From positions 1-52,155 of IMG/VR virus record IMGVR_UViG_3300043411_001021: 52,155 nucleotides of DNA; one strand, written 5' to 3'. Position 1 is the first letter of the stretch; every line of letters starts with the position of its first letter. The DNA comes from a virus. Its lineage: Duplodnaviria; Caudoviricetes. This document shows, piece by piece, positions 1-52,155 of the stretch. Below the pieces are notes generated by a model. The model saw only the letters and a list, made by a program, of their open reading frames with translations. It was not told the origin of the DNA and made no database searches. Position numbers and translations under genes: made by a program.

Positions 1-20
1 TATCTAAGGAGAGTAACTAG

Positions 21-173
21 ATGGACGAAAACCAGTTAAACCAAGTGGGGCAACATTTGAGTGATGGCGTACCACACCAACATGGTACTCATTGGGTATG
101 TGCAGAACAGCTAGAAAAATACGGTAGTGACGCACGATGTTGTGAATGTACCGACCACGAATGCGAGGACTAG
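21..173 (+). CDS. Small Cys/His-rich hypothetical protein (50 aa)
   Basis: Manual translation MDENQL...HGTHWVC...RCCECTDHECED*; SD AAGGAG upstream. Confidence 0.7.
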   Translation: MDENQLNQVGQHLSDGVPHQHGTHWVCAEQLEKYGSDARCCECTDHECED

Positions 174-263
174 ATGAAAATTATAGATTACATATTCTTT
201 ATAGGCTTAATATGGTTTATATGGCCTGACATTAAACAGCGATGGAAAACAAGAAAGAAGTAA
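174..263 (+). CDS. Small single-pass membrane protein (29 aa)
   Basis: MKIIDYIFFIGLIWFIWPDIKQRWKTRKK*; abuts neighbours stop-to-start. Confidence 0.6.
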   Translation: MKIIDYIFFIGLIWFIWPDIKQRWKTRKK

Positions 264-470
264 ATGATGAATGAACTAACGGAACCAGCAAATAGAACAC
301 TTAAACTAATCAAAAACTTATGGTCTAATGGACCTGGGTACATCGGTTGCTGCCCCGAAGATGGGACAATCTTGTTAGGTAAATCAGGTGATAGTGAATG
401 GGTGGAGATACCTAAACATATTGCTGATCTATTTAGTTTTGACGTTGAGGTATCCGAGGAGAGTAACTAG
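264..470 (+). CDS. Hypothetical protein
   Basis: ORF in the cassette chain, ending in the junction motif. Confidence 0.7.
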   Translation: MMNELTEPANRTLKLIKNLWSNGPGYIGCCPEDGTILLGKSGDSEWVEIPKHIADLFSFDVEVSEESN

Positions 471-1694
471 ATGGACAAAACAAAATTATTGTTAGGCGAT
501 TCGTTAGAAACACTCAAAACACTAGACGCAAACTCGATAGACGCTATGGTAACTGACCCTCCAGCAGGAATTAGTTTCATGGGTAAAACATGGGATTCAC
601 ATAAAGGTGGTCGTAAAGAATGGATAGCTTGGCTTTGTGAAGTTATGGAAGAAGCGTTACGTGTTTTGAAACCTGGTGCTTATGGGTTAGTGTGGGCTTT
701 GCCGAGGACTTCTCATTGGACTGGTATGGCTTTGGAAGATGCAGGTTTTGAGGTCAGAGATTGTGTGTATCATCTGTTCGGTTCAGGCTTCCCTAAATCA
801 TTAAACGTCGGGAAAGCTGTGGATAAGTTGCAAGGCAACGAACGCGCTGTTGCTCCTCCGAAACAATTTGCGGATGGCACAACACAAAGGGCTACCGCTA
901 GGGCGGGGATTTATAGTGAGGAAAAAGGCCAAGCGGAAAACACGGTTGGCACAGGCGTTTGGGAGGGTTATGGTACAGCATTGAAACCTGCTGTGGAGTG
1001 TTGGTGGCTAGTCCGTAAACCTTTAGCTGAATCTACTGTTGCTAAGAACGTTTTGGAGTACGGTACAGGCGCACTCAACATAGAGGCGAGTCGAGTAGAC
1101 GGACAACCACGGAGAACACACGGAGATAAGAACTGGTCTAGCAAAGGAGATAGTAACCATGAAATCTTTTCAGGTTTTGGAGATCGCTATGAAGCACCGA
1201 TGCCCGCTGGTCGTTGGCCTTCTCATCTTATCCATGATGGGTCAGACGTAATCGTAGAACAATTCCCTAACGATAGCGCAAGGTTTTTTTATTGTGCTAA
1301 ATCGTCGAAAGTGGAACGTAACGCTGGGCTAGACGGATTTGAAGAAAAAGCAAGAATAGATTATGGCGGTTCCCATAGTGAACAGGGTTTGATAAATAAT
1401 AATCGTAATCCTGAAAATCGAAAACCTACAAAAAATAATCATCCGACTGTGAAAGCTCAAGCGTTGATGCGTTATCTATGTAAACTTATAGCTCCACCAG
1501 GTACACCTATTATTCTTGACCCGTTTATGGGTTCTGGTAGTACAGGTGTCGCATGTAAAGCTTTAGGATATGATTTTGTTGGTATAGAACTCGACGCAGA
1601 ATATCTAGAGATAGCTAAAGCACGTATCGACCATGCGAAACCTTTAGAGGTTGTGGAACAGTTAGATATTTTGAAACAACAGGACAGTGACTAG
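471..1694 (+). CDS. DNA amino-methyltransferase (N6A/N4C, beta class)
   Basis: TDPPAG motif IV variant, RVLKPG, HPTVK, C-terminal LDPFMGSGSTG SAM-binding motif. Confidence 0.92.
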   Translation: MDKTKLLLGDSLETLKTLDANSIDAMVTDPPAGISFMGKTWDSHKGGRKEWIAWLCEVMEEALRVLKPGAYGLVWALPRTSHWTGMALEDAGFEVRDCVYHLFGSGFPKSLNVGKAVDKLQGNERAVAPPKQFADGTTQRATARAGIYSEEKGQAENTVGTGVWEGYGTALKPAVECWWLVRKPLAESTVAKNVLEYGTGALNIEASRVDGQPRRTHGDKNWSSKGDSNHEIFSGFGDRYEAPMPAGRWPSHLIHDGSDVIVEQFPNDSARFFYCAKSSKVERNAGLDGFEEKARIDYGGSHSEQGLINNNRNPENRKPTKNNHPTVKAQALMRYLCKLIAPPGTPIILDPFMGSGSTGVACKALGYDFVGIELDAEYLEIAKARIDHAKPLEVVEQLDILKQQDSD

Positions 1695-1850
1695 ATGAAC
1701 CGTAAATCTATAGATATAGCAATACTATTGCTCATGTATGGGCTTTATATTGCAGGGCTAGTAGCTTCCGAGAGTCTATATCAGACAATATTGTTGATTT
1801 TCGTTGCTTCAATCTGGTTGGAACTATCGGACAAACAGAGGAGTAACTAG
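1695..1850 (+). CDS. Small membrane protein (51 aa, two hydrophobic segments)
   Basis: MNRKSIDIAILLLMYGLYIAGLVASESLYQTILLIFVASIWLELSDKQRSN*; bounded by junction motifs. Confidence 0.7.
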   Translation: MNRKSIDIAILLLMYGLYIAGLVASESLYQTILLIFVASIWLELSDKQRSN

Positions 1851-2051
1851 ATGGAACAGTCGATAACATTGCAACAGTGGGAAGATCTAAACCTTCTAGT
1901 TTTTAGCCTGGTTACTGGTAAGAAAAATATAGAACCGGATCCAAAACTTGGAGCTATTAACGCTAGTGATTTTTGTAACGCTATAGACGTAGGTAAAGCG
2001 TGTGTAGATTTGCTGAAAGTTTTGAATCTTAAAATAAAAAGCGTAGATTAA
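1851..2051 (+). CDS. Hypothetical protein
   Basis: ORF with SD GAGGAG inside the junction motif. Confidence 0.7.
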   Translation: MEQSITLQQWEDLNLLVFSLVTGKKNIEPDPKLGAINASDFCNAIDVGKACVDLLKVLNLKIKSVD

Positions 2052-2101
2052 AAATTGGATAATAGTAGCAGAAAAACATTTTCCGAAGTTTACCTTTCTA
2101 T

Positions 2102-2130
2102 TTGCTATGTAAATACTTTTAATATATAAT
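2102..2130 (+). promoter_or_regulatory. Sigma70-type promoter
   Basis: TTGCTA-17 nt-TATAAT. Confidence 0.7.
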
Positions 2131-2159
2131 TAAAATTAAAAAAGAAAACGGAACAACAA

Positions 2160-2495
2160 ATGACACAGAAAACATATTTAAGTAGTGACCTAGAAGACAT
2201 ATTAGATATATCATATCGACAACTAAATCTTTGGTCTAGTAGTGGTATTATACCTAATCAAACTGATATTGGACCTGGTAACAGGCGTAAGTTTACACTA
2301 AGCGATATAATCATAGCTTGGATAGCAAAACAAATGTTTGCTATTGGTTTTCGATCTAATATAGTTAGATTAGTTGTTAAAAACCCTCCCAGTTTCCCAA
2401 TACCTGAAAATAATATTACATACAGCATTGATAACATTACCTTTAATTTAGACTGTAGTGATTTACACCAAAGACTGACACATATATCATGGTAA
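2160..2495 (+). CDS. MerR-family HTH DNA-binding protein
   Basis: DLEDILDISYRQLNLWSSSGII...GNRRKFTLSDI pattern. Confidence 0.8.
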   Translation: MTQKTYLSSDLEDILDISYRQLNLWSSSGIIPNQTDIGPGNRRKFTLSDIIIAWIAKQMFAIGFRSNIVRLVVKNPPSFPIPENNITYSIDNITFNLDCSDLHQRLTHISW

Positions 2496-2830
2496 GCGGT
2501 GATGCACAATATCAACGACAACGCGCACATCAAAAAAGACAAGAACAGGCGCAAGAACTAATAAAGTGTCTAGAGTGTGATCTCGAATTTATTAGGGTAG
2601 GGTCACACGTTGTACAAGTGCATGGGTATTCTAATACGGCACAATATAGAAAAGCTCACGGCTTAATGGCTAGGGAGACTTCTACAACAGAGCACAAAGA
2701 GAGGATGAGATCTTTAAACACATCATCAAAGAATCTAGAGGCTGGAAAACATAACAGGTACCACATAGGTGGCAACCACGGCAAAAACTTAACTGAATTT
2801 TGGAATAATAGGCGTAGAAACAAAATTTAA
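2489..2830 (+). CDS. Ros/MucR-like zinc-finger protein
   Basis: IKCLEC...SHVVQVHGY...QYRKAHGL matches the MucR finger pattern. Confidence 0.65.
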   Translation: MVSGDAQYQRQRAHQKRQEQAQELIKCLECDLEFIRVGSHVVQVHGYSNTAQYRKAHGLMARETSTTEHKERMRSLNTSSKNLEAGKHNRYHIGGNHGKNLTEFWNNRRRNKI

Positions 2831-2886
2831 TTTGACTTGCTAATTGAGATAGTTCCTATTAGTATTTAAAATAAAAAGAAGTACTC

Positions 2887-3939
2887 ATGATAGACATAAA
2901 TTTATACAATAAATACGTAGAAGATAAGTTAGTCACAAGACGCGAACATAACAACGGTGATTTACTAATTTGGAACTACACCCCCCGCACACAATTCTCT
3001 CGTGCTTGGGATGACGTGACAATGATGTGTCGAGGGTTAATTACTAATAGAGAAGGTGAAATCATTGCTCGACCTTTTAAGAAGTTTTTTAATTATGGAG
3101 AAGTGGGCGATAACATTCCCGAAGGTGGATTTTCAGTCACAGAGAAGTTAGATGGTTCTCTTTTTATATTAGCAAAACATAACAACGAGTACATCACAGC
3201 TACACGAGGGTCTTTTTATTCAGACCAAGCAAAAAAGGGTAGAGAGATTCTAGATAGATACGTACAAGAATATGGTAATTTATATTTAGAAGGTATCACA
3301 TATTTATTTGAAGTAATTTATCGTGAAAATAGAATTGTCGTAGATTACGGAGATGATGAGAAGTTAATATTAATTGCAGCAATCAACACTGAAACTGGTG
3401 AAGAGTTAGATATTAAAACTTGTCCACACCCTGATCGCGTTACATATCACGGGGATATGGAAACTTTTGAACATCTTATTGCTAATGCGGGGGCGGAAAG
3501 TAACCGTGAGGGGTTCGTTATCCGTTATTCAGATGGCACACGTCTTAAATTAAAGTTTGATGAGTATTGCAGACTACATAAAATCATAACAGGAGTTAAT
3601 AAGCACCGGATTTGGGAGATTTTAAAGGCTGAGGATAGTTTAGATGAGTTACTGGAACTTGTCCCAGATGAATTTTATAATTGGGTGAAAGAAACAGTAA
3701 ATTACTTTAAAAAAGAACACTATATGTTAAAACAGGAAGCACGCTCAGTATATGTATGTGTACAGGATCTCCCAACACGTAAAGAACAAGCACAAGAGAT
3801 CTTTAAAACAATACACATACCTGTGATACGTTCGTGTGTATTCCTACTTTTAGATAAACGTGATAACGAAGTTGACACAGCTATTTGGAAAGCATTAGAA
3901 CCTCACGGTGATGAAAGACCTTTTAAGGAGGAAGTATGA
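2887..3939 (+). CDS. T4 Rnl1-like RNA ligase
   Basis: CRGLI, ARPFKKFFN, EKLDGS (motif I), TRGSF, EGFV, LKLK. Confidence 0.93.
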   Translation: MIDINLYNKYVEDKLVTRREHNNGDLLIWNYTPRTQFSRAWDDVTMMCRGLITNREGEIIARPFKKFFNYGEVGDNIPEGGFSVTEKLDGSLFILAKHNNEYITATRGSFYSDQAKKGREILDRYVQEYGNLYLEGITYLFEVIYRENRIVVDYGDDEKLILIAAINTETGEELDIKTCPHPDRVTYHGDMETFEHLIANAGAESNREGFVIRYSDGTRLKLKFDEYCRLHKIITGVNKHRIWEILKAEDSLDELLELVPDEFYNWVKETVNYFKKEHYMLKQEARSVYVCVQDLPTRKEQAQEIFKTIHIPVIRSCVFLLLDKRDNEVDTAIWKALEPHGDERPFKEEV

Positions 3940-4289
3940 AAATTTTAGATCAAATTTCGGAATTATTTTCTTTAAAGATTAAAGAAATTGCAAAGCGTTC
4001 GGATGAAAGACATCTTGGTGATGGTTTTAATTTAGAAAGATTAGATCGTATCTTACAAAGAATTTATCTACATGATCGAATGAGTGATGGAGATTTTAAA
4101 GAGCTTCAGATGCTTGGGTTTCTTAAAGGTGCGCGTATAAAAGCAAAACCTTTTGAGGTAGGGCAGAAGGTGAAGTATTTTGATATAAACACTACTGTAA
4201 CAGGGGTTAAATATGTTCCTGAATTAAAGTGTTGGCACGTACAAAGTGTAGTAAATAGTAATTGGATACATGAGAGGTTTTACAAATGA
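3936..4289 (+). CDS. Hypothetical protein
   Basis: ATGA-coupled ORF with SD AGGAGG. Confidence 0.75.
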   Translation: MKILDQISELFSLKIKEIAKRSDERHLGDGFNLERLDRILQRIYLHDRMSDGDFKELQMLGFLKGARIKAKPFEVGQKVKYFDINTTVTGVKYVPELKCWHVQSVVNSNWIHERFYK

Positions 4290-4540
4290 TAATAGACTAT
4301 GTAGATTTCACACACATAGATACACCTTTTACGAGGAGACGTGAGTTAGATGTGGGAGATGTTTTTATCAATCAAGGACAATGTAAAGCGTGTGGTTGGG
4401 TCATAAGATCTAAAAACAGACATAACTATGTGACCTGTAATTGCGGAGAATGTAGTATAGATGGTGGAAGTTGGTATGTAAAATATAGTGGACCTTTGGG
4501 GTTACACACCGTTTATTATAATGATATAGAGGAAAAATAA
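4286..4540 (+). CDS. Zinc-ribbon hypothetical protein
   Basis: CKACG..IRS..RHNYVTCNCG...IDGG phage Zn motif. Confidence 0.75.
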   Translation: MIIDYVDFTHIDTPFTRRRELDVGDVFINQGQCKACGWVIRSKNRHNYVTCNCGECSIDGGSWYVKYSGPLGLHTVYYNDIEEK

Positions 4541-5400
4541 TGACAGGTAAATTAGTGATGATGCGTGGGCTGCCTGGTAGTGGAAAAAGTACTTATGCAA
4601 AGGAACTTGTAGGAAAAGGATTTGTTCGGATATGTAAAGATGACCTTCGTTCTATGATGAGCAACGGAGTCTGGAACGGTAAACGTGAGAAACGTGTAGT
4701 TCGTGTTCGTGATTTTATTATTCGTGACGTTTTGGAATCGGGCGGAAATGTTGTTGTAGATGACACTAATTATAATTGGGAAGATCATTTACGCGGGTTG
4801 GCTTCGGAGTACAGCGCTAAGTTTGAAGTGATAGATGTTGACACAGATGTTGACACATGTATTAAGCGTGATCTTGCGCGTGAAAACTCTGTTGGAGCTT
4901 CTGTTATTTGGAGGATGTATTACGAACACGTTTCTCCTCCTGAGAAATATGTCGCTCCAGAAGGATCAATGGAGGTTATATTATGTGATTTAGATGGAAC
5001 TCTAGCACTCATGAATGATGAGAATAATTCTCGTTCCCCTTATGATTGGGAGCGTGTAGGAGAAGATGCTGTTTGTCCTGCAGTTAGTTATATAGTACAC
5101 CAAATACAATCTGGTTATGAGTCTCGACCCGTGATACTTGTTAGTGGACGTGATGAAGTTTGTCGTAGTGAGACAGAAGCTTGGTTGGAAAAACATGATA
5201 TAGAATATAAAGCTTTGTTTATGCGTCCTGCTGGTGATAAGCGAAAAGACACAATTGTGAAGCGAGAAATATTTGACCGAGAGATTCGTGATAAGTATGC
5301 TGTGTTATTTGTCTTGGATGATAGAATTTCCGTGTGCCGTCAATGGTACGGAATGGGATTGCCTTTGCTTCGTGTTGGCGATCCGGATGCGGATTTCTAG
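4540..5400 (+). CDS. pseT: Polynucleotide 5'-kinase/3'-phosphatase (T4 PseT-like)
   Basis: GLPGSGKST P-loop; HAD DLDGTL, SGR, LFMR..GD.RKD..VK, DDR. Confidence 0.95.
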   Translation: MTGKLVMMRGLPGSGKSTYAKELVGKGFVRICKDDLRSMMSNGVWNGKREKRVVRVRDFIIRDVLESGGNVVVDDTNYNWEDHLRGLASEYSAKFEVIDVDTDVDTCIKRDLARENSVGASVIWRMYYEHVSPPEKYVAPEGSMEVILCDLDGTLALMNDENNSRSPYDWERVGEDAVCPAVSYIVHQIQSGYESRPVILVSGRDEVCRSETEAWLEKHDIEYKALFMRPAGDKRKDTIVKREIFDREIRDKYAVLFVLDDRISVCRQWYGMGLPLLRVGDPDADF

Positions 5401-5409
5401 GAGGTTAAT

Positions 5410-5676
5410 ATGAAAGATTGTTGTGCAAAAATGTATCTTCACATTAAAGAATGTGAGTTTGGTTATAAGGGTGATGATAATATAGTTTTTACTGATGTTG
5501 TTATTAATTCTTTGAGAGAAAAGGGCTACGTCGATGGGAAGATTTTAGATAAAGTCTTAGATCGTGTTGCTTGGTTAGAACGAGAGTATTTTAAAGCTGG
5601 ATTTTTGCGTAAAGAGTTACAGGACAAAAATAATGCTTTGGTATCATCTTTGAAGCAACTTGCAGGTGATGTGTAA
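5410..5676 (+). CDS. Hypothetical protein
   Basis: SD GGAGG, in operon. Confidence 0.7.
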   Translation: MKDCCAKMYLHIKECEFGYKGDDNIVFTDVVINSLREKGYVDGKILDKVLDRVAWLEREYFKAGFLRKELQDKNNALVSSLKQLAGDV

Positions 5677-6428
5677 TGGCGTTTGCTCCTCGTGAGATGG
5701 TTCCTGGTATTGACTTTGTATATGGTGCATTGTCTCCTTCTGAAACCCCCCTCGTTGTTGGTCTTGTTGGGTCTGTGGCGTATGGGTTGGATGTATCGGA
5801 TTCGGATAAGGATTATTTGGGTGTGCATTATGTGGATGTTACTCGGCTGTATGGCTTTGGTGCTGTAGATTTGTTAAAGACGTCACGTGTACGTGGTGGT
5901 CCAGACTTTTGCTCACATGAGATACATAAGTTTTTGACATTAGCATTAGGGTGTAATCCAACTGTTATTGAACTTTTGTTTTTAGATGATTATGAGTATG
6001 TGTCTTCGGATTTTTTAGAGTTGATAGAGATGCGTTCGGCTTTTCTTTCAACTAAAAAAGTGCGTAATGCTTATGGTGGCTATGTTTTAGGGCAAGCTAA
6101 AAGACTTAAGTCGCGTGTAGATTCTGGGTTAGAAGGTTTTGATCCCGATTTAAAAAAGAGAACAAAGAAACATGCAAGGCATTGTTTCAGATTGCTATTT
6201 CAGTGTGAAGCTTTGTTAAGAACCGGAGAAGTTGTTATTGATGTTTCGGATATTCGAGAAGAAATTTTCGAAGCTGGGGAAATATGTGTTCGAGATGAGA
6301 GTGCGTTTTTTGATTTGATTGTTGAAAAGGTGCGAAGTTTAGATTCTGTGGAAAGCGTGTTACCGCTGTATGCGGATCGTGACAGGATTGAAGATTGGTT
6401 AATTGAATTTAGGAGAAATCATGCGTAA
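5676..6428 (+). CDS. Pol-beta superfamily nucleotidyltransferase (RlaP/YcgL-like)
   Basis: GSVAYGL...SDKD motif, NPTVIELL, KHARHCFRLL. Confidence 0.88.
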   Translation: MAFAPREMVPGIDFVYGALSPSETPLVVGLVGSVAYGLDVSDSDKDYLGVHYVDVTRLYGFGAVDLLKTSRVRGGPDFCSHEIHKFLTLALGCNPTVIELLFLDDYEYVSSDFLELIEMRSAFLSTKKVRNAYGGYVLGQAKRLKSRVDSGLEGFDPDLKKRTKKHARHCFRLLFQCEALLRTGEVVIDVSDIREEIFEAGEICVRDESAFFDLIVEKVRSLDSVESVLPLYADRDRIEDWLIEFRRNHA

Positions 6429-6705
6429 ATATAATTGGGGCATAATGTTTGATGATTGGAAATTAAGCTATGACTATGCCTTATATAGCGGTGACAAGAA
6501 AGTTGGGATAACTTCTAATTATGAGTCTTATAAATCATACTTTTATTGTAATGATGCAGCAAATGCGTATCGTTTTCTAGCTTTACTAGATCGTAAAGCT
6601 GTTAAGAGCTTTAGTAGATATGTTGATAAACGTAGAAAATCTGAGACAGAATTTAAGCGTAAAAAGGCAGAGAAAACACTAAGTGAACTGGGTGTTATCA
6701 AATGA
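6421..6705 (+). CDS. Hypothetical protein
   Basis: ATG at 6421 with SD AGGAG. Confidence 0.7.
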   Translation: MRKYNWGIMFDDWKLSYDYALYSGDKKVGITSNYESYKSYFYCNDAANAYRFLALLDRKAVKSFSRYVDKRRKSETEFKRKKAEKTLSELGVIK

Positions 6706-6887
6706 GGACATGTTACGGAGGAAGTCTGCGATTTAATGTAGATGGGATGATATGTTGTGCGAATTGTGGTGAAATTGTTCTTAGAAAAGCAGGTGACCAA
6801 TATGATGAAAATGGTCTTAAACATTGGTTTATGTTTAATGTAGATGGTCAGTTATGTTTAAAAGAATGTCCTTTTTGTGATTGTTAA
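6702..6887 (+). CDS. Small Cys-rich (CxxC x2) protein
   Basis: CANCG and CPFC motifs; ATGA overlap. Confidence 0.65.
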   Translation: MRTCYGGSLRFNVDGMICCANCGEIVLRKAGDQYDENGLKHWFMFNVDGQLCLKECPFCDC

Positions 6888-6901
6888 AAAATTCTAGCTT
6901 A

Positions 6902-6950
6902 AGATGTGTAAATCATAGGGGTGGAACCCTTATTTAAAATTTACACATCT
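6902..6950. terminator. Long hairpin between convergent genes
   Basis: AGATGTGTAAAT/ATTTACACATCT 12-bp inverted repeat enclosing a second stem ATAGGGGT/ACCCTTAT. Confidence 0.65.
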
Positions 6951-6954
6951 ATCA

Positions 6955-7779
6955 CTAGTTAACATCCGACGAGGGATCGGAATCTTCGTGGGTAAGTTCA
7001 GACTCATACAAAGCATAAATAATTATATCGCTATTATCAACCTCAGAAGGTTGTATAAATGAATTTGTAGTTGCTATATTTGAGAAGTGTTTATATAACT
7101 CTTGAGTACCTTCTGAAAATATACCGTGAGATACGTAAAGGGATACTCTTTCCTTTACTACATCTAGTATTTTTGCAATATTTATTACAGTTTCTCCAGT
7201 ATCACAAATATCATCTACAACAATAAAATTAGTATTAGGTTTTAATTGATAGCCTTCAGGATCTAATAGTGGTAGAGGATTACTTGCAAATTTAACACAT
7301 GGGATATACCCTGCGAATACTGATGGATTATTTAATTTAAAAAAATTAGTATAGCGCTCAGTAGCAACGAGTACCGGTTTATTAGTACTTTTTAGATTTT
7401 CTACATAATGAATTATATTATTAAAAAGGTCTTGTTCTCGCACATGTAATTCTAAAAACTTTGTTTGATCTATTAGTGTTTGAATACTCGAAGAGTGCGG
7501 ATCATACGTGACAATAGTAGCAGGAGATTTTCTTTGGGCATCTAATGCGTTTATGTATGTTGAAAGATCACTTTTAGGTGGGTGATCCGCTCTCGCATAC
7601 GGAAAATAGGGTAAGTGAATGACAGGGTGTCTACGGATTGCTTGTAAGGATGTAATAGCTCCATCTGAATCACGCACTCTAATAATTGGGTAGTCTTCGC
7701 CATATTCGTCAGGATTAAGGCTAACCGCTCCGTCTGGATATAGTGTTGGCAATCCTGTGTATGTGTAAATAGACTCCAT
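6955..7779 (-). CDS. Ribose-phosphate pyrophosphokinase-like protein (phage PRS/Adps-like)
   Basis: LPYFPYARAD, DPHS, VVDDICDTGET (PRT loop), YVSHGIFS, TTNS. Confidence 0.85.
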   Translation of the reverse strand: MESIYTYTGLPTLYPDGAVSLNPDEYGEDYPIIRVRDSDGAITSLQAIRRHPVIHLPYFPYARADHPPKSDLSTYINALDAQRKSPATIVTYDPHSSSIQTLIDQTKFLELHVREQDLFNNIIHYVENLKSTNKPVLVATERYTNFFKLNNPSVFAGYIPCVKFASNPLPLLDPEGYQLKPNTNFIVVDDICDTGETVINIAKILDVVKERVSLYVSHGIFSEGTQELYKHFSNIATTNSFIQPSEVDNSDIIIYALYESELTHEDSDPSSDVN

Positions 7780-7790
7780 AATTATTTCTA

Positions 7791-7819
7791 ATTATAAATT
7801 AAAATAATATAAAGTGCAA
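7791..7819 (-). promoter_or_regulatory. Sigma70-type promoter for the PRS-like gene
   Basis: TTGCAC-17 nt-TATAAT on the minus strand. Confidence 0.65.
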
Positions 7820-7978
7820 ATTATATGCTTTTAGCTATTATTACAACAATTAAGATAACTGCTAAGACGTAAAATAAGTTCACACACCTAGTGCAGCACT
7901 GATGATACAACATTGTGATAAATTATCCTTTTTATACCGCTATACAAATAAATTAATTTAATTTAATTTAAGGTGAGC

Positions 7979-8007
7979 TTGACGATGGGCTTAAATAGAT
8001 GTATCAT
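7979..8007 (+). promoter_or_regulatory. Sigma70-type promoter
   Basis: TTGACG-17 nt-TATCAT with an AT-rich upstream tract. Confidence 0.7.
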
Positions 8008-8029
8008 TAAATACTAAATTAAAAGAAAG

Positions 8030-8803
8030 ATGGGGGATATGTCAGATAGAAAAATTTGTGCTCTTTTTTATGGTAGAGCAAAAACAGGAAAAACTACGTT
8101 AGTAGATACAGCACCAGGCCCCCGTTTAATTTTAGATGCTGAAATGGGATCAGACTTTTTAACATCTGAACAAGTTATTTGGGATATTGAAAGTGGTGCA
8201 GAGTGCCCTACAGATTTAGATGAAGATACTACAGTTGTTATCTATGTTCACGAATACACCACTTTAAGTAAAGTATATGACTTCCTAGACACTGGTAAGC
8301 ATCCATTTAAAACAGTCATTATTGACTCTGTAACAGAGATCCAGCAGAGATGTTTAGATGATAAAGTTGGAACAGCAGCTATAAGGATACAGGATTGGGG
8401 AGAAATTAAACGTCAAATGAGTTTAAATATTCGTAATTTTAGGGATCTAAAAGCACACCCAACAAAGGCAGTTAATGTGCTTTTTGTTGCTACTTTAGAA
8501 GAAGTAAATAACCCTGATGGAAGCGTTAGATTAATTCCATACATGCAAGGTAGTGTTTCAAAAGAGCTTCCTTATGTAGTTGATGTAGTGGGACTTCTAT
8601 ATATTGACCGAGAAGATAATAAAACTCGTAAACTTTATGTTGGCACTAGATCCGACACAGACACTGGTGATAGAACTGGATATCTTTCTGAAGAAATTTC
8701 CAGTCCAGATGTGTTTGAAATTCTCAATACCATAGAAGCTGGAGCAATAAAAGCTAAAGCGGAACGTAAAGAAAAACGAGCTAAACTCTTAGCTAATAAA
8801 TAA
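8030..8803 (+). CDS. AAA_24 / Sak4-like ATPase (ssDNA annealing/recombination)
   Basis: YGRAKTGKTT Walker A, ILDAEMG, VIIDSVTE Walker B, QDWG. Confidence 0.85.
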   Translation: MGDMSDRKICALFYGRAKTGKTTLVDTAPGPRLILDAEMGSDFLTSEQVIWDIESGAECPTDLDEDTTVVIYVHEYTTLSKVYDFLDTGKHPFKTVIIDSVTEIQQRCLDDKVGTAAIRIQDWGEIKRQMSLNIRNFRDLKAHPTKAVNVLFVATLEEVNNPDGSVRLIPYMQGSVSKELPYVVDVVGLLYIDREDNKTRKLYVGTRSDTDTGDRTGYLSEEISSPDVFEILNTIEAGAIKAKAERKEKRAKLLANK

Positions 8804-8830
8804 TAAAATAAAGAAAAGGAAGAGGAAAAA

Positions 8831-9298
8831 ATGGCAAACATCTCATTTGCGGATATCTTGACAGAAAGCGATATTAAACTCGCAGAAGAACAAGTTGAAT
8901 TTAAACTACTAGATGCTGGCGAATACGAATGTGAAATCGTAAAAGCAGAAATTGGTATGTCAAAAGCGGGAAATACTAAAATTACTTTAACATTAGAATT
9001 AGAGGGTAGTAACCGAAAATTGTGGTACATTTTAAACTTTTCTGATAACGAGAAGAGTCGTGCAATGACTATGCGAACATTAAAAGGTATTGGACTAGAT
9101 GCTAAAGATCTAATTGCTTCTAAAGCAGATCCAGAAGCTGTTTTTGTCGGTAAAAGAGTAAAAGCTACGGTTGAACAAAGTACTTATGAGGGTAAAACTC
9201 GCAACAATGTTAAGTGGATAAACCCTATTAGCGGTGTTGACTACACAACAGACCTGGTAGCAGCTCCTAGTACGACACCGCCAGCTTCGCCCTTTTAA
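8831..9298 (+). CDS. DUF669-like single-stranded DNA-binding protein
   Basis: AGEYECEIVKAE..SKAGN, YEGKTRNNV, C-terminal PF; follows AAA_24. Confidence 0.8.
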   Translation: MANISFADILTESDIKLAEEQVEFKLLDAGEYECEIVKAEIGMSKAGNTKITLTLELEGSNRKLWYILNFSDNEKSRAMTMRTLKGIGLDAKDLIASKADPEAVFVGKRVKATVEQSTYEGKTRNNVKWINPISGVDYTTDLVAAPSTTPPASPF

Positions 9299-9313
9299 TT
9301 TTAAATTAAAAAA

Positions 9314-9634
9314 ATGACAGAAGAATATATAGAATCTAGTGCCATATATCTAATTAGCGATGCAAGAATGGAACTTGTTGATTTGTATGTGGGGGACGCT
9401 ACAAAACCATATAATTACATGGAAATGGCACTAGAGTATTCATATGTAGATAATGAGGGTGAGACAATGACTTGCCCTCTTCCTCCTCTATGCATGGACT
9501 TAGATATGTTAATTGAGATGAGCGCTTTAATCTCTAGAGCAATGGTGCGCCTAGAGGATGCTAATCCTATTGATATCGTAGGTTGGGCTGAGAATGATAT
9601 AGAGCCTGGTGCGCATGGCCAAGACGATGATTGA
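9314..9634 (+). CDS. Hypothetical acidic protein
   Basis: ORF in operon. Confidence 0.7.
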   Translation: MTEEYIESSAIYLISDARMELVDLYVGDATKPYNYMEMALEYSYVDNEGETMTCPLPPLCMDLDMLIEMSALISRAMVRLEDANPIDIVGWAENDIEPGAHGQDDD

Positions 9635-9902
9635 TAACACTTTTATTGAAAATAGATTAAAATATGTACTACGAAATACTTGGAGAGCGTACATCCCGTT
9701 TACTAATATATACTTAAATGTTACTAAAGAAGATAAAGATTTATTTTCTATAGAAGTATTTTTCTATATAGGCGATGTAAAATACAATCATGGATACACA
9801 GTGAGTGGGAGAGAAGTTAGAACTTTCAAACAAGAGTATTGGAAAAACTTAGCAGACCAATTAGTTGTTGGTGTGATGAAACGCGCAGGATTCACACTTT
9901 AA
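9627..9902 (+). CDS. Hypothetical protein
   Basis: ORF overlapping the previous stop; start uncertain (9609-9627). Confidence 0.65.
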   Translation: MIDNTFIENRLKYVLRNTWRAYIPFTNIYLNVTKEDKDLFSIEVFFYIGDVKYNHGYTVSGREVRTFKQEYWKNLADQLVVGVMKRAGFTL

Positions 9903-10449
9903 TTATCTTTTTAAAAATCTTAGTAGGGTCAGAACCATCCTCATTTTTATACGAAGTTATTCTAGGACGATAATAAACATTGTCAGTCAATTTTATTTGT
10001 AAATGGTCTAACTCGGACTGATGCATATTTGCCGGAGAGATGCCTGTACGTGTTATATGTATAATTTGATTCTTCTCATTACCGTTTAATATCCATTGAA
10101 TTTCATTCATATATCGAACATCTGTAATTATAAAGTATTGCTGTTCCGTGCTCTCATCTGAAAAAATTAATTCCTGCATTGCCTCTATAAAAACTGTTGG
10201 TGCAATATGATACCTCAAGAGAGAGCCTACGCTTTGATATGCCTCACGTACCTCCATATTGCTCTTGTCTGTAGACAAGTCTGGGTAAAGCTTGTGTGTG
10301 AGGTCTTTAAGGGGCTGTGCAAACGATACTTGAGGAGCTAGTATGTCATGCTTTTCTCGTAAGTATTTTTGTAGTTGGTCCGCCACATAATTCTTACCTG
10401 CTTTTGCAAACCCACACATTCCATATATTATTGGATCTTTTTCTTTCAT
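9892..10449 (-). CDS. Deoxynucleoside monophosphate kinase
   Basis: GFAKAGK P-loop, SFAQPLK, REAYQSVG, ITDVRYMNE, HQSE. Confidence 0.88.
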   Translation of the reverse strand: MKEKDPIIYGMCGFAKAGKNYVADQLQKYLREKHDILAPQVSFAQPLKDLTHKLYPDLSTDKSNMEVREAYQSVGSLLRYHIAPTVFIEAMQELIFSDESTEQQYFIITDVRYMNEIQWILNGNEKNQIIHITRTGISPANMHQSELDHLQIKLTDNVYYRPRITSYKNEDGSDPTKIFKKIIKV

Positions 10450-10670
10450 ATAGTATCCTCATCAATTATGATAATGGATTCTTCCTCATCTAACGTGATA
10501 TCTTTTAGATAGCGCAATAATAATTTACCTTGCTCATAGACTTTATTATTTATGTCAGATAAATCAGAGGCATCTTCTACAAATAATCCCCCGGAATCAT
10601 TCACTGCTTGCCAGTAAATCTTCTCCGCAATCTCGCATATTCTAATTTCTTGTGAATCATTAAAGTCCAT
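10446..10670 (-). CDS. Hypothetical protein
   Basis: Coupled ORF. Confidence 0.7.
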   Translation of the reverse strand: MDFNDSQEIRICEIAEKIYWQAVNDSGGLFVEDASDLSDINNKVYEQGKLLLRYLKDITLDEEESIIIIDEDTI

Positions 10671-11574
10671 CCGTACCCCCTACGTATCTGGCGTTAACAT
10701 CATGTTTTGTATAGTTTCCTTTTAAGTAACCTTCTATGTCAGAACCATCATCACAAAGACCACATGCCTGTAAGAATGGACACTTCCAAGTACAATCTAC
10801 AGTAACATGAGGATATGCTGTACTATATGGATCATAACCATCGTCTAATTTATTTTTTAATTTTAAAATATCATTTGCAATAACACGAAGTCTTTTAGCG
10901 TAGTTATCGGTCTCTAACTCAGTGTGTCTAACAAATTCTCGTTGTATAATATTTGCAGCTCTAGTTGTTTTTACTTTTTTAAAAATATTCAACATTGCGC
11001 CAGATAGTCGGTCTTCATTGTTTTCTCTGTACAAAAGCATATAACCTAGTAGTTGTCCGTCTAGATGTGCAACTTGAATTGCTTGTGTTGGACTCTTATA
11101 AGTTTTATGGTCAACTACAAGTCGTGAACCATCACTTTCTCGCTCAACGACAGCATCCATTTTACCTCTAAAGATAATACCTTCATCTAATTGCATTGAG
11201 TATTCAGCCTCAGCAGCTACGTAATTTAGACCATAGTCAAGTCCTTCTTTTTCAACTTTATCCATGTAATAATCTACAAGAAAAAAACTACTTTTCCTAT
11301 CATCAGCATACTTTGCCATATCTCCGCCAGCACTAGCAACTAACGGCTCTTCTTTAGCATATATTGTTCTTATAGCTTCGCGTGGATTAACTCTCGCAGA
11401 TTCATCAGGAATGTACCAGCCCTCTAATGCTTCATGTATACGTGTACCATATGTTAAAGGCGTTGTCTGTTCTGAACCATCATCTTTTTTCTTTAATCCA
11501 AGATAATATGAGAAATACCAACGCCTAGGGCAGTCGAGGTATGTATTAATTTCACTGTTTGATAGATAAAGCAC
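10660..11574 (-). CDS. PD-(D/E)XK RecB/Cas4-like exonuclease
   Basis: [38 protein letters not shown]-terminal CTWKCPF...C. Confidence 0.9.
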
Positions 11575-12136
11575 GTTTCTCCTTAGCAGCTAAATAAGCC
11601 TTTGAAGCTTCCTCAGCCGTTTTAAAATTACCCAATGTTATAAGTTTTTTATTAATAGTAATACGCGCAACAAAACTATTTTCAGATGTTTGTCTCACAC
11701 CTGTAAATCCTGCTTTATTTGGAGGATATGTCTTATTTATAGATTGTTCTTCATTTGTTGCCCACCTGCAATTTTCAGGACAATAATCCCCATCGTTATC
11801 AATACGATCTAAACTTCTATTTTTAGGTATTGGCCCCATATCTTCTAAAAAATTAGGGAATCCTTTATCACCTAACCATCTATCGCATACTTTAATTCCA
11901 CGTCCACCATAACGGTAGTAATATTGTTGATTTTCATTTTTACATCTACTGACCATGGAATGCCATATATTATACGTATGTCTTTCATTTAAAAATGATC
12001 TATTTATTTTCATAATATTAGGATCACCATGTATATGATACCTTTGGTAATGCTTATTACAAAAACCCTTACAGTGTTTTTTAGACACACAACCTTCTAC
12101 AGAGCAGAAGTTATTTGATAGGAATATTTCTTCCAT
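11552..12136 (-). CDS. HNH-AP2 homing-endonuclease-like protein
   Basis: [33 protein letters not shown]-terminal AP2-like [10 protein letters not shown]. Confidence 0.88.
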
Positions 12137-12446
12137 ATTTTTCCTCTACCTGGCTCTTGTTCTTATGTATTTCGAGATAAGCTCTTTTTAATACGTTTTC
12201 AAAACTATGAAAATATGGCATTGATACACAATCTGTAAAGTATCTTTCACAAACATATCCATCTAACGAATATATAAAAAATGCAGGACCGCTTAGGAAT
12301 AAACCAATAATGTGTTTATCGTCTTTTGTGCCCCAAGTACCATTAATTCCGTCATATTGCTGGATGGAAATTTCTTTACAAACAAAATCTTCTAACTCAT
12401 ACTTATAAACCCAAGATGTATCTTGTTTACGTTTAAAGATCCCCAT
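12111..12446 (-). CDS. Hypothetical protein (leaderless)
   Basis: TTGCTT-17-TAAAGT promoter ends 6 nt before the ATG. Confidence 0.7.
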
Positions 12447-12483
12447 CGTATAACTTTACTTTATTTTAAATAAAAAAGCAAAC

Positions 12484-14139
12484 TTATTCAGTTATCCACC
12501 TGTATAACTCTTTTTGAGATTTTAATAGATTACTTAAATGTTCATCTCGATCATCTAATGCTTTGATAATTTTTTCTTCCATAGTATTCTCAGAGACTAG
12601 GTTAATTATATTAACACGATCTCCAACACTACCAATTCTGTGCACGCGATCACTAACTTGTGAGTATAGGACATTGCTCCAGGGTAGTTGAATAAACACT
12701 AAAGTGCTTGCAGCAGTTAGCGTTATACCCTCTGATCCAGCACTAGTCATTAATAATATATTTGCACGACCTTCTTGAAATGCTTGTATGTTATATTCTC
12801 GTTCTTGTGTACTTTGATCTCCAGTTATTAGTACAACTTTATAATCTAATTTTCTCAGTTTATCTGCACAAAGATTAATTAGTTTTTTACTTGAAGCAAA
12901 ACCAACAAAGGGTTGTCCACCCATCTCTTCTGCTAGTTCAATTACAGCATCTATTTTACAAGATGGTGTGCGTAATATAACTTCATCGTCTATAACCTCT
13001 AAAGTAGCTGCAGCTGCTTGTGACAACCTTGCAGACGCTGTTAGTGGTGAAGTGGCAATGATATATTCACCCTCATCTGTCTTAATGATCATATCATCTA
13101 GCATGGCTTTGTACTGTTTCAATTGTTTACCAGCTAATGGTATGTAGCGTGTACTATAAGTTTTAGGAGGTAAATCTGGTAGTACATCTTCTTTTACAAC
13201 AAAGTCTAAGTATAAGTCTACAATCTCATCAAATAATTCTCGCCTGTGTGGTTTTATGCCTACAATATCTAGACCTCCCCAAAACGAGATTGATGTTTGA
13301 CAAAACATATCAATGAATTTAGATTTAGAAGTCCATATAGAAGGTTCAAAATAGTTAAGTAAACTCCAGAAATCAGCTGGGGTGTCTCTAATTGGTGTGG
13401 CAGATAACGCCCAACGATATTTGATACTTTCACTACGAGCTAATTCTTTAACACATCGCGTACCTTTAGCCTTGGCATTAATAATTCTTTGACACTCATC
13501 TACAATTATGACTTTAAAATTCTTCTCATTTAGAGCACTGTTTTTACGATCTACAGGTAGTGACCCATAACGACCTACGTAAGATAGTGAAGCAAGTGAT
13601 TCATAGTTTATAATATAAACATCAGCGTCTAGTGATAAATCTTTTTTGCGTTTAGAAGCAGTTCCTTCAAGAGCTATAACATTTAAATGTGGTGCCCACT
13701 TCTCGAACTCATTCTTCCAAGTTCTTTTTAAAGTATTAGGACAAACTACAAGCGCTGGGAACGAATCTACTTCACAGAGAGAGCGGATTGCAGTGGCAGT
13801 TTTTCCTGTACCTGCTGGATAAGCGAGGATGGCATTTTCCGCATTGATGAGCCAATTTGATCCTCGTATTTGGTGTTGTAAAAATCTTCCGGAAATAGTG
13901 TTAGTTGCTCTATCTTTACGGTTTTTGTGTTCATTTATTCCCCATTGTCTAATACCTTCTGAGTAATCAAGTTTACCACCACAAAGAGCCTTTAACTGTA
14001 AGACCATAGCTAAACTTTTCTCAGAAATGAAACTATCTCCCGACCTGCGTAAACCTCCGACGAGACTTAAAAGATCTGCTTCACGAGGTGTATATTTTAT
14101 TAAAAACTCAGAGCCATCCTCTGTTAAATCTAGATACAT
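12484..14139 (-). CDS. SNF2-family helicase
   Basis: GTGKT, DECQ, LSATP, EGITLTAA, QVSDRVHRIG. Confidence 0.92.
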   Translation of the reverse strand: MYLDLTEDGSEFLIKYTPREADLLSLVGGLRRSGDSFISEKSLAMVLQLKALCGGKLDYSEGIRQWGINEHKNRKDRATNTISGRFLQHQIRGSNWLINAENAILAYPAGTGKTATAIRSLCEVDSFPALVVCPNTLKRTWKNEFEKWAPHLNVIALEGTASKRKKDLSLDADVYIINYESLASLSYVGRYGSLPVDRKNSALNEKNFKVIIVDECQRIINAKAKGTRCVKELARSESIKYRWALSATPIRDTPADFWSLLNYFEPSIWTSKSKFIDMFCQTSISFWGGLDIVGIKPHRRELFDEIVDLYLDFVVKEDVLPDLPPKTYSTRYIPLAGKQLKQYKAMLDDMIIKTDEGEYIIATSPLTASARLSQAAAATLEVIDDEVILRTPSCKIDAVIELAEEMGGQPFVGFASSKKLINLCADKLRKLDYKVVLITGDQSTQEREYNIQAFQEGRANILLMTSAGSEGITLTAASTLVFIQLPWSNVLYSQVSDRVHRIGSVGDRVNIINLVSENTMEEKIIKALDDRDEHLSNLLKSQKELYRWITE

Positions 14140-14292
14140 TTAACTAGTAAACCCAGTTCTATATATTTTATCATTTTCTTTCTTTTTAAATGAAAAACTT
14201 TCTACTTCTTCACCTGTAGCTGTTTTTATGTATTTTATTTCATACTCACCTAAACCAAGATCAGGCATGTCTTTTTTGATGTCTTTTTCCAT
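14140..14292 (-). CDS. Small hypothetical protein (50 aa)
   Basis: Manual translation MEKDIKKDMPDLGLGEY...RTGFTS*; SD AAGGG; abuts the helicase start. Confidence 0.6.
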   Translation of the reverse strand: MEKDIKKDMPDLGLGEYEIKYIKTATGEEVESFSFKKKENDKIYRTGFTS

Positions 14293-14304
14293 ATTTTTTC
14301 CCTT

Positions 14305-14595
14305 TTATTCACTTAATTCTTTACAAACATAACGATAGTATTCCCAGATATTACGATTACGAGGATGTGGTCCTGCTGATAGTATACCTTCTTGTGGGTC
14401 AATCCAAAATTCACCATCACCTAGTAAGAGCAGTTCTTCCATCATATTGAGAAATTTTAAATTAAAATTTTCTTTACATTGTATAGAAAGATCGTACCAA
14501 CAACTTACTTCATTTTCTTCATATTTAACATTAGGAAAATACTTCTCAATAATATCTTCTTCAAATTCGTGGAATCTATACTTAATGTAGCTCAT
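14305..14595 (-). CDS. Hypothetical protein
   Basis: ORF in operon. Confidence 0.7.
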   Translation of the reverse strand: MSYIKYRFHEFEEDIIEKYFPNVKYEENEVSCWYDLSIQCKENFNLKFLNMMEELLLLGDGEFWIDPQEGILSAGPHPRNRNIWEYYRYVCKELSE

Positions 14596-14598
14596 TTT

Positions 14599-15042
14599 TT
14601 ATTTTAAAATCTCTTTCGGATAATTTTTAAAATAATATAATATTGCGTGTCTCGCGGAATCTTTTGCGTGACCTTCTCCTGGAAACCAACAACCATATTC
14701 TTTTAATTTTTTATTATCTACAAAATTCTTTGCTTCTGATGGTGATTGTAATACAAATTCAATTCCTTGTCTAGTGCAAAGATAATCACAAACTCCAATT
14801 ATTCTAAGTGACCAAGCAAGCCCAACACTTTTCTTTGCAGTTTGTCCTGTGATAAAAAAGTTTTCACAAACAAGTACAGAATATTTACCAGTCATCACAA
14901 GTTCTTCTAATTTAAAATAAATTTCAGGATAATCAATTTCCATTCCAACAAAATTACCAGGAGAACCTATAGTAACTCCACTTTTTCGGCCTGGGTCACA
15001 TGCTATTATTTCCACGACAAATCCAATCTGAGTATAGGTCAT
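14599..15042 (-). CDS. RuvC-like Holliday junction resolvase
   Basis: IIACDPG..SG, VCENF, QSPSEAK, HAKDSARH; true start possibly the GTG near 15015. Confidence 0.75.
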   Translation of the reverse strand: MTYTQIGFVVEIIACDPGRKSGVTIGSPGNFVGMEIDYPEIYFKLEELVMTGKYSVLVCENFFITGQTAKKSVGLAWSLRIIGVCDYLCTRQGIEFVLQSPSEAKNFVDNKKLKEYGCWFPGEGHAKDSARHAILYYFKNYPKEILK

Positions 15043-15352
15043 TATCTAATAAGAAGTTACAGAATGATTGAAGCGAACTCGTATCTCGCAATTTTTCTCT
15101 AGTACTTTGTTGTAATGCTCTTTTAGGTTTTTCAATAGCTTCTAGCTCGATACATTCTTTTAACATATCTAAAGCTTCTTTTTCATCTATAAATAAATGT
15201 ATTTCAGTTACAAAAGGTGTGCACCTTCCTTGTCCGTAAAAAGCGTATTCCCAAACACATAGACGACTGTCATACACTGCTTGTTTTATGATTCGTTTTT
15301 CACATTTACGACCATCAACATAAAAAACTTCTTGTCCAAGACTATATTTCAT
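14996..15352 (-). CDS. Hypothetical protein
   Basis: ORF with SD GGAG. Confidence 0.7.
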   Translation of the reverse strand: MKYSLGQEVFYVDGRKCEKRIIKQAVYDSRLCVWEYAFYGQGRCTPFVTEIHLFIDEKEALDMLKECIELEAIEKPKRALQQSTREKLRDTSSLQSFCNFLLDNDLYSDWICRGNNSM

Positions 15353-16118
15353 TTGTTGAATCTCCGTTCACATAATAACCTAAGTATTTTAACTCAGCTT
15401 CTTTTCGAGCAGTTACTGCGTCTTCATAAGTGTGGTATGTTTTGTGTAAAACTTCTTTTTTATTAATTTGTAATCTAGCTACCCATCGACCTTTCCCGCG
15501 ACAAGATGATTTATCCCAATACACTCCAGGTGTTTTATTATTATCTCTTCTATTAACAGCTTGCTCATTTTTTGTTGCCCACCTGCAATTAGCTTCCCAA
15601 CCCTCAGCAATACACTCAGAACAATGTCCACAACTATAATTCATATCATTATCTATACGATCTATAGAGTATTTAGAAGACGGTCTTTCTCCCATGTCAT
15701 TTTTCCAATTTGGAAATCCTTCAAGACCCAACCAATACTGACAAACTTTTATACCTCGTCCTCCCCAATTATCATAATTTGGGTTTGAGATACTATAGCA
15801 TCTTGACTTCATACATTTATAAGTCATATAAAGAGGATCTTTTTTTCTACCTTCATTCATGGCTATTTGCATAAAGTGAGGATCTCCAGATCTTTTCCAT
15901 CTACGATAGTGTATGCTACAAAAACCTTTTGGGAAAGACACTATACCTTTTCCGTTTGTTACACCACCATGTTTACAATTTTCTATAGAACATTGAGTAG
16001 GTGGTATATAATTTAATGAATCAATCTCACCACTTTTTCTTTTCTCTCGGTAATGTTTTTTACAATAGCCTTGCGCTACATGTTTTTCACTACACTTAGG
16101 TATTTCACAAATTCTCAT
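15342..16118 (-). CDS. HNH-AP2 homing-endonuclease-like protein
   Basis: Two CxxxxC..C.xHY modules, [16 protein letters not shown]...NCRWAT, AP2-like tail. Confidence 0.88.
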   Translation of the reverse strand: MRICEIPKCSEKHVAQGYCKKHYREKRKSGEIDSLNYIPPTQCSIENCKHGGVTNGKGIVSFPKGFCSIHYRRWKRSGDPHFMQIAMNEGRKKDPLYMTYKCMKSRCYSISNPNYDNWGGRGIKVCQYWLGLEGFPNWKNDMGERPSSKYSIDRIDNDMNYSCGHCSECIAEGWEANCRWATKNEQAVNRRDNNKTPGVYWDKSSCRGKGRWVARLQINKKEVLHKTYHTYEDAVTARKEAELKYLGYYVNGDSTNEI

Positions 16119-17887
16119 TATTTACTATCCGCCCAATTATCAGCAAGCGTACCTGCTTCCACAGTTAATGGTACAGCGTATGTGTCACGATCAGTCATAA
16201 TTTCCATCATAGCATTTTGTATTTCAACTGCATCTTCTTTTGGAAGAGACATGACCAGCTCGTCGTGAATTGGTAAGTGTACGTATTTCATATAACCTGC
16301 AGCTTGTAACCGAATCATAGTTCTCTTTAACTCCTCTGCCGCTGTACCCTGAACCACGTGATTCCCCAGCTTAAATTCAGATCCTTGGTCTACAACAAAC
16401 TTTCGCCCCGATCTTAAACGTAACCAGGCCTCTCCATCACGAGTATAATTATCTTCCGCAGTTTTTATAATTTTCTTTGTAAACTTTCCAATCATTGGAA
16501 AAGTTTCCTCATAGGTATCATAAACAAGTTTGGCTTCATCGTAAGTAATTTTTGCAGTCTCACTAAATTTCTTAATTCCAGCTCCGTACACGCGTGAGAA
16601 TGACGCGTTCTTACCTATAGTCCTCTGTTCTTTTGTTATGCTTTCTGTATTGTAAATCCTCTTAGCTAAGTAACTATGTAAATCTACACCATCTTTAAAA
16701 AGATTTATCATTGTTGTGTCACCAGAAAGTGAAGCTACTATTCTTAATTCAATGGCCGAAAAGTCGATTGATTGAAATAAGCAGCCTTCATCTGGGATAA
16801 ATGCTCTTCTAACAATATCTCCTCTACTTAAAGTTTGTAATGCAGGTGCGACAATCGAACTTCTACCTGTGACTGCCTTACATGTATTAATACTTGCGTG
16901 AATTCTTCCCTCTCTACTTTGCTCAATGAAGTTTAAAAAATAAGTATTACTTAGTTTAACTGCTTTCTTATAATTATAAATAGTATTAATCAAAGGATGT
17001 GCATCTTTGAATCTTTCAATTGTTTCAATGTCAAAAGATAAGTTTCCTCCGGCAGTTCTTTTATCTAAAGGAACACCGTCTCTAACTAATATTTTTGTAA
17101 TTTGTTGTGCTGAACCAGGACTAACACCATACTCATTAAAAACATATTCTTTAACTTCGCTAGAATATTTTGTTAATTCATCATATTTTTGATTGCAATA
17201 ATCCAAATCAACACGAATACCCTTTAACTCCATATCAATAGCAATCATTAAAGTAGCCATTTCTAACTCATAAACTTCTTCATAACCTTCACTAACAACT
17301 CTAGGTGCATAGATTTCATATAACATCGCAGTTGCAATTGTATCTAAAATTCCGTAAAACCAATAAGCTTCAAATTCAATAGGTACTGTACCCCAAGTCC
17401 ATTTATTTTTCTTCATTGCTTCGTCTAGAGCTTTTTGTCCCACTACCATTCTAGGATCTACATGTTTAGCAATAAGAGGTTTTAAACCATGACTATGTAC
17501 ATCATGATTCATCAACCTACTCATTATCATTGTGTCATGTATTCGTTCTCTAGGAAGTCGCATACCAAGATTACGCTCTAAGAATTTAATATCAAAAGCA
17601 GCATTGTGAAAAACATAATCACCTTCATAAGTATTAAATACCTCGTGTACTATGCCTGACCATTTATCCCACTCAAAAGCAAAGCCAGCTTGAGTGTCCC
17701 CGAATTGCACTAGTCGTAATTTATCAGAAATAAAAGAAAGACCACTAGTCTCAGTATCAACAGCAAGAATTAATCTATCCTTACTTAACCATGTGAAGAA
17801 ATTTTGTAAGTCTGAATAACTTTCAACTAATGTAGTTTTTAAATCTGGTATTACATTAGTCAATGTGGTTTTTGTGGAAGATGTCAT
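16118..17887 (-). CDS. polA: DNA polymerase I family A (3'-5' exonuclease + polymerase)
   Basis: VDTETSGL, FHNAAFD, DFSAIELR (motif A), RTIGKNASFSRVYG (motif B), IHDEL (motif C); start chosen at MTSSTK (track start 17920). Confidence 0.95.
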   Translation of the reverse strand: MTSSTKTTLTNVIPDLKTTLVESYSDLQNFFTWLSKDRLILAVDTETSGLSFISDKLRLVQFGDTQAGFAFEWDKWSGIVHEVFNTYEGDYVFHNAAFDIKFLERNLGMRLPRERIHDTMIMSRLMNHDVHSHGLKPLIAKHVDPRMVVGQKALDEAMKKNKWTWGTVPIEFEAYWFYGILDTIATAMLYEIYAPRVVSEGYEEVYELEMATLMIAIDMELKGIRVDLDYCNQKYDELTKYSSEVKEYVFNEYGVSPGSAQQITKILVRDGVPLDKRTAGGNLSFDIETIERFKDAHPLINTIYNYKKAVKLSNTYFLNFIEQSREGRIHASINTCKAVTGRSSIVAPALQTLSRGDIVRRAFIPDEGCLFQSIDFSAIELRIVASLSGDTTMINLFKDGVDLHSYLAKRIYNTESITKEQRTIGKNASFSRVYGAGIKKFSETAKITYDEAKLVYDTYEETFPMIGKFTKKIIKTAEDNYTRDGEAWLRLRSGRKFVVDQGSEFKLGNHVVQGTAAEELKRTMIRLQAAGYMKYVHLPIHDELVMSLPKEDAVEIQNAMMEIMTDRDTYAVPLTVEAGTLADNWADSK

Positions 17888-18215
17888 AGAGTCCTTTGTC
17901 GTTATCAGCAGCAGCAGCAAGAGCGTCTTCTGCGGTATGTGTTAAGTATATATTTCCTTCTCTGTTTTTAAATTTGAGGGCATCTAAAACACCTGAAGGG
18001 GTGGTTGCTTCAATAATATTTGTTTTCTGTTTTTCAGAAGGTATTTTGGATTTACCATAAATTACGATCACGTATTTACCACCAACTGTGCGATAAATTT
18101 CATATTCAGTCCAACGATCTTGTGATGCACTACGTCTTGAACTTGTTGTTGATAATATATCCCCCTCAAACGTAGTTGAAGATCGTCCTTTAAAAATTTC
18201 GTATTCTTGAGTCAT
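17856..18215 (-). CDS. Hypothetical phage protein
   Basis: RWTEYEIYRT..GKYV motif; SD AGGA. Confidence 0.75.
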   Translation of the reverse strand: MTQEYEIFKGRSSTTFEGDILSTTSSRRSASQDRWTEYEIYRTVGGKYVIVIYGKSKIPSEKQKTNIIEATTPSGVLDALKFKNREGNIYLTHTAEDALAAAADNDKGLYDIFHKNHID

Positions 18216-18239
18216 TTTTTCCTATTTCTTATTTTTATT

Positions 18240-19298
18240 TTATTTAAATATTTTACCATCAAAAAACGCTGTACCGTTCTTGAAAGGTATATTTTCTAAA
18301 AAGAACATATCTTTATTAGAATATACCACAGAAATACCTTGTTGCCAGTTCTGATAGTATGTAGATGGGACACCTTCAGCGTTAGTGGAGCTGTGTACCC
18401 CTGGGACAGAGTTATCTACACGTGCTAAAGTACCTGGTGAGTGTGCCATATCCGTCACAGGACCTTTTGCTGTGTGTTTGGTACAATACGATGTCTCAAT
18501 TCTATGTATGTGCCCAAAAATAGTACTGTAGTGGTTCTCTTTGGCTAGTGCAGAGGCTGTTTTACCTGCTGCTTTTACAACATGACCATGTATGCAGGCT
18601 AAATCTTTATTAATCCAATACCAACCCATAGGGTATTGATCAATATGCTCAATACCTAATTCCTTAAATCTTAATAAGTTTTGTATTGAAAACACAGGTG
18701 TTTTTCCATCAGAACCATTATCTGCTACGTGGATACTAGCCGCAGACCCCGCATTGTCCTCTATATAGCGTTTTAAGCGAATGTCATGGTTTCCATTAAT
18801 AAATACCACTTTTTTGCTTAGAGCACTGTAGACGGCCAATTCTTGGTATGTACGGTCTATTGCAGGTTGTACTGTATCTGTAAAGCCTGGCTCTTGTCTG
18901 TATTTACCGTAGGGGGCTAAATCTAAAACATCACCTAAAAATATAGTCTCATCAGGTCTTAGGTACTCACCAATTAAACGAGCTAGACGTAATGCTCCCT
19001 CATCGTGGAATGGTTCTAGCGTTTTTCCAACTTTTCGATAACCAAATTGTGGGTCTGGGAGAATTAAACTTACTTTTAATTTATTTTTCGAGGGTCGGGT
19101 AGCAGGGACCCTGACAGTGACAGGTTGCGCGACACGTACTGTGGGCCACAATTCTCCGTTTTTCTGTCGATATTTCGATTGGGCCTTTGTTTTCTTGCTT
19201 AAAAAGTCTTTTCGACAATCTTCTGTACAATATTTTGAGTTCCATGATCCCTTCTCATATCTAGTTTCGCATTGTCTACATGTACTCTTAACAGTCAT
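18240..19298 (-). CDS. Calcineurin-like metallophosphoesterase with N-terminal Zn finger
   Basis: PDPQ, LGDVLD, GNHD, HGH, GHIHR; CxxC...CxxxC N-terminus. Confidence 0.88.
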   Translation of the reverse strand: MTVKSTCRQCETRYEKGSWNSKYCTEDCRKDFLSKKTKAQSKYRQKNGELWPTVRVAQPVTVRVPATRPSKNKLKVSLILPDPQFGYRKVGKTLEPFHDEGALRLARLIGEYLRPDETIFLGDVLDLAPYGKYRQEPGFTDTVQPAIDRTYQELAVYSALSKKVVFINGNHDIRLKRYIEDNAGSAASIHVADNGSDGKTPVFSIQNLLRFKELGIEHIDQYPMGWYWINKDLACIHGHVVKAAGKTASALAKENHYSTIFGHIHRIETSYCTKHTAKGPVTDMAHSPGTLARVDNSVPGVHSSTNAEGVPSTYYQNWQQGISVVYSNKDMFFLENIPFKNGTAFFDGKIFK

Positions 19299-19533
19299 AT
19301 TTTACATACTCTCGTCTTATTTTAAAATAATATTAGCACAAATGAGCAGGGTAAACAAGTCATTGTGTATACAAATTTTAATTTTACAGCTTAAAGTATG
19401 CTACAGTATATCCTCATATGTTTCTAACATACATAAATTTCGATATTGTTTCGAGGTTTCCCGCATAAATAAATCGGCAGGAATCTCTCGTCCCCACGTT
19501 TAATTCCTGCCTGCTTTTCTGGAGGATCAGCTA

Positions 19534-20067
19534 ATGAGAATAGTACCACAAAATATACACGTAAGAAGATTTTTGATAGGATTACTTTTAGTAATTTTAG
19601 CTTTTGCATTATTAGAAATTTTCAACATAAGCGCAGACGCTGTAACAAGTAAAAATAACACAAAGACTGAAAGTGGTTTAAGCGTTATGGAGCAGGCTAA
19701 AAAGAAGTTCACACCTCCCACAACAACCACGACCACTACAACCTTACCCCCCACAACCACAACGAAAATAAAACCTTACATAGCACCTACGACAACAAAA
19801 CCTTATGTCGCACCGCCCACATCAGTAGGTGACGAAATATACATGAGACTGTCCGCGTGTGAATCAGGTAACCCTACTTACAACGGACCATCTGGATATG
19901 ATGGCGCATTTCAATTCTCACCAGCAACGTGGAGATCAATGAACACTGGATACGCGTTTGCTTATGAGGCACCGTTTGAAGTTCAACTTGACGCTGCAAA
20001 AAGACTTATTGCTCGTAGTGGTTGGGGTCAGTTCCCGAGTTGCGCTCGACAGTTAGGTATGTTATAG
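19534..20067 (+). CDS. rpf: Resuscitation-promoting factor (Rpf)-like transglycosylase, exported
   Basis: Signal/TM segment, Pro/Thr linker, RLSACESG...GYDGAFQFSPATW...QLDAAKRL..SGWGQFPSCARQLG. Confidence 0.9.
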   Translation: MRIVPQNIHVRRFLIGLLLVILAFALLEIFNISADAVTSKNNTKTESGLSVMEQAKKKFTPPTTTTTTTTLPPTTTTKIKPYIAPTTTKPYVAPPTSVGDEIYMRLSACESGNPTYNGPSGYDGAFQFSPATWRSMNTGYAFAYEAPFEVQLDAAKRLIARSGWGQFPSCARQLGML

Positions 20068-20115
20068 TACTTAAATCCGCTTATTGGTTTCCGATAAATG
20101 GTGCGTGACAATGGA

Positions 20116-20141
20116 AAGAACTCCTTCGGGGGTTCTTTTTT
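20116..20141 (+). terminator. Rho-independent terminator
   Basis: AAGAACTCC-TTCG-GGGGTTCTT followed by a T tract. Confidence 0.85.
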
Positions 20142-20142
20142 A

Positions 20143-20151
20143 TGTTATAAT
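20143..20151 (+). promoter_or_regulatory. Extended -10 promoter for the RNA gene cluster
   Basis: TGTTATAAT; predicted TSS about 20158. Confidence 0.7.
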
Positions 20152-20158
20152 ACACACA

Positions 20159-20230
20159 GGGGTGGGTCGCTTAGTGAAAGTCTAAGCCATCGGTAATTCA
20201 TTACTGACGTAGCTCAGGATGGAGTGCCCC
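20159..20230 (+). ncRNA. Circularly permuted tRNA-like RNA (YrlA/Y-RNA-like topology)
   Basis: Terminal stem GGGGT/GCCCC; T-like arm GCTTAG-TGAAAGT-CTAAGC; loop-closed acceptor-like stem CATCGGTAA/TTACTGACG; TA-GCTC-AGGATG-GAGT D-like arm. Confidence 0.6.
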
Positions 20231-20236
20231 AAGAAT

Positions 20237-20308
20237 ATCACTATAGGACAATGGTTAGTCCGCTTGGTTTTCATCCAGGAAATCAGAGTTCGATTCTCTG
20301 TAGTGATA
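20237..20308 (+). tRNA. tRNA-Glu(TTC)
   Basis: ATCACTA/TAGTGAT acceptor, CTTGG-TTTTCAT-CCAGG anticodon arm, GTTCGATT T-loop; followed by CTA, not CCA. Confidence 0.92.
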
Positions 20309-20458
20309 CTAGTGTGGTATAATATATACCCACGGTGAGAAACCTACGCCTTAAGTAAGTAGTTAGTATTGCCGTACTTTTTAAAAAAGAAAGGCTATAT
20401 CGTGAATACATACTCAAGCCCTTCCATCTGTTGTTACCCCTTGCCCAGTTATTAATAC

Positions 20459-20533
20459 GCACACTTGGTGAAGTGGTAACACAATGATCTGCAAAATCAT
20501 TATGCATCGGTTCGATTCCGATAGTGTGCTCCA
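20459..20533 (+). tRNA. tRNA-Cys(GCA)
   Basis: GCACACT/AGTGTGC acceptor, ATGAT-CTGCAAA-ATCAT anticodon arm, encoded CCA. Confidence 0.93.
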
Positions 20534-20607
20534 CTGGATATAGCTCAATTTGGTAGAGTACTCGGTTTGGAACCGAGGGGTTGTAAGTTCAAATCTTGCT
20601 ATCCAGA
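20534..20607 (+). tRNA. tRNA-Pro(TGG)
   Basis: CTGGATA/TATCCAG acceptor, CTCGG-TTTGGAA-CCGAG anticodon arm, GTTCAAAT T-loop; followed by CTA. Confidence 0.93.
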
Positions 20608-20649
20608 CTAAAACTTTCTTTAATATAAAAAATAAACTATACTTATTAT

Positions 20650-21339
20650 GTGAATAGTCCTAAAATTGTAGTGTCCACAGGGTGGCGTTTTGAACCTGAA
20701 TATATGTTGGAAGATTGGAAAACCAACACCTCATGGTTCGATGGGCAGATTATTTATGATGATAGAGAGCGTGATTCTGCGGATCGTTGGATAGATGAGT
20801 CATTTTTATATACTGAATTGAGAAGAATGGCTTTAGAGCAAGGTGCGGACTGGATAGCTCATATTTCAATAGATGAACGCCTTGACCTTAATGCAGAAAC
20901 AATAATTCGTGAGAGAATAAATTATTTAAAAAGAACTACTTTACGACTACCTGTAAAAGAACTTTACACACCTACATCATATAGAGACAATAAAGGTTTT
21001 TGGCAACATGAAGAATCTCGGATATATCCATTATTAGAAGATAATGTCTATAGTGATGTACCTTTCCATAACCCAATTGCGCCCTTAAGAGAACATGACC
21101 GTTTCATGCAATTGATGTCTATCCCTGTGAATATTTACCACCAAAAAATGATTGAACCATCTAGCAGAGAGAATCGTGTTAAAATATATAATGAAGTTGA
21201 CCCAACTGCTTCTCTCACAGTGCTAAATGAATATGAGTATTTAACCAACGAAGACAATATTATTTTAAAAGAAATTGAAAAACCATACGGATATATTCCA
21301 CCTTATAGGACATTTAAATACGAGACAGGGACACAATAA
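20650..21339 (+). CDS. Glycosyltransferase-like protein (GT-A / GT2-like)
   Basis: IIYDD, GADWIAHISIDERL (variant of ADWxxxxDxDE); sugar-gene context. Confidence 0.65.
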   Translation: MNSPKIVVSTGWRFEPEYMLEDWKTNTSWFDGQIIYDDRERDSADRWIDESFLYTELRRMALEQGADWIAHISIDERLDLNAETIIRERINYLKRTTLRLPVKELYTPTSYRDNKGFWQHEESRIYPLLEDNVYSDVPFHNPIAPLREHDRFMQLMSIPVNIYHQKMIEPSSRENRVKIYNEVDPTASLTVLNEYEYLTNEDNIILKEIEKPYGYIPPYRTFKYETGTQ

Positions 21340-21340
21340 A

Positions 21341-22027
21341 TTGAAAGATTTAAACGATCAAATTTCAAACTACACAGACTTTAACTCATGGCTTATTAAA
21401 AAACGATATGAGCATCTCTCTAGATATTTTAGAGGAGATACTTGCTTAGAAATGGGATGTGCAGATGGTTCTGGTACTGTTATCTTAAATAATTATTTTA
21501 AAGATTTAACAACAGTAGATGGAAGCTCTACTGCAATATATGAAGTTGGTAAACTGCTTCCTAAGATTAAAAGACATTTCTCAAGTTATGAAACAATGAA
21601 ATTTAACACTAAGTTTGACACAATTGTTCTGGCGCATGTGTTAGAACATGTTGATAACCCACAAACTGTCTTAAAAAAAGCTAAAGAACATCTTGCACCT
21701 GGTGGAGTTTTAATTGTCGATGTTCCTAATGCAGATAGTCTACATAGACAGGCTGGTGTTGAACTACATTTATTAGATCGTATAACAGATTTAAATGAAA
21801 CAGATATCTCAATAGGACATAAACGAGTTTATACGCAACACACTTTTTATGATGAGCTTCGTGAATTGAACATGATTATCTCTACCTTCGGGGGTATGTT
21901 TATAAAAGTAGTTTCAAATAAACAAACTGAAGAATTATTTAGTGAAGAACAACTAGATGCTTTTTTTCAAGTAGGTGTTAATAATCCACACGTAGCTGCT
22001 GAAATCTACGGAGTCTTAGAAAAATGA
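21341..22027 (+). CDS. Class I SAM-dependent methyltransferase
   Basis: LEMGCADG, VDGS, FDTIVLAHVLEHV, LAPGGVLIVDVPN; TTG start assumed (track start 21275). Confidence 0.9.
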   Translation: MKDLNDQISNYTDFNSWLIKKRYEHLSRYFRGDTCLEMGCADGSGTVILNNYFKDLTTVDGSSTAIYEVGKLLPKIKRHFSSYETMKFNTKFDTIVLAHVLEHVDNPQTVLKKAKEHLAPGGVLIVDVPNADSLHRQAGVELHLLDRITDLNETDISIGHKRVYTQHTFYDELRELNMIISTFGGMFIKVVSNKQTEELFSEEQLDAFFQVGVNNPHVAAEIYGVLEK

Positions 22028-22212
22028 AAATAGTCGCAGCATTTTCTAAAAGATACGAACCAGAATATCTTGTTGATGAACTTCGAGAAAATTTAGCGTG
22101 GTGTGATGATATTATTGTTCGTAATCCATCACTTGACTGGATACCAGTAGGTGCAGACTATTATATAAATTCTTTAGAAGAACTCCCAGAACTATTAGAA
22201 AGTATAAAATGA
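22024..22212 (+). pseudogene. Chimeric remnant: GT N-terminus fused to a HAD-like C-terminus
   Basis: First ~32 aa parallel the N-terminus of 20650..21339; ends GADYYINSLEELPELL. Confidence 0.55.
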
Positions 22213-23273
22213 TACCAATACATCGTTGCGTAGTTTCAGACTACTCAAAAAAATTAGTAAACGAAGTTTTAGATTCCGGAAATCTTGTACAAGGTAAAAT
22301 GGTAAAGCGTTTTGAAGAAGAGTTTGCGGAGATTAGTGGGGCAAAATATGCAGCAGCGACATCTAACGGAACAACTTCTTTAGAAATGATGATGCGTGCA
22401 GATGGTGTTGATGAGGATTATGTTGTATTTACAAATCCACTATCTTTTGCAGCAACACCTCGTGCAATTAGACATGTTGGGGCTACTCCAATTTTTATTG
22501 ATGTAGAGTATGAAACAGGAAATATTGACCAAGTAAAATTACATCAAGAAAATGATAGTCTGAGGTCTCATTCAAAAACTAGCACACTAGTTGTAGATTT
22601 ACACGGGGTACAAGATCCATTAGTTACAAATAATATTCCAATATATAGAGATGCATCACAAGCACACGAATCTAAGTTAGACACTGATAGTGTTGCAGCT
22701 TCATATTCTTTTCACGCTTCAAAAAACATAACCGCTGGTGAAGGCGGTATGGTTGTATCTAATGATTTTAATTTGATAGAAGATATAAAATTACTTAGAA
22801 ATCATGGTATGAACTCATACGGTACCTTTAAATCTATAGATGGTTATAATGCACGTATGACTGACTTACAAGCAGCAATAGGTATAGGAAGTTTACGAAA
22901 TCTTTCAGAAATTAATGCAATACGTACTGATAATGCTCGGTATTATGATCAATCATTTTCCGGTATTGATAGCTTGAAGCTACCTGTGACACAGTATATT
23001 TATCACCATTATTGTTTAAGATCTCCATTTGCAGACCAAATAATAACCATACTTAGATATGAAGGCATCGACACGCGAAAGTATTACTCTAAACCTCTCA
23101 CAGAATTGCCAGAATATGAAGGTTACGAATTATCTAATCGTGCCACGTTTCCTAATGCTTATATGGTGTGTGAAGAATCATTCTGTATTCCAGTACATCA
23201 ACACTTGACAAAACAAGAAAAAGATTACATAGTAAAAAAGGTTATACAAGCAGTGGAGCATGTGAATGGATAA
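22209..23273 (+). CDS. DegT/DnrJ/EryC1/StrS sugar aminotransferase
   Basis: SNGTTSL, DASQAH, YSFHASKNITAGEGG (PLP lysine), GYNARMTDLQAAIG. Confidence 0.95.
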   Translation: MIPIHRCVVSDYSKKLVNEVLDSGNLVQGKMVKRFEEEFAEISGAKYAAATSNGTTSLEMMMRADGVDEDYVVFTNPLSFAATPRAIRHVGATPIFIDVEYETGNIDQVKLHQENDSLRSHSKTSTLVVDLHGVQDPLVTNNIPIYRDASQAHESKLDTDSVAASYSFHASKNITAGEGGMVVSNDFNLIEDIKLLRNHGMNSYGTFKSIDGYNARMTDLQAAIGIGSLRNLSEINAIRTDNARYYDQSFSGIDSLKLPVTQYIYHHYCLRSPFADQIITILRYEGIDTRKYYSKPLTELPEYEGYELSNRATFPNAYMVCEESFCIPVHQHLTKQEKDYIVKKVIQAVEHVNG

Positions 23274-24084
23274 TAATAATATATGGGTTATAGGTGCGTC
23301 AGGCTCGATGGGATCAAAGCATTTAGCTAAACTTGAAAAAAGGACTGATGGTGTCAAAGCATGGGGCTGGGATATTGCAAATAAAGGCGGAGCAAGTAGT
23401 TATAAAGATTTAATTCATACAAAAATTAATAACTTCATAATAGTAACACCCTCAAATACACACTATGAAATAGCTAAGTATTATATTGAGCATGGAAAAA
23501 ACCTATTGATTGAAAAACCAATTTCTTTAAATTACAAAGAAGCACAAACGCTTTACAGGCTTAGTCGCGAATATAATACTGTTTTAATGACTGGGCACAA
23601 TTACGGGTTCAACCCTGATTTTAGACGAGCTTTACCTGAACTGTATCACGCAAAAACTTTAGTGTTTGGTATGCATTTACCACATGATAATATTGTAGAG
23701 AATGTAGTGTTTGACCTGGGAATACATCAATTTGAACTAGCTTTTAAGTTAGGTCAAAGAGAGTTTGATCGAGATTTTAAACTGAAAGAAGTACGTATAA
23801 AACCAGGAACACAAAATGTCTACGTACATGCCCAAATAGGATCTAAAAATTGTCATTTTAATATGAGTTATAGAGGAGGTAATGACCATAGAACGCTACA
23901 CTATGACCATACAGGTGAAGTAGATTTCCACGATGCAGACGGTAAATCCCCCGACGCAATGGAAAACCTTCATAATGCTTTTATCAAGGCTTGCGAAGTA
24001 GGAATTTGGCAGTCTCACTATTCGGAAAACGCAGTTGCTGCTGTGCAGTTAGCTGAGATGGTTCAAAATAAACTTTTTAGATAA
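23266..24084 (+). CDS. Gfo/Idh/MocA-family oxidoreductase
   Basis: VIGASGSMG, TP..THY, IEKP, GHNYGFNP, DLGIH. Confidence 0.88.
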   Translation: MDNNNIWVIGASGSMGSKHLAKLEKRTDGVKAWGWDIANKGGASSYKDLIHTKINNFIIVTPSNTHYEIAKYYIEHGKNLLIEKPISLNYKEAQTLYRLSREYNTVLMTGHNYGFNPDFRRALPELYHAKTLVFGMHLPHDNIVENVVFDLGIHQFELAFKLGQREFDRDFKLKEVRIKPGTQNVYVHAQIGSKNCHFNMSYRGGNDHRTLHYDHTGEVDFHDADGKSPDAMENLHNAFIKACEVGIWQSHYSENAVAAVQLAEMVQNKLFR

Positions 24085-24110
24085 AAATAAACAGAAAGAA
24101 GAATAATAAC

Positions 24111-24431
24111 ATGGCAATAGAAAACAACTTCATCAAAGATGAATTAGACAACCCAGCAGGCGGAACATCAAAAGATATTGGTGTTGATATAAGTTGGCAA
24201 AATGGTCCAATAGCTGGTCCAGATGATAGAAACGGTGCTTTTGTAATTGATGTAATTCAAATTGCAATTGACCGCATTAACTTTTACAATGAAAGCCAAT
24301 TTCGATGCAGAGAAAACTCTCTAGCAGTAACTAAGTTAGAAGAAGCTATACATTGGTTAGAGTCTCGTAGAGGTCGAAGAGCTGGTGAAGGAATATTAGG
24401 TACACACAAAGTAGATAAAACTGAAGGATAA
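24111..24431 (+). CDS. tad1: Tad1-family cyclic-nucleotide sponge (anti-Thoeris/anti-CBASS)
   Basis: WQNGP...NG...IDRI.FYN...FRCRENSLAVTKLEEAIHWL..R...R..EG.LGTH matches the Tad1 pattern as recalled. Confidence 0.8.
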   Translation: MAIENNFIKDELDNPAGGTSKDIGVDISWQNGPIAGPDDRNGAFVIDVIQIAIDRINFYNESQFRCRENSLAVTKLEEAIHWLESRRGRRAGEGILGTHKVDKTEG

Positions 24432-24432
24432 G

Positions 24433-24461
24433 TTGACAAGAACTAATCTTTATGTTAAATT
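24433..24461 (+). promoter_or_regulatory. Sigma70-type promoter
   Basis: TTGACA-17 nt-TAAATT with TG extension. Confidence 0.7.
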
Positions 24462-24501
24462 AAAAAAATCTTAAGTCGGGCTTATATGGCTTAGGGGAAT
24501 T

Positions 24502-24527
24502 AAACAGGGGGGAACCCCTGTTTTTTT
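24502..24527 (+). terminator. Rho-independent terminator
   Basis: AAACAGGGG-GGAA-CCCCTGTTT followed by a T tract. Confidence 0.85.
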
Positions 24528-24540
24528 GTTATAATAAGGT

Positions 24541-24720
24541 ATGACTTCTAAAAAACGTTTTAAAAAAGCCGATTCACATAGGCGAAAATGGGATTGGGAG
24601 TACATTCTCACAGATATTAAACAAAAACGAGATAAGCATCTAGGCAGACTTCGTAAAAGTGAAAAGCTTAAATTAAAAAACAATCCAGAAAAAGATTTAT
24701 ACTCTAAAAAAGATTTATGA
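24541..24720 (+). CDS. Small basic hypothetical protein (59 aa, leaderless)
   Basis: MTSKKRFKKADSHRRKWDWEY...; TGTTATAAT ends 5 nt before the ATG. Confidence 0.6.
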   Translation: MTSKKRFKKADSHRRKWDWEYILTDIKQKRDKHLGRLRKSEKLKLKNNPEKDLYSKKDL

Positions 24721-24729
24721 TTTACTTTT

Positions 24730-24846
24730 AAAACCAGGCCAGAGGTAAAAGCGATACATTCCAACGACGGTTGGTCGTAACAGATATTCAGAGTATTGAC
24801 CTAGGTAGTTGATATATTCGGACTGTTCCTCTGGACCACCTGTTTT
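24730..24846. ncRNA. Candidate multi-stem structured RNA
   Basis: CCAGAGG/CCTCTGG, CCAAC/GTTGG, AACAG/CTGTT and CAGG/CCTG stems in a GC-richer intergenic island. Confidence 0.45.
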
Positions 24847-24888
24847 TAATGATGTGACTTTATTTAAAATAAATGATAAACTATATAT

Positions 24889-25155
24889 GTGACATATGAA
24901 GAGTTTGAACAAAAGGCCCTAGATTTAGGATTTGAAATTGAAAAAGAAGATGATAGTAATATCACATATTTCTTAATAGATGATGTAGGAGTCTCACATT
25001 TCAATGACATATATTCCCCAGTAAATTTTGCATTTTTTAGATACTGGTCAGATGATATATTATGTGATAGACTCAGATTAGAAGTATTAAATAGAAGAGA
25101 CTCTTCTATTGCTTTAGATTATTTAGAATTATTATCAACGTTAGAAAGGAAATAA
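24889..25155 (+). CDS. Hypothetical protein (leaderless GTG)
   Basis: TGATAAACT ends 6 nt before the GTG. Confidence 0.7.
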   Translation: MTYEEFEQKALDLGFEIEKEDDSNITYFLIDDVGVSHFNDIYSPVNFAFFRYWSDDILCDRLRLEVLNRRDSSIALDYLELLSTLERK

Positions 25156-25157
25156 AT

Positions 25158-25430
25158 ATGTTTAACCCAGTTGGAGAGAGAATACTTGTAAGAGATATTG
25201 AGGACGATGAGAGACAAACATCTACTGGGATATATATAGCGGGTAATGAAGAACACAGCGCTCCTAAGAAGGCAGAAGTGATAGGTATTGGAAATACTAA
25301 AGAGCGAGATTTAGGTATTACTATTGGAGATATTGTTATGTTTCCAAGATACTCAGGAACGGACGTTACAATTGAGGGTGAAGATCTTATCCTCGTAGAT
25401 TATGATAACGTATTAGTAAAAGTTATTTAA
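25158..25430 (+). CDS. groES: Co-chaperonin GroES
   Basis: PVGERILVR, TSTGIYI, GDIVMFPRYSGTDVTIEGED. Confidence 0.92.
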   Translation: MFNPVGERILVRDIEDDERQTSTGIYIAGNEEHSAPKKAEVIGIGNTKERDLGITIGDIVMFPRYSGTDVTIEGEDLILVDYDNVLVKVI

Positions 25431-25792
25431 ATTTTACCGCTAAGTATATCTATTTTATGCTCTAAGTTTTCAACTAAAGAAGTTAACTCTGAAATTTTAG
25501 TAGATTGCTTGATATTTTCAATCTGAAATTCACGAGACATTCTTAATCTCTCTGCATGACATTCCTCGATTTCCATACGGTAATTTTTTAGGTGCGCTTC
25601 AAGATCCGATATTGTCACAACCTGGTCATTAGCACGACGTGTATATATAAGGTCTGTTGAACGATTAAATTTCCAAAAAAGATACAGTAAAGTAACAGTA
25701 ACACCTAAGCCAGATCCTGCTGATAAGTATCCACCAATATCAGGACCCACGATACTTACTCCGCACCATACTATATATGTATGGGGTTTCAA
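25427..25792 (-). CDS. Membrane-anchored coiled-coil protein
   Basis: One TM segment then heptad-like helix; start may be the GTG at 25750. Confidence 0.65.
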   Translation of the reverse strand: MKPHTYIVWCGVSIVGPDIGGYLSAGSGLGVTVTLLYLFWKFNRSTDLIYTRRANDQVVTISDLEAHLKNYRMEIEECHAERLRMSREFQIENIKQSTKISELTSLVENLEHKIDILSGKI

Positions 25793-26171
25793 TAAAAGCT
25801 ATTGTCAAAAAAACTAATGCAGTTATTCCGTTATTTAAAACTCTTGCTACAGGGAAGTATGCATTTGCAGGAGGTGAAAACATTGAGGGAACAATCGCTG
25901 AAATAAATCTACCAAAAGCTATAGATGCCCCAATTTTACGTAGTGCAGGGTATCGCCACAACCACACAGAAGCTATAGATAAGATACCAACAGCATTGGC
26001 TGTCCAACGATAATAATTCTCTAAGACTGTGTTATCAAACACCGGGGGTACAAAAAAACCGCTATTAAAGAAAAATAAAGCCATGTAAATAGGCCAAAAT
26101 TTAACTGCATTTGTTACAGCTTTATTTAATTTAAGTGTATAAAGGGTACGACGTTCCACTGTTTCTGTCAT
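25740..26171 (-). CDS. Multi-pass membrane protein
   Basis: About 4 hydrophobic segments. Confidence 0.7.
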   Translation of the reverse strand: MTETVERRTLYTLKLNKAVTNAVKFWPIYMALFFFNSGFFVPPVFDNTVLENYYRWTANAVGILSIASVWLWRYPALRKIGASIAFGRFISAIVPSMFSPPANAYFPVARVLNNGITALVFLTIAFIETPYIYSMVRSKYRGS

Positions 26172-26208
26172 ATCTTTATAGTATATATGGTAATTGAGTG
26201 TATTTAAC

Positions 26209-26502
26209 CTATATCACACTTATAATATTACTGATTATATTATCTGCTGACGTATTACCTATAAACCTTTTAACCTCTGTATCATCTTGCATGATAATTA
26301 TTGTAGGTATACTTAGGATTCCGAATTTAGAATTTAGATCTTTATTTTCATCTACATTGATTTTATAAAAATTGATATCAGGTAACACTCTAGAAGCTTC
26401 CTCTAAAGCGGGTACAACAGTTTTACAAGGCCCACACCAAGGTGCCCAAAAATCAAGTATATATATACCTTCTAAATTATCAACATTACTAATTTCTTGC
26501 AT
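26209..26502 (-). CDS. trxA: Thioredoxin
   Basis: DFWAPWCGPCK, SIPT. Confidence 0.95.
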   Translation of the reverse strand: MQEISNVDNLEGIYILDFWAPWCGPCKTVVPALEEASRVLPDINFYKINVDENKDLNSKFGILSIPTIIIMQDDTEVKRFIGNTSADNIISNIISVI

Positions 26503-26600
26503 CCCATATTATATCATAATTTAGAAGGTATATACATAAATAAATTATTTGTATATATTATTGACTTGCATTTTATTTAATTTTATGTTAATTTTTATAT

Positions 26601-26888
26601 ATGATAAAAACATACACATATACAAAAAAGCAAGCGTCCGAGCTACTAAATATTAGTCCTGCAAAAGTTGACGTACTAGCTAAGAAAGGCATCCTAACCA
26701 GAGTACGTAAAAATACTAATAATGATAGATCAGCATGGCTTTATAGTGCTGAGGAGCTTGGGATGATGCTTGCGAACAACAAAAAAGATGAAGAAGTGGT
26801 AGTCCCTGCTCCAACAGTGAGTAACGTTTCTGAAATCAGACCTGCCACATCAAAAGCTAAAAACCCATTTTGGAAATTTTGGAAATAA
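26601..26888 (+). CDS. HTH (excisionase/MerR-like) DNA-binding protein with amphipathic tail
   Basis: YTKKQASELLNIS...AKKGIL; C-terminal PFWKFWK. Confidence 0.75.
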   Translation: MIKTYTYTKKQASELLNISPAKVDVLAKKGILTRVRKNTNNDRSAWLYSAEELGMMLANNKKDEEVVVPAPTVSNVSEIRPATSKAKNPFWKFWK

Positions 26889-26892
26889 AAGC

Positions 26893-26921
26893 TTGCAATA
26901 ACTTTCTTTTAATGTTATTAT
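26893..26921 (+). promoter_or_regulatory. Sigma70-type promoter
   Basis: TTGCAA-17 nt-TATTAT with TG extension. Confidence 0.65.
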
Positions 26922-26969
26922 ATAAATAAGAAGCGGTTATGAAAGTCATTCATTCCATTTCTGTGTTGT

Positions 26970-27000
26970 AGGAGCTGATAGAAATATTAGCTCCTTTTTT
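26970..27000 (+). terminator. Rho-independent terminator
   Basis: AGGAGCTGATA-GAAA-TATTAGCTCCT followed by a T tract. Confidence 0.85.
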
Positions 27001-27021
27001 AATTCTAAATTTAAGGAACGC

Positions 27022-27193
27022 ATGTATTTTTTTACATCCCCTCACACCATTTTCGATTTTAGTAGCTCACGCAAATGGGCAAGACGCTACTAGCGGTGCG
27101 CAAATACAAGTACCACCCAACGATGTTGAATCTTATCAAATAATTACGACTACGCTAACCACACTTCTAAAGGAGATATCAAATGACAATTGA
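27022..27193 (+). pseudogene. Small gene interrupted by a +1 frameshift in a T7 run
   Basis: SD AAGGA + ATG; removing one T at 27027-27033 gives a 56-aa ORF overlapping the next start. Confidence 0.45.
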
Positions 27194-27401
27194 AAATAAG
27201 AACGACAATATCCCACACATAAACTTACATGTACGAGGGAGTAGCCGATTTATCTGCGTGAATTATAATGGGGTGTCAGATACCTTTCTTGTAGATGAGT
27301 TAAAGTTTCTAACAGATGGGACTTACTATATCAATAACGCGATCAACAAACTCACAGCCACAGTTATAAAAAGATATGATGATGGTAAAGAAAACAACTA
27401 A
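27183..27401 (+). CDS. Hypothetical protein
   Basis: SD AAGGAG. Confidence 0.75.
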   Translation: MTIENKNDNIPHINLHVRGSSRFICVNYNGVSDTFLVDELKFLTDGTYYINNAINKLTATVIKRYDDGKENN

Positions 27402-27463
27402 AGAATACTTACGTAAATTACGGGAAGATAAGAAAAACCAAGAGAATAAGGGAAAGAAGAACA

Positions 27464-27769
27464 GTGCAACCACTAGATAATATTATTGAATACGCAACTA
27501 ATAATAAATATGCTTTTACAGTAAAAACTAGGAAGGATGATCGTACCATATACCCTGTAGTAGCTGTTCTCATCAATCCTCTACAATCCCAAGTATTATT
27601 TTACTCACAGCTCTGGGCACGTGGGGGTACTTTGATGTTGGAGGAGCAGTTAAAGATAGGTGTAAAGCGTGCTATTTCGAGAGAGCTGAAGCATTTATCT
27701 AAATTTAAAAATACAGACTATATCCACTATATAATAACTGAGATGCAAAGTGAGTTAGTGTCATGCTAG
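27464..27769 (+). CDS. Hypothetical protein
   Basis: ORF in operon. Confidence 0.65.
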   Translation: MQPLDNIIEYATNNKYAFTVKTRKDDRTIYPVVAVLINPLQSQVLFYSQLWARGGTLMLEEQLKIGVKRAISRELKHLSKFKNTDYIHYIITEMQSELVSC

Positions 27770-28083
27770 AAAATGTTGTACAGCAATTTCACGATTTTAC
27801 AGATTTAAACGAATATACAAATAATCAGGTCGGATTCATCCAGAAAGAAAATGAAGACGTGTGGTACTTTGCACGTAAAGAGGTATCACCTACACTCATA
27901 CTTATTCTTAATCTAGTTATACATAAAGACGACTCGTACTCAATTGTGCTTGAGAATTATATAAAAAAGCAAGATGTTGGGTGGGAATCACACTCTATGA
28001 GACTAAATACCCCAAATAACGTATCTAAAAAGTTTGTTCTTAAAGATTTAATTTTAAAATGGAACCATAAATTAACCATTTAA
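27763..28083 (+). CDS. Hypothetical protein
   Basis: Overlapping start/stop. Confidence 0.7.
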   Translation: MLENVVQQFHDFTDLNEYTNNQVGFIQKENEDVWYFARKEVSPTLILILNLVIHKDDSYSIVLENYIKKQDVGWESHSMRLNTPNNVSKKFVLKDLILKWNHKLTI

Positions 28084-28122
28084 GGTGTTCTACCAGGTAT
28101 TTTATAAAATAATTTTTTGTTC

Positions 28123-28151
28123 TTGACATTGAATTTTCCTTATTGTATGAT
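28123..28151 (+). promoter_or_regulatory. Sigma70-type promoter
   Basis: TTGACA-17 nt-TATGAT. Confidence 0.8.
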
Positions 28152-28204
28152 ATGAATAACACACAAGAAATGTGTGCCAACATAGAAAAGGACAAAGGAC
28201 AACA

Positions 28205-28600
28205 ATGAACGAAGATAAAGAAAAACTACGACTAGATCGTAATCTAATTAAAAAAGAAAAAAAGCCTAGTAAATTTAAAAAGTTTGCAGGTAGTAGTGTG
28301 ATTAATTACATGTTACTGGGGGCGATACTTGTAGCAGTTACCTATGCATTTGGATACCACCAAGGCTCTAAATTACCTGAACCAACACCTGCTAATTCTA
28401 TTTGTAGAAAATTTGCTACAGAAGTGCCACTTTACTATAAAGCACAAACTGGAGCTATCTTTGGGGAAAAACCACCAACAGGTAGTTTAAATAAAGAACA
28501 ATTAGATGCTTTAGCTAAAGACTGCGATGAAAACATTAATGTTTATACCTATATCAACCCTACCGAAACAGTTCCGACAACTAAGGTGGTGAAGAAATAA
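28205..28600 (+). CDS. Single-pass membrane protein
   Basis: Basic N-terminus, TM YMLLGAILVAVTYAFGY; ATG 28205 with SD AAGGA. Confidence 0.7.
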   Translation: MNEDKEKLRLDRNLIKKEKKPSKFKKFAGSSVINYMLLGAILVAVTYAFGYHQGSKLPEPTPANSICRKFATEVPLYYKAQTGAIFGEKPPTGSLNKEQLDALAKDCDENINVYTYINPTETVPTTKVVKK

Positions 28601-28698
28601 TGCGCGTTTTAAAAAGAGACCATAAATTCACCGACGGATGGTTACCTATCGCAGTAGCCTCAATAACATTTTGTTACTTCCTGTCAAAGTTAGGGTAG
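28600..28698 (+). CDS. Small membrane peptide (32 aa)
   Basis: MRVLKRDHKFTDGWLPIAVASITFCYFLSKLG*; TAATG coupling. Confidence 0.5.
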   Translation: MRVLKRDHKFTDGWLPIAVASITFCYFLSKLG

Positions 28699-28700
28699 TG

Positions 28701-29315
28701 ATGTTTACTAAATTATTATATATAGGAACTGTTGGTTTATTCTCTGTTTTGGGATTTAACATCTCTGGATCAGACACACAACCTTCCATGTTAAGTAGTC
28801 CTGCACAAGCTGCTCCAACGGAAGATACAATAGAAACAATCCCAGCTGTAGTAGAAACATCTTTTCATAGAGGATTTACAAACTTACAAGCTCAACCTTG
28901 TCGTAATGACCACACTCGTGAGTATTACGAGAGTGATCTAATAAGTAAAGATGAAACAGCACATGTACTTATATCAATAGGTGCTACTACTGGACAAGCG
29001 GATATTCTAAGTGCTATTGCACGAGCTGAGTCCGCAAATCAAAATAATTGTTTTGGCGATGATTCGTCCGAGTATTATGGTAAACCTACAAATAATGGAA
29101 AACATTGGGGTCCATCGTATGGAAATTTTCAAATAAGAACAATATTAGAGGAATCTAATACAGGTACTTGTAGGGATATTGAACGGTTACGACTCAACCT
29201 TGTTGAGCAGTCTAAATGTGCCATGGAACTATCAAATGGTGGAACTAAATTTTCACCTACTTGGTCAACATACACTAATGGAAAATATAAAAAATGGCTA
29301 GGGAAAACCTGGTAA
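28701..29315 (+). CDS. Exported lytic transglycosylase (SLT/lysozyme-like)
   Basis: Signal peptide; AIARAES (catalytic Glu), SYGNFQI, SNGG.KFSPTWSTY..GKY. Confidence 0.8.
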   Translation: MFTKLLYIGTVGLFSVLGFNISGSDTQPSMLSSPAQAAPTEDTIETIPAVVETSFHRGFTNLQAQPCRNDHTREYYESDLISKDETAHVLISIGATTGQADILSAIARAESANQNNCFGDDSSEYYGKPTNNGKHWGPSYGNFQIRTILEESNTGTCRDIERLRLNLVEQSKCAMELSNGGTKFSPTWSTYTNGKYKKWLGKTW

Positions 29316-29325
29316 GAAGGAAAAA

Positions 29326-29718
29326 ATGAAAAAATACATAACAAGACAGAACATAGTAAGAGTTGTATTATTATTATTAGCAATAGTAATAATATCCACT
29401 CTATCAGTACAGAAAAGCAATGCTAATGAGCAGGCTAATAAATCAAAAGAAGAAGTTGAAAGTGTTCGTAGATCAGTGAGCGCTAAAGATTCACGTATAA
29501 GCGATTGTGTCGAAGTTATGGACGCATCTATTGCGGCAAATGCTTACTACATACTTTCAGACATGACACTAAGAGAGGCTCTACTAAAAGCAATTAATGG
29601 TGATGTTAGCACTTTAACTGCGGATATTAGAACAGCTAATGGCCATAGAGACACAGCGCAGATAGAATCAGATAAATACACTCTATCACAAGTTAATATG
29701 TGTAGAGATGGTAAATAG
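29326..29718 (+). CDS. Membrane-anchored/exported helical protein
   Basis: N-terminal hydrophobic segment followed by a coiled region. Confidence 0.7.
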   Translation: MKKYITRQNIVRVVLLLLAIVIISTLSVQKSNANEQANKSKEEVESVRRSVSAKDSRISDCVEVMDASIAANAYYILSDMTLREALLKAINGDVSTLTADIRTANGHRDTAQIESDKYTLSQVNMCRDGK

Positions 29719-29829
29719 CTACTGACAGCTTTCGCAGCTCTCTGGATTCTCTAGGGAGCAAGCTGTTTTTTCATCTACAATGATTTCTTCCTCATCAGCA
29801 AAAAATGCTTCTAGATCATCGTTACCCAT
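29719..29829 (-). CDS. 36-aa acidic microprotein ending ACSLENPESCESCQ
   Basis: Manual translation; overlaps the holin stop; resembles ribonucleotide reductase alpha C-terminal CxxC tails. Confidence 0.65.
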   Translation of the reverse strand: MGNDDLEAFFADEEEIIVDEKTACSLENPESCESCQ

Positions 29830-30082
29830 TTATTTTAAAACCAATATTCTTAAGACGATCTAAGATAGAAGGTTTTCCTTCTAATTTATTAATATTCAAT
29901 GTCTGTACTCTAACATTCTTTATGAATGATAATACAGCAGCAGCTCCGCCAATTACTACAACTTTTAATGTAGAAATATCTGTGTAATTAAACCCAGATG
30001 CAATTAATAACGCAATACCAGCTTGCCAGAATGTGCTTAAAGCACGCTTTCCAATTTCTTGCCAATTATAAACTTTAATCAT
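29822..30082 (-). CDS. Holin (r1t-like)
   Basis: W..IGKRALSTFWQAGIA..., two TM segments, near the endolysin. Confidence 0.75.
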   Translation of the reverse strand: MIKVYNWQEIGKRALSTFWQAGIALLIASGFNYTDISTLKVVVIGGAAAVLSFIKNVRVQTLNINKLEGKPSILDRLKNIGFKING

Positions 30083-30245
30083 TTACTTTAACTCCTTTTA
30101 AAACTTTTTTCTTTACAGGCGGTCTATTAATAATATTATCTAAATACCATTTATTATATTCTTCTTCGGTTTTTTCAGTAGCATCTTTTGGCATATCAGT
30201 TTCACATGTGCCCCAGTGATTAGGTGTTAATGAATAATAAATCAT
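30075..30245 (-). CDS. Small hypothetical protein (tail-fibre associated?)
   Basis: TAATG-coupled start MIYYSL...; EKTEEEY motif. Confidence 0.55.
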   Translation of the reverse strand: MIYYSLTPNHWGTCETDMPKDATEKTEEEYNKWYLDNIINRPPVKKKVLKGVKVND

Positions 30246-30916
30246 TAAACGACCTCGGCAATAAAAGCAGCAAGTACTTGTACAGAGCAAGCTGCTGAGT
30301 AATAAGTAGGTTGTAATCCAGGACCTGTATACCAGTATTGCCTGGCCTGAAAGGTATAAGTTGAGCCAATAGGTACTTCTATAAAATTAGTTATAGACTT
30401 ACCCTGTTGAAAAGTCATATTACCTTCATCATACGTAGAAGCTTTATCCGTATCTGATACAGTATAACTTCCGTTTACACCTGTTTGCATATGTACAGTA
30501 TTAGAACTACCATTACCGTTATCACCATAGAGTTGATAGTCCCAGCTAAAAGAATATCTAACGACAGCGACCATAGGATATATAGTCGAAGGGTTTGAAA
30601 AAGATAAATTAGAAGTCGTAGCATAAGGACCATAGGACCCGTTAGGAGCTGCTGGTTGATTTATAGTAACTGCACCAGTGACCGCACCAGTAGCTGCGCG
30701 TCTCTGCGGATTAACTTTTGAACCAAGTTCACCAGCAGTTGTCATAAACAATCCGTTGTTTTTAGGAGCAGCAGCGATACCTGTTGTATTACCAGCTATC
30801 ACTAATTTTAAACCATTAACACCACAAGTAGTACCACCTAGTGGATCACTTACAATTGTCATATTACCGGAACCTTCATCCCAACCAATACAATTTCCTA
30901 CACAATAACCGGACAT
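30245..30916 (-). CDS. Minor tail/virion protein
   Basis: Gly/Thr-rich beta protein with Cys N-terminus; tail context. Confidence 0.55.
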   Translation of the reverse strand: MSGYCVGNCIGWDEGSGNMTIVSDPLGGTTCGVNGLKLVIAGNTTGIAAAPKNNGLFMTTAGELGSKVNPQRRAATGAVTGAVTINQPAAPNGSYGPYATTSNLSFSNPSTIYPMVAVVRYSFSWDYQLYGDNGNGSSNTVHMQTGVNGSYTVSDTDKASTYDEGNMTFQQGKSITNFIEVPIGSTYTFQARQYWYTGPGLQPTYYSAACSVQVLAAFIAEVV

Positions 30917-31918
30917 TTATCCCCCAAAAATCGCTGACCAAGTAATTTTACCAACTACTCCGTCAATTGTAAGATGCTTAAATTGTTGAAAATCTCTAAT
31001 AGCTTGTTCTGTTTTACCACCAAAATCTCCATCAACAGCAATATTCATACCACCATCTTTAAGTTTTTGTTGAACTAATTTAACAATGTCTCCTCTAGAT
31101 CCTTTTTTCAATAGTCCAGGATAATTAGGAATAGCTGTAGGTGTTGGCGCTGGTGCGCTAGGTGTAGAATCTCTAAATAATGTATTCCAAGTATTTTTAC
31201 CCACAATACCATCTTTGGTGAGTCCTTTTAACTCCTGAAAAGCTTTAACTGTATTTTCAGTTTCTACTCCAAAATCTCCATCCGCTTTAATACCGAGTTT
31301 GACCTGTAACTGTATTACATAGCCTCCCTTTGCTCCTCGCTTTAAAAGCATAGGATATGCAGGATAATCTTTAACAGGCGCTACAGGAGCACTAGGAACG
31401 ACTACAACAGGCGCTGGTTGATCTCCAGTGATATATTCTTTAGCATTTGCGTAAATACTAGCAATTTGAGCTTTTAAGTTAGTTCCACAACAAGCTGTCG
31501 CATAAACTTCACTATGACTACGTAGTGTAAATGTTGGAGTCACGTTACCTTGTTCTACAAAAGATTCAATAACACGAGCAATTGACTCTAATGCTTCTGG
31601 TGTAGGTATTTCCCCAACATAATTACCAATTAAGGCAATTCCTAAACTTACAGCATTTTGACCTTTAGTATGTGCACCAAGAGCTGGTACTGATCCTTTA
31701 TAACGACCTTGTAATACATCACCATTTGGATGTACCATAATTGTGTAAGGGACATCAATATAAGAACTATAACTGGTCACACGACGTGCATCTGCACTTG
31801 AATCATCTGTTACTGATGTAACAGTGTGGTGTAAGTAAATTGTACTTACAGGTAAATTCATAGATTGGAGTTGAGCCAAAGGTGCTCTCGCTCCCCAAGT
31901 TTCTTTATCTTTATACAT
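30917..31918 (-). CDS. Endolysin: N-acetylmuramoyl-L-alanine amidase + 2 PG-binding domains
   Basis: WGAR, LHHT, GAHTKGQN, HSEV.ATACCG; two DGDFG..TE...FQ...L..DG.VG..TW repeats; start at MYKDK (track start 31957). Confidence 0.92.
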   Translation of the reverse strand: MYKDKETWGARAPLAQLQSMNLPVSTIYLHHTVTSVTDDSSADARRVTSYSSYIDVPYTIMVHPNGDVLQGRYKGSVPALGAHTKGQNAVSLGIALIGNYVGEIPTPEALESIARVIESFVEQGNVTPTFTLRSHSEVYATACCGTNLKAQIASIYANAKEYITGDQPAPVVVVPSAPVAPVKDYPAYPMLLKRGAKGGYVIQLQVKLGIKADGDFGVETENTVKAFQELKGLTKDGIVGKNTWNTLFRDSTPSAPAPTPTAIPNYPGLLKKGSRGDIVKLVQQKLKDGGMNIAVDGDFGGKTEQAIRDFQQFKHLTIDGVVGKITWSAIFGG

Positions 31919-31997
31919 AAAATCCTTCATTTTGAGAGTTATGTACCATTTTACCACTTTTTAAGATGTTATGGGTGTTAATTAGGATTGTTTTTAT

Positions 31998-34259
31998 TTA
32001 ATTATAAATAAGTATGGATGATGAGTTATAGTAACAATTTTTACCAGAATCATTTATTGTCCAAGAATTGTCAGTTATTATACTTGTACGTGCAGCTTCA
32101 CTTGTGCAGTATACACTTCTACCAGCATCAAATGTAACAGATGGTTGTAAAGTTAATGCACTCCAACCAGTAAGTGTTGCGTCATAGTTAGCTCTAGATA
32201 ATCCAGCTGCTGGATCTCCTTCTGCAGTCACCCCTCCAAACATACTACTCATATCCGTTACATTACTAACATCCCAATTATCTAATGGTTGATCAAATAC
32301 CAAACAATTTGAGAATAGATAAGACATATTTGTTATATTACTAACATCCCAATTATCTAATGGTTGATCAAATGATTTTGCATAAGTGAATGTAAGATCC
32401 ATATTTAATAGACTACTAGTATCCCAACTATTTAATGGTTGATTAAATAGTAATGCATAAAGAAACATACTACTCATATCCGTTACATTACTAACATCCC
32501 AATTATCTAATGGTTGATTGAATGTAAATGTAAATGTAAACATACTACTCATATCCGTTACATTACTAGTATCCCAACTATTTAATGGTTGGTTAAAGCC
32601 AAACGCCTGTTCAAACATATGTGACATGTCAGTTACATTACTAGTATTCCAACTATCTATGGATTGGTTAAGTGATCTAGCATCTGTGAACATGTATGAC
32701 ATATCTGTTACGTTCGATAAGTCCGGTTGATCTTGCGCAATTATAGATAAATTTCTACACCCATTAAATGCCCCATGCATAGATGTCCACGCAATATCCC
32801 CCCAATTATATATTGCTACTACTTTAAGGGCATCTTTATAAAATGTCTCACCGTCAAAAAATATTCTAGGGAAATCTCCAGTTATTTTTATAACATAGTA
32901 ACCACTATAAGTATAGAAATGTGTAGCATCACCTGTTACGGATGTACTCGTATTACCATCCCCCCAATCAACATCATAATCATATCCAGTACCTGTTGTT
33001 GGAATCGTAAATTGCATTGCTAAAGAGTCCGCAGGGACAGTTGTTTTTACCAGCATTACAAATTCGTCTGGGGTAAAAGTAACATTCTCAAAAGGTTTAA
33101 TATACTCAACTACAGCCCATAAAGAAGATACTTCAATATAACTCTCCTCTTCATCAGGATTAGAAACTGAAACACCTATAAATAAAGTATCCTTTAAAGC
33201 AATATTGGTTACAGGTGCAGATGTCACACCTAACGACATACGTGTGTGTGCAAAATTAGTATACCCGTTATAACTATCACCATTAGTTGTCCAATCATCA
33301 TTGTTTATGTTAAAGAAGGGGGGGCCTGTATAAGAAATTGGCCCCATAGCTACTCCCACTGCTGGGTAGTATGTGGGTGGAATTTCTATATTGGACCTCC
33401 AACGCACAGACACTTGTCCGTATGTTAATATACTTAAAGTATCTAATTCCATATTATCTAATTTAAAAAATTCAGCAGATCCAGATAATGTAGCTGCTAT
33501 ATATGTATTATCATCGGGAGGATTATTATTTAGTAGCATAAAAGTAGAATCATTTATTGGAGCCCTATCAGGGCCAACAACAAATCTATTAGCATTACCT
33601 AGAAATGTATAATCACTAAAAGATGTAGGAAATAAATATTCAACAATACCTTCACCAGGATACCCACCATCAACACCATCAACATACGTACCCTCATTAA
33701 TAGCTAAATCATCAAAATACCACACGCCATTAACTTGAGCTTCATTATTTAAATTACCACCAACAATGTAATAAGTACAGGTAGAGCTTAGACTACGAGT
33801 AGAGCTAGTAGCAATTACGACCCCATCGACCATTAACTCGACGGTATCAGATCCAGCACCTACCTTATTAACATGTAATTCAATACGATACCATATATCA
33901 CTAGATAATATAGTTGTGCCAGAGATTTGACCATCTTCGTCATATAGCTTTAAAACTCCAGTATTGTCAATTGTTGCGTACGCTAGGTCTGCATTAACGC
34001 TTATAAACCTATTCTCAGCAGAAGGGAATGTCCCAAAGTTAACGTAACTACGAAAATACATAGTATCTGCAACAAGTGATGAAGGTAAAACACTCTTGAA
34101 CCCTTGTAAGACACCAGATTCAAGTGATGATATTTTACCAGAGTATTTCCCAGATCTTACTGTTATCGGGGATATTGAAGCATTACTATAAACATTTGTG
34201 AATTCAACACCATCGTCTGTTGTATTTATTTCAAATCCGAAGGTTTGAACTCTAGACAT
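31998..34259 (-). CDS. Virion/adhesin-like protein with lectin-like N-terminus, PKD-like segment and BspA/DUF285 repeats
   Basis: WYRIEL...FDDLAIN, VDWGDG, repeated FNQPLxxWDxSNVTDMSxMF. Confidence 0.8.
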   Translation of the reverse strand: MSRVQTFGFEINTTDDGVEFTNVYSNASISPITVRSGKYSGKISSLESGVLQGFKSVLPSSLVADTMYFRSYVNFGTFPSAENRFISVNADLAYATIDNTGVLKLYDEDGQISGTTILSSDIWYRIELHVNKVGAGSDTVELMVDGVVIATSSTRSLSSTCTYYIVGGNLNNEAQVNGVWYFDDLAINEGTYVDGVDGGYPGEGIVEYLFPTSFSDYTFLGNANRFVVGPDRAPINDSTFMLLNNNPPDDNTYIAATLSGSAEFFKLDNMELDTLSILTYGQVSVRWRSNIEIPPTYYPAVGVAMGPISYTGPPFFNINNDDWTTNGDSYNGYTNFAHTRMSLGVTSAPVTNIALKDTLFIGVSVSNPDEEESYIEVSSLWAVVEYIKPFENVTFTPDEFVMLVKTTVPADSLAMQFTIPTTGTGYDYDVDWGDGNTSTSVTGDATHFYTYSGYYVIKITGDFPRIFFDGETFYKDALKVVAIYNWGDIAWTSMHGAFNGCRNLSIIAQDQPDLSNVTDMSYMFTDARSLNQSIDSWNTSNVTDMSHMFEQAFGFNQPLNSWDTSNVTDMSSMFTFTFTFNQPLDNWDVSNVTDMSSMFLYALLFNQPLNSWDTSSLLNMDLTFTYAKSFDQPLDNWDVSNITNMSYLFSNCLVFDQPLDNWDVSNVTDMSSMFGGVTAEGDPAAGLSRANYDATLTGWSALTLQPSVTFDAGRSVYCTSEAARTSIITDNSWTINDSGKNCYYNSSSILIYN
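32238..32720 (-). repeat. 75-bp (25-aa) tandem DUF285-type repeats
   Basis: About 6 units; 32238-32293 is identical to 32463-32518. Confidence 0.9.
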
Positions 34260-35878
34260 TAGTACCCTCTAGTAATAGAAATTATGTACCATTTTGTTTC
34301 CGCAGCATTATAAATTGCACCCAAAAAATCTCGTTTATTAGGTGCTGTACTTAATACAGCACTAGTGATATCAGATCCAAACACAAATTGACCACCATAA
34401 GTTATCACCCTAGCACCGACATTATCTTGTATAAGTTCCCATACAATTTTTTGACCATCGGTCGGATTAGTTGGGTTTCCAAGAATCCTATTACCGCCAA
34501 GAATAACCCTAAAATGATTACTTAAAGAAGCATCAGTAACAACGGTACTCGCATCAGATAATACTAAGGGTGTAGATACAAAAGCTTGCGACGCCCTTAT
34601 GATACCCGTACCTTTAGCATCTAGTGTAAGTGATACATTCGTATCCCCACCAGTTGCAGCAATAGTAGGAGATCCAGCAGTTGCAGCATTTGTGACTGTA
34701 ACTTCATTGACAGCGGAAGCTATTGAGCCAAATTTGACGGTTTCATTCGAATTAGTGTCTAATAAAGCAGTTGTGATTTTTACAGATGCAGGTAGTGATA
34801 GAGTTGGATTACCAGAAACACCGTCACCATTTACTATACTAATTTGGGTAGCATCCCCCGATGTTAAAGTACGGCCAACAAAAGTATCAGCAGCTGTTTG
34901 AGTTAATACACCATTTGTATTATAACCAGCTAATGATGTTAATGTTGGATCCAATGCAATGGCAATTTTCTTCCAGATTGTGCCGTTATAAAAAATTAAA
35001 TCATTTATTGCATATGTTATTGACCCAGATCCTAAATCTTGTGTGCCAGCTGTAGCTAGTAAATATAAATCACCAGTTGAACCAGTACCATCTATTAATG
35101 TAGGTGTATTAGTAGTTGCGTCCCAAGTACCTTGATACTGCATAGCTTTTTCAGTTAGCTGTGCAGCTGGAAGTTTACCCCCAGAATCTAGACCAGCATA
35201 TCCACTATTTGCACCTTTATTAGCTAAATCCTCTTTTAAAGCAAGTGCATCATATACAACATCTTGAGACGGGGCAATACCAGTTATACCTGTTGTAATA
35301 GACTCTGCTACTAAACCTAGGTCAACACCATATTGAGCAGGTGTCCTAACAACCCAAGATCCAGATTTTCTCTGTATTATATCATCATTACTTGGTGATA
35401 ATGATCCAATAGAAGTTAGACCAGCTGAGTAAGCTTGTACATCGGATCCAATAGATACACCAATAGTAGTCCTAACATCAGATGTTGATGCGTCATCTAA
35501 GATTGAACGACCAGTAGCAGTACATGTTATTTCTTCAACATCACCAGCACCTGCAGTTGAACGACCTAGTAATTTATTTGTAGCGGTTACATTCTGCATT
35601 TTAGCATAAGTTACTACATCATTATCAATAGTAAGTACAGTACCTGTACCTGATACAGTTATATCACCCTTGTCACCGTCAGTAAGCCCACCGCCACCGC
35701 CACCAACTGATGCAACGCTAATACCAGCAGCACTAATAGTTACCGCAGTAGGTGAAGCAGGGTCTATCCTGAGTTCTCCTTGATATCCATTAGTACTATC
35801 ACCATTACCTGTTATTATTAAGCTATCCGAGTCCTCGAATAGACATGTACATGATGATCCACATCCACAACGTGCCAT
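34259..35878 (-). CDS. Tail fibre / minor tail protein
   Basis: MARCGC N-terminus, DGDKGDITVS, YQGTWDATTNTPTL fibre modules. Confidence 0.75.
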   Translation of the reverse strand: MARCGCGSSCTCLFEDSDSLIITGNGDSTNGYQGELRIDPASPTAVTISAAGISVASVGGGGGGLTDGDKGDITVSGTGTVLTIDNDVVTYAKMQNVTATNKLLGRSTAGAGDVEEITCTATGRSILDDASTSDVRTTIGVSIGSDVQAYSAGLTSIGSLSPSNDDIIQRKSGSWVVRTPAQYGVDLGLVAESITTGITGIAPSQDVVYDALALKEDLANKGANSGYAGLDSGGKLPAAQLTEKAMQYQGTWDATTNTPTLIDGTGSTGDLYLLATAGTQDLGSGSITYAINDLIFYNGTIWKKIAIALDPTLTSLAGYNTNGVLTQTAADTFVGRTLTSGDATQISIVNGDGVSGNPTLSLPASVKITTALLDTNSNETVKFGSIASAVNEVTVTNAATAGSPTIAATGGDTNVSLTLDAKGTGIIRASQAFVSTPLVLSDASTVVTDASLSNHFRVILGGNRILGNPTNPTDGQKIVWELIQDNVGARVITYGGQFVFGSDITSAVLSTAPNKRDFLGAIYNAAETKWYIISITRGY

Positions 35879-35959
35879 AAAAATTTTCCTTTTACTACAA
35901 TTTTACCATTTAATACGGTTCAAAAGAGTTCCTAGTGTTATTTTTTGTATTTTAAAATA

Positions 35960-37690
35960 TTAATTGTGTCCTAAAACTATTAACTCTGAGCCAATAGCAA
36001 AATTTCCAGTACCACCTGTATTAGTTAGTGTGATGGTAGTAATTTGGTTTGCAGTATTATCCCAATTAGACCAAATTTTAATTGGTGTAGGTACATTATT
36101 ACCATTTAAAGACCAAGTTCCATCCAATGTCATTTGTTTGTTAGATGTTTGAAAATTTAAAATAGTCCCTGTGATCATGAAACTATTAGTGTTATATGGT
36201 GTGCCACTATCAATTGGAATACTTGTTTGTCCTGCAACTGCTGTATTATATAAAGCTGCACCCGAACCTGTTAAAACAAAATAATTATTACCGTAATTTG
36301 CTCCCGTATCACTATTAAAAGTGATATTTGTATTAATTGTTTTACCAACACCACCTGTTGCTGTTACGCCTACAATGATATATAGATATTTACGTGCAGC
36401 AAATGAAGCAACAGAGATAGTATTTCCAGCACTACCTAAAGTTGTACGTCCTAACTCTTCCCACCAAGGGGTAGCCCATGTACCGTCACCTCTCCAAAAT
36501 GTACTAGAAGATGCCGAAGTACCAGAATTAAGATTCGTAACAGGTAAATTACCACTCACATGAGTAGCTAATCCAATTTTTCCATAGCTAGGAGCAGCAC
36601 CAACTCCGCCAGAGATTACTGCATTACCAGTAGCAACATCTGCTAATTTACCAACAGTTGAGGTTGTTGGGGCATATAAAATATCACCAACTGCATAACT
36701 ACTAAGACCAGTACCACCATCAGTCGCAGCAACGTCAGCACCACCTGGGGCATAGTAGTCTGTACCAGCGTTTGCAATAGATAAGACACCAGAAGTAAGT
36801 TTTGCTAGACCTGATCCAGTAGCTCTTTTAATGAGTTTACCTGTCGTTGAGCTAAACAAGGCGATTTCACTATCTACCGATGAAGATGGTCCTACAACAT
36901 CACCGGAACCAGCAGATATAATTGCAGCATCAATTGCATCTATAACCGCTGCAGTAGTTGGTAAGGATGTGTCATTATCAGAAGATGCTGTACCTTCTGC
37001 AGCAGTGACTATTGCACTACCCGCAAAATCTTCTACCTCGAGGTTAGTAATAGAGTTTCCAGTATCGTTAGCATCTATAGCCTTATTAGTAAAAGTATTT
37101 GTACTATCACTTGTAGCATTTGTAGCATCATATGCCATAACATCTGTGCCAATAGTAAGACCTAAATTTGTTCGAGCATCTACTACATCTGAGGCTCCTG
37201 TTCCACCATCTTCAATAGGTACGTCCGTTCCATCCGCACGATATACTAATTTACCCTCAACTGAGATGTTCCCAGCATCTGTGCGAGTTATCGTTGTGTC
37301 AGATGCATGTCCAATATTTAAAGCATTAAATTCTGGGCTATTTGCTACACCTAAATTTAAATCTGATCTAGTAACATTATGAGGGTTTCCTAAAGCTATT
37401 TGAGAGTGTGTATATGCAGTTTTTCCTCTGTCACCTCGGTATGCTGTAGTTGAAGTTTCACCTAATGTTAAGGCACCACCTTCCCCATCAGATAGTACAA
37501 TATCTGCACCAGATTTCCCAATTGTAATTGTTCGACCGTCCATATGAGTAAATATGAAATCACCGTCAGTATTTTCTTGTATTTGCCATGATCTAGCAGA
37601 TACTCTATTACCTATTTCTAAGGATCTAATGCGGTCTTCTAATTTTTTTATATACTCTTGTATTGTCTGGTTACTATCTCTAATACTCAT
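35960..37690 (-). CDS. Tail fibre protein
   Basis: N-terminal LEDRIRSLE coil, [26 protein letters not shown] repeats. Confidence 0.75.
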
Positions 37691-38811
37691 TAGTTACCTG
37701 CTCCCAATGTACCAACAGGTATCAAACCTAATTCTACATTTTCGTTGTTCTCAACAGTTACAGATACCCTCTTCAATCTCAATTCAAATTCAAGTAATTT
37801 ACATAAATAATTAACTGACATTTTTACAGTTGCGCCTGGTATTAATTTCTCAATATTCACAGGAGCGTCTGCTGTTAAAATTGCAGCACTCGTATCTGAA
37901 GTAGCATTATCTACTTTAATTTTCTTCTTCTTATTTGGATTTGATAAATAAATTGGTGGTTTTTTAAACATATCCCAACGTGTTTTAGCAGCTTGTAAAG
38001 CTGAGTTGTAATCTTTAATATCATTCTCCGACCATACAGCGTCAACTAAACCAAATTGACCACTTGGTATTTCATAGTTAGCAGTAGCTGCATCACTGTC
38101 TCCCTTTACAATGGTGTTTGTAGCCATAATGTCACCTTGTATCGATAGATCATATCCACCAGCAAAATGATCACTTCTAAGAGTTGCTATTGGAGTTGCA
38201 TTTGGTACAGTGTAGCCACCAGCAAAAAGTTTACGTAAATGTACTGTCCAATCAATTCCTGTATCAGCTAGTTCTCTTAAAATATCTCCATAATATTTAT
38301 AATCATTAACTTTTACTTCACGATCTCCTAATATATTTGATTGATTTATTTGATATAACATATGGAAATCATCAAGAGCTATAGCATCCTCAATAAGTGT
38401 TTGAAAAATTGTTGAAAGATCAGTTTGTGTCCACAAATGATTAACCCTAGATACTCTATGATTTAACCACCAAGAAAGATCACTTGCTTGTATTGTAACA
38501 AGATCATCTGAATAAGTCATACGTGTTATTGGACCAACCCAAACAGGTTGCTCATTCCTATAAATAACAAGTTCATCAGCTATAGGTGTCACATCTTCTA
38601 AAATTGCACAGCATTGTTCAGACCCTAAACCTGTTGTTGGTACAACACAAGATGCTGTTGATGTGTCATCTAAAATTCTTTCCCAGAATATACGAGTAGT
38701 TGTTAATTCACCAATATTTCCAGCAGTTATCCTACCGTCATCAGATTGTTTTGGTTTGTGTTGGACTTGTACTCTATAAGAGCCATTACCTAATGTATCT
38801 GACCCAGCCAT
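37690..38811 (-). CDS. Minor tail protein (Tal/baseplate hub-like)
   Basis: Second gene after the TMP; ELVIYRN...VWVGPI motif. Confidence 0.75.
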
Positions 38812-40448
38812 TATATTCTTCGCTCCCAGATGTCAACTACTATAGATGTTTTATTATTTATAAATGCGGGATGTGCTAACGAACGTAAAATTATAGGTGT
38901 GCATGATATATCAATCCATGAAAATAATGTACCGTCTGAAGAATAAACATATTTATCTCCCGATTGAGTGTTAAATCCACATTTTAAAGTTATTTGTCTG
39001 TTTAACCCGTCAATTGTTAAAACACTATTTGCAGGTAAATACGGAATACTTAAACCACCACAAGTATCTTGACAATCCCAATAATCCTCATCACCTTCTG
39101 GGTACACATCTAAATATTTAGGATTTTCTAAAACTTCTAGAATTAAATTTCTTAAAATATCTGTACCAGTAGTAATTTTTATAATCGTAGTTGCGTCAAC
39201 CCAATCTGAACCATTATCGGCAATAGAAGTTAATTTTTTTACGGCAAAAGGTGGTCTACACGCACAATCTGTTTCTATGAGAGACTCAAAAATACTATCA
39301 TAAACAGGATCTTCACAACCTGTGTATTTTTCACTATTTTGAACAAGTATTCTACAAGTAGTAGGTACGCCTAATTCTAAATCAAAATCTGCTGTATATG
39401 TATAATCTTCTCGTAGTACAATATAACATGTATTACTTAAATTAGGGGTGCCGTCAATAGTGTAGTAATAATCTTGTGATGGAAAACTACCTGTACGTGG
39501 GAACCAACCTCCAATAGCTGACCAGGTACCAACCCTATCGATTTGATTCCATTGTGTAGGACTTGTATTTGGTTGGTTACCTGTAGTATCTACAATAGCT
39601 CTGTACATGAACCCGTCATAATAAACTTCAGCACCTACACTAAATGGAACACCAATATACCAATTATTAGCTGGAGCAGTTGCACTAATTGACAAACTTA
39701 ATTCTGGTAAAGCATCTTTTGCACATGGGGCAGTATCATCAGCTGGGCAAGGACTACACCACTGGGGTGCACAACTATCTTCTGCATCATTATAAGTTAC
39801 AGATACTGTACTTAATTTTTTAGTAAACATATATGGAATCTCTGAAAAGAAAGACCAAGTAACTTCTCGAACTAAACAACCACAACTTTCGATTGGTTTT
39901 ACATACCTAGGTGGGTTTAATACACCAGTACGTTTAAACGTAAGAAGACCATCATCATCTGTCTCACTTTCAGATGGACAACATGATCTTATTATTAATT
40001 CATCTTCTGGACAACCATTACAATCAGCAGCACCTAATAGCGCTTGATTCAACCAACGTATACCAAAATCCATACCACGACAAGTAGTGGCATACATGAC
40101 CCCACGTACAGCCATCTCCCTACCGTTATACTTAAGACGGGCCAAAGATCCACCAATTGCATTATTTACGGCACTAGAACGAAGAAAAGGAGGACCGTCT
40201 AGTCCTGTGACCTCATGCACATAAAGTCCCATAAACTCATAAGATGCAGGAACATCTTCATCATGCCAAGGAGCCGGATCTTCTTCTATATCTATATAAT
40301 CTGCAGGGCAAGAATAATCATTTATTATTTGTGGAAAACACCCACCAACATCCGCTGGTCTATCCTCACATCTAAGATTTTGGTTTACACGGCTCCATGA
40401 GGATATTTCATTACCCCCAAAACACATCCACCCGTTAAATTCTGCCAT
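38811..40448 (-). CDS. Distal tail (Dit)-like protein with CBM5/12-like insert
   Basis: Directly after the TMP; YLPANSVLTIDG; insert W...F.VGAEVYYDGFMYRA...P..SPTQW. Confidence 0.72.
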   Translation of the reverse strand: MAEFNGWMCFGGNEISSWSRVNQNLRCEDRPADVGGCFPQIINDYSCPADYIDIEEDPAPWHDEDVPASYEFMGLYVHEVTGLDGPPFLRSSAVNNAIGGSLARLKYNGREMAVRGVMYATTCRGMDFGIRWLNQALLGAADCNGCPEDELIIRSCCPSESETDDDGLLTFKRTGVLNPPRYVKPIESCGCLVREVTWSFFSEIPYMFTKKLSTVSVTYNDAEDSCAPQWCSPCPADDTAPCAKDALPELSLSISATAPANNWYIGVPFSVGAEVYYDGFMYRAIVDTTGNQPNTSPTQWNQIDRVGTWSAIGGWFPRTGSFPSQDYYYTIDGTPNLSNTCYIVLREDYTYTADFDLELGVPTTCRILVQNSEKYTGCEDPVYDSIFESLIETDCACRPPFAVKKLTSIADNGSDWVDATTIIKITTGTDILRNLILEVLENPKYLDVYPEGDEDYWDCQDTCGGLSIPYLPANSVLTIDGLNRQITLKCGFNTQSGDKYVYSSDGTLFSWIDISCTPIILRSLAHPAFINNKTSIVVDIWERRI

Positions 40449-43400
40449 TATCTTCTAATTCCTTCAGTAAGTCGTGATGCCAAGAACATAGCTGTCGCTT
40501 CTGGGTCTTGTGAGTTAATATCACGAGCATCTACATTTATATTGTTCGTGTTGTAAACTTGATTTGAGCTACTGGTATAATTACTATTACCAGCATTTCG
40601 CATAGCTAGGTCATAAAGACCAGATTGTTTCATCAATTGTAGGGCACGAGACGGCCTAGTTAGAGGTATAACTGCCTCACTACCTGCTTCACCAATTATT
40701 GCGTTTGTTGCTCGGTGCACAAGCCCACCATCCGCATATAAGCGTATATTACCTGTACGTCTACCTGTTACTGTCCCATCACTTATAATGAAACTTGACG
40801 CTCCTGTAATTTTTGATAAATTCAAAGAACCTGCCAAGGCCGGATTTATGGCCTCTAGAGCAGCTTTAAAAGCAGCTTGACCAGCTGGAGTAAGAGTTGG
40901 GAATATATTTTTAATCTGATCAGATGTCATCACTGCCGTCACAGCGTTAAATGTGGGTTGATCTAACCAAGGGATAACTTTAGCCAATTGGTCGGCACTC
41001 ATTAGAGTGACTGATCGTTCAAGTGCGGCTGGATCTAGATCCGTAAATATTTTATTAAAACTCTGGTCAGGTATAAGCGCAAGACTAGCTTGTAAAGCAT
41101 TGTCGTCCATGTTTGATATTATTTTTATAAAAGTTTCTTGAGGAACCGTCTCTAAAGCTATTGCAGCTTGTTCTGGTTTCATTTGTGGTACTAAGGCTAT
41201 TAATCGTTCTTCTGGCAGTAGAGAAAGCTCTCTCTTAAACTCTTCTGGGTCTAATTTAGGGAATACTTTTAGTAATCGGGCATCTGTTGATTTAGCTAGT
41301 GTTCTTTTTAAATCTTCATCGTTTAGCTGTGGTAAAATATCTATGAATTTTTTAAGTGGTATCTTATAAATGGCTTTTTGTAAGTCTTCATCACTCATTT
41401 TTGGAATTAGAGTCACAATTTCATCTGCTGTGAGTGTGTTATTATATATAAGATCAACTACAACTTTTGGGTTGAGATCATATAAACTACTAAGGAACGC
41501 TTTACGTTGTTCAGCATCCATCTCAGGGAGTACCTTTAACTTAATAGCATTTGCGTCGTATCCAAGCTCATTTATTGAAGTAGCAATTTGTGTTGGGTCT
41601 ATACCAATTAAAATATTAAGTTTTTTATTATCGTTCTTTGATTTCTTAAACTCAGAATCTAGTACTGAAGCTAAGTCCGTATTGGAAGCACTGCCTGCAG
41701 CACCACCATCTACACCGAATTTAACACTGAAACGGAGGGGGAAATTATCTTGAGAACCAGGTTCACCAAATTGGCGGAAAAATTCTTTATAAAAAGCTTC
41801 AGCTTGGACAGGTGTCTTACCTTCAACTAATAATTTTGCTTGGGCTACATAATTAGTAGCCTCTCCACTTTGTACTCTTAATCTAGAAATCAATATTGGA
41901 TTATTGTTCAACTCATTAAGAGACTCTCCATATAGCTTATTAACTTTAGCTATCTCTTCTTGATACTTAACTGAGTTTATAACACCAGATTTAAAGTCTG
42001 CATTTATTTTGGCTTGTTGATTGAATATATCATTTGACATTGATCTGAAATCAGCTAAGTTAGCAGCACCTTTCACACTGTTTGGGTTAAATGCCGTATT
42101 ATAATTCTTTTTATCTATCACCTGATCCTTTAAATTACCAGCCGCAGTTGTAGCTTCCTCAGTGCTAAACCCTACAATCACATTGGCTTTCACATCCTTA
42201 AAAGCTTTCTCAAATTCTTTACGCACAGAATCTATTTCTATACTCTCCAAAAACACCTTTTGTTGTTCAGGCGTCATTTTCAAATCTGTCATTTTCTTAA
42301 CAGCTTCTTTTATTTGCTTAGGGTCAATTATCCCACCATTTTCAGTAGCTAATTTATTCATAAATGTAGCAAAGTCTTCTGGTATAGATAAATTACCAAA
42401 ATTCTGTCTAATCTGTGCAACTTGCGTATCAGACATTCCAATCTTTTTTGCCAACGCATCAAACTCATTATTAGTTTTAGTCATTAAATCAAATGCACTA
42501 GCAATACTTTGGTTAGTGTTTCCTATAAGAGTGCTTTCTGTCTCTGTCAACCCCAACAAAGGACTTGCAACTTTCATACCGGCATCTGTGTAACCAAAAT
42601 TAGTATTAGTTAAGTTTTGTCCTTTAAACCCTGCAAAAGCAGTACTGCTTATTGCTATATTCTCTTTAGTATTAGCCTCACCAAGTTGTTTAAAGTAGTC
42701 CCCAGAAGCTTTAATAGCGTCAGTACGTCCTTTAGCTGCTGCCTGGTACGTCGTCATGTTTTCTTTTAGAACTTTACCATTTGCAAGTTCTTGTTTATTT
42801 AAATCAGCTGCTTCTTTTTTAGCATCTTTAAGACCAGTCGCGTATGCGGCAACCGCTTCACGAGTTTTATCAAGTTTACCTTTAAATTGAAAATTTTCAC
42901 CACTATTAAAAAAGGTATCGTATCCAAGTGAACTTGCTATCCCTGAGTTATCCCAATCTTTACCAACTTTTATACCTTTACTTTTAGCAATTTTTAATAG
43001 GGCCTCTCTCATACCCTTATCGTTTATTCCAAGACCTCGCCCAAACTTTGTTGGGTCAATTCCTGCATTAGCCATATCTGTGAGAAGTTTTTTACCCTCA
43101 GTTTGGACTTTATCAGATGCGTTCCTAGGTCCTTTTACTTGTTTTTCAAATAGATCTTTCCCAATATTTAATGTTTTAGTTAAGGCATCCTTATTGACTG
43201 ATGCAATTTTATCCATATCTTCCTTTTTAGAAGATAAAGATAAGTTAACATAGTCAGAAGGTGATAGGTTATTAGCAACTAAACTATTTGTAAATCCTTT
43301 TCTAGAATTATCATTGCCATTCATTTTATTGTTTAAATCAGCTACAAGGGCTTCAAAACCACTTTGTCTAGCTTCAGAGCTTGTGGCTGTCATAAACGAC

Positions 43401-46006
43401 ACAGCAGCAGCTTTAGTTTCGTCTATTTTACCTTTTAGTTCTGCAGCTTTTTGAGCTGAGTTAGCAAGATGTGCTGTGAATAAACTTATTCCGACACCAA
43501 TACCTAATGATGCAGCTATACCGCCAACAGAGGATAATAATCCTCCCATTTTTGATGCAGGCTGTAGTCCAGATGCCATTGCGACATTAGCTTTACTTGA
43601 GTTTTTGGCGTAATTGGACATGCCATTAGATGCATTATTAGTTGCAGAAGATACTGAATCGGTGTTTATCTTGGCATTTTTCATACCTACGTTATATTTA
43701 GTTTGTACATCTTGTGCTTGCGCAATAGCTAATTTGCCTTGGTACATTCCTTGAGTCCAAGCAGCTTGTAACCTTGTACCCCTAGAGACTTCTGTGTGTA
43801 TTCCTGCAAAACCTTTCTCTAATCCAGGTAAATCTCTACTTAATTTTTTGTTTCCATTAATTGAATTAAGCACTGTTGCTTGGTTTTCTTTGAGAGCTAC
43901 ATTAGTTTCTAATAATCCCTTACGATCAAAAAAATTAGTAAGATGTCTAGCATTTTTTGAAGTAATTGCGCCAGATGCCTTTAGCTGTTCTAGAAGACCT
44001 TTTAATGATTGGGTTGTACCTTCTATGGCAGGTTTTCCAACACCAATACCAACTAAGGTAGTTCCAATCTGTTTTAAACTTGTAAATGTTCCTGTAGCAG
44101 ATAATGCCATCAGTGTTTTTTGGAATTGATTTATCATTGGAACAACTTTTGTAAGTGTCACAAAGAAAACTAATAGCCCTGTATCAAAATCTTTTAACAT
44201 TGAAATAAAAGCTAATAATGGTGAGCCAGTTAATTTAAAAATCGAAAATGCTGCTAGTAATTGTGCAGGTAGTTCCCCTAATGTGCCAATTATTGGTTGT
44301 AATATTTTTAAGAATCCTGCAAGAATATCGGTCGCCATTGCTCCAAAACTGCCAATAGCTGTAAAGCCTTCAACAATATGTTTTACAGTGTTAATAAATA
44401 ACGCAGATACACTATCCAGGTTTATTGCATTTAAAAAGTTATGGAACGCTTCTCCTAATATAGTTAACGAGCCGCGAAGTTGTGTAAATGACGGACCAAC
44501 TGTCTCAACTAACTTGCGAAAAGCTACTGCTATATCATCTGCAGATTCTCGAATGAATTTAAATGGTACTGATAGAATATTCTCAACACCGTGTGCAACC
44601 CCAAAAAGTGAAGTTAAGAATGTGTCAGTTGTTGACCCCATACCTTTAAAGGCGTTAGTGAAAGCATCTCGTACCGTTAGTACGGTTGTGAAAAACTCAT
44701 GTCCAAATTCGCGTATTGCACCAAGTACAGTATTGTTTATGACATCGTTAATTGCCATAAATCCATCTGCGAATAGACCTAATAGTACTGTACCACCTCT
44801 AAAAGCTGGCTCTAATGCTTCAAAAACATTTGTGTAAAACACTGAAAAGGCAACAGATAGTTTACCTAGTGATTGGCCAATATTAAATATATAAGGCTGG
44901 TTCTCAATCATCAGCTTACCGAGACGGTCGAACTGCTTAAAGGACTCTAATAGACCATCTGAAGCACCTGCTAATAAATACTTATACGTTGATATGTTAC
45001 CTTGTACAAACTTACCAAAGAGACTATCAAAATCTCTAAGCGCTCTTTGTCCTAGATCAACACCTGTGATCATAATGTCGCCAATACCTTCACTAGCTGT
45101 TGTGAATACAGCACGTAAGCTCTCAGATGAGTCCACAGCAGCGTTTGCAAAGATATCTAAGGCTTCACCCATACCATTAAAAGAGGATCGTTCAAAGATG
45201 TCTTTTACTGTAGATAAGGCACCGGACATGGTGCGTAATTGTCGCTCAGATGCGCCAGCCGCTCCTGGTATTTCACGTAAACCTTTTAATATACCCTCAA
45301 TAGCAATATCAGATGTGATATTACCTTTTCGCATTTCTGCGTAAAATTTAGCCATGCTGCCAGGGAGGGAGTCGCCATACATATATGTGGCAACCTGTCC
45401 AGCTACGTTAAAACCATTTAAGTTGTTTGTAAATTGACGAATTTCTTCACCAGTTAGTTTACCTTTACCAATTGTCTGAGATAGGGCAAGGGAAAAACCA
45501 TCAATATTTTCTGTAGATGCACCCAGTGCAGAACCACCGTCAGCTAAAGTTCTTAAGATCTCTATAGATCTATCAGAGGCTTTACCAATATCATCTCCAC
45601 CAAGTTTAAAAGCTGCTACGAAGCGTTGAAAGTTTTTAGCGAGTGCTCCACCTTCAAAAGGTGTGACTTCTGCTAATTGAAAAACCCTATCAAATTGTTT
45701 TTTACCTTCTGCAACTCCACCAAAAAGACCCTCAAAGGATTTTTGTATAACTTGTAGTTGACTTGCAGAATGTATTGCTAGACCACCTACTAATGAAAAT
45801 GAGGTGGCACTAGCTGTTACAAGTAATTTAGAAGCAGTTCCAATACTTCCTTTTAATTTATCAAAAAACCCATCACTTTGCTTCTCTAATTGGAGAAGGT
45901 TAGTAGCCATAGCCTGACGAAGACCAGGGCCGAAACCAGATATTTCAGGTTGAATACGGACAAATGCCGACGCAATTACGTTACCCTGCGACGCTCCGAT
46001 TGCCAT
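40448..46006 (-). CDS. Tape measure protein
   Basis: 1852 aa helical; AEVTPF, ALSQTIGKGKLTGEEIRQ tape-measure domain; ADGG...IGEAGSEAVIPL. Confidence 0.95.
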   Translation of the reverse strand: MAIGASQGNVIASAFVRIQPEISGFGPGLRQAMATNLLQLEKQSDGFFDKLKGSIGTASKLLVTASATSFSLVGGLAIHSASQLQVIQKSFEGLFGGVAEGKKQFDRVFQLAEVTPFEGGALAKNFQRFVAAFKLGGDDIGKASDRSIEILRTLADGGSALGASTENIDGFSLALSQTIGKGKLTGEEIRQFTNNLNGFNVAGQVATYMYGDSLPGSMAKFYAEMRKGNITSDIAIEGILKGLREIPGAAGASERQLRTMSGALSTVKDIFERSSFNGMGEALDIFANAAVDSSESLRAVFTTASEGIGDIMITGVDLGQRALRDFDSLFGKFVQGNISTYKYLLAGASDGLLESFKQFDRLGKLMIENQPYIFNIGQSLGKLSVAFSVFYTNVFEALEPAFRGGTVLLGLFADGFMAINDVINNTVLGAIREFGHEFFTTVLTVRDAFTNAFKGMGSTTDTFLTSLFGVAHGVENILSVPFKFIRESADDIAVAFRKLVETVGPSFTQLRGSLTILGEAFHNFLNAINLDSVSALFINTVKHIVEGFTAIGSFGAMATDILAGFLKILQPIIGTLGELPAQLLAAFSIFKLTGSPLLAFISMLKDFDTGLLVFFVTLTKVVPMINQFQKTLMALSATGTFTSLKQIGTTLVGIGVGKPAIEGTTQSLKGLLEQLKASGAITSKNARHLTNFFDRKGLLETNVALKENQATVLNSINGNKKLSRDLPGLEKGFAGIHTEVSRGTRLQAAWTQGMYQGKLAIAQAQDVQTKYNVGMKNAKINTDSVSSATNNASNGMSNYAKNSSKANVAMASGLQPASKMGGLLSSVGGIAASLGIGVGISLFTAHLANSAQKAAELKGKIDETKAAAVSFMTATSSEARQSGFEALVADLNNKMNGNDNSRKGFTNSLVANNLSPSDYVNLSLSSKKEDMDKIASVNKDALTKTLNIGKDLFEKQVKGPRNASDKVQTEGKKLLTDMANAGIDPTKFGRGLGINDKGMREALLKIAKSKGIKVGKDWDNSGIASSLGYDTFFNSGENFQFKGKLDKTREAVAAYATGLKDAKKEAADLNKQELANGKVLKENMTTYQAAAKGRTDAIKASGDYFKQLGEANTKENIAISSTAFAGFKGQNLTNTNFGYTDAGMKVASPLLGLTETESTLIGNTNQSIASAFDLMTKTNNEFDALAKKIGMSDTQVAQIRQNFGNLSIPEDFATFMNKLATENGGIIDPKQIKEAVKKMTDLKMTPEQQKVFLESIEIDSVRKEFEKAFKDVKANVIVGFSTEEATTAAGNLKDQVIDKKNYNTAFNPNSVKGAANLADFRSMSNDIFNQQAKINADFKSGVINSVKYQEEIAKVNKLYGESLNELNNNPILISRLRVQSGEATNYVAQAKLLVEGKTPVQAEAFYKEFFRQFGEPGSQDNFPLRFSVKFGVDGGAAGSASNTDLASVLDSEFKKSKNDNKKLNILIGIDPTQIATSINELGYDANAIKLKVLPEMDAEQRKAFLSSLYDLNPKVVVDLIYNNTLTADEIVTLIPKMSDEDLQKAIYKIPLKKFIDILPQLNDEDLKRTLAKSTDARLLKVFPKLDPEEFKRELSLLPEERLIALVPQMKPEQAAIALETVPQETFIKIISNMDDNALQASLALIPDQSFNKIFTDLDPAALERSVTLMSADQLAKVIPWLDQPTFNAVTAVMTSDQIKNIFPTLTPAGQAAFKAALEAINPALAGSLNLSKITGASSFIISDGTVTGRRTGNIRLYADGGLVHRATNAIIGEAGSEAVIPLTRPSRALQLMKQSGLYDLAMRNAGNSNYTSSSNQVYNTNNINVDARDINSQDPEATAMFLASRLTEGIRR

Positions 46007-46283
46007 TACTCTGTTCCTTAAATTCTGCGAGTTCTGCTAATAGTTCAGGTGTTAGCCCTCTATTTTGCTCCTCTATAGGTTTTTGGGCATCCGCCCACTG
46101 ATCGAAGTCCCTGTATGAGATTTGTCCTTTAAATAGTTCACGTAATTTCGTCGAATGTTCACCTTCACTATTGTCAACGACACTAAAAGCCACAAGGTTT
46201 AACGCTTGTCTAAGTGGTGTATTGAGAAGATCTTTCCCAGCCAACCATGCTTTTGTTTCGTAGTAATCCCAGTCAGAAGTCAA
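45981..46283 (-). CDS. Tail assembly chaperone, C-terminal (frameshift) part
   Basis: Lies between the chaperone and TMP; frame is open back into the upstream gene in the -1 frame. Confidence 0.65.
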   Translation of the reverse strand: MTSDWDYYETKAWLAGKDLLNTPLRQALNLVAFSVVDNSEGEHSTKLRELFKGQISYRDFDQWADAQKPIEEQNRGLTPELLAELAEFKEQSNGNRSVAG

Positions 46284-46300
46284 TAAATCATAAAGAATTA

Positions 46301-46627
46301 TTAAGACTTCGAAGGTTCTTTTGAGAACTCCTCACCCAACCATTTCACGATATCTTCTAATATCGACATTGGTAGTGTGTTTCCAGATTCGTATAAAACT
46401 TTATGTAATTTATCTTTATCTTCTTTAGATTCAACAACAGAGTCAAGAAACTTATAATAAAATAAAAAATCTCCCTCAGTAGTGCTGTCCATAAATTCTG
46501 CGTAAGTACCCGTTGCGATAAATGGAACACATTTAAATGATTCTCCACCTAATCGAAATGTAGGGCCTTCACCTTTTTCTTCTCTAATTGCTGCAACTTT
46601 TTGATCAAAGTCTTTTATTTCTGACAT
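46301..46627 (-). CDS. Tail assembly chaperone
   Basis: Position; F.LGGE.F.C.P and IVKWL.EEF..EP pattern. Confidence 0.75.
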   Translation of the reverse strand: MSEIKDFDQKVAAIREEKGEGPTFRLGGESFKCVPFIATGTYAEFMDSTTEGDFLFYYKFLDSVVESKEDKDKLHKVLYESGNTLPMSILEDIVKWLGEEFSKEPSKS

Positions 46628-46635
46628 TTTTTCCT

Positions 46636-47154
46636 TTAGTAATCTAAGAAGCTATAAGGTTTACTTATAGCTTTGTAAACGGATCTACCAGCTACTCTGG
46701 AAGTCGCTCTACCTAATGTGTCCGTAATCGCATCTTTTAACATATGTCCTGGTAAAATCCCTCGGCCCCAACCTGTTTTCGAAGTTCCAAATTCATGAAA
46801 CTCAAAAATAGGGGATGAAGACCCAACTCGTATTTCTGGAGCACCTCCAGTAATCCTGTCTTTTACAACAAAACTATTAGCTAGTTTCCCTGTTTTGTAT
46901 CTTCCAGCCCCGCCAGAAAAACCTTTTATACCTCTAACACCTTTACCTCCAAGTAGTCCAGAACTATCTTTCCTATTTTTTTTATTGTATGGGGCTGCTT
47001 GATTGTTTCGCGCAGTCATGGTGTTCTCTTTAGCTTGTTTAGCTACTCGGTTACCTTCTTTTTTCATAGTTGGTACTAGTTTGTTACCTCTAGAACGACC
47101 TTGAAGAATATCATCTTGTACTCTCTTATCAATCTTAAAGTTAACAAATGCCAT
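46636..47154 (-). CDS. HK97 gp10-like neck/tail completion protein
   Basis: Basic protein; TGKLANS, FHEFGT, P.HMLKDA. Confidence 0.7.
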   Translation of the reverse strand: MAFVNFKIDKRVQDDILQGRSRGNKLVPTMKKEGNRVAKQAKENTMTARNNQAAPYNKKNRKDSSGLLGGKGVRGIKGFSGGAGRYKTGKLANSFVVKDRITGGAPEIRVGSSSPIFEFHEFGTSKTGWGRGILPGHMLKDAITDTLGRATSRVAGRSVYKAISKPYSFLDY

Positions 47155-47155
47155 A

Positions 47156-47404
47156 TTAGTCTAGTTTATCAGATTTTAGAGGGGTTGAGGTGTTCTTATC
47201 CTTATTAGTATCTAATAATACTGTTTTGGTATGTTCAACTTTATTTTTTTTCGTTCCTTTTTCTTTTTGAATTTTTGGCTTATCCTCTAAAGGCACTAAA
47301 AATCCATTTGTGAAGAATGATTCTGGTAGGTCATTGTTTTCAGGTATTTCGACAATTTCCCCAGGTATGAACCCCAAAAAATTTACTGTTGCTTTATATT
47401 TCAT
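47156..47404 (-). CDS. Hypothetical Lys-rich virion-region protein
   Basis: ORF with SD AGGAG. Confidence 0.65.
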   Translation of the reverse strand: MKYKATVNFLGFIPGEIVEIPENNDLPESFFTNGFLVPLEDKPKIQKEKGTKKNKVEHTKTVLLDTNKDKNTSTPLKSDKLD

Positions 47405-47419
47405 TATTTCTCCTATATA

Positions 47420-47908
47420 TTATGTGAGTTCTAGTGCCATTGATATATCCCAGCCAGCACATTGGCCTAGTTCTTCAACTACTTGTGCATAAGGGGGTGT
47501 GCTAAATGTACATTCCCATGAAGGTATAAAATTACCTGCTTTTCTTGCACATAAAATAGCGTTAATAATTCGACAAGCATTTTGTGAAGATTTTTTGGCG
47601 TATGTGTTAATTTCAGTGCCACTTGGAGGGCTGCCATCAGATTTAAGAGGAGGTGTACATTCACGTAAAGCTATTACTATTTCAATTGTGTAGACATAGA
47701 CACCGAAGTCTCGATTCTCGTCAATACCAAAAGATGGGGTTATCCCCGATGTGTATGCGACTAGTAATCCGCAACAATCTTCCGCAGGTGGTTCTAGTGC
47801 CACATAAGAATCATAAGATTGTAATTCTTTATTTGTAAATGCGCTACGAGCTACATTAAGCACCGCATTACAAGCGTCATATGGTGCATCAGGATGTAAA
47901 TTACTCAT
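47420..47908 (-). CDS. Tail terminator-like protein
   Basis: Cys-rich, CCGLL...LRECTP...GQCAGW; next to the major tail gene; start at MSNLHP. Confidence 0.55.
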   Translation of the reverse strand: MSNLHPDAPYDACNAVLNVARSAFTNKELQSYDSYVALEPPAEDCCGLLVAYTSGITPSFGIDENRDFGVYVYTIEIVIALRECTPPLKSDGSPPSGTEINTYAKKSSQNACRIINAILCARKAGNFIPSWECTFSTPPYAQVVEELGQCAGWDISMALELT

Positions 47909-47980
47909 TATATACAATAATACCACAAACTGAAGCTTGTGGTATTACCGAATTTTATATTTTTTATTTTAATTATATAT

Positions 47981-48676
47981 TTAGCTACTTGATGGTGCTG
48001 GTACTGTCACATATCCACAAGAAGTTGAAGGAGGGCCACTAACGTCACCAAAGATGTGTCTAGGTGAAGTTGGATCTAATGGTCCAGAAACTGGGTAGTC
48101 ATTGAAAGGTCCTACAGATGTTATAGCAGGGTTAGCAAATCCATATCCAGAAAGCTTAACACTGTGTATATCATTACCATACTCTGTATCATCTCTTGTA
48201 AGGAATACTCTTGGAAGTACAGTTCTAAACCAGCCAAAGCCAGCTCCTGCAGTTACTTCACAGTCACTTGAACCGTTAATAGTTTTTTCCCAAACTTCAA
48301 GGTATGCGCCATAACCTCTAGCAGCATTGATACCTGGATCAGAAATACCTACAACAGTAGGTGAAGATTCGTTATCAAGGATTAATGCGCCATCAGTTAA
48401 AAGCTCTAAAGCTTCGAAGTCGTAGCCTGTCATTTCAAGAGTTACATTAAGGTTCTTTGTACGATCACTGTCGCGCAAATAATGAGCTATGTCTCCACAG
48501 CCATTCTTTAATTGATATTCTTGACCTGACTCTTTTTCAGTGGTCACATTGAGTGACATGAGGCCAGAAGATGCGAAACCGCCAGTGACACCTGGAACGA
48601 CTTTACAGTCAGCTCCCAGACGTGCTGCTCGGATTACACAAAGCTTGAACGGTGCATAGCATGCATATTGTGACAT
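47981..48676 (-). CDS. Major tail protein
   Basis: IRAARL..DC, ESGQEYQLKNGCG pattern of actinophage tail tube proteins; strong SD AGGAG. Confidence 0.75.
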   Translation of the reverse strand: MSQYACYAPFKLCVIRAARLGADCKVVPGVTGGFASSGLMSLNVTTEKESGQEYQLKNGCGDIAHYLRDSDRTKNLNVTLEMTGYDFEALELLTDGALILDNESSPTVVGISDPGINAARGYGAYLEVWEKTINGSSDCEVTAGAGFGWFRTVLPRVFLTRDDTEYGNDIHSVKLSGYGFANPAITSVGPFNDYPVSGPLDPTSPRHIFGDVSGPPSTSCGYVTVPAPSSS

Positions 48677-48741
48677 TAAAAACTCCTAAAATGATATTTG
48701 TACTACTTTACCATCATTTAAGGCGATTTATACCATTTCTG

Positions 48742-48876
48742 CTATTTTTTCTTTGTTTCATCCTTAGATACTTTTTTTGTAGCGTCTTCAGCTACTTTTT
48801 TATCCTGTTTTTCAGTATTTTCCATACCTTCTGTGTTACCAATGTGGTAACCGTTTTCATCTAATAAATCTGCCAT
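48742..48876 (-). CDS. Small charged protein (44 aa)
   Basis: MADLLDENGYHIG...KDETKKK*; TAATG coupling. Confidence 0.5.
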   Translation of the reverse strand: MADLLDENGYHIGNTEGMENTEKQDKKVAEDATKKVSKDETKKK

Positions 48877-49613
48877 TAAGTATTTTTCCTTCTCACTTTG
48901 GCAGTCTTTCCTGGTTGTATTACGAAAGACTGTATTCTTGTTTTAGTTGGGTTGTATGTTTGGATAAATGTATCTACAACACTTATCCCTATAAAGTCTT
49001 TTGTCAGTATGTCATAATCCCTAATAGTTAATGAAGTACCCCGTCGTGTGATATGTGTCACACGATCTGAGATTCCACACTCTTTTTTCATCATACCGTC
49101 TAGTATTTCAGAGGCCATGTGCTTTACAGCTTCTTTGCCAGCATCTGGGGGAGTAATTCCATACTTAAAAGTGATGACAACTTCTTGAAAATCTTGCCCA
49201 CTTTGGGTTGGCCATCTACCATCTAATTTTTCTATATATCGGTACTCATTTATTTGAAAATTTGGTGTTGATATAAAGGCATCATTTATGTCTCTAGCAG
49301 GTAATTGTTCTACACCATCAAACTTAATACTTCTTAAATCTGTAATAGGCCAATAACCAATAGATATTTCATTTTCAGAACCACAACGATCAGCTTGTAC
49401 AGTGTTGGTGCAATTTTCTTTACACACAGTTACTGTCTGTTCACGTATCCCACGAAATTGTCTTCCTGATAGTATGTACAGTGTGTTTGATGCAATATTT
49501 AAAGCGTAAGCAATGTCAGTGGTAGATATGTTCTCGTCCTCACCACCATAACAATTCAAAAATTCATCTACAGTTACCCACGGAGAATGTAGTCCTGGAT
49601 TATATTCTCCCAT
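48876..49613 (-). CDS. Head-to-tail adaptor
   Basis: ASNTLYILSGRQF, TFKYGITPP, RVTHITRRG, VDTFIQTYNP. Confidence 0.78.
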   Translation of the reverse strand: MGEYNPGLHSPWVTVDEFLNCYGGEDENISTTDIAYALNIASNTLYILSGRQFRGIREQTVTVCKENCTNTVQADRCGSENEISIGYWPITDLRSIKFDGVEQLPARDINDAFISTPNFQINEYRYIEKLDGRWPTQSGQDFQEVVITFKYGITPPDAGKEAVKHMASEILDGMMKKECGISDRVTHITRRGTSLTIRDYDILTKDFIGISVVDTFIQTYNPTKTRIQSFVIQPGKTAKVRRKNT

Positions 49614-49658
49614 TTAAGCTCCCATAAAATTTATTAATGGTTTAATTGTACCATAATT

Positions 49659-50360
49659 CTACTCATAATGGCTTTTGTCTGGAAACAAATCCTTAAGATG
49701 TTGCAGTAAAAAACCCGTAGGGCCTACACCAGCAGACGATGTATATCGTTTACCTTTAATCCAACTTAACCTATTTTGATATGTGTCACGCACTTTTACG
49801 TCATTCATGTGTTGACCACCAATACTATAATAATTTCCATAGTAGGACCTCACATTAAATATAGGAGCTTGTATTGCGTGGCTATCATTTAACTCTAGTA
49901 AGTAGCGAAGTTTTTCTTTATTAAATATCATAGGTATATGCAATTCATAAGAATACTTCCTGTCAATCCCTAACGAATCTAAGCATCTAGCAGTGTCCTC
50001 AAGACCCTCAACATATAACTTACTTCCCTGCTCTCTATAAAAATCAATTAAAATAGATAGGTCCCCCCTGTGTTGAGGATACACCTCGTCAATTTCTCGC
50101 ATGATGTAATTGTCATCATCCATATACATAAAATCTTCGGATATCTCATTATTTTTTGATGCATAGTACATATTTCTAGTAATATTTTGAAATTTATTAA
50201 ATGTGCGTTGCATGCGCTCAATATGAATAACATTCTTTACCCATTTTGGTTTGTGCCCAACAATGTAAACATTGTCGTGCTTTATATTTTTTAAAGATCT
50301 TAAAGAATAACGAAGGGCCTCATTATTATCACCTTCACGTACAACATAAACTATATCCAT
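49659..50360 (-). CDS. Stealth-like / glycosyltransferase-like protein
   Basis: DIVYV, EALRYSLRSL, KPKWV, FMYMDDD, YELHIPM, RSYYGN. Confidence 0.7.
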   Translation of the reverse strand: MDIVYVVREGDNNEALRYSLRSLKNIKHDNVYIVGHKPKWVKNVIHIERMQRTFNKFQNITRNMYYASKNNEISEDFMYMDDDNYIMREIDEVYPQHRGDLSILIDFYREQGSKLYVEGLEDTARCLDSLGIDRKYSYELHIPMIFNKEKLRYLLELNDSHAIQAPIFNVRSYYGNYYSIGGQHMNDVKVRDTYQNRLSWIKGKRYTSSAGVGPTGFLLQHLKDLFPDKSHYE

Positions 50361-50399
50361 AATATGTGTATATTATATCATATACTGAAAGTTTTTATT

Positions 50400-50681
50400 T
50401 CACCATGTCGAAATACTCACCCTTTTCCATACATTACTATTTACGCAAACATAAATATAGTTTGTATCGTATGCCACCTGACCTTTGATACCAGTATCAG
50501 TAGCACTGCTAGGCGTTCGATTAGTAATGATTGGCACGAACTTAGTGCCGTTATGGATATAGACCTCGCCTGTGTCAGTAGCGTAAAGTGGTTCACCAGT
50601 CGCTCCGCTGTTGTGCTCAATATTCGCAGCCACCCCTCTAAAGAACCTGATTCGATAGTCTGAGCGATTTAACTTACTCAT
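50400..50681 (-). CDS. Short fibre-like virion protein
   Basis: GEPLYATDTGEVYI and GQVAYDTNYIYVCV..NVWKR fibre modules. Confidence 0.6.
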   Translation of the reverse strand: MSKLNRSDYRIRFFRGVAANIEHNSGATGEPLYATDTGEVYIHNGTKFVPIITNRTPSSATDTGIKGQVAYDTNYIYVCVNSNVWKRVSISTW

Positions 50682-51541
50682 AGGATTTGACCTGCCTCAA
50701 TCAGCGGGCTCATTGGTCTCAGATTGAAGTTCGCAGTATTAACGTCAACAAATAACGGGTCGACGGTCAAATTATTTATACCGCTCGGCAAGCTGTCAAC
50801 TAGATACGCGTCGTTGTTTTCATATATCGGCGCTATTGCTGGCGTGTTAAACAGCGTCGCTACTCCTGAGCCATTGTAAAAGATATTGTTTTTAATGGTG
50901 CAGTTCGTTCCTCCCATTCCGCCTAATATTGACTTAACGGCGCTGTTTCCGTAAGCGGGCGCTTTCGTATGAAACAAATTGTTTACTAGTGTGACGTTGC
51001 CAGATTGGATGTTGATAAATGATGATGTCTCGGTCGTCAAATACTGTTCTATATTAAAGAATTTGCAGCGGTCTAGAATAAAAGTACCGCCGCTTTTTTC
51101 GTATATCGAGTAGTTACTTGCTACAATTCCGCCTCGCGCGAAACCTGGTCTTGCTTTGATTGCGCTATCTCTTACTACTACTTTTGTTAGTGTTAATATA
51201 ATTCCGTTAGCATATTGTCCAAATACATTGTCCGTGTTGAAGCTTCCCCTAAAGTTGCGGTATTCGATATTTTCAAAAGTCATATCAGCTGTTATTGGTT
51301 GGCTACTCCCTGTATTATGGCAATCGAAAATAGCCGTTGACTGAGCCTCACAGGTTACAGTAATATTTTTGTTAAACTGTGTATATCCGTTAGTATAATC
51401 ATAAGTACCATTCTTGCAAAAAACAGTGTCGCCAGCTGTCGCTGCCGTAATGGCTTTAGTCAATGTAAGATATGGCGCGCCTGTTGTGCCTGTTCCCGTT
51501 GTGTCGTTTCCCGTTGGTGCTATGTATATAGTACTTGCCAT
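50678..51541 (-). CDS. Right-handed parallel beta-helix (pectin-lyase-like) protein
   Basis: IYIAPTGND..G.GT...PY.TL..A, GDTV..KNGTY, NNIFY, DPLFVD....NFNL...SPLIEAG. Confidence 0.78.
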   Translation of the reverse strand: MASTIYIAPTGNDTTGTGTTGAPYLTLTKAITAATAGDTVFCKNGTYDYTNGYTQFNKNITVTCEAQSTAIFDCHNTGSSQPITADMTFENIEYRNFRGSFNTDNVFGQYANGIILTLTKVVVRDSAIKARPGFARGGIVASNYSIYEKSGGTFILDRCKFFNIEQYLTTETSSFINIQSGNVTLVNNLFHTKAPAYGNSAVKSILGGMGGTNCTIKNNIFYNGSGVATLFNTPAIAPIYENNDAYLVDSLPSGINNLTVDPLFVDVNTANFNLRPMSPLIEAGQIL

Positions 51542-51542
51542 T

Positions 51543-51722
51543 TTATTCCCCGATATTTTCTAAGGCTGTTTGCAACTCTGATATTTTCGATTCTAGTTTT
51601 TCAATCTCTAGGTTTATTTGAAACCTCTCTATTTTTTTGTTATCTGCTTCGCTCAATTCTATAGCTCGTAACTGTTCCAAGTTGTTTTCGCTGATTTCAA
51701 TGGTTATTTCTTGCTGTGACAT
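51543..51722 (-). CDS. Small coiled-coil protein (59 aa)
   Basis: Manual translation MSQQEITIEIS...LEIEKLESKISELQTALENIGE*; SD AAGGA. Confidence 0.6.
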   Translation of the reverse strand: MSQQEITIEISENNLEQLRAIELSEADNKKIERFQINLEIEKLESKISELQTALENIGE

Positions 51723-51744
51723 AATTTCCTTCTTCCTTATTTAA

Positions 51745-52155
51745 TTAAAAAGTTCCGCCATCTAGCTCTAGCTTGGCTGCTAGTGGACCAATAGACATCG
51801 CATATTGTTGCACCAATGGATTGCCGCTAGCATCAGTCAGTAATGAGTTGCCGATGGTGGCATACATCTGTGTATTCTTCTGCGTGTGGGTAAGTGCTGG
51901 CAACGCATCAAATGCAATAAACTCATGCCAGGCTTCATTATAGTATATTTGTGCTTTTACTGGTGAGCTAGAATGGTCAATTCGTATCCCTCCATCTTCA
52001 GTTCTAGATGAACCTTCCAATACTAGGTTGGCAATATTGTTGTCAGTAATAGAATTGTCGTTATAGCCTAGCTTATCGTTGTTCCGCATTGGTCCGATGT
52101 CTGGATTAGCTGATGTCTCAGATAGTGGCAAGCTGGCTTTATTCCAGTTAGTACC
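51745..52155 (-). CDS. Virion-associated protein, 5'-truncated by the window edge
   Basis: Frame is open to 52155; ends LDGGTF. Confidence 0.6.
   Translation of the reverse strand, partial: GTNWNKASLPLSETSANPDIGPMRNNDKLGYNDNSITDNNIANLVLEGSSRTEDGGIRIDHSSSPVKAQIYYNEAWHEFIAFDALPALTHTQKNTQMYATIGNSLLTDASGNPLVQQYAMSIGPLAAKLELDGGTF

Follow-up and report, generated by a model that had tools for sequence, protein, structure and literature searches.

A recurrent module of ribosome-binding site, stop and start codon between abutting genes of an uncultivated siphovirus, and its probable role in gene exchange

Six consecutive open reading frames (ORFs) at the beginning of a phage genome record abut one another head to tail, most of them through a short module that carries a Shine-Dalgarno-like (SD) sequence, a stop codon and a start codon. 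Comparison with related metagenomic contigs and gene calls shows, as far as can be read from such sequences, that relatives have acquired, lost or exchanged genes at this module. The module is probably a translational joint that doubles as short homology for gene shuffling.

The window analysed, 52,155 nucleotides in length, is the entire record, an incomplete contig of a siphovirus that is uncultivated and apparently lytic and that occurs in wastewater, activated sludge and fresh water. The first bases of the contig sit within a copy of the linker, and what precedes base 1 is out of reach because the record has no further sequence. We rejected the idea that the contig is a closed circle, as it contains no terminase, portal or capsid genes and an ORF on the minus strand runs off its end.

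Scans of IMG/VR with the methyltransferase, RNA ligase, ORF264, ORF1851 and ORF99 (the last from a related contig described below) revealed no near relative, the best methyltransferase match being 57% identical in amino acids over its full length and the best RNA ligase matches 44-46%. In a tblastn search of 10 ORFs of the window against 142 loci, matches were found for the methyltransferase and the ligase only. The extended 23-nt linker had no match in viral_contigs or in genome_contigs, and ORF99 had no relative among genome_contigs. Among GenBank phages, identities reached at most 38% for the DNA polymerase and 45% for the methyltransferase; relatives of the window come from metagenomes only.

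Structure of the gene array and its linker

The array and the site that follows it comprise these features:

21-173, plus strand: ORF21, 50 aa, with 5 Cys and 5 His, without a family match
174-263, plus strand: ORF174, 29 aa, a hydrophobic peptide with a basic tail
264-470, plus strand: ORF264, a 68-aa ORFan found in metagenomes only
471-1694, plus strand: N6/N4 DNA methyltransferase, 407 aa (PF01555, E = 1.6e-26; phrog_67, E = 1.1e-54)
1695-1850, plus strand: ORF1695, 51 aa, with two hydrophobic stretches
1851-2051, plus strand: ORF1851, a 66-aa ORFan, the final gene of the chain
2102-2130, plus strand: promoter-like site preceding the gene at 2160 (10/12 consensus matches, a consensus match only)

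Over positions 21-2051 each start is the base after the preceding stop, as the preliminary description had stated for the six in-frame ORFs with starts from 21 to 1851. This zero gap occurs at 5/5 internal junctions of the array versus 2/65 same-strand junctions elsewhere (Fisher p = 1.7e-6), counted on crude gene calls to which two small ORFs were added by hand; the same-strand junctions outside the array are mostly overlaps (4 nt, 6; 1 nt, 9; other, 16). Lying in one frame and having zero-nt gaps are a single property, not two. The stop and start read TAG/ATG at 171, 468, 1692 and 1848 and TAA/ATG at 261, with a further TAG/ATG at 18-23, where the upstream ORF is truncated by the contig start. 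The hexamer TAGATG occurs 78 times genome-wide against 33 expected; this excess was discarded as a junction signal, since only the array copies lie at gene borders.

ORF21, of which near-identical copies occur in metagenomes, ends in ..HECED followed by TAG, with GAGG at 165-168, 5 nt ahead of the next ATG. The TAA of ORF174 abuts the ATG at 264 in a junction that lacks the linker motif, in agreement with the first account of it. The tails of ORF264 (..VEVSEESN) and ORF1695 (..DKQRSN) are encoded by linker copies 2 and 3, respectively. ORF1851, whose protein is present on 15 contigs, ends in TAA, with a 108-nt gap after it. The methyltransferase, which scored under the cut-offs of the NCBIfam adenine-specific models, and the two hydrophobic peptides correspond to the methyltransferase and membrane peptides first ascribed to the array. 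Searches with the small ORFs yielded no family, atlas or structural lead.

The copies of the linker, all on the plus strand and within the accessory gene block, are as follows:

1-25, plus strand: linker copy 1, with tail codons ..SKESN, SD-like AAGGAG at 6-11, stop TAG at 18-20 and ATGGA of ORF21
444-480, plus strand: linker copy 2, with tail codons, GAGGAG at 456-461, a 9-nt spacer, TAG at 468-470 and the methyltransferase start ATGGAC..
1681-1700, plus strand: linker variant between the methyltransferase and ORF1695, with AGGA, a 10-nt spacer and TAG/ATGAAC
1837-1855, plus strand: linker copy 3, with GAGGAG at 1838-1843, a 7-nt spacer and TAG/ATGGA

The 15-mer GAGTAACTAGATGGA occurs without mismatch at 11-25, 461-475 and 1841-1855, and positions 1-30 and 451-480 match at 27/30 nt, the value originally reported. 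The full motif is present at three junctions, with SD-like hexamers 7-9 nt ahead of the three starts. At the junction before 1695, 2 of 16 positions differ, while the junction before 174 has in common only GAGGAC and TAG/ATG; the original count of five starts with the motif or a variant is therefore generous. At 4/5 internal junctions and before ORF21, a core of GGAG, GAGG or AGGA precedes the start by 5-10 nt, with none at 264. A 16-mer scan of the full record allowing up to 3 mismatches gave 5 sites versus 0.68 expected, a number that none of 100 shuffles reached, so the motif is more frequent than chance would give; four of the sites are in the array, and the fifth, at 21944 with 3 mismatches, is away from gene junctions.

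The array probably forms part of a variable accessory-gene block with head-to-tail joints of a lineage-specific module of about 25-35 nt. Each module begins in the upstream gene, whose final 5-9 codons (tails like ..VEVS-K/E-ES-N/D) enclose an SD-like A/GAGGAG; a 7-9-nt spacer ending in TAG follows, and directly after it come the ATG and the opening one to three codons of the downstream gene. It would supply every downstream gene with a ribosome-binding site and a stop/start abutment, an anatomy that makes termination and re-initiation the probable mode of translation along the chain. Its recurrence between unrelated genes would also make it a short-homology patch, open to recombination between co-infecting relatives or between two copies within the same genome. 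Whole genes would be deleted, inserted or exchanged in this way, the upstream gene being always properly terminated and the downstream one properly started.

Gene differences between relatives at linker copies

The metagenome contig L143, of 2x coverage, is near-identical to the window over most of the methyltransferase (5 mismatches over 445-1057 and 4 over 1212-1729) and has a different upstream gene, the likeness beginning at 444, the left edge of linker copy 2. In L143 the 65-aa ORF99 is joined to the methyltransferase through the window's copy-1 version of the linker, which is identical at 25/25 positions to the end of ORF99 (L143 277-301). The same 25 nt are therefore followed by the methyltransferase in L143 and by ORF21 in the window, an identity that, on sequence grounds, reflects shared descent rather than convergence.

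P0049, a fused gene call from another relative, has the order ORF99, ORF21, ORF174, so that ORF174 is placed after ORF21 there too. The L143 junction and the P0049 order together imply that the lineages differ by a 450-bp three-gene indel between two linker copies. The window carries ORF21, ORF174 and ORF264 (21-470) between two direct copies and L143 has a single copy at that place, the upstream gene of the window itself, which the contig start cuts off, being presumably ORF99. The expectation in the preliminary description that break points of gene gain and loss would fall in the motif was confirmed by this difference, bounded by the 27/30 linker copies; gene order is not identical among the relatives, whose neighbours differ across linker copies.

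Further evidence was obtained from Logan contigs, not reads, of four runs; variants of the array occur in 20 of the 24 runs listed, from 11 studies. Among the break points listed, 16 distinct ones fall in 1-2051, of which 11 are within 30 nt of a junction, in zones that make up 17% of the length (binomial 7e-6), and 8 are within 15 nt (8.8% of the length). The other five of the 16 listed lie far from junctions, at 79, 846, 963, 1084 and 1207. The contigs diverge from the window at 442 and 462 in linker copy 2, at 1681 (X16) and 1700 (X12) in the linker variant, at 1828 and 1839 around linker copy 3, and in one case at 263, the sole junction without the motif. Selection also tolerates break points of whatever origin at gene borders.

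The new neighbours differ from contig to contig. In X19 an ORF264 allele and the linker are followed by 10 nt of the next ORF, where an unrelated gene takes over, and both X12 and X19 have other genes after the ATG at 174-176. In X16 an unrelated gene with the tail ..VSKDSD leads into a linker variant and then ORF1695, and X16 has a hybrid linker, its left half of one type and its right half of another. ORF1695 itself occurs as different alleles and, in P0063, in a form fused to a different downstream gene of 60 aa. A joint in X12 from 462 to 1681 would drop the methyltransferase; its intervening sequence is given as 'not known', and it serves as a hint only. X16 and X19 have no cover beyond about 1900 in 1-3000, which was not counted as absence. 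A joint from 470 to 21, as expected of an excised circle, was not found among the joints listed for the Logan contigs.

Among 35 sequences of the ORF264 family there are 7 tail types, six of which are each paired with both N-terminal types; judged from these pairings, the linker-encoded C-terminal tails assort freely from the gene bodies. Linker variants in relatives alter the spacer and even the type of stop/start, as in the ..PKEIE tail with its overlapping start. The bounded indel, the hybrid linkers joining other pairs of genes and the free tails support the original proposal that the linker provides homology for shuffling.

Exchange is not confined to the linker:

1058-1211, plus strand: mosaic segment in the methyltransferase, replaced in L143 and Logan contigs, not at a linker

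This segment was delimited from the identity profile, an X12 joint from 1084 to 1207 and a loose end of X16 at 1207. Three of the four mosaic borders of L143 are inside genes (about 1058, 1211 and 1730). The linker, on these comparisons, is not the sole place of recombination, and crossovers occur inside genes too.

Candidate recombination machinery and alternative explanations

The genome encodes proteins that could carry out such exchange:

8030-8803, plus strand: Sak4-like annealase gene (phrog_124, E = 9.5e-42)
8831-9298, plus strand: SSB-like gene, directly after the Sak4-like gene (phrog_378, E = 5.5e-13)
10660-11574, minus strand: exonuclease gene (phrog_1218, E = 1.5e-38)

The Sak4-like and SSB-like genes are candidates for the recombination machinery, and the exonuclease is a possible partner for single-strand annealing. 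The location of sak4 beside a distant ssb is described as the usual arrangement in a passage of PMC5928155, and phage annealases are reported, in parts of PMC3945230, PMC5499656 and PMC8093625, to recombine short, diverged sequences and to make mosaics. No integrase was found among the 9 + 69 proteins scanned against PHROGs, in a record that is incomplete and outside which one could lie. We infer that the Sak4-like annealase, the SSB and the exonuclease would execute the exchange, and that the linker would be a cause of the shuffling.

It is also conceivable, though unlikely, that the linker is a translational signal only and a bystander to swaps made by general or illegitimate recombination, selection having left the break points at gene borders. 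All 12 exact 16-mer matches in IMG/VR, on unrelated contigs, stand ahead of open frames of at least 70 codons, and selection for translation alone could accordingly hold most of this sequence; as single copies in unrelated contexts, these matches were rejected as relatives. Mosaic borders inside genes and the break point at the motif-less junction at 263 are also in line with a bystander role, as is RNA structure at the junctions, which does not exceed that of shuffled sequences (z -0.74 to +1.48), as expected of an initiation region. However, the identity exceeds what translation needs, since L143 and window 1-25 agree in full including the tail codons, and a GTTGAGG further upstream is also shared. 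Also against a signal alone are the two direct copies bounding the 450-bp difference with one copy left in L143, the hybrid linker of X16, and the position of half of the listed break points within 15 nt of a junction.

A binding or cleavage site for a regulator of early mRNAs, formed by the conserved part beyond the SD, would be compatible with a role in recombination. The motif is limited to one operon of small genes and conserved past the SD core, and T4 RegA and RegB provide precedents for a translational repressor and an SD-cutting endoribonuclease. For the comparable SAS motif, passages of PMC3203893 leave the function undecided. Yet no candidate regulator appeared among the 78 proteins scanned, neither conserved RNA structure nor an Rfam match was found for the linker and junctions, and the linker variants of relatives differ in spacer and even in stop/start type, so that we consider such a site improbable. 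That the shuffling is only apparent, an assembly artefact of wrong joins or breaks made at a short repeat where populations are mixed, is very improbable. The window contig begins in the repeat, all of the run evidence consists of contigs, and L143, at 2x coverage, could itself be a mis-join. Against this, the exact repeat core of 20-25 nt is shorter than the 31-letter index words of the Logan contigs, which we take to be the assembly word length. The variants come from different studies and years, the methyltransferase of L143 itself differs from that of the window and so marks L143 as another strain, and independent protein calls on many contigs have the same reassortment of tails and heads.

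Readthrough or recoding of TAG, by which the in-frame chain would be made as fusion proteins or a polyprotein, was rejected as extremely improbable, even though the chain keeps a single frame throughout and TAG ends 4/6 ORFs in the array versus 11/78 elsewhere. The public gene call P0049 has Q at two junctions, fusing three ORFs, which is most simply the gene caller's choice of code, and relatives have stop-less in-frame fusions (P0002, 93 aa; P0063, 112 aa). No suppressor tRNA was found, the tRNAs being those for Glu, Cys and Pro only, and one junction has TAA. An ATG directly follows each TAG, with an SD 5-10 nt upstream, and methyltransferase homologues align from residues 1-6. The TAG of the polynucleotide kinase gene falls exactly at the end of the family profile (positions 3-294 of 295), and long conserved genes are without interruption.

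It is possible, but we hold this only tentatively, that the joint is a translation-ready cassette device, selected for integrase-free trade in small genes among lytic phages with annealase-type recombinases. Each exchange would then leave two genes in frame, the first terminated and the second re-started, homology would be the only reason for keeping the tail codons, and loss of a stop would create ready-made fusions, such as those in the relatives.

Comparison with known systems and implications

Among the papers found by literature search, none described an SD-stop-start repeat acting as a recombination joint, the nearest cases being the PeSLs of T4-type phages and the SAS/ESAS motifs of Cluster K mycobacteriophages. 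In the portions of Arbiol et al. 2010 (PMC2839356) and Comeau et al. 2014 (PMC4122927) that describe them, PeSLs, or promoter-early stem-loops, are short conserved regulatory modules between small ORFans of a variable region; close relatives differ by the genes between two copies where the other phage has one, and the module carries the expression signal, so that recombinants stay expressible. The indel between window 21-470 and L143 is of this type, with the upstream gene inferred. Excised mini-circles are a further trait of PeSLs. PeSLs are, however, intergenic promoter and terminator units of about 100 bp (PMC2839356, PMC4122927, in the same portions), whereas the linker measures about 25-35 nt, lies mostly in coding sequence and brings signals for translation (SD, stop, start). 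It has no sigma-70-like early promoter, as none of the 12 promoter-like sites in 1-3000 is at a junction, and no stem-loop terminator, as judged from the folds and from the 2 terminator-like sites in 1-3000, neither of which is at a junction. The linker may be read by analogy as a translational counterpart of PeSLs.

SAS, as presented in passages of Pope et al. 2011 (PMC3203893), resembles the linker as an asymmetric AGGAG motif a few nt upstream of ATG, in one orientation and at non-structural genes only, these being of different families; the upstream stop is sometimes part of it. Its position 3-7 bp upstream of ATG is matched by the linker, which reaches the ATG and has its SD core ending 5-10 nt before it. 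The SAS consensus in these passages is an unrelated 13-mer with AGGAG alone in common; SAS is spread over half a genome without a strict zero-gap stop/start, unlike the linker with its single chain, and no role in gene exchange is proposed in the passages concerned. Ordinary translational coupling (ATGA, TAATG) likewise places stop and start a few nt apart with the SD within the upstream gene, an anatomy found in the array, with a zero gap at all internal junctions and an SD core at 4/5 of them, and overlaps of this ordinary kind are used in the rest of the genome, but ordinary coupled junctions share 4-5 nt and the linker junctions 15-30 nt, across unrelated genes and phages. The traits of stop-recoded phages, a suppressor tRNA and TAG inside conserved genes, were not observed.

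The term 'integrase-free cassette array' used in the preliminary description is a fair analogy, since integron arrays are also one-directional series of small, promoter-less, exchangeable genes with a recurring site between them. The array is not of the integron kind. There is no integrase in the 78 proteins of the incomplete record to correspond to an IntI beside the array, no fold beyond shuffles (with RNA parameters) and no Rfam match to correspond to attC hairpins, and exchange is apparently by homology and not site-specific. Another likeness is offered by the conserved gene-boundary sequences considered as targets of homologous recombination in phage mosaicism in part of PMC3974807. In the relevant parts of PMC3974807 and PMC3945230, short border homology guides exchange and annealases tolerate diverged homology; these cases are mostly temperate phages with Rad52-like recombinases, whereas the phage of the window is apparently lytic and has a Sak4-like protein and one defined repeated joint.

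The array would offer a natural example of the exchange of single small genes by a lytic phage without an integrase, with many variants in public metagenomes. As the recombination patch is at the same time the translation signal, recombinants would be expressible by construction. The genes of the array, namely the methyltransferase with its swapped central segment, the membrane peptides and the ORFans, are likely candidates for host takeover or anti-defence, and the joints could help to locate rapidly changing accessory genes in uncultivated phages. They also open the 'conserved boundary sequence' model of mosaicism to direct test, through a 25-nt element together with a defined annealase/SSB pair. 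If the same holds in other uncultivated phages, such joints would constitute a general, homology-based phage counterpart of the integron.

Organisation of the array and its linker

The window is a single contig of 52,155 bp and represents the entire record. The array consists of six plus-strand ORFs, named here by their start positions, each of which begins at the base right after the preceding stop. The ORF coordinates confirm the preliminary description on this point: since the gaps are 0 nt, all six share one frame.

Features of the array
21-173, + strand, ORF21, 50 aa
174-263, + strand, ORF174, 29 aa
264-470, + strand, ORF264, 68 aa
471-1694, + strand, methyltransferase ORF, 407 aa
1695-1850, + strand, ORF1695, 51 aa
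1851-2051, + strand, ORF1851, 66 aa

Four of the junctions read TAG-ATG and one, at 261-266, reads TAA-ATG; an extra TAG-ATG at 18-23 follows an ORF truncated by the contig start. The linker, a repeated joint comprising the tail codons of the upstream gene, a Shine-Dalgarno (SD) sequence, stop and ATG, has copies at 1-25, 444-480 and 1837-1855. An identical 15-mer is found at 11-25, 461-475 and 1841-1855, and the 27/30 identity reported between 1-30 and 451-480 was reproduced. Five starts had been described as preceded by the motif or a variant of it, which holds for the three junctions with the exact 15-mer and for the one before 1695 (two differences from the 16-mer core), while the junction before 174 retains just GAGGAC and TAG-ATG. 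An SD-like hexamer ends 9, 9 and 7 nt ahead of the ATGs at 21, 471 and 1851, respectively; GAGG ends 5 nt upstream of ATG 174 and AGGA 10 nt upstream of ATG 1695. Inspection of the junction at 264 found no SD-like core, in agreement with the plain TAA-ATG noted there earlier.

The 407-aa ORF encodes an N6/N4 DNA methyltransferase (PF01555, E = 1.6e-26) and ORF174 and ORF1695 encode hydrophobic peptides, consistent with the methyltransferase and membrane peptides first proposed; ORF21 is Cys- and His-rich. Family searches with the small ORFs returned no match for any of them. The G+C content is 47% in ORF21 and 44% in the methyltransferase gene, against 36% for the genome.

Scanning of 78 proteins against PHROG revealed tailed-phage genes for DNA polymerase, helicase, an RNA ligase and polynucleotide kinase pair, tape measure, major tail protein, head-tail adaptor, holin and endolysin, and no integrase, terminase large subunit, portal or capsid protein. 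A minus-strand ORF (51745-52155) continues past the far contig end; together with the missing terminase, portal and capsid genes, this indicates that the record is an incomplete piece of the genome, and further array genes may lie upstream of base 1. The contig start falls exactly within a linker copy, and many methyltransferase contigs of relatives are just 1.2-1.6 kb long; assemblers break contigs in this way when flanks vary within a population. An RNA-repair-like module (2887-6428) lies right after the array, and two minus-strand HNH endonuclease genes, which may be homing elements, are embedded among the replication genes, in positions between those for exonuclease and helicase and adjacent to that for DNA polymerase.

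Other features of the genome
2102-2130, promoter-like site downstream of the array
2887-3939, T4 Rnl1-like RNA ligase
4540-5400, polynucleotide kinase
5676-6428, nucleotidyltransferase
8030-9298, Sak4-like gene and, right after it, an SSB-like gene
10660-11574, exonuclease gene
11552-12136 and 15342-16118, - strand, HNH endonuclease genes
20237-20608, three tRNA genes

A scan of the window for the 16-mer with up to three mismatches gave 5 sites against 0.68 expected, a number reached in 0 of 100 shuffles. Four are inside the array and the fifth, at 21944, is away from any gene border, so that the motif, previously not noticed elsewhere, has this single other site. According to crude gene calls (82 ORFs plus two small array ORFs that those calls missed), zero-gap junctions account for 5/5 in the array versus 2/65 elsewhere (Fisher 1.7e-6); junctions outside it include 4-nt overlaps (6), 1-nt overlaps (9), other overlaps (16) and gaps (32). 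Array genes end in TAG (4) or TAA (2), and those in the rest of the genome in TAA (54), TGA (13) or TAG (11). The hexamer TAGATG occurs 78 times on both strands of the whole window versus 33 expected from shuffles; only the array copies sit at gene junctions, and codon usage may cause the excess outside.

The exact 16-mer was also found, in one copy each, in 12 unrelated IMG/VR viral contigs representing about eight distinct contexts, and in all 12 an open frame of 70-578 codons follows directly. The sequence thus recurs as a ribosome-binding and start signal beyond this phage. Together with the SD, stop and start of the linker and junction RNA that is no more structured than shuffles, this makes the function of the linker as a translation initiation region well grounded.

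Gene exchange among relatives

A search for close relatives in IMG/VR, GTDB genomes and GenBank phages found none; a single metagenome scan provided L143, a 1,584-bp contig of a relative. It has 5 mismatches to the window across 445-1057 and 4 across 1212-1729, and is unlike the window upstream of 444 and from about 1730, 35 nt into ORF1695. Between these nearly identical flanks, a segment of ~150 nt within the methyltransferase gene (about 1058-1211) is swapped; the alternative version is also present in Logan contigs of two public sequencing runs (X12 and X16), and the replacement may exchange the target-recognition part and hence the methylation specificity.

The L143 methyltransferase is preceded by a different 65-aa gene, ORF99, whose last codons, together with the stop and the next ATGGA, are identical to window 1-25 (25/25); its resemblance to ORF264 is limited to the last 17-26 residues. 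A 146-aa gene call from a relative, P0049, reads ORF99, Q, ORF21, Q, ORF174, which explains why ORF99 and ORF21 copies cluster together in the protein collection. Either TAG was read as Q by the gene caller or the stops were replaced; whichever applies, the call shows, at the level of predicted protein, that this gene order exists in a relative. In-frame TAG-ATG chains can mislead gene callers testing a TAG-recoded code. Given that window 1-20 agrees with the terminal part of ORF99 at 20/20 positions, and given the order in P0049, ORF99 appears to be the gene truncated before base 1. The window lineage would then carry ORF99, linker, ORF21, ORF174, ORF264, linker, methyltransferase, against ORF99, linker, methyltransferase in L143: a putative three-gene, 450-bp difference flanked by two direct linker copies, with one copy in the other allele. 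In its left part the L143 linker carries the variants of copy 1, and the gene on its right is the one that follows copy 2, the product that would be expected from a cross-over within the 20-nt identical core. The check proposed at the outset, whether gain and loss break points of relatives fall in the motif, is positive for this difference.

At 55-102 of L143, a second type of tail and joint, containing an overlapping ATGA, closes the gene that precedes ORF99; its first 13 nt are identical to the tail of ..ELVEES-type ORF264 alleles. More than one joint family is in circulation in this block.

Protein families bear similar traces. Among the 37 of 49 members of four clusters that were read, 35 belong to the ORF264 family; their cores are nearly constant, and seven types of C-terminal ending were distinguished (..SEESN, 5; ..SKESN, 4; ..SEESD, 5; ..PKEIE, 13; ..ELVEESD, 4; ..ELIEESD, 3; other, 1). 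Both N-terminal types were found with six of the seven tails, so head and tail have reassorted repeatedly. Copies of ORF99 end in ..VEVSKESN or ..VEVSKESD, and in a third form (44 contigs) the tail resembles that of the L143 gene preceding ORF99, the peptide of the 55-102 joint. In the gene call P0063, an ORF1695 copy runs in frame into another gene, of 60 aa, where the window has ORF1851. These patterns indicate that tails, the coding part of the linker, move from gene to gene. Junctions without a stop were called in some relatives as in-frame fusions of 93-112 aa (P0002 and P0029, upstream of ORF264, and P0063); with genes abutting in a single frame, losing one stop would be enough to fuse neighbours.

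The array stretch, whole or in part, occurs in 20 of the 24 public runs listed, from 11 studies of wastewater, activated sludge, fresh water and some coded organisms. Logan contigs of X1, X12, X16 and X19, compared with window 1-3000 at 85% likeness, depart from the window or join two window places at at least 16 sites in the array (30, 79, 174, 176, 263, 293, 442, 462, 846, 963, 1084, 1207, 1681, 1700, 1828 and 1839). Of these listed break points, 11/16 lie no more than 30 nt from a junction, a zone covering 17% of the length (binomial 7e-6), and 8/16 no more than 15 nt (8.8%; 2e-5), in a list that is incomplete by seven loose ends and 53 further pieces. In X19, an ORF264 allele continues through the linker and 10 nt into the next ORF, beyond which comes a gene resembling neither ORF21 nor the methyltransferase. 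X16 carries an unrelated gene, with the tail ..VSKDSD, that ends in a hybrid linker, copy-1-like in its left half and in its right half as ahead of ORF1695, and ORF1695 follows; elsewhere in this run ORF264 diverges at window position 462, with a different gene next, joined via an overlapping stop and start. Other genes follow the ATG at 174-176 in X12 and X19. One X12 contig, which matches the window up to position 462 and again from 1681, hints at a possible version without the methyltransferase.

Proposed function and known systems

The linker provides SD, stop and start, with probable translational coupling, and would double as short homology for gene exchange. Comparisons with relatives, runs and proteins suggest the latter role, which is consistent with published work on phage annealases and mosaicism (PMC3945230, PMC5928155); the Sak4-like protein of this phage may be the agent. 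We consider this dual role probable. By the standards of a metagenomic case, exchange at the joint is well supported, and the relatives' break points back the original idea of an expression signal that also serves shuffling; the mechanism we infer.

A purely translational signal at which break points are passive is rather unlikely, even though recombination also occurs inside genes, as the L143 mosaic borders indicate, gene borders are favoured by selection regardless of the linker, and the break point at 263 is at a junction without the motif; against these stands the 450-bp difference bounded by linker copies. The small probability that remains is shared by three readings. Against a regulator site stands the RNA around the junctions, which is no more structured than in shuffles. 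Assembly mis-joins through the repeat are unlikely, since its exact core of 20-25 nt is shorter than the 31-letter words that we take to be the Logan assembly word length. Three observations contradict read-through of TAG: the tRNA set, a TAG that terminates a conserved gene at its family-profile end, and the ATG and SD at each such junction.

The array is not an integron: it has no integrase among the 78 proteins scanned and no attC-like fold. In the Start-Associated Sequences of Cluster K mycobacteriophages, as far as the cited account goes, an AGGAG-containing repeat lies closely upstream of ATG starts, as in the linker, its function being open (PMC3203893); the two sequences are unrelated. 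The nearest described system, within the sources cited, is the promoter-early stem-loop (PeSL) of T4-type phages, a promoter-terminator cassette of about 100 bp between ORFans (PMC2839356, PMC4122927), with indels bounded by two copies versus one copy in the other phage (PMC2839356). The indel logic is the same, but the linker carries translational signals, has only a third to a quarter of the length and is largely coding, and a promoter-site search and folds compared with shuffles found no promoter-like site or stem-loop at its junctions; by analogy it would work like a PeSL, yet it is not one. None of the papers listed in literature searches describes a repeat of SD, stop and start that acts as a recombination joint. 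The principle of shuffling genes at a recurring expression signal has precedent.

Follow-up and report, generated by a model that had tools for sequence, protein, structure and literature searches.

In a class I ribonucleotide reductase, each turnover leaves a catalytic disulfide in the active site; the C-terminal tail of the large subunit (R1) then moves in and reduces it again. Of the steps of turnover, this reduction of the active site by the tail is the hardest to see, since structures show the tail as disordered. Yeast Sml1 is reported to block the regeneration of R1, and does so by competing with the R1 C-terminal tail. Also, R2 C-terminal peptides (herpesvirus or mammalian) inhibit reductases by competing for the docking site on R1.

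It is established that thioredoxin or glutaredoxin reduces the CxxC of the disordered R1 tail, and that this CxxC then reduces the active-site disulfide (PMC4078304, PMC9669993); two parallel electron routes were found to raise reductase activity up to 3-fold (PMC4078304). In split reductases, parts of the large subunit are separate polypeptides that cooperate; examples are NrdJa/NrdJb from Pseudomonas aeruginosa (PMC9669993, PMC4520616) and NrdA-a/NrdA-b from Aeromonas phage Aeh1 (PMC3045599). Finally, Sml1 and Hug1 are small disordered proteins that act on reductase subunits, and Hug1 binds Rnr2 (PMC4245953).

We analyzed a stretch of 52,155 nucleotides from a virus of the Caudoviricetes (IMG/VR record IMGVR_UViG_3300043411_001021), which we will call the window. 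It contains a microgene of 36 codons. Judged by its sequence, the product copies the C-terminal redox tail of class I R1 as a free-standing peptide (Table 1). What is new is a known R1 tail, detached, in phages that show no reductase; the nearest published cases are the split reductases and the small disordered regulators. In a full-text search of the literature, we found no account of a class I R1 tail that stands alone, whether in phages or in other organisms.

The last 13–17 residues of the product are the same as in the R1/NrdA tail (the clade with ..ACSLENPESCE[AS]CQ, and yeast Rnr1), including the terminal CxxC, the upstream cysteine, and ENPE. In contrast to that tail, they belong to a separate 36-residue product, encoded in a phage lysis operon, that has a start codon of its own and adds a new, acidic N-terminal part. 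The split reductases consist of large pieces that are encoded side by side, while the microgene frees only the last 20–30 residues and has no reductase nearby. Sml1 and Hug1 are cellular checkpoint targets and not tail copies, and they have no sequence relation to the peptide (which matches no Pfam family). The R2-derived inhibitors are also short acidic copies of a reductase subunit's tail and act in trans, as we suppose the microgene product would, but the microgene copies the tail of R1, not of R2.

Table 1. Features in and around the microgene (positions in the window).
Feature	Position	Strand	Description
Microgene	29719..29829	minus	36 aa + stop codon; predicted stand-alone copy of class I R1 C-terminal redox tail
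Codons 2-23 of microgene	29761..29826	minus	acidic aromatic N-terminal part + DE-x-x-A linker, GNDDLEAFFADEEEIIVDEKTA
Codons 24-36 of microgene	29722..29760	minus	R1-type tail, terminal CxxC + upstream Cys, CSLENPESCESCQ
Overlap of microgene start and holin stop	29822..29829	minus	8 nt, ATGGGTAA
Terminator-like hairpin	29725..29771	plus	intrinsic-terminator-like hairpin + U-run, within the tail-coding half of the microgene
Holin	29822..30082	minus	upstream gene of the same operon; PF16945, 30.2 bits (cut-off 26.9); phrog_443
Endolysin	30917..31957	minus	amidase_2 + PG_binding_1
Phage thioredoxin	26209..26502	minus	WCGPC; PF00085, 83.5 bits

The microgene and its setting

The microgene translates as MGNDDLEAFFADEEEIIVDEKTACSLENPESCESCQ, with TAG as the stop codon. 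This is exactly the peptide in the original prediction, which had also noticed that the ORF runs over the holin stop. The ATG is at 29829-29827 and an in-frame TAA lies immediately 5' of it, so the 36 codons are the full length of the ORF and no extension is possible. The same TAA rules out a frameshift fusion of the microgene with the holin. The holin stop falls 5 nt past the microgene's ATG, within the overlap, which probably reflects translational coupling. We found no Shine-Dalgarno-like run 5' of the ATG. At its other end, the stop of the microgene abuts the stop of a convergent gene (29326..29718), with no intergenic bases.

The peptide is very acidic (4 Asp, 8 Glu, and 1 Lys) and has three cysteines and many carboxylates. 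Its C-terminal 13–17 residues are ..DEKTACSLENPESCESCQ and its C-terminal tryptic stretch is TACSLENPESCESCQ. Elsewhere in the window, phage tRNA genes for Glu(UUC), Cys(GCA), and Pro(UGG) stand in tandem at 20237-20608. Glu and Cys are the microprotein's richest residues; their match to this set of tRNAs is probably a coincidence.

There are 55 ORFs of at least 25 codons within 6 kb around the microgene, and a 36-codon ORF is by itself not beyond chance. We take the microgene to be a real gene because its relatives conserve it (see below). Gene callers overlook it: it is too short for the ORF cut-offs in common use, and neither Pfam nor PHROG has a family for it.

The microgene ends a block of minus-strand genes that runs from ~51.5 kb down to 29.7 kb. 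This block encodes a head-tail adaptor, the major tail protein, the tape measure, and minor tail proteins, and then a DUF285 protein, the amidase endolysin, an unknown gene, and the holin. Given this gene order, the microgene is the last gene of a late tail and lysis operon. The window's WCGPC thioredoxin, which is 3.2 kb from the microgene, is a possible reductant of the peptide. The R1 barrel (PF02867) is absent from the window, which covers 36% of the estimated genome.

A blastn search with positions 28000-32000 found no match among 50,697 GenBank phages. We also found no relatives of the window's holin in viral contigs, and relatives of its DNA polymerase in one 13.6-kb contig only. The polymerase is 35-38% identical to actinophage polymerases. 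Along with the genes for an Rpf-like transglycosylase (PF06737; 19534-20067), a Cpn10/GroES homologue (25158-25430), and a DUF6397/HTH protein (26601-26888), this hints at an actinobacterial host, despite the G+C content of ~35%. Some other genes in the window deserve mention. A T4-type RNA ligase and a polynucleotide kinase-phosphatase, with one 117-aa ORF between them (2887-5400), look like a pair for tRNA repair. At 21275-24084, consecutive genes for a methyltransferase, a DegT/DnrJ aminotransferase, and a GFO/IDH/MocA oxidoreductase might form a sugar-modification module. And 24111-24431 has a sub-threshold match to the Acb2/Tad1 hairpin domain of anti-defence sponge proteins (22.6 bits versus a cut-off of 27).

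The plus strand of the tail-coding half resembles an intrinsic terminator. A terminator scan reported a 10-pair stem followed by a T-run; it found 3 sites versus 0.4 expected. The fold of the plus strand is a 17-pair interrupted hairpin followed by six U, with an energy of -21.1 kcal/mol (z -4.6; not equalled by any of 200 shuffles); the minus strand of this region gave -13.1 (z -1.9). The codon pairs ACA-GCT and AGC-TGT make up the outer stem of the hairpin. The hairpin probably ends the convergent plus-strand operon, and a terminator inside the microgene accounts for the absence of intergenic space at the convergent stops.

Identity with class I R1 tails

The original prediction likened the peptide to the redox tail of a class I or class II reductase alpha subunit. 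The resemblance is real, and it is to class I: the last 13-17 residues equal the tail of R1 proteins of that class, and we saw no class II reductase among the matches. In the PDB, the only sequence matches of the peptide are to yeast Rnr1, specifically to its last 21 residues (866-886 of 888; PDB 1ZYZ and others). The match to this tail had an E value of 0.77 with the single sequence and 0.11 with a profile of five homologues.

We searched for the word LENPESCE in bacterial contigs (one genome per species), which gave at least 590 confirmed stretches, and analyzed the best 80 loci. In 79 of these 80, the protein ends with ..ACSLENPESCE[AS]CQ* in an open frame of 667-1089 codons; the remaining one (L092) has a frame of 260 codons, in which the end of the R1 core is still present. 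No stand-alone form of the tail was found among these best 80 of the 590 or more loci. The bacteria with the motif, among the best 80, include Streptomyces, Micromonospora, Lysobacter, Stenotrophomonas, Planctomycetes, Bdellovibrionales, Elusimicrobiota, and Dehalococcoidia. Among the best 80 loci from metagenomes, 57 encode full R1, 19 encode R1 that is truncated by the end of the contig, 3 have broken R1 frames, and 1 (L111) is stand-alone.

The R1 proteins with the motif combine an ATP-cone, an all-alpha domain, and a barrel, and their tail is outside the barrel model, past its end. Their genes are followed by R2 genes, whose products end with ..V[SD][FL]D[DE][DE]F. In low-G+C contigs (35-36%), R1 ends with ..DDEALACSLENPESCESCQ and ..SDEALACSLENPESCESCQ.

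Codons 24-36 of the microgene are the same as, or one residue off, the ends of full-length R1 proteins. The identity extends over 14 residues (the A-C-S-L-E-N-P-E-S-C-E-[AS]-C-Q motif) for the R1 proteins of L037, L042, L060, L084, and L112. The CxxC pair falls in the last 5 residues (..CESCQ*), and full-length R1 and all 17 of the stand-alone peptides that we aligned have the same ending.

The occurrence of the motif across these loci indicates that it is specific to R1 and to small tail ORFs. All of the R1 genes that we found with this type of tail, in the bacterial, viral, and metagenome loci examined, carry the tail fused. The microgene's tail, in contrast, is not attached to an R1 barrel: a TAA precedes the ATG, and PF02867 is absent from the window and from 10/10 related records.

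The stand-alone family and its conservation

The original prediction expected stand-alone homologues, and these exist. Among 1.84 billion representative proteins, we found three of 35-40 aa that are 73-78% identical to the peptide (P0001-P0003; E values of 1.9e-8 to 5.6e-6). A word-based search using the 40-aa homologue P0002 gave an additional stand-alone member of 44 aa, P0005. The word ENPESCE had 83 matching stretches in IMG/VR viral contigs, with 66 confirmed loci. Full-length R1 accounts for only 12 of them; the other 54 are small ORFs, 39-106 codons long when measured between stops, and always end three residues after ENPESCE. (In an earlier viral scan, 18/29 loci were small ORFs and 11/29 were full-length R1.)

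The family includes several subfamilies, which differ in their N-terminal parts. They share an aromatic residue in an acidic run, a short hydrophobic stretch, and C-x-[LV]-E-N-P-E-S-C-E-S-C-[QE]. All three cysteines and the CxxC are invariant in 17/17 aligned stand-alone peptides, and so are 9 of the 13 tail positions.

We considered mimicry of the R2 tail by the N-terminal part and rejected it. A PSSM was built from 72 R2 C-terminal 9-mers and scored against the N-terminal parts of the 17 peptides, with shuffled controls. The peptide of the window had p = 0.14, the best p was 0.088, and none of the 17 peptides had p < 0.05. By this score, these N-terminal parts have no stretch resembling the G-x-V-x-[FL]-D-[DE]-[DE]-F of R2.

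No Pfam or PHROG family matched the microgene's peptide, and no Pfam family matched six other members of the family. A tblastn search of the peptide against the 50,697 GenBank phages, with the low-complexity filter on, gave no match at E <= 10. We also looked for longer proteins that share the peptide's words. None of the 11 candidates reached E <= 10, but this says little, as E values in a database of 5.8 billion sequences are too harsh for a 13-residue match. The clusters of the ESM Atlas that come closest consist of small proteins without names, including a 46-aa cluster recorded as viral; their scores of 0.90-0.91 are a lead only.

The stand-alone relative from the metagenomes, L111, is a close one. 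It has the same 8-nt overlap of start and stop (TTGCCTGA), with a different upstream gene, and an AAAGGGG run before the TTG. The same contig encodes, at 1578-1874 on the minus strand, a homologue of the convergent gene that abuts the microgene in the window, with a 341-aa gene inserted between this homologue and the microgene. Another protein, P0006 (43 aa, from a 526-base contig), matches P0002 over 24 residues bar one I-to-V change, and diverges exactly where the R1-type tail is expected to start (..IVIDE/CERIPKNVWEDIFPIITNE). Recombination, an insertion, or a chimeric assembly could each explain this protein.

Strong purifying selection acts on the tail. For the 13 tail codons of 20 stand-alone ORFs (14 distinct nucleotide versions), pN/pS was 0.11 (pS 0.96 and pN 0.11), and serine codons switch between AGY and TCN. 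Within subfamily B, pN/pS was 0.33 over the whole ORF (N-terminal part, 0.37; tail, 0.18).

Four further runs, each from a different study of activated sludge, wastewater, or aquatic metagenomes, have contigs with a relative that is 7-10% diverged in the microgene stretch. One run that might have been RNA is probably DNA, and the metatranscriptome runs contained at most 0.10 of the words searched. Within the ORF, the relative has 11 base changes and no indels. Six of these changes are synonymous (codons 3, 6, 12, 20, 26, and 32), and the amino-acid changes are three: G2E and D4S, both in the overlap with the holin, and K21Q. The tail from C24 to Q36 is unchanged, with 2 synonymous and 0 non-synonymous changes there. 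The holin stop has moved by 3 nt, with the overlap retained. The relative's U-run is broken (29769 T>G and 29770 T>C), and another change turns a G-U pair of the hairpin into G-C. Because the U-run was lost while the peptide tail was kept, coding is a stronger constraint than the hairpin.

The similarity of these contigs to the window ends at 30084, just upstream of the holin start, so the holin and the microgene travel together. Between strains, the holin is far more diverged than the microgene, with 21 changes listed for 29840-29903 (of the holin region 29840-30084). The holin also has compensating +1/-1 indels at 29857 and 29861.

The phages that carry the small ORF span 35-66% G+C, and the ORF is not tied to lysis genes in all of them. 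In 28 of the 54 viral loci it is flanked directly by the small terminase gene on one side and the large one on the other; in L001 it is beside an integrase, and in L029 it is upstream of the large terminase gene. These ORFs are at the borders of modules and never adjoin nucleotide-metabolism genes in the loci examined. Within the group with a terminase-adjacent small ORF, the large terminase is split into two consecutive ORFs, one for the ATPase part and one for the nuclease part (L021 4093-5660 and L017 6269-7823).

R1 (PF02867) is absent from all ten of the other records with the small ORF, one of which is estimated to be 92% complete. Also, no contig with both R1 and a separate tail ORF was found among the viral motif loci; each locus is from a different contig. 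Since the carriers are without R1, the target is probably a host enzyme. R2 and thioredoxin were each absent from 5/5 of the other small-ORF records tested. The original prediction had paired the peptide with the phage's thioredoxin; the window does encode one nearby, but it is no general companion of the family.

Possible roles of a detached tail

We propose, with about equal room for being right and wrong, that the microgene is a translated phage gene for a disordered, acidic copy of the R1 tail that acts in trans, most likely as a diffusible dithiol shuttle on the host's R1. We infer the translation, the binding to R1 and thioredoxin, and the direction of the effect. The free peptide would meet the tail's two partners in trans, namely a thioredoxin-type reductase (the host's, or the window's own) and the active site of R1. 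The R1 acted on would most likely be the host's, because the phages with such peptides show no R1 of their own. While the enzyme's own tail is away recharging, R1 could be re-reduced by a second route through the peptide, so that a pool of pre-reduced free tails would form a parallel electron route. This second route would raise dNTP output, at a cost of ~40 codons.

Several observations bear on this proposal. The residues of the tail are fixed alike from Actinomycetota to Planctomycetota, and in phages across the whole range of G+C content, which suggests a constrained interface, most plausibly with the active-site region of R1, which is equally conserved. The invariant CxxC and third cysteine fit a redox role better than mere blocking, and the thioredoxin in the window fits the direction of a shuttle. 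We also predicted the complex of the R1 core (residues 1-756 of L002) with the peptide; the scores of 0.30, 0.36, and 0.29, versus a mark of 0.32, are not evidence either way.

Other considerations point away from a shuttle. The microgene is at the end of a late operon, and about half of the other small ORFs (28/54) are beside terminase genes, which seems late for boosting DNA precursors. Being tethered, the enzyme's own tail is already locally concentrated, which makes it uncertain how much a free tail would add. As for the target, the host's R1 may not bear this tail, and the phage may have an R1 of its own, as the window is only part of the genome.

More generally, many uncultivated phages without a reductase may carry a ~40-residue mimic of the host's R1 tail to control host dNTP synthesis, by either speeding or throttling it. 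We put this forward tentatively. It would give such phages very cheap access to the host's supply of DNA precursors, which was recently linked to the triggering of anti-phage defences. If this is true, then no smaller auxiliary metabolic gene is known, and the peptide would be a natural probe of the step in reductase turnover that is understood least. That a peptide of little more than the tail is conserved suggests that the tail can work, or interfere, as a separate molecule, and the peptide would be a ready reagent for studying this step. The throttling variant, if true, would let the phage stay below dNTP-sensing defences such as DRT2, DRT4, and DRT9.

Instead of a shuttle, the free tail might be a competitive decoy or inhibitor. 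It would occupy the active site of R1 or the surface where the tail docks, or trap R1 in a mixed disulfide, and throttle host dNTP synthesis in the manner of Sml1, which is reported to block the regeneration of R1 (PMC6382339, citing Zhang 2007). A decoy might serve for late shut-off, for superinfection exclusion, or for staying below defences that sense raised dNTP. A preprint reports that DRT2, DRT4, and DRT9 are triggered by dNTP rises from phage NrdAB (bioRxiv 10.64898/2026.10.27.754916), so a phage could gain from damping the reductase. The location of the gene in late operons fits shut-off better than a boost, and the extra acidic aromatic N-terminal part, which is under selection, could add affinity. 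However, a pure blocker would not need the strict retention of the CxxC and the third cysteine (17/17 peptides), phages without their own reductase depend on the host's supply of dNTP, and the thioredoxin in the window fits electron delivery. Going by the sequences, we consider the shuttle to be more likely than the decoy, which is possible but somewhat unlikely.

A split phage reductase seems doubtful. In this scenario, a tail-less R1 is encoded in the remaining 64% of the genome, and the microgene supplies its tail in trans. The incompleteness of the window leaves room for such an R1, the thioredoxin would suit it, and split enzymes are known (NrdJa/NrdJb and the Aeh1 NrdA-a/NrdA-b, cited above). 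But R1 was found in 0/10 of the other small-ORF records, including the 92% complete genome, and the separate tail ORF did not share a contig with R1 at any of the viral loci. Also, the microgene is in a lysis operon instead of beside nucleotide-metabolism genes, and every R1 that we found with this type of tail has it fused.

It is quite improbable that the product has nothing to do with the reductase and is some other thiol or metal peptide, such as a redox regulator of the holin or endolysin, a helper for virion disulfides, or a metal binder. The coupling to the holin in the window, the three cysteines, and the many carboxylates would suit such a peptide, and the original prediction itself offered metal binding and action on Cys-rich virion proteins. 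Both seem to fit poorly with a tail that is fixed exactly as in R1. That 13 residues are the same as in R1 tails, in phages of such different G+C content, points to R1's partners instead, and in other phages the gene is away from the lysis genes (between the terminase genes or beside the integrase).

Least credible of all is that the microgene is not a gene but a frame that happens to be open across the plus-strand terminator hairpin, or what is left of a decaying R1 gene: the strong opposite-strand hairpin with its U-run, the many short ORFs of the region, and the lack of a Shine-Dalgarno-like run would suit this, but the frame, the start, and the peptide are retained in homologues that differ in nucleotide sequence and in neighbouring genes, pN/pS is 0.11-0.33, and the diverged strain has an intact peptide tail despite its broken U-run.
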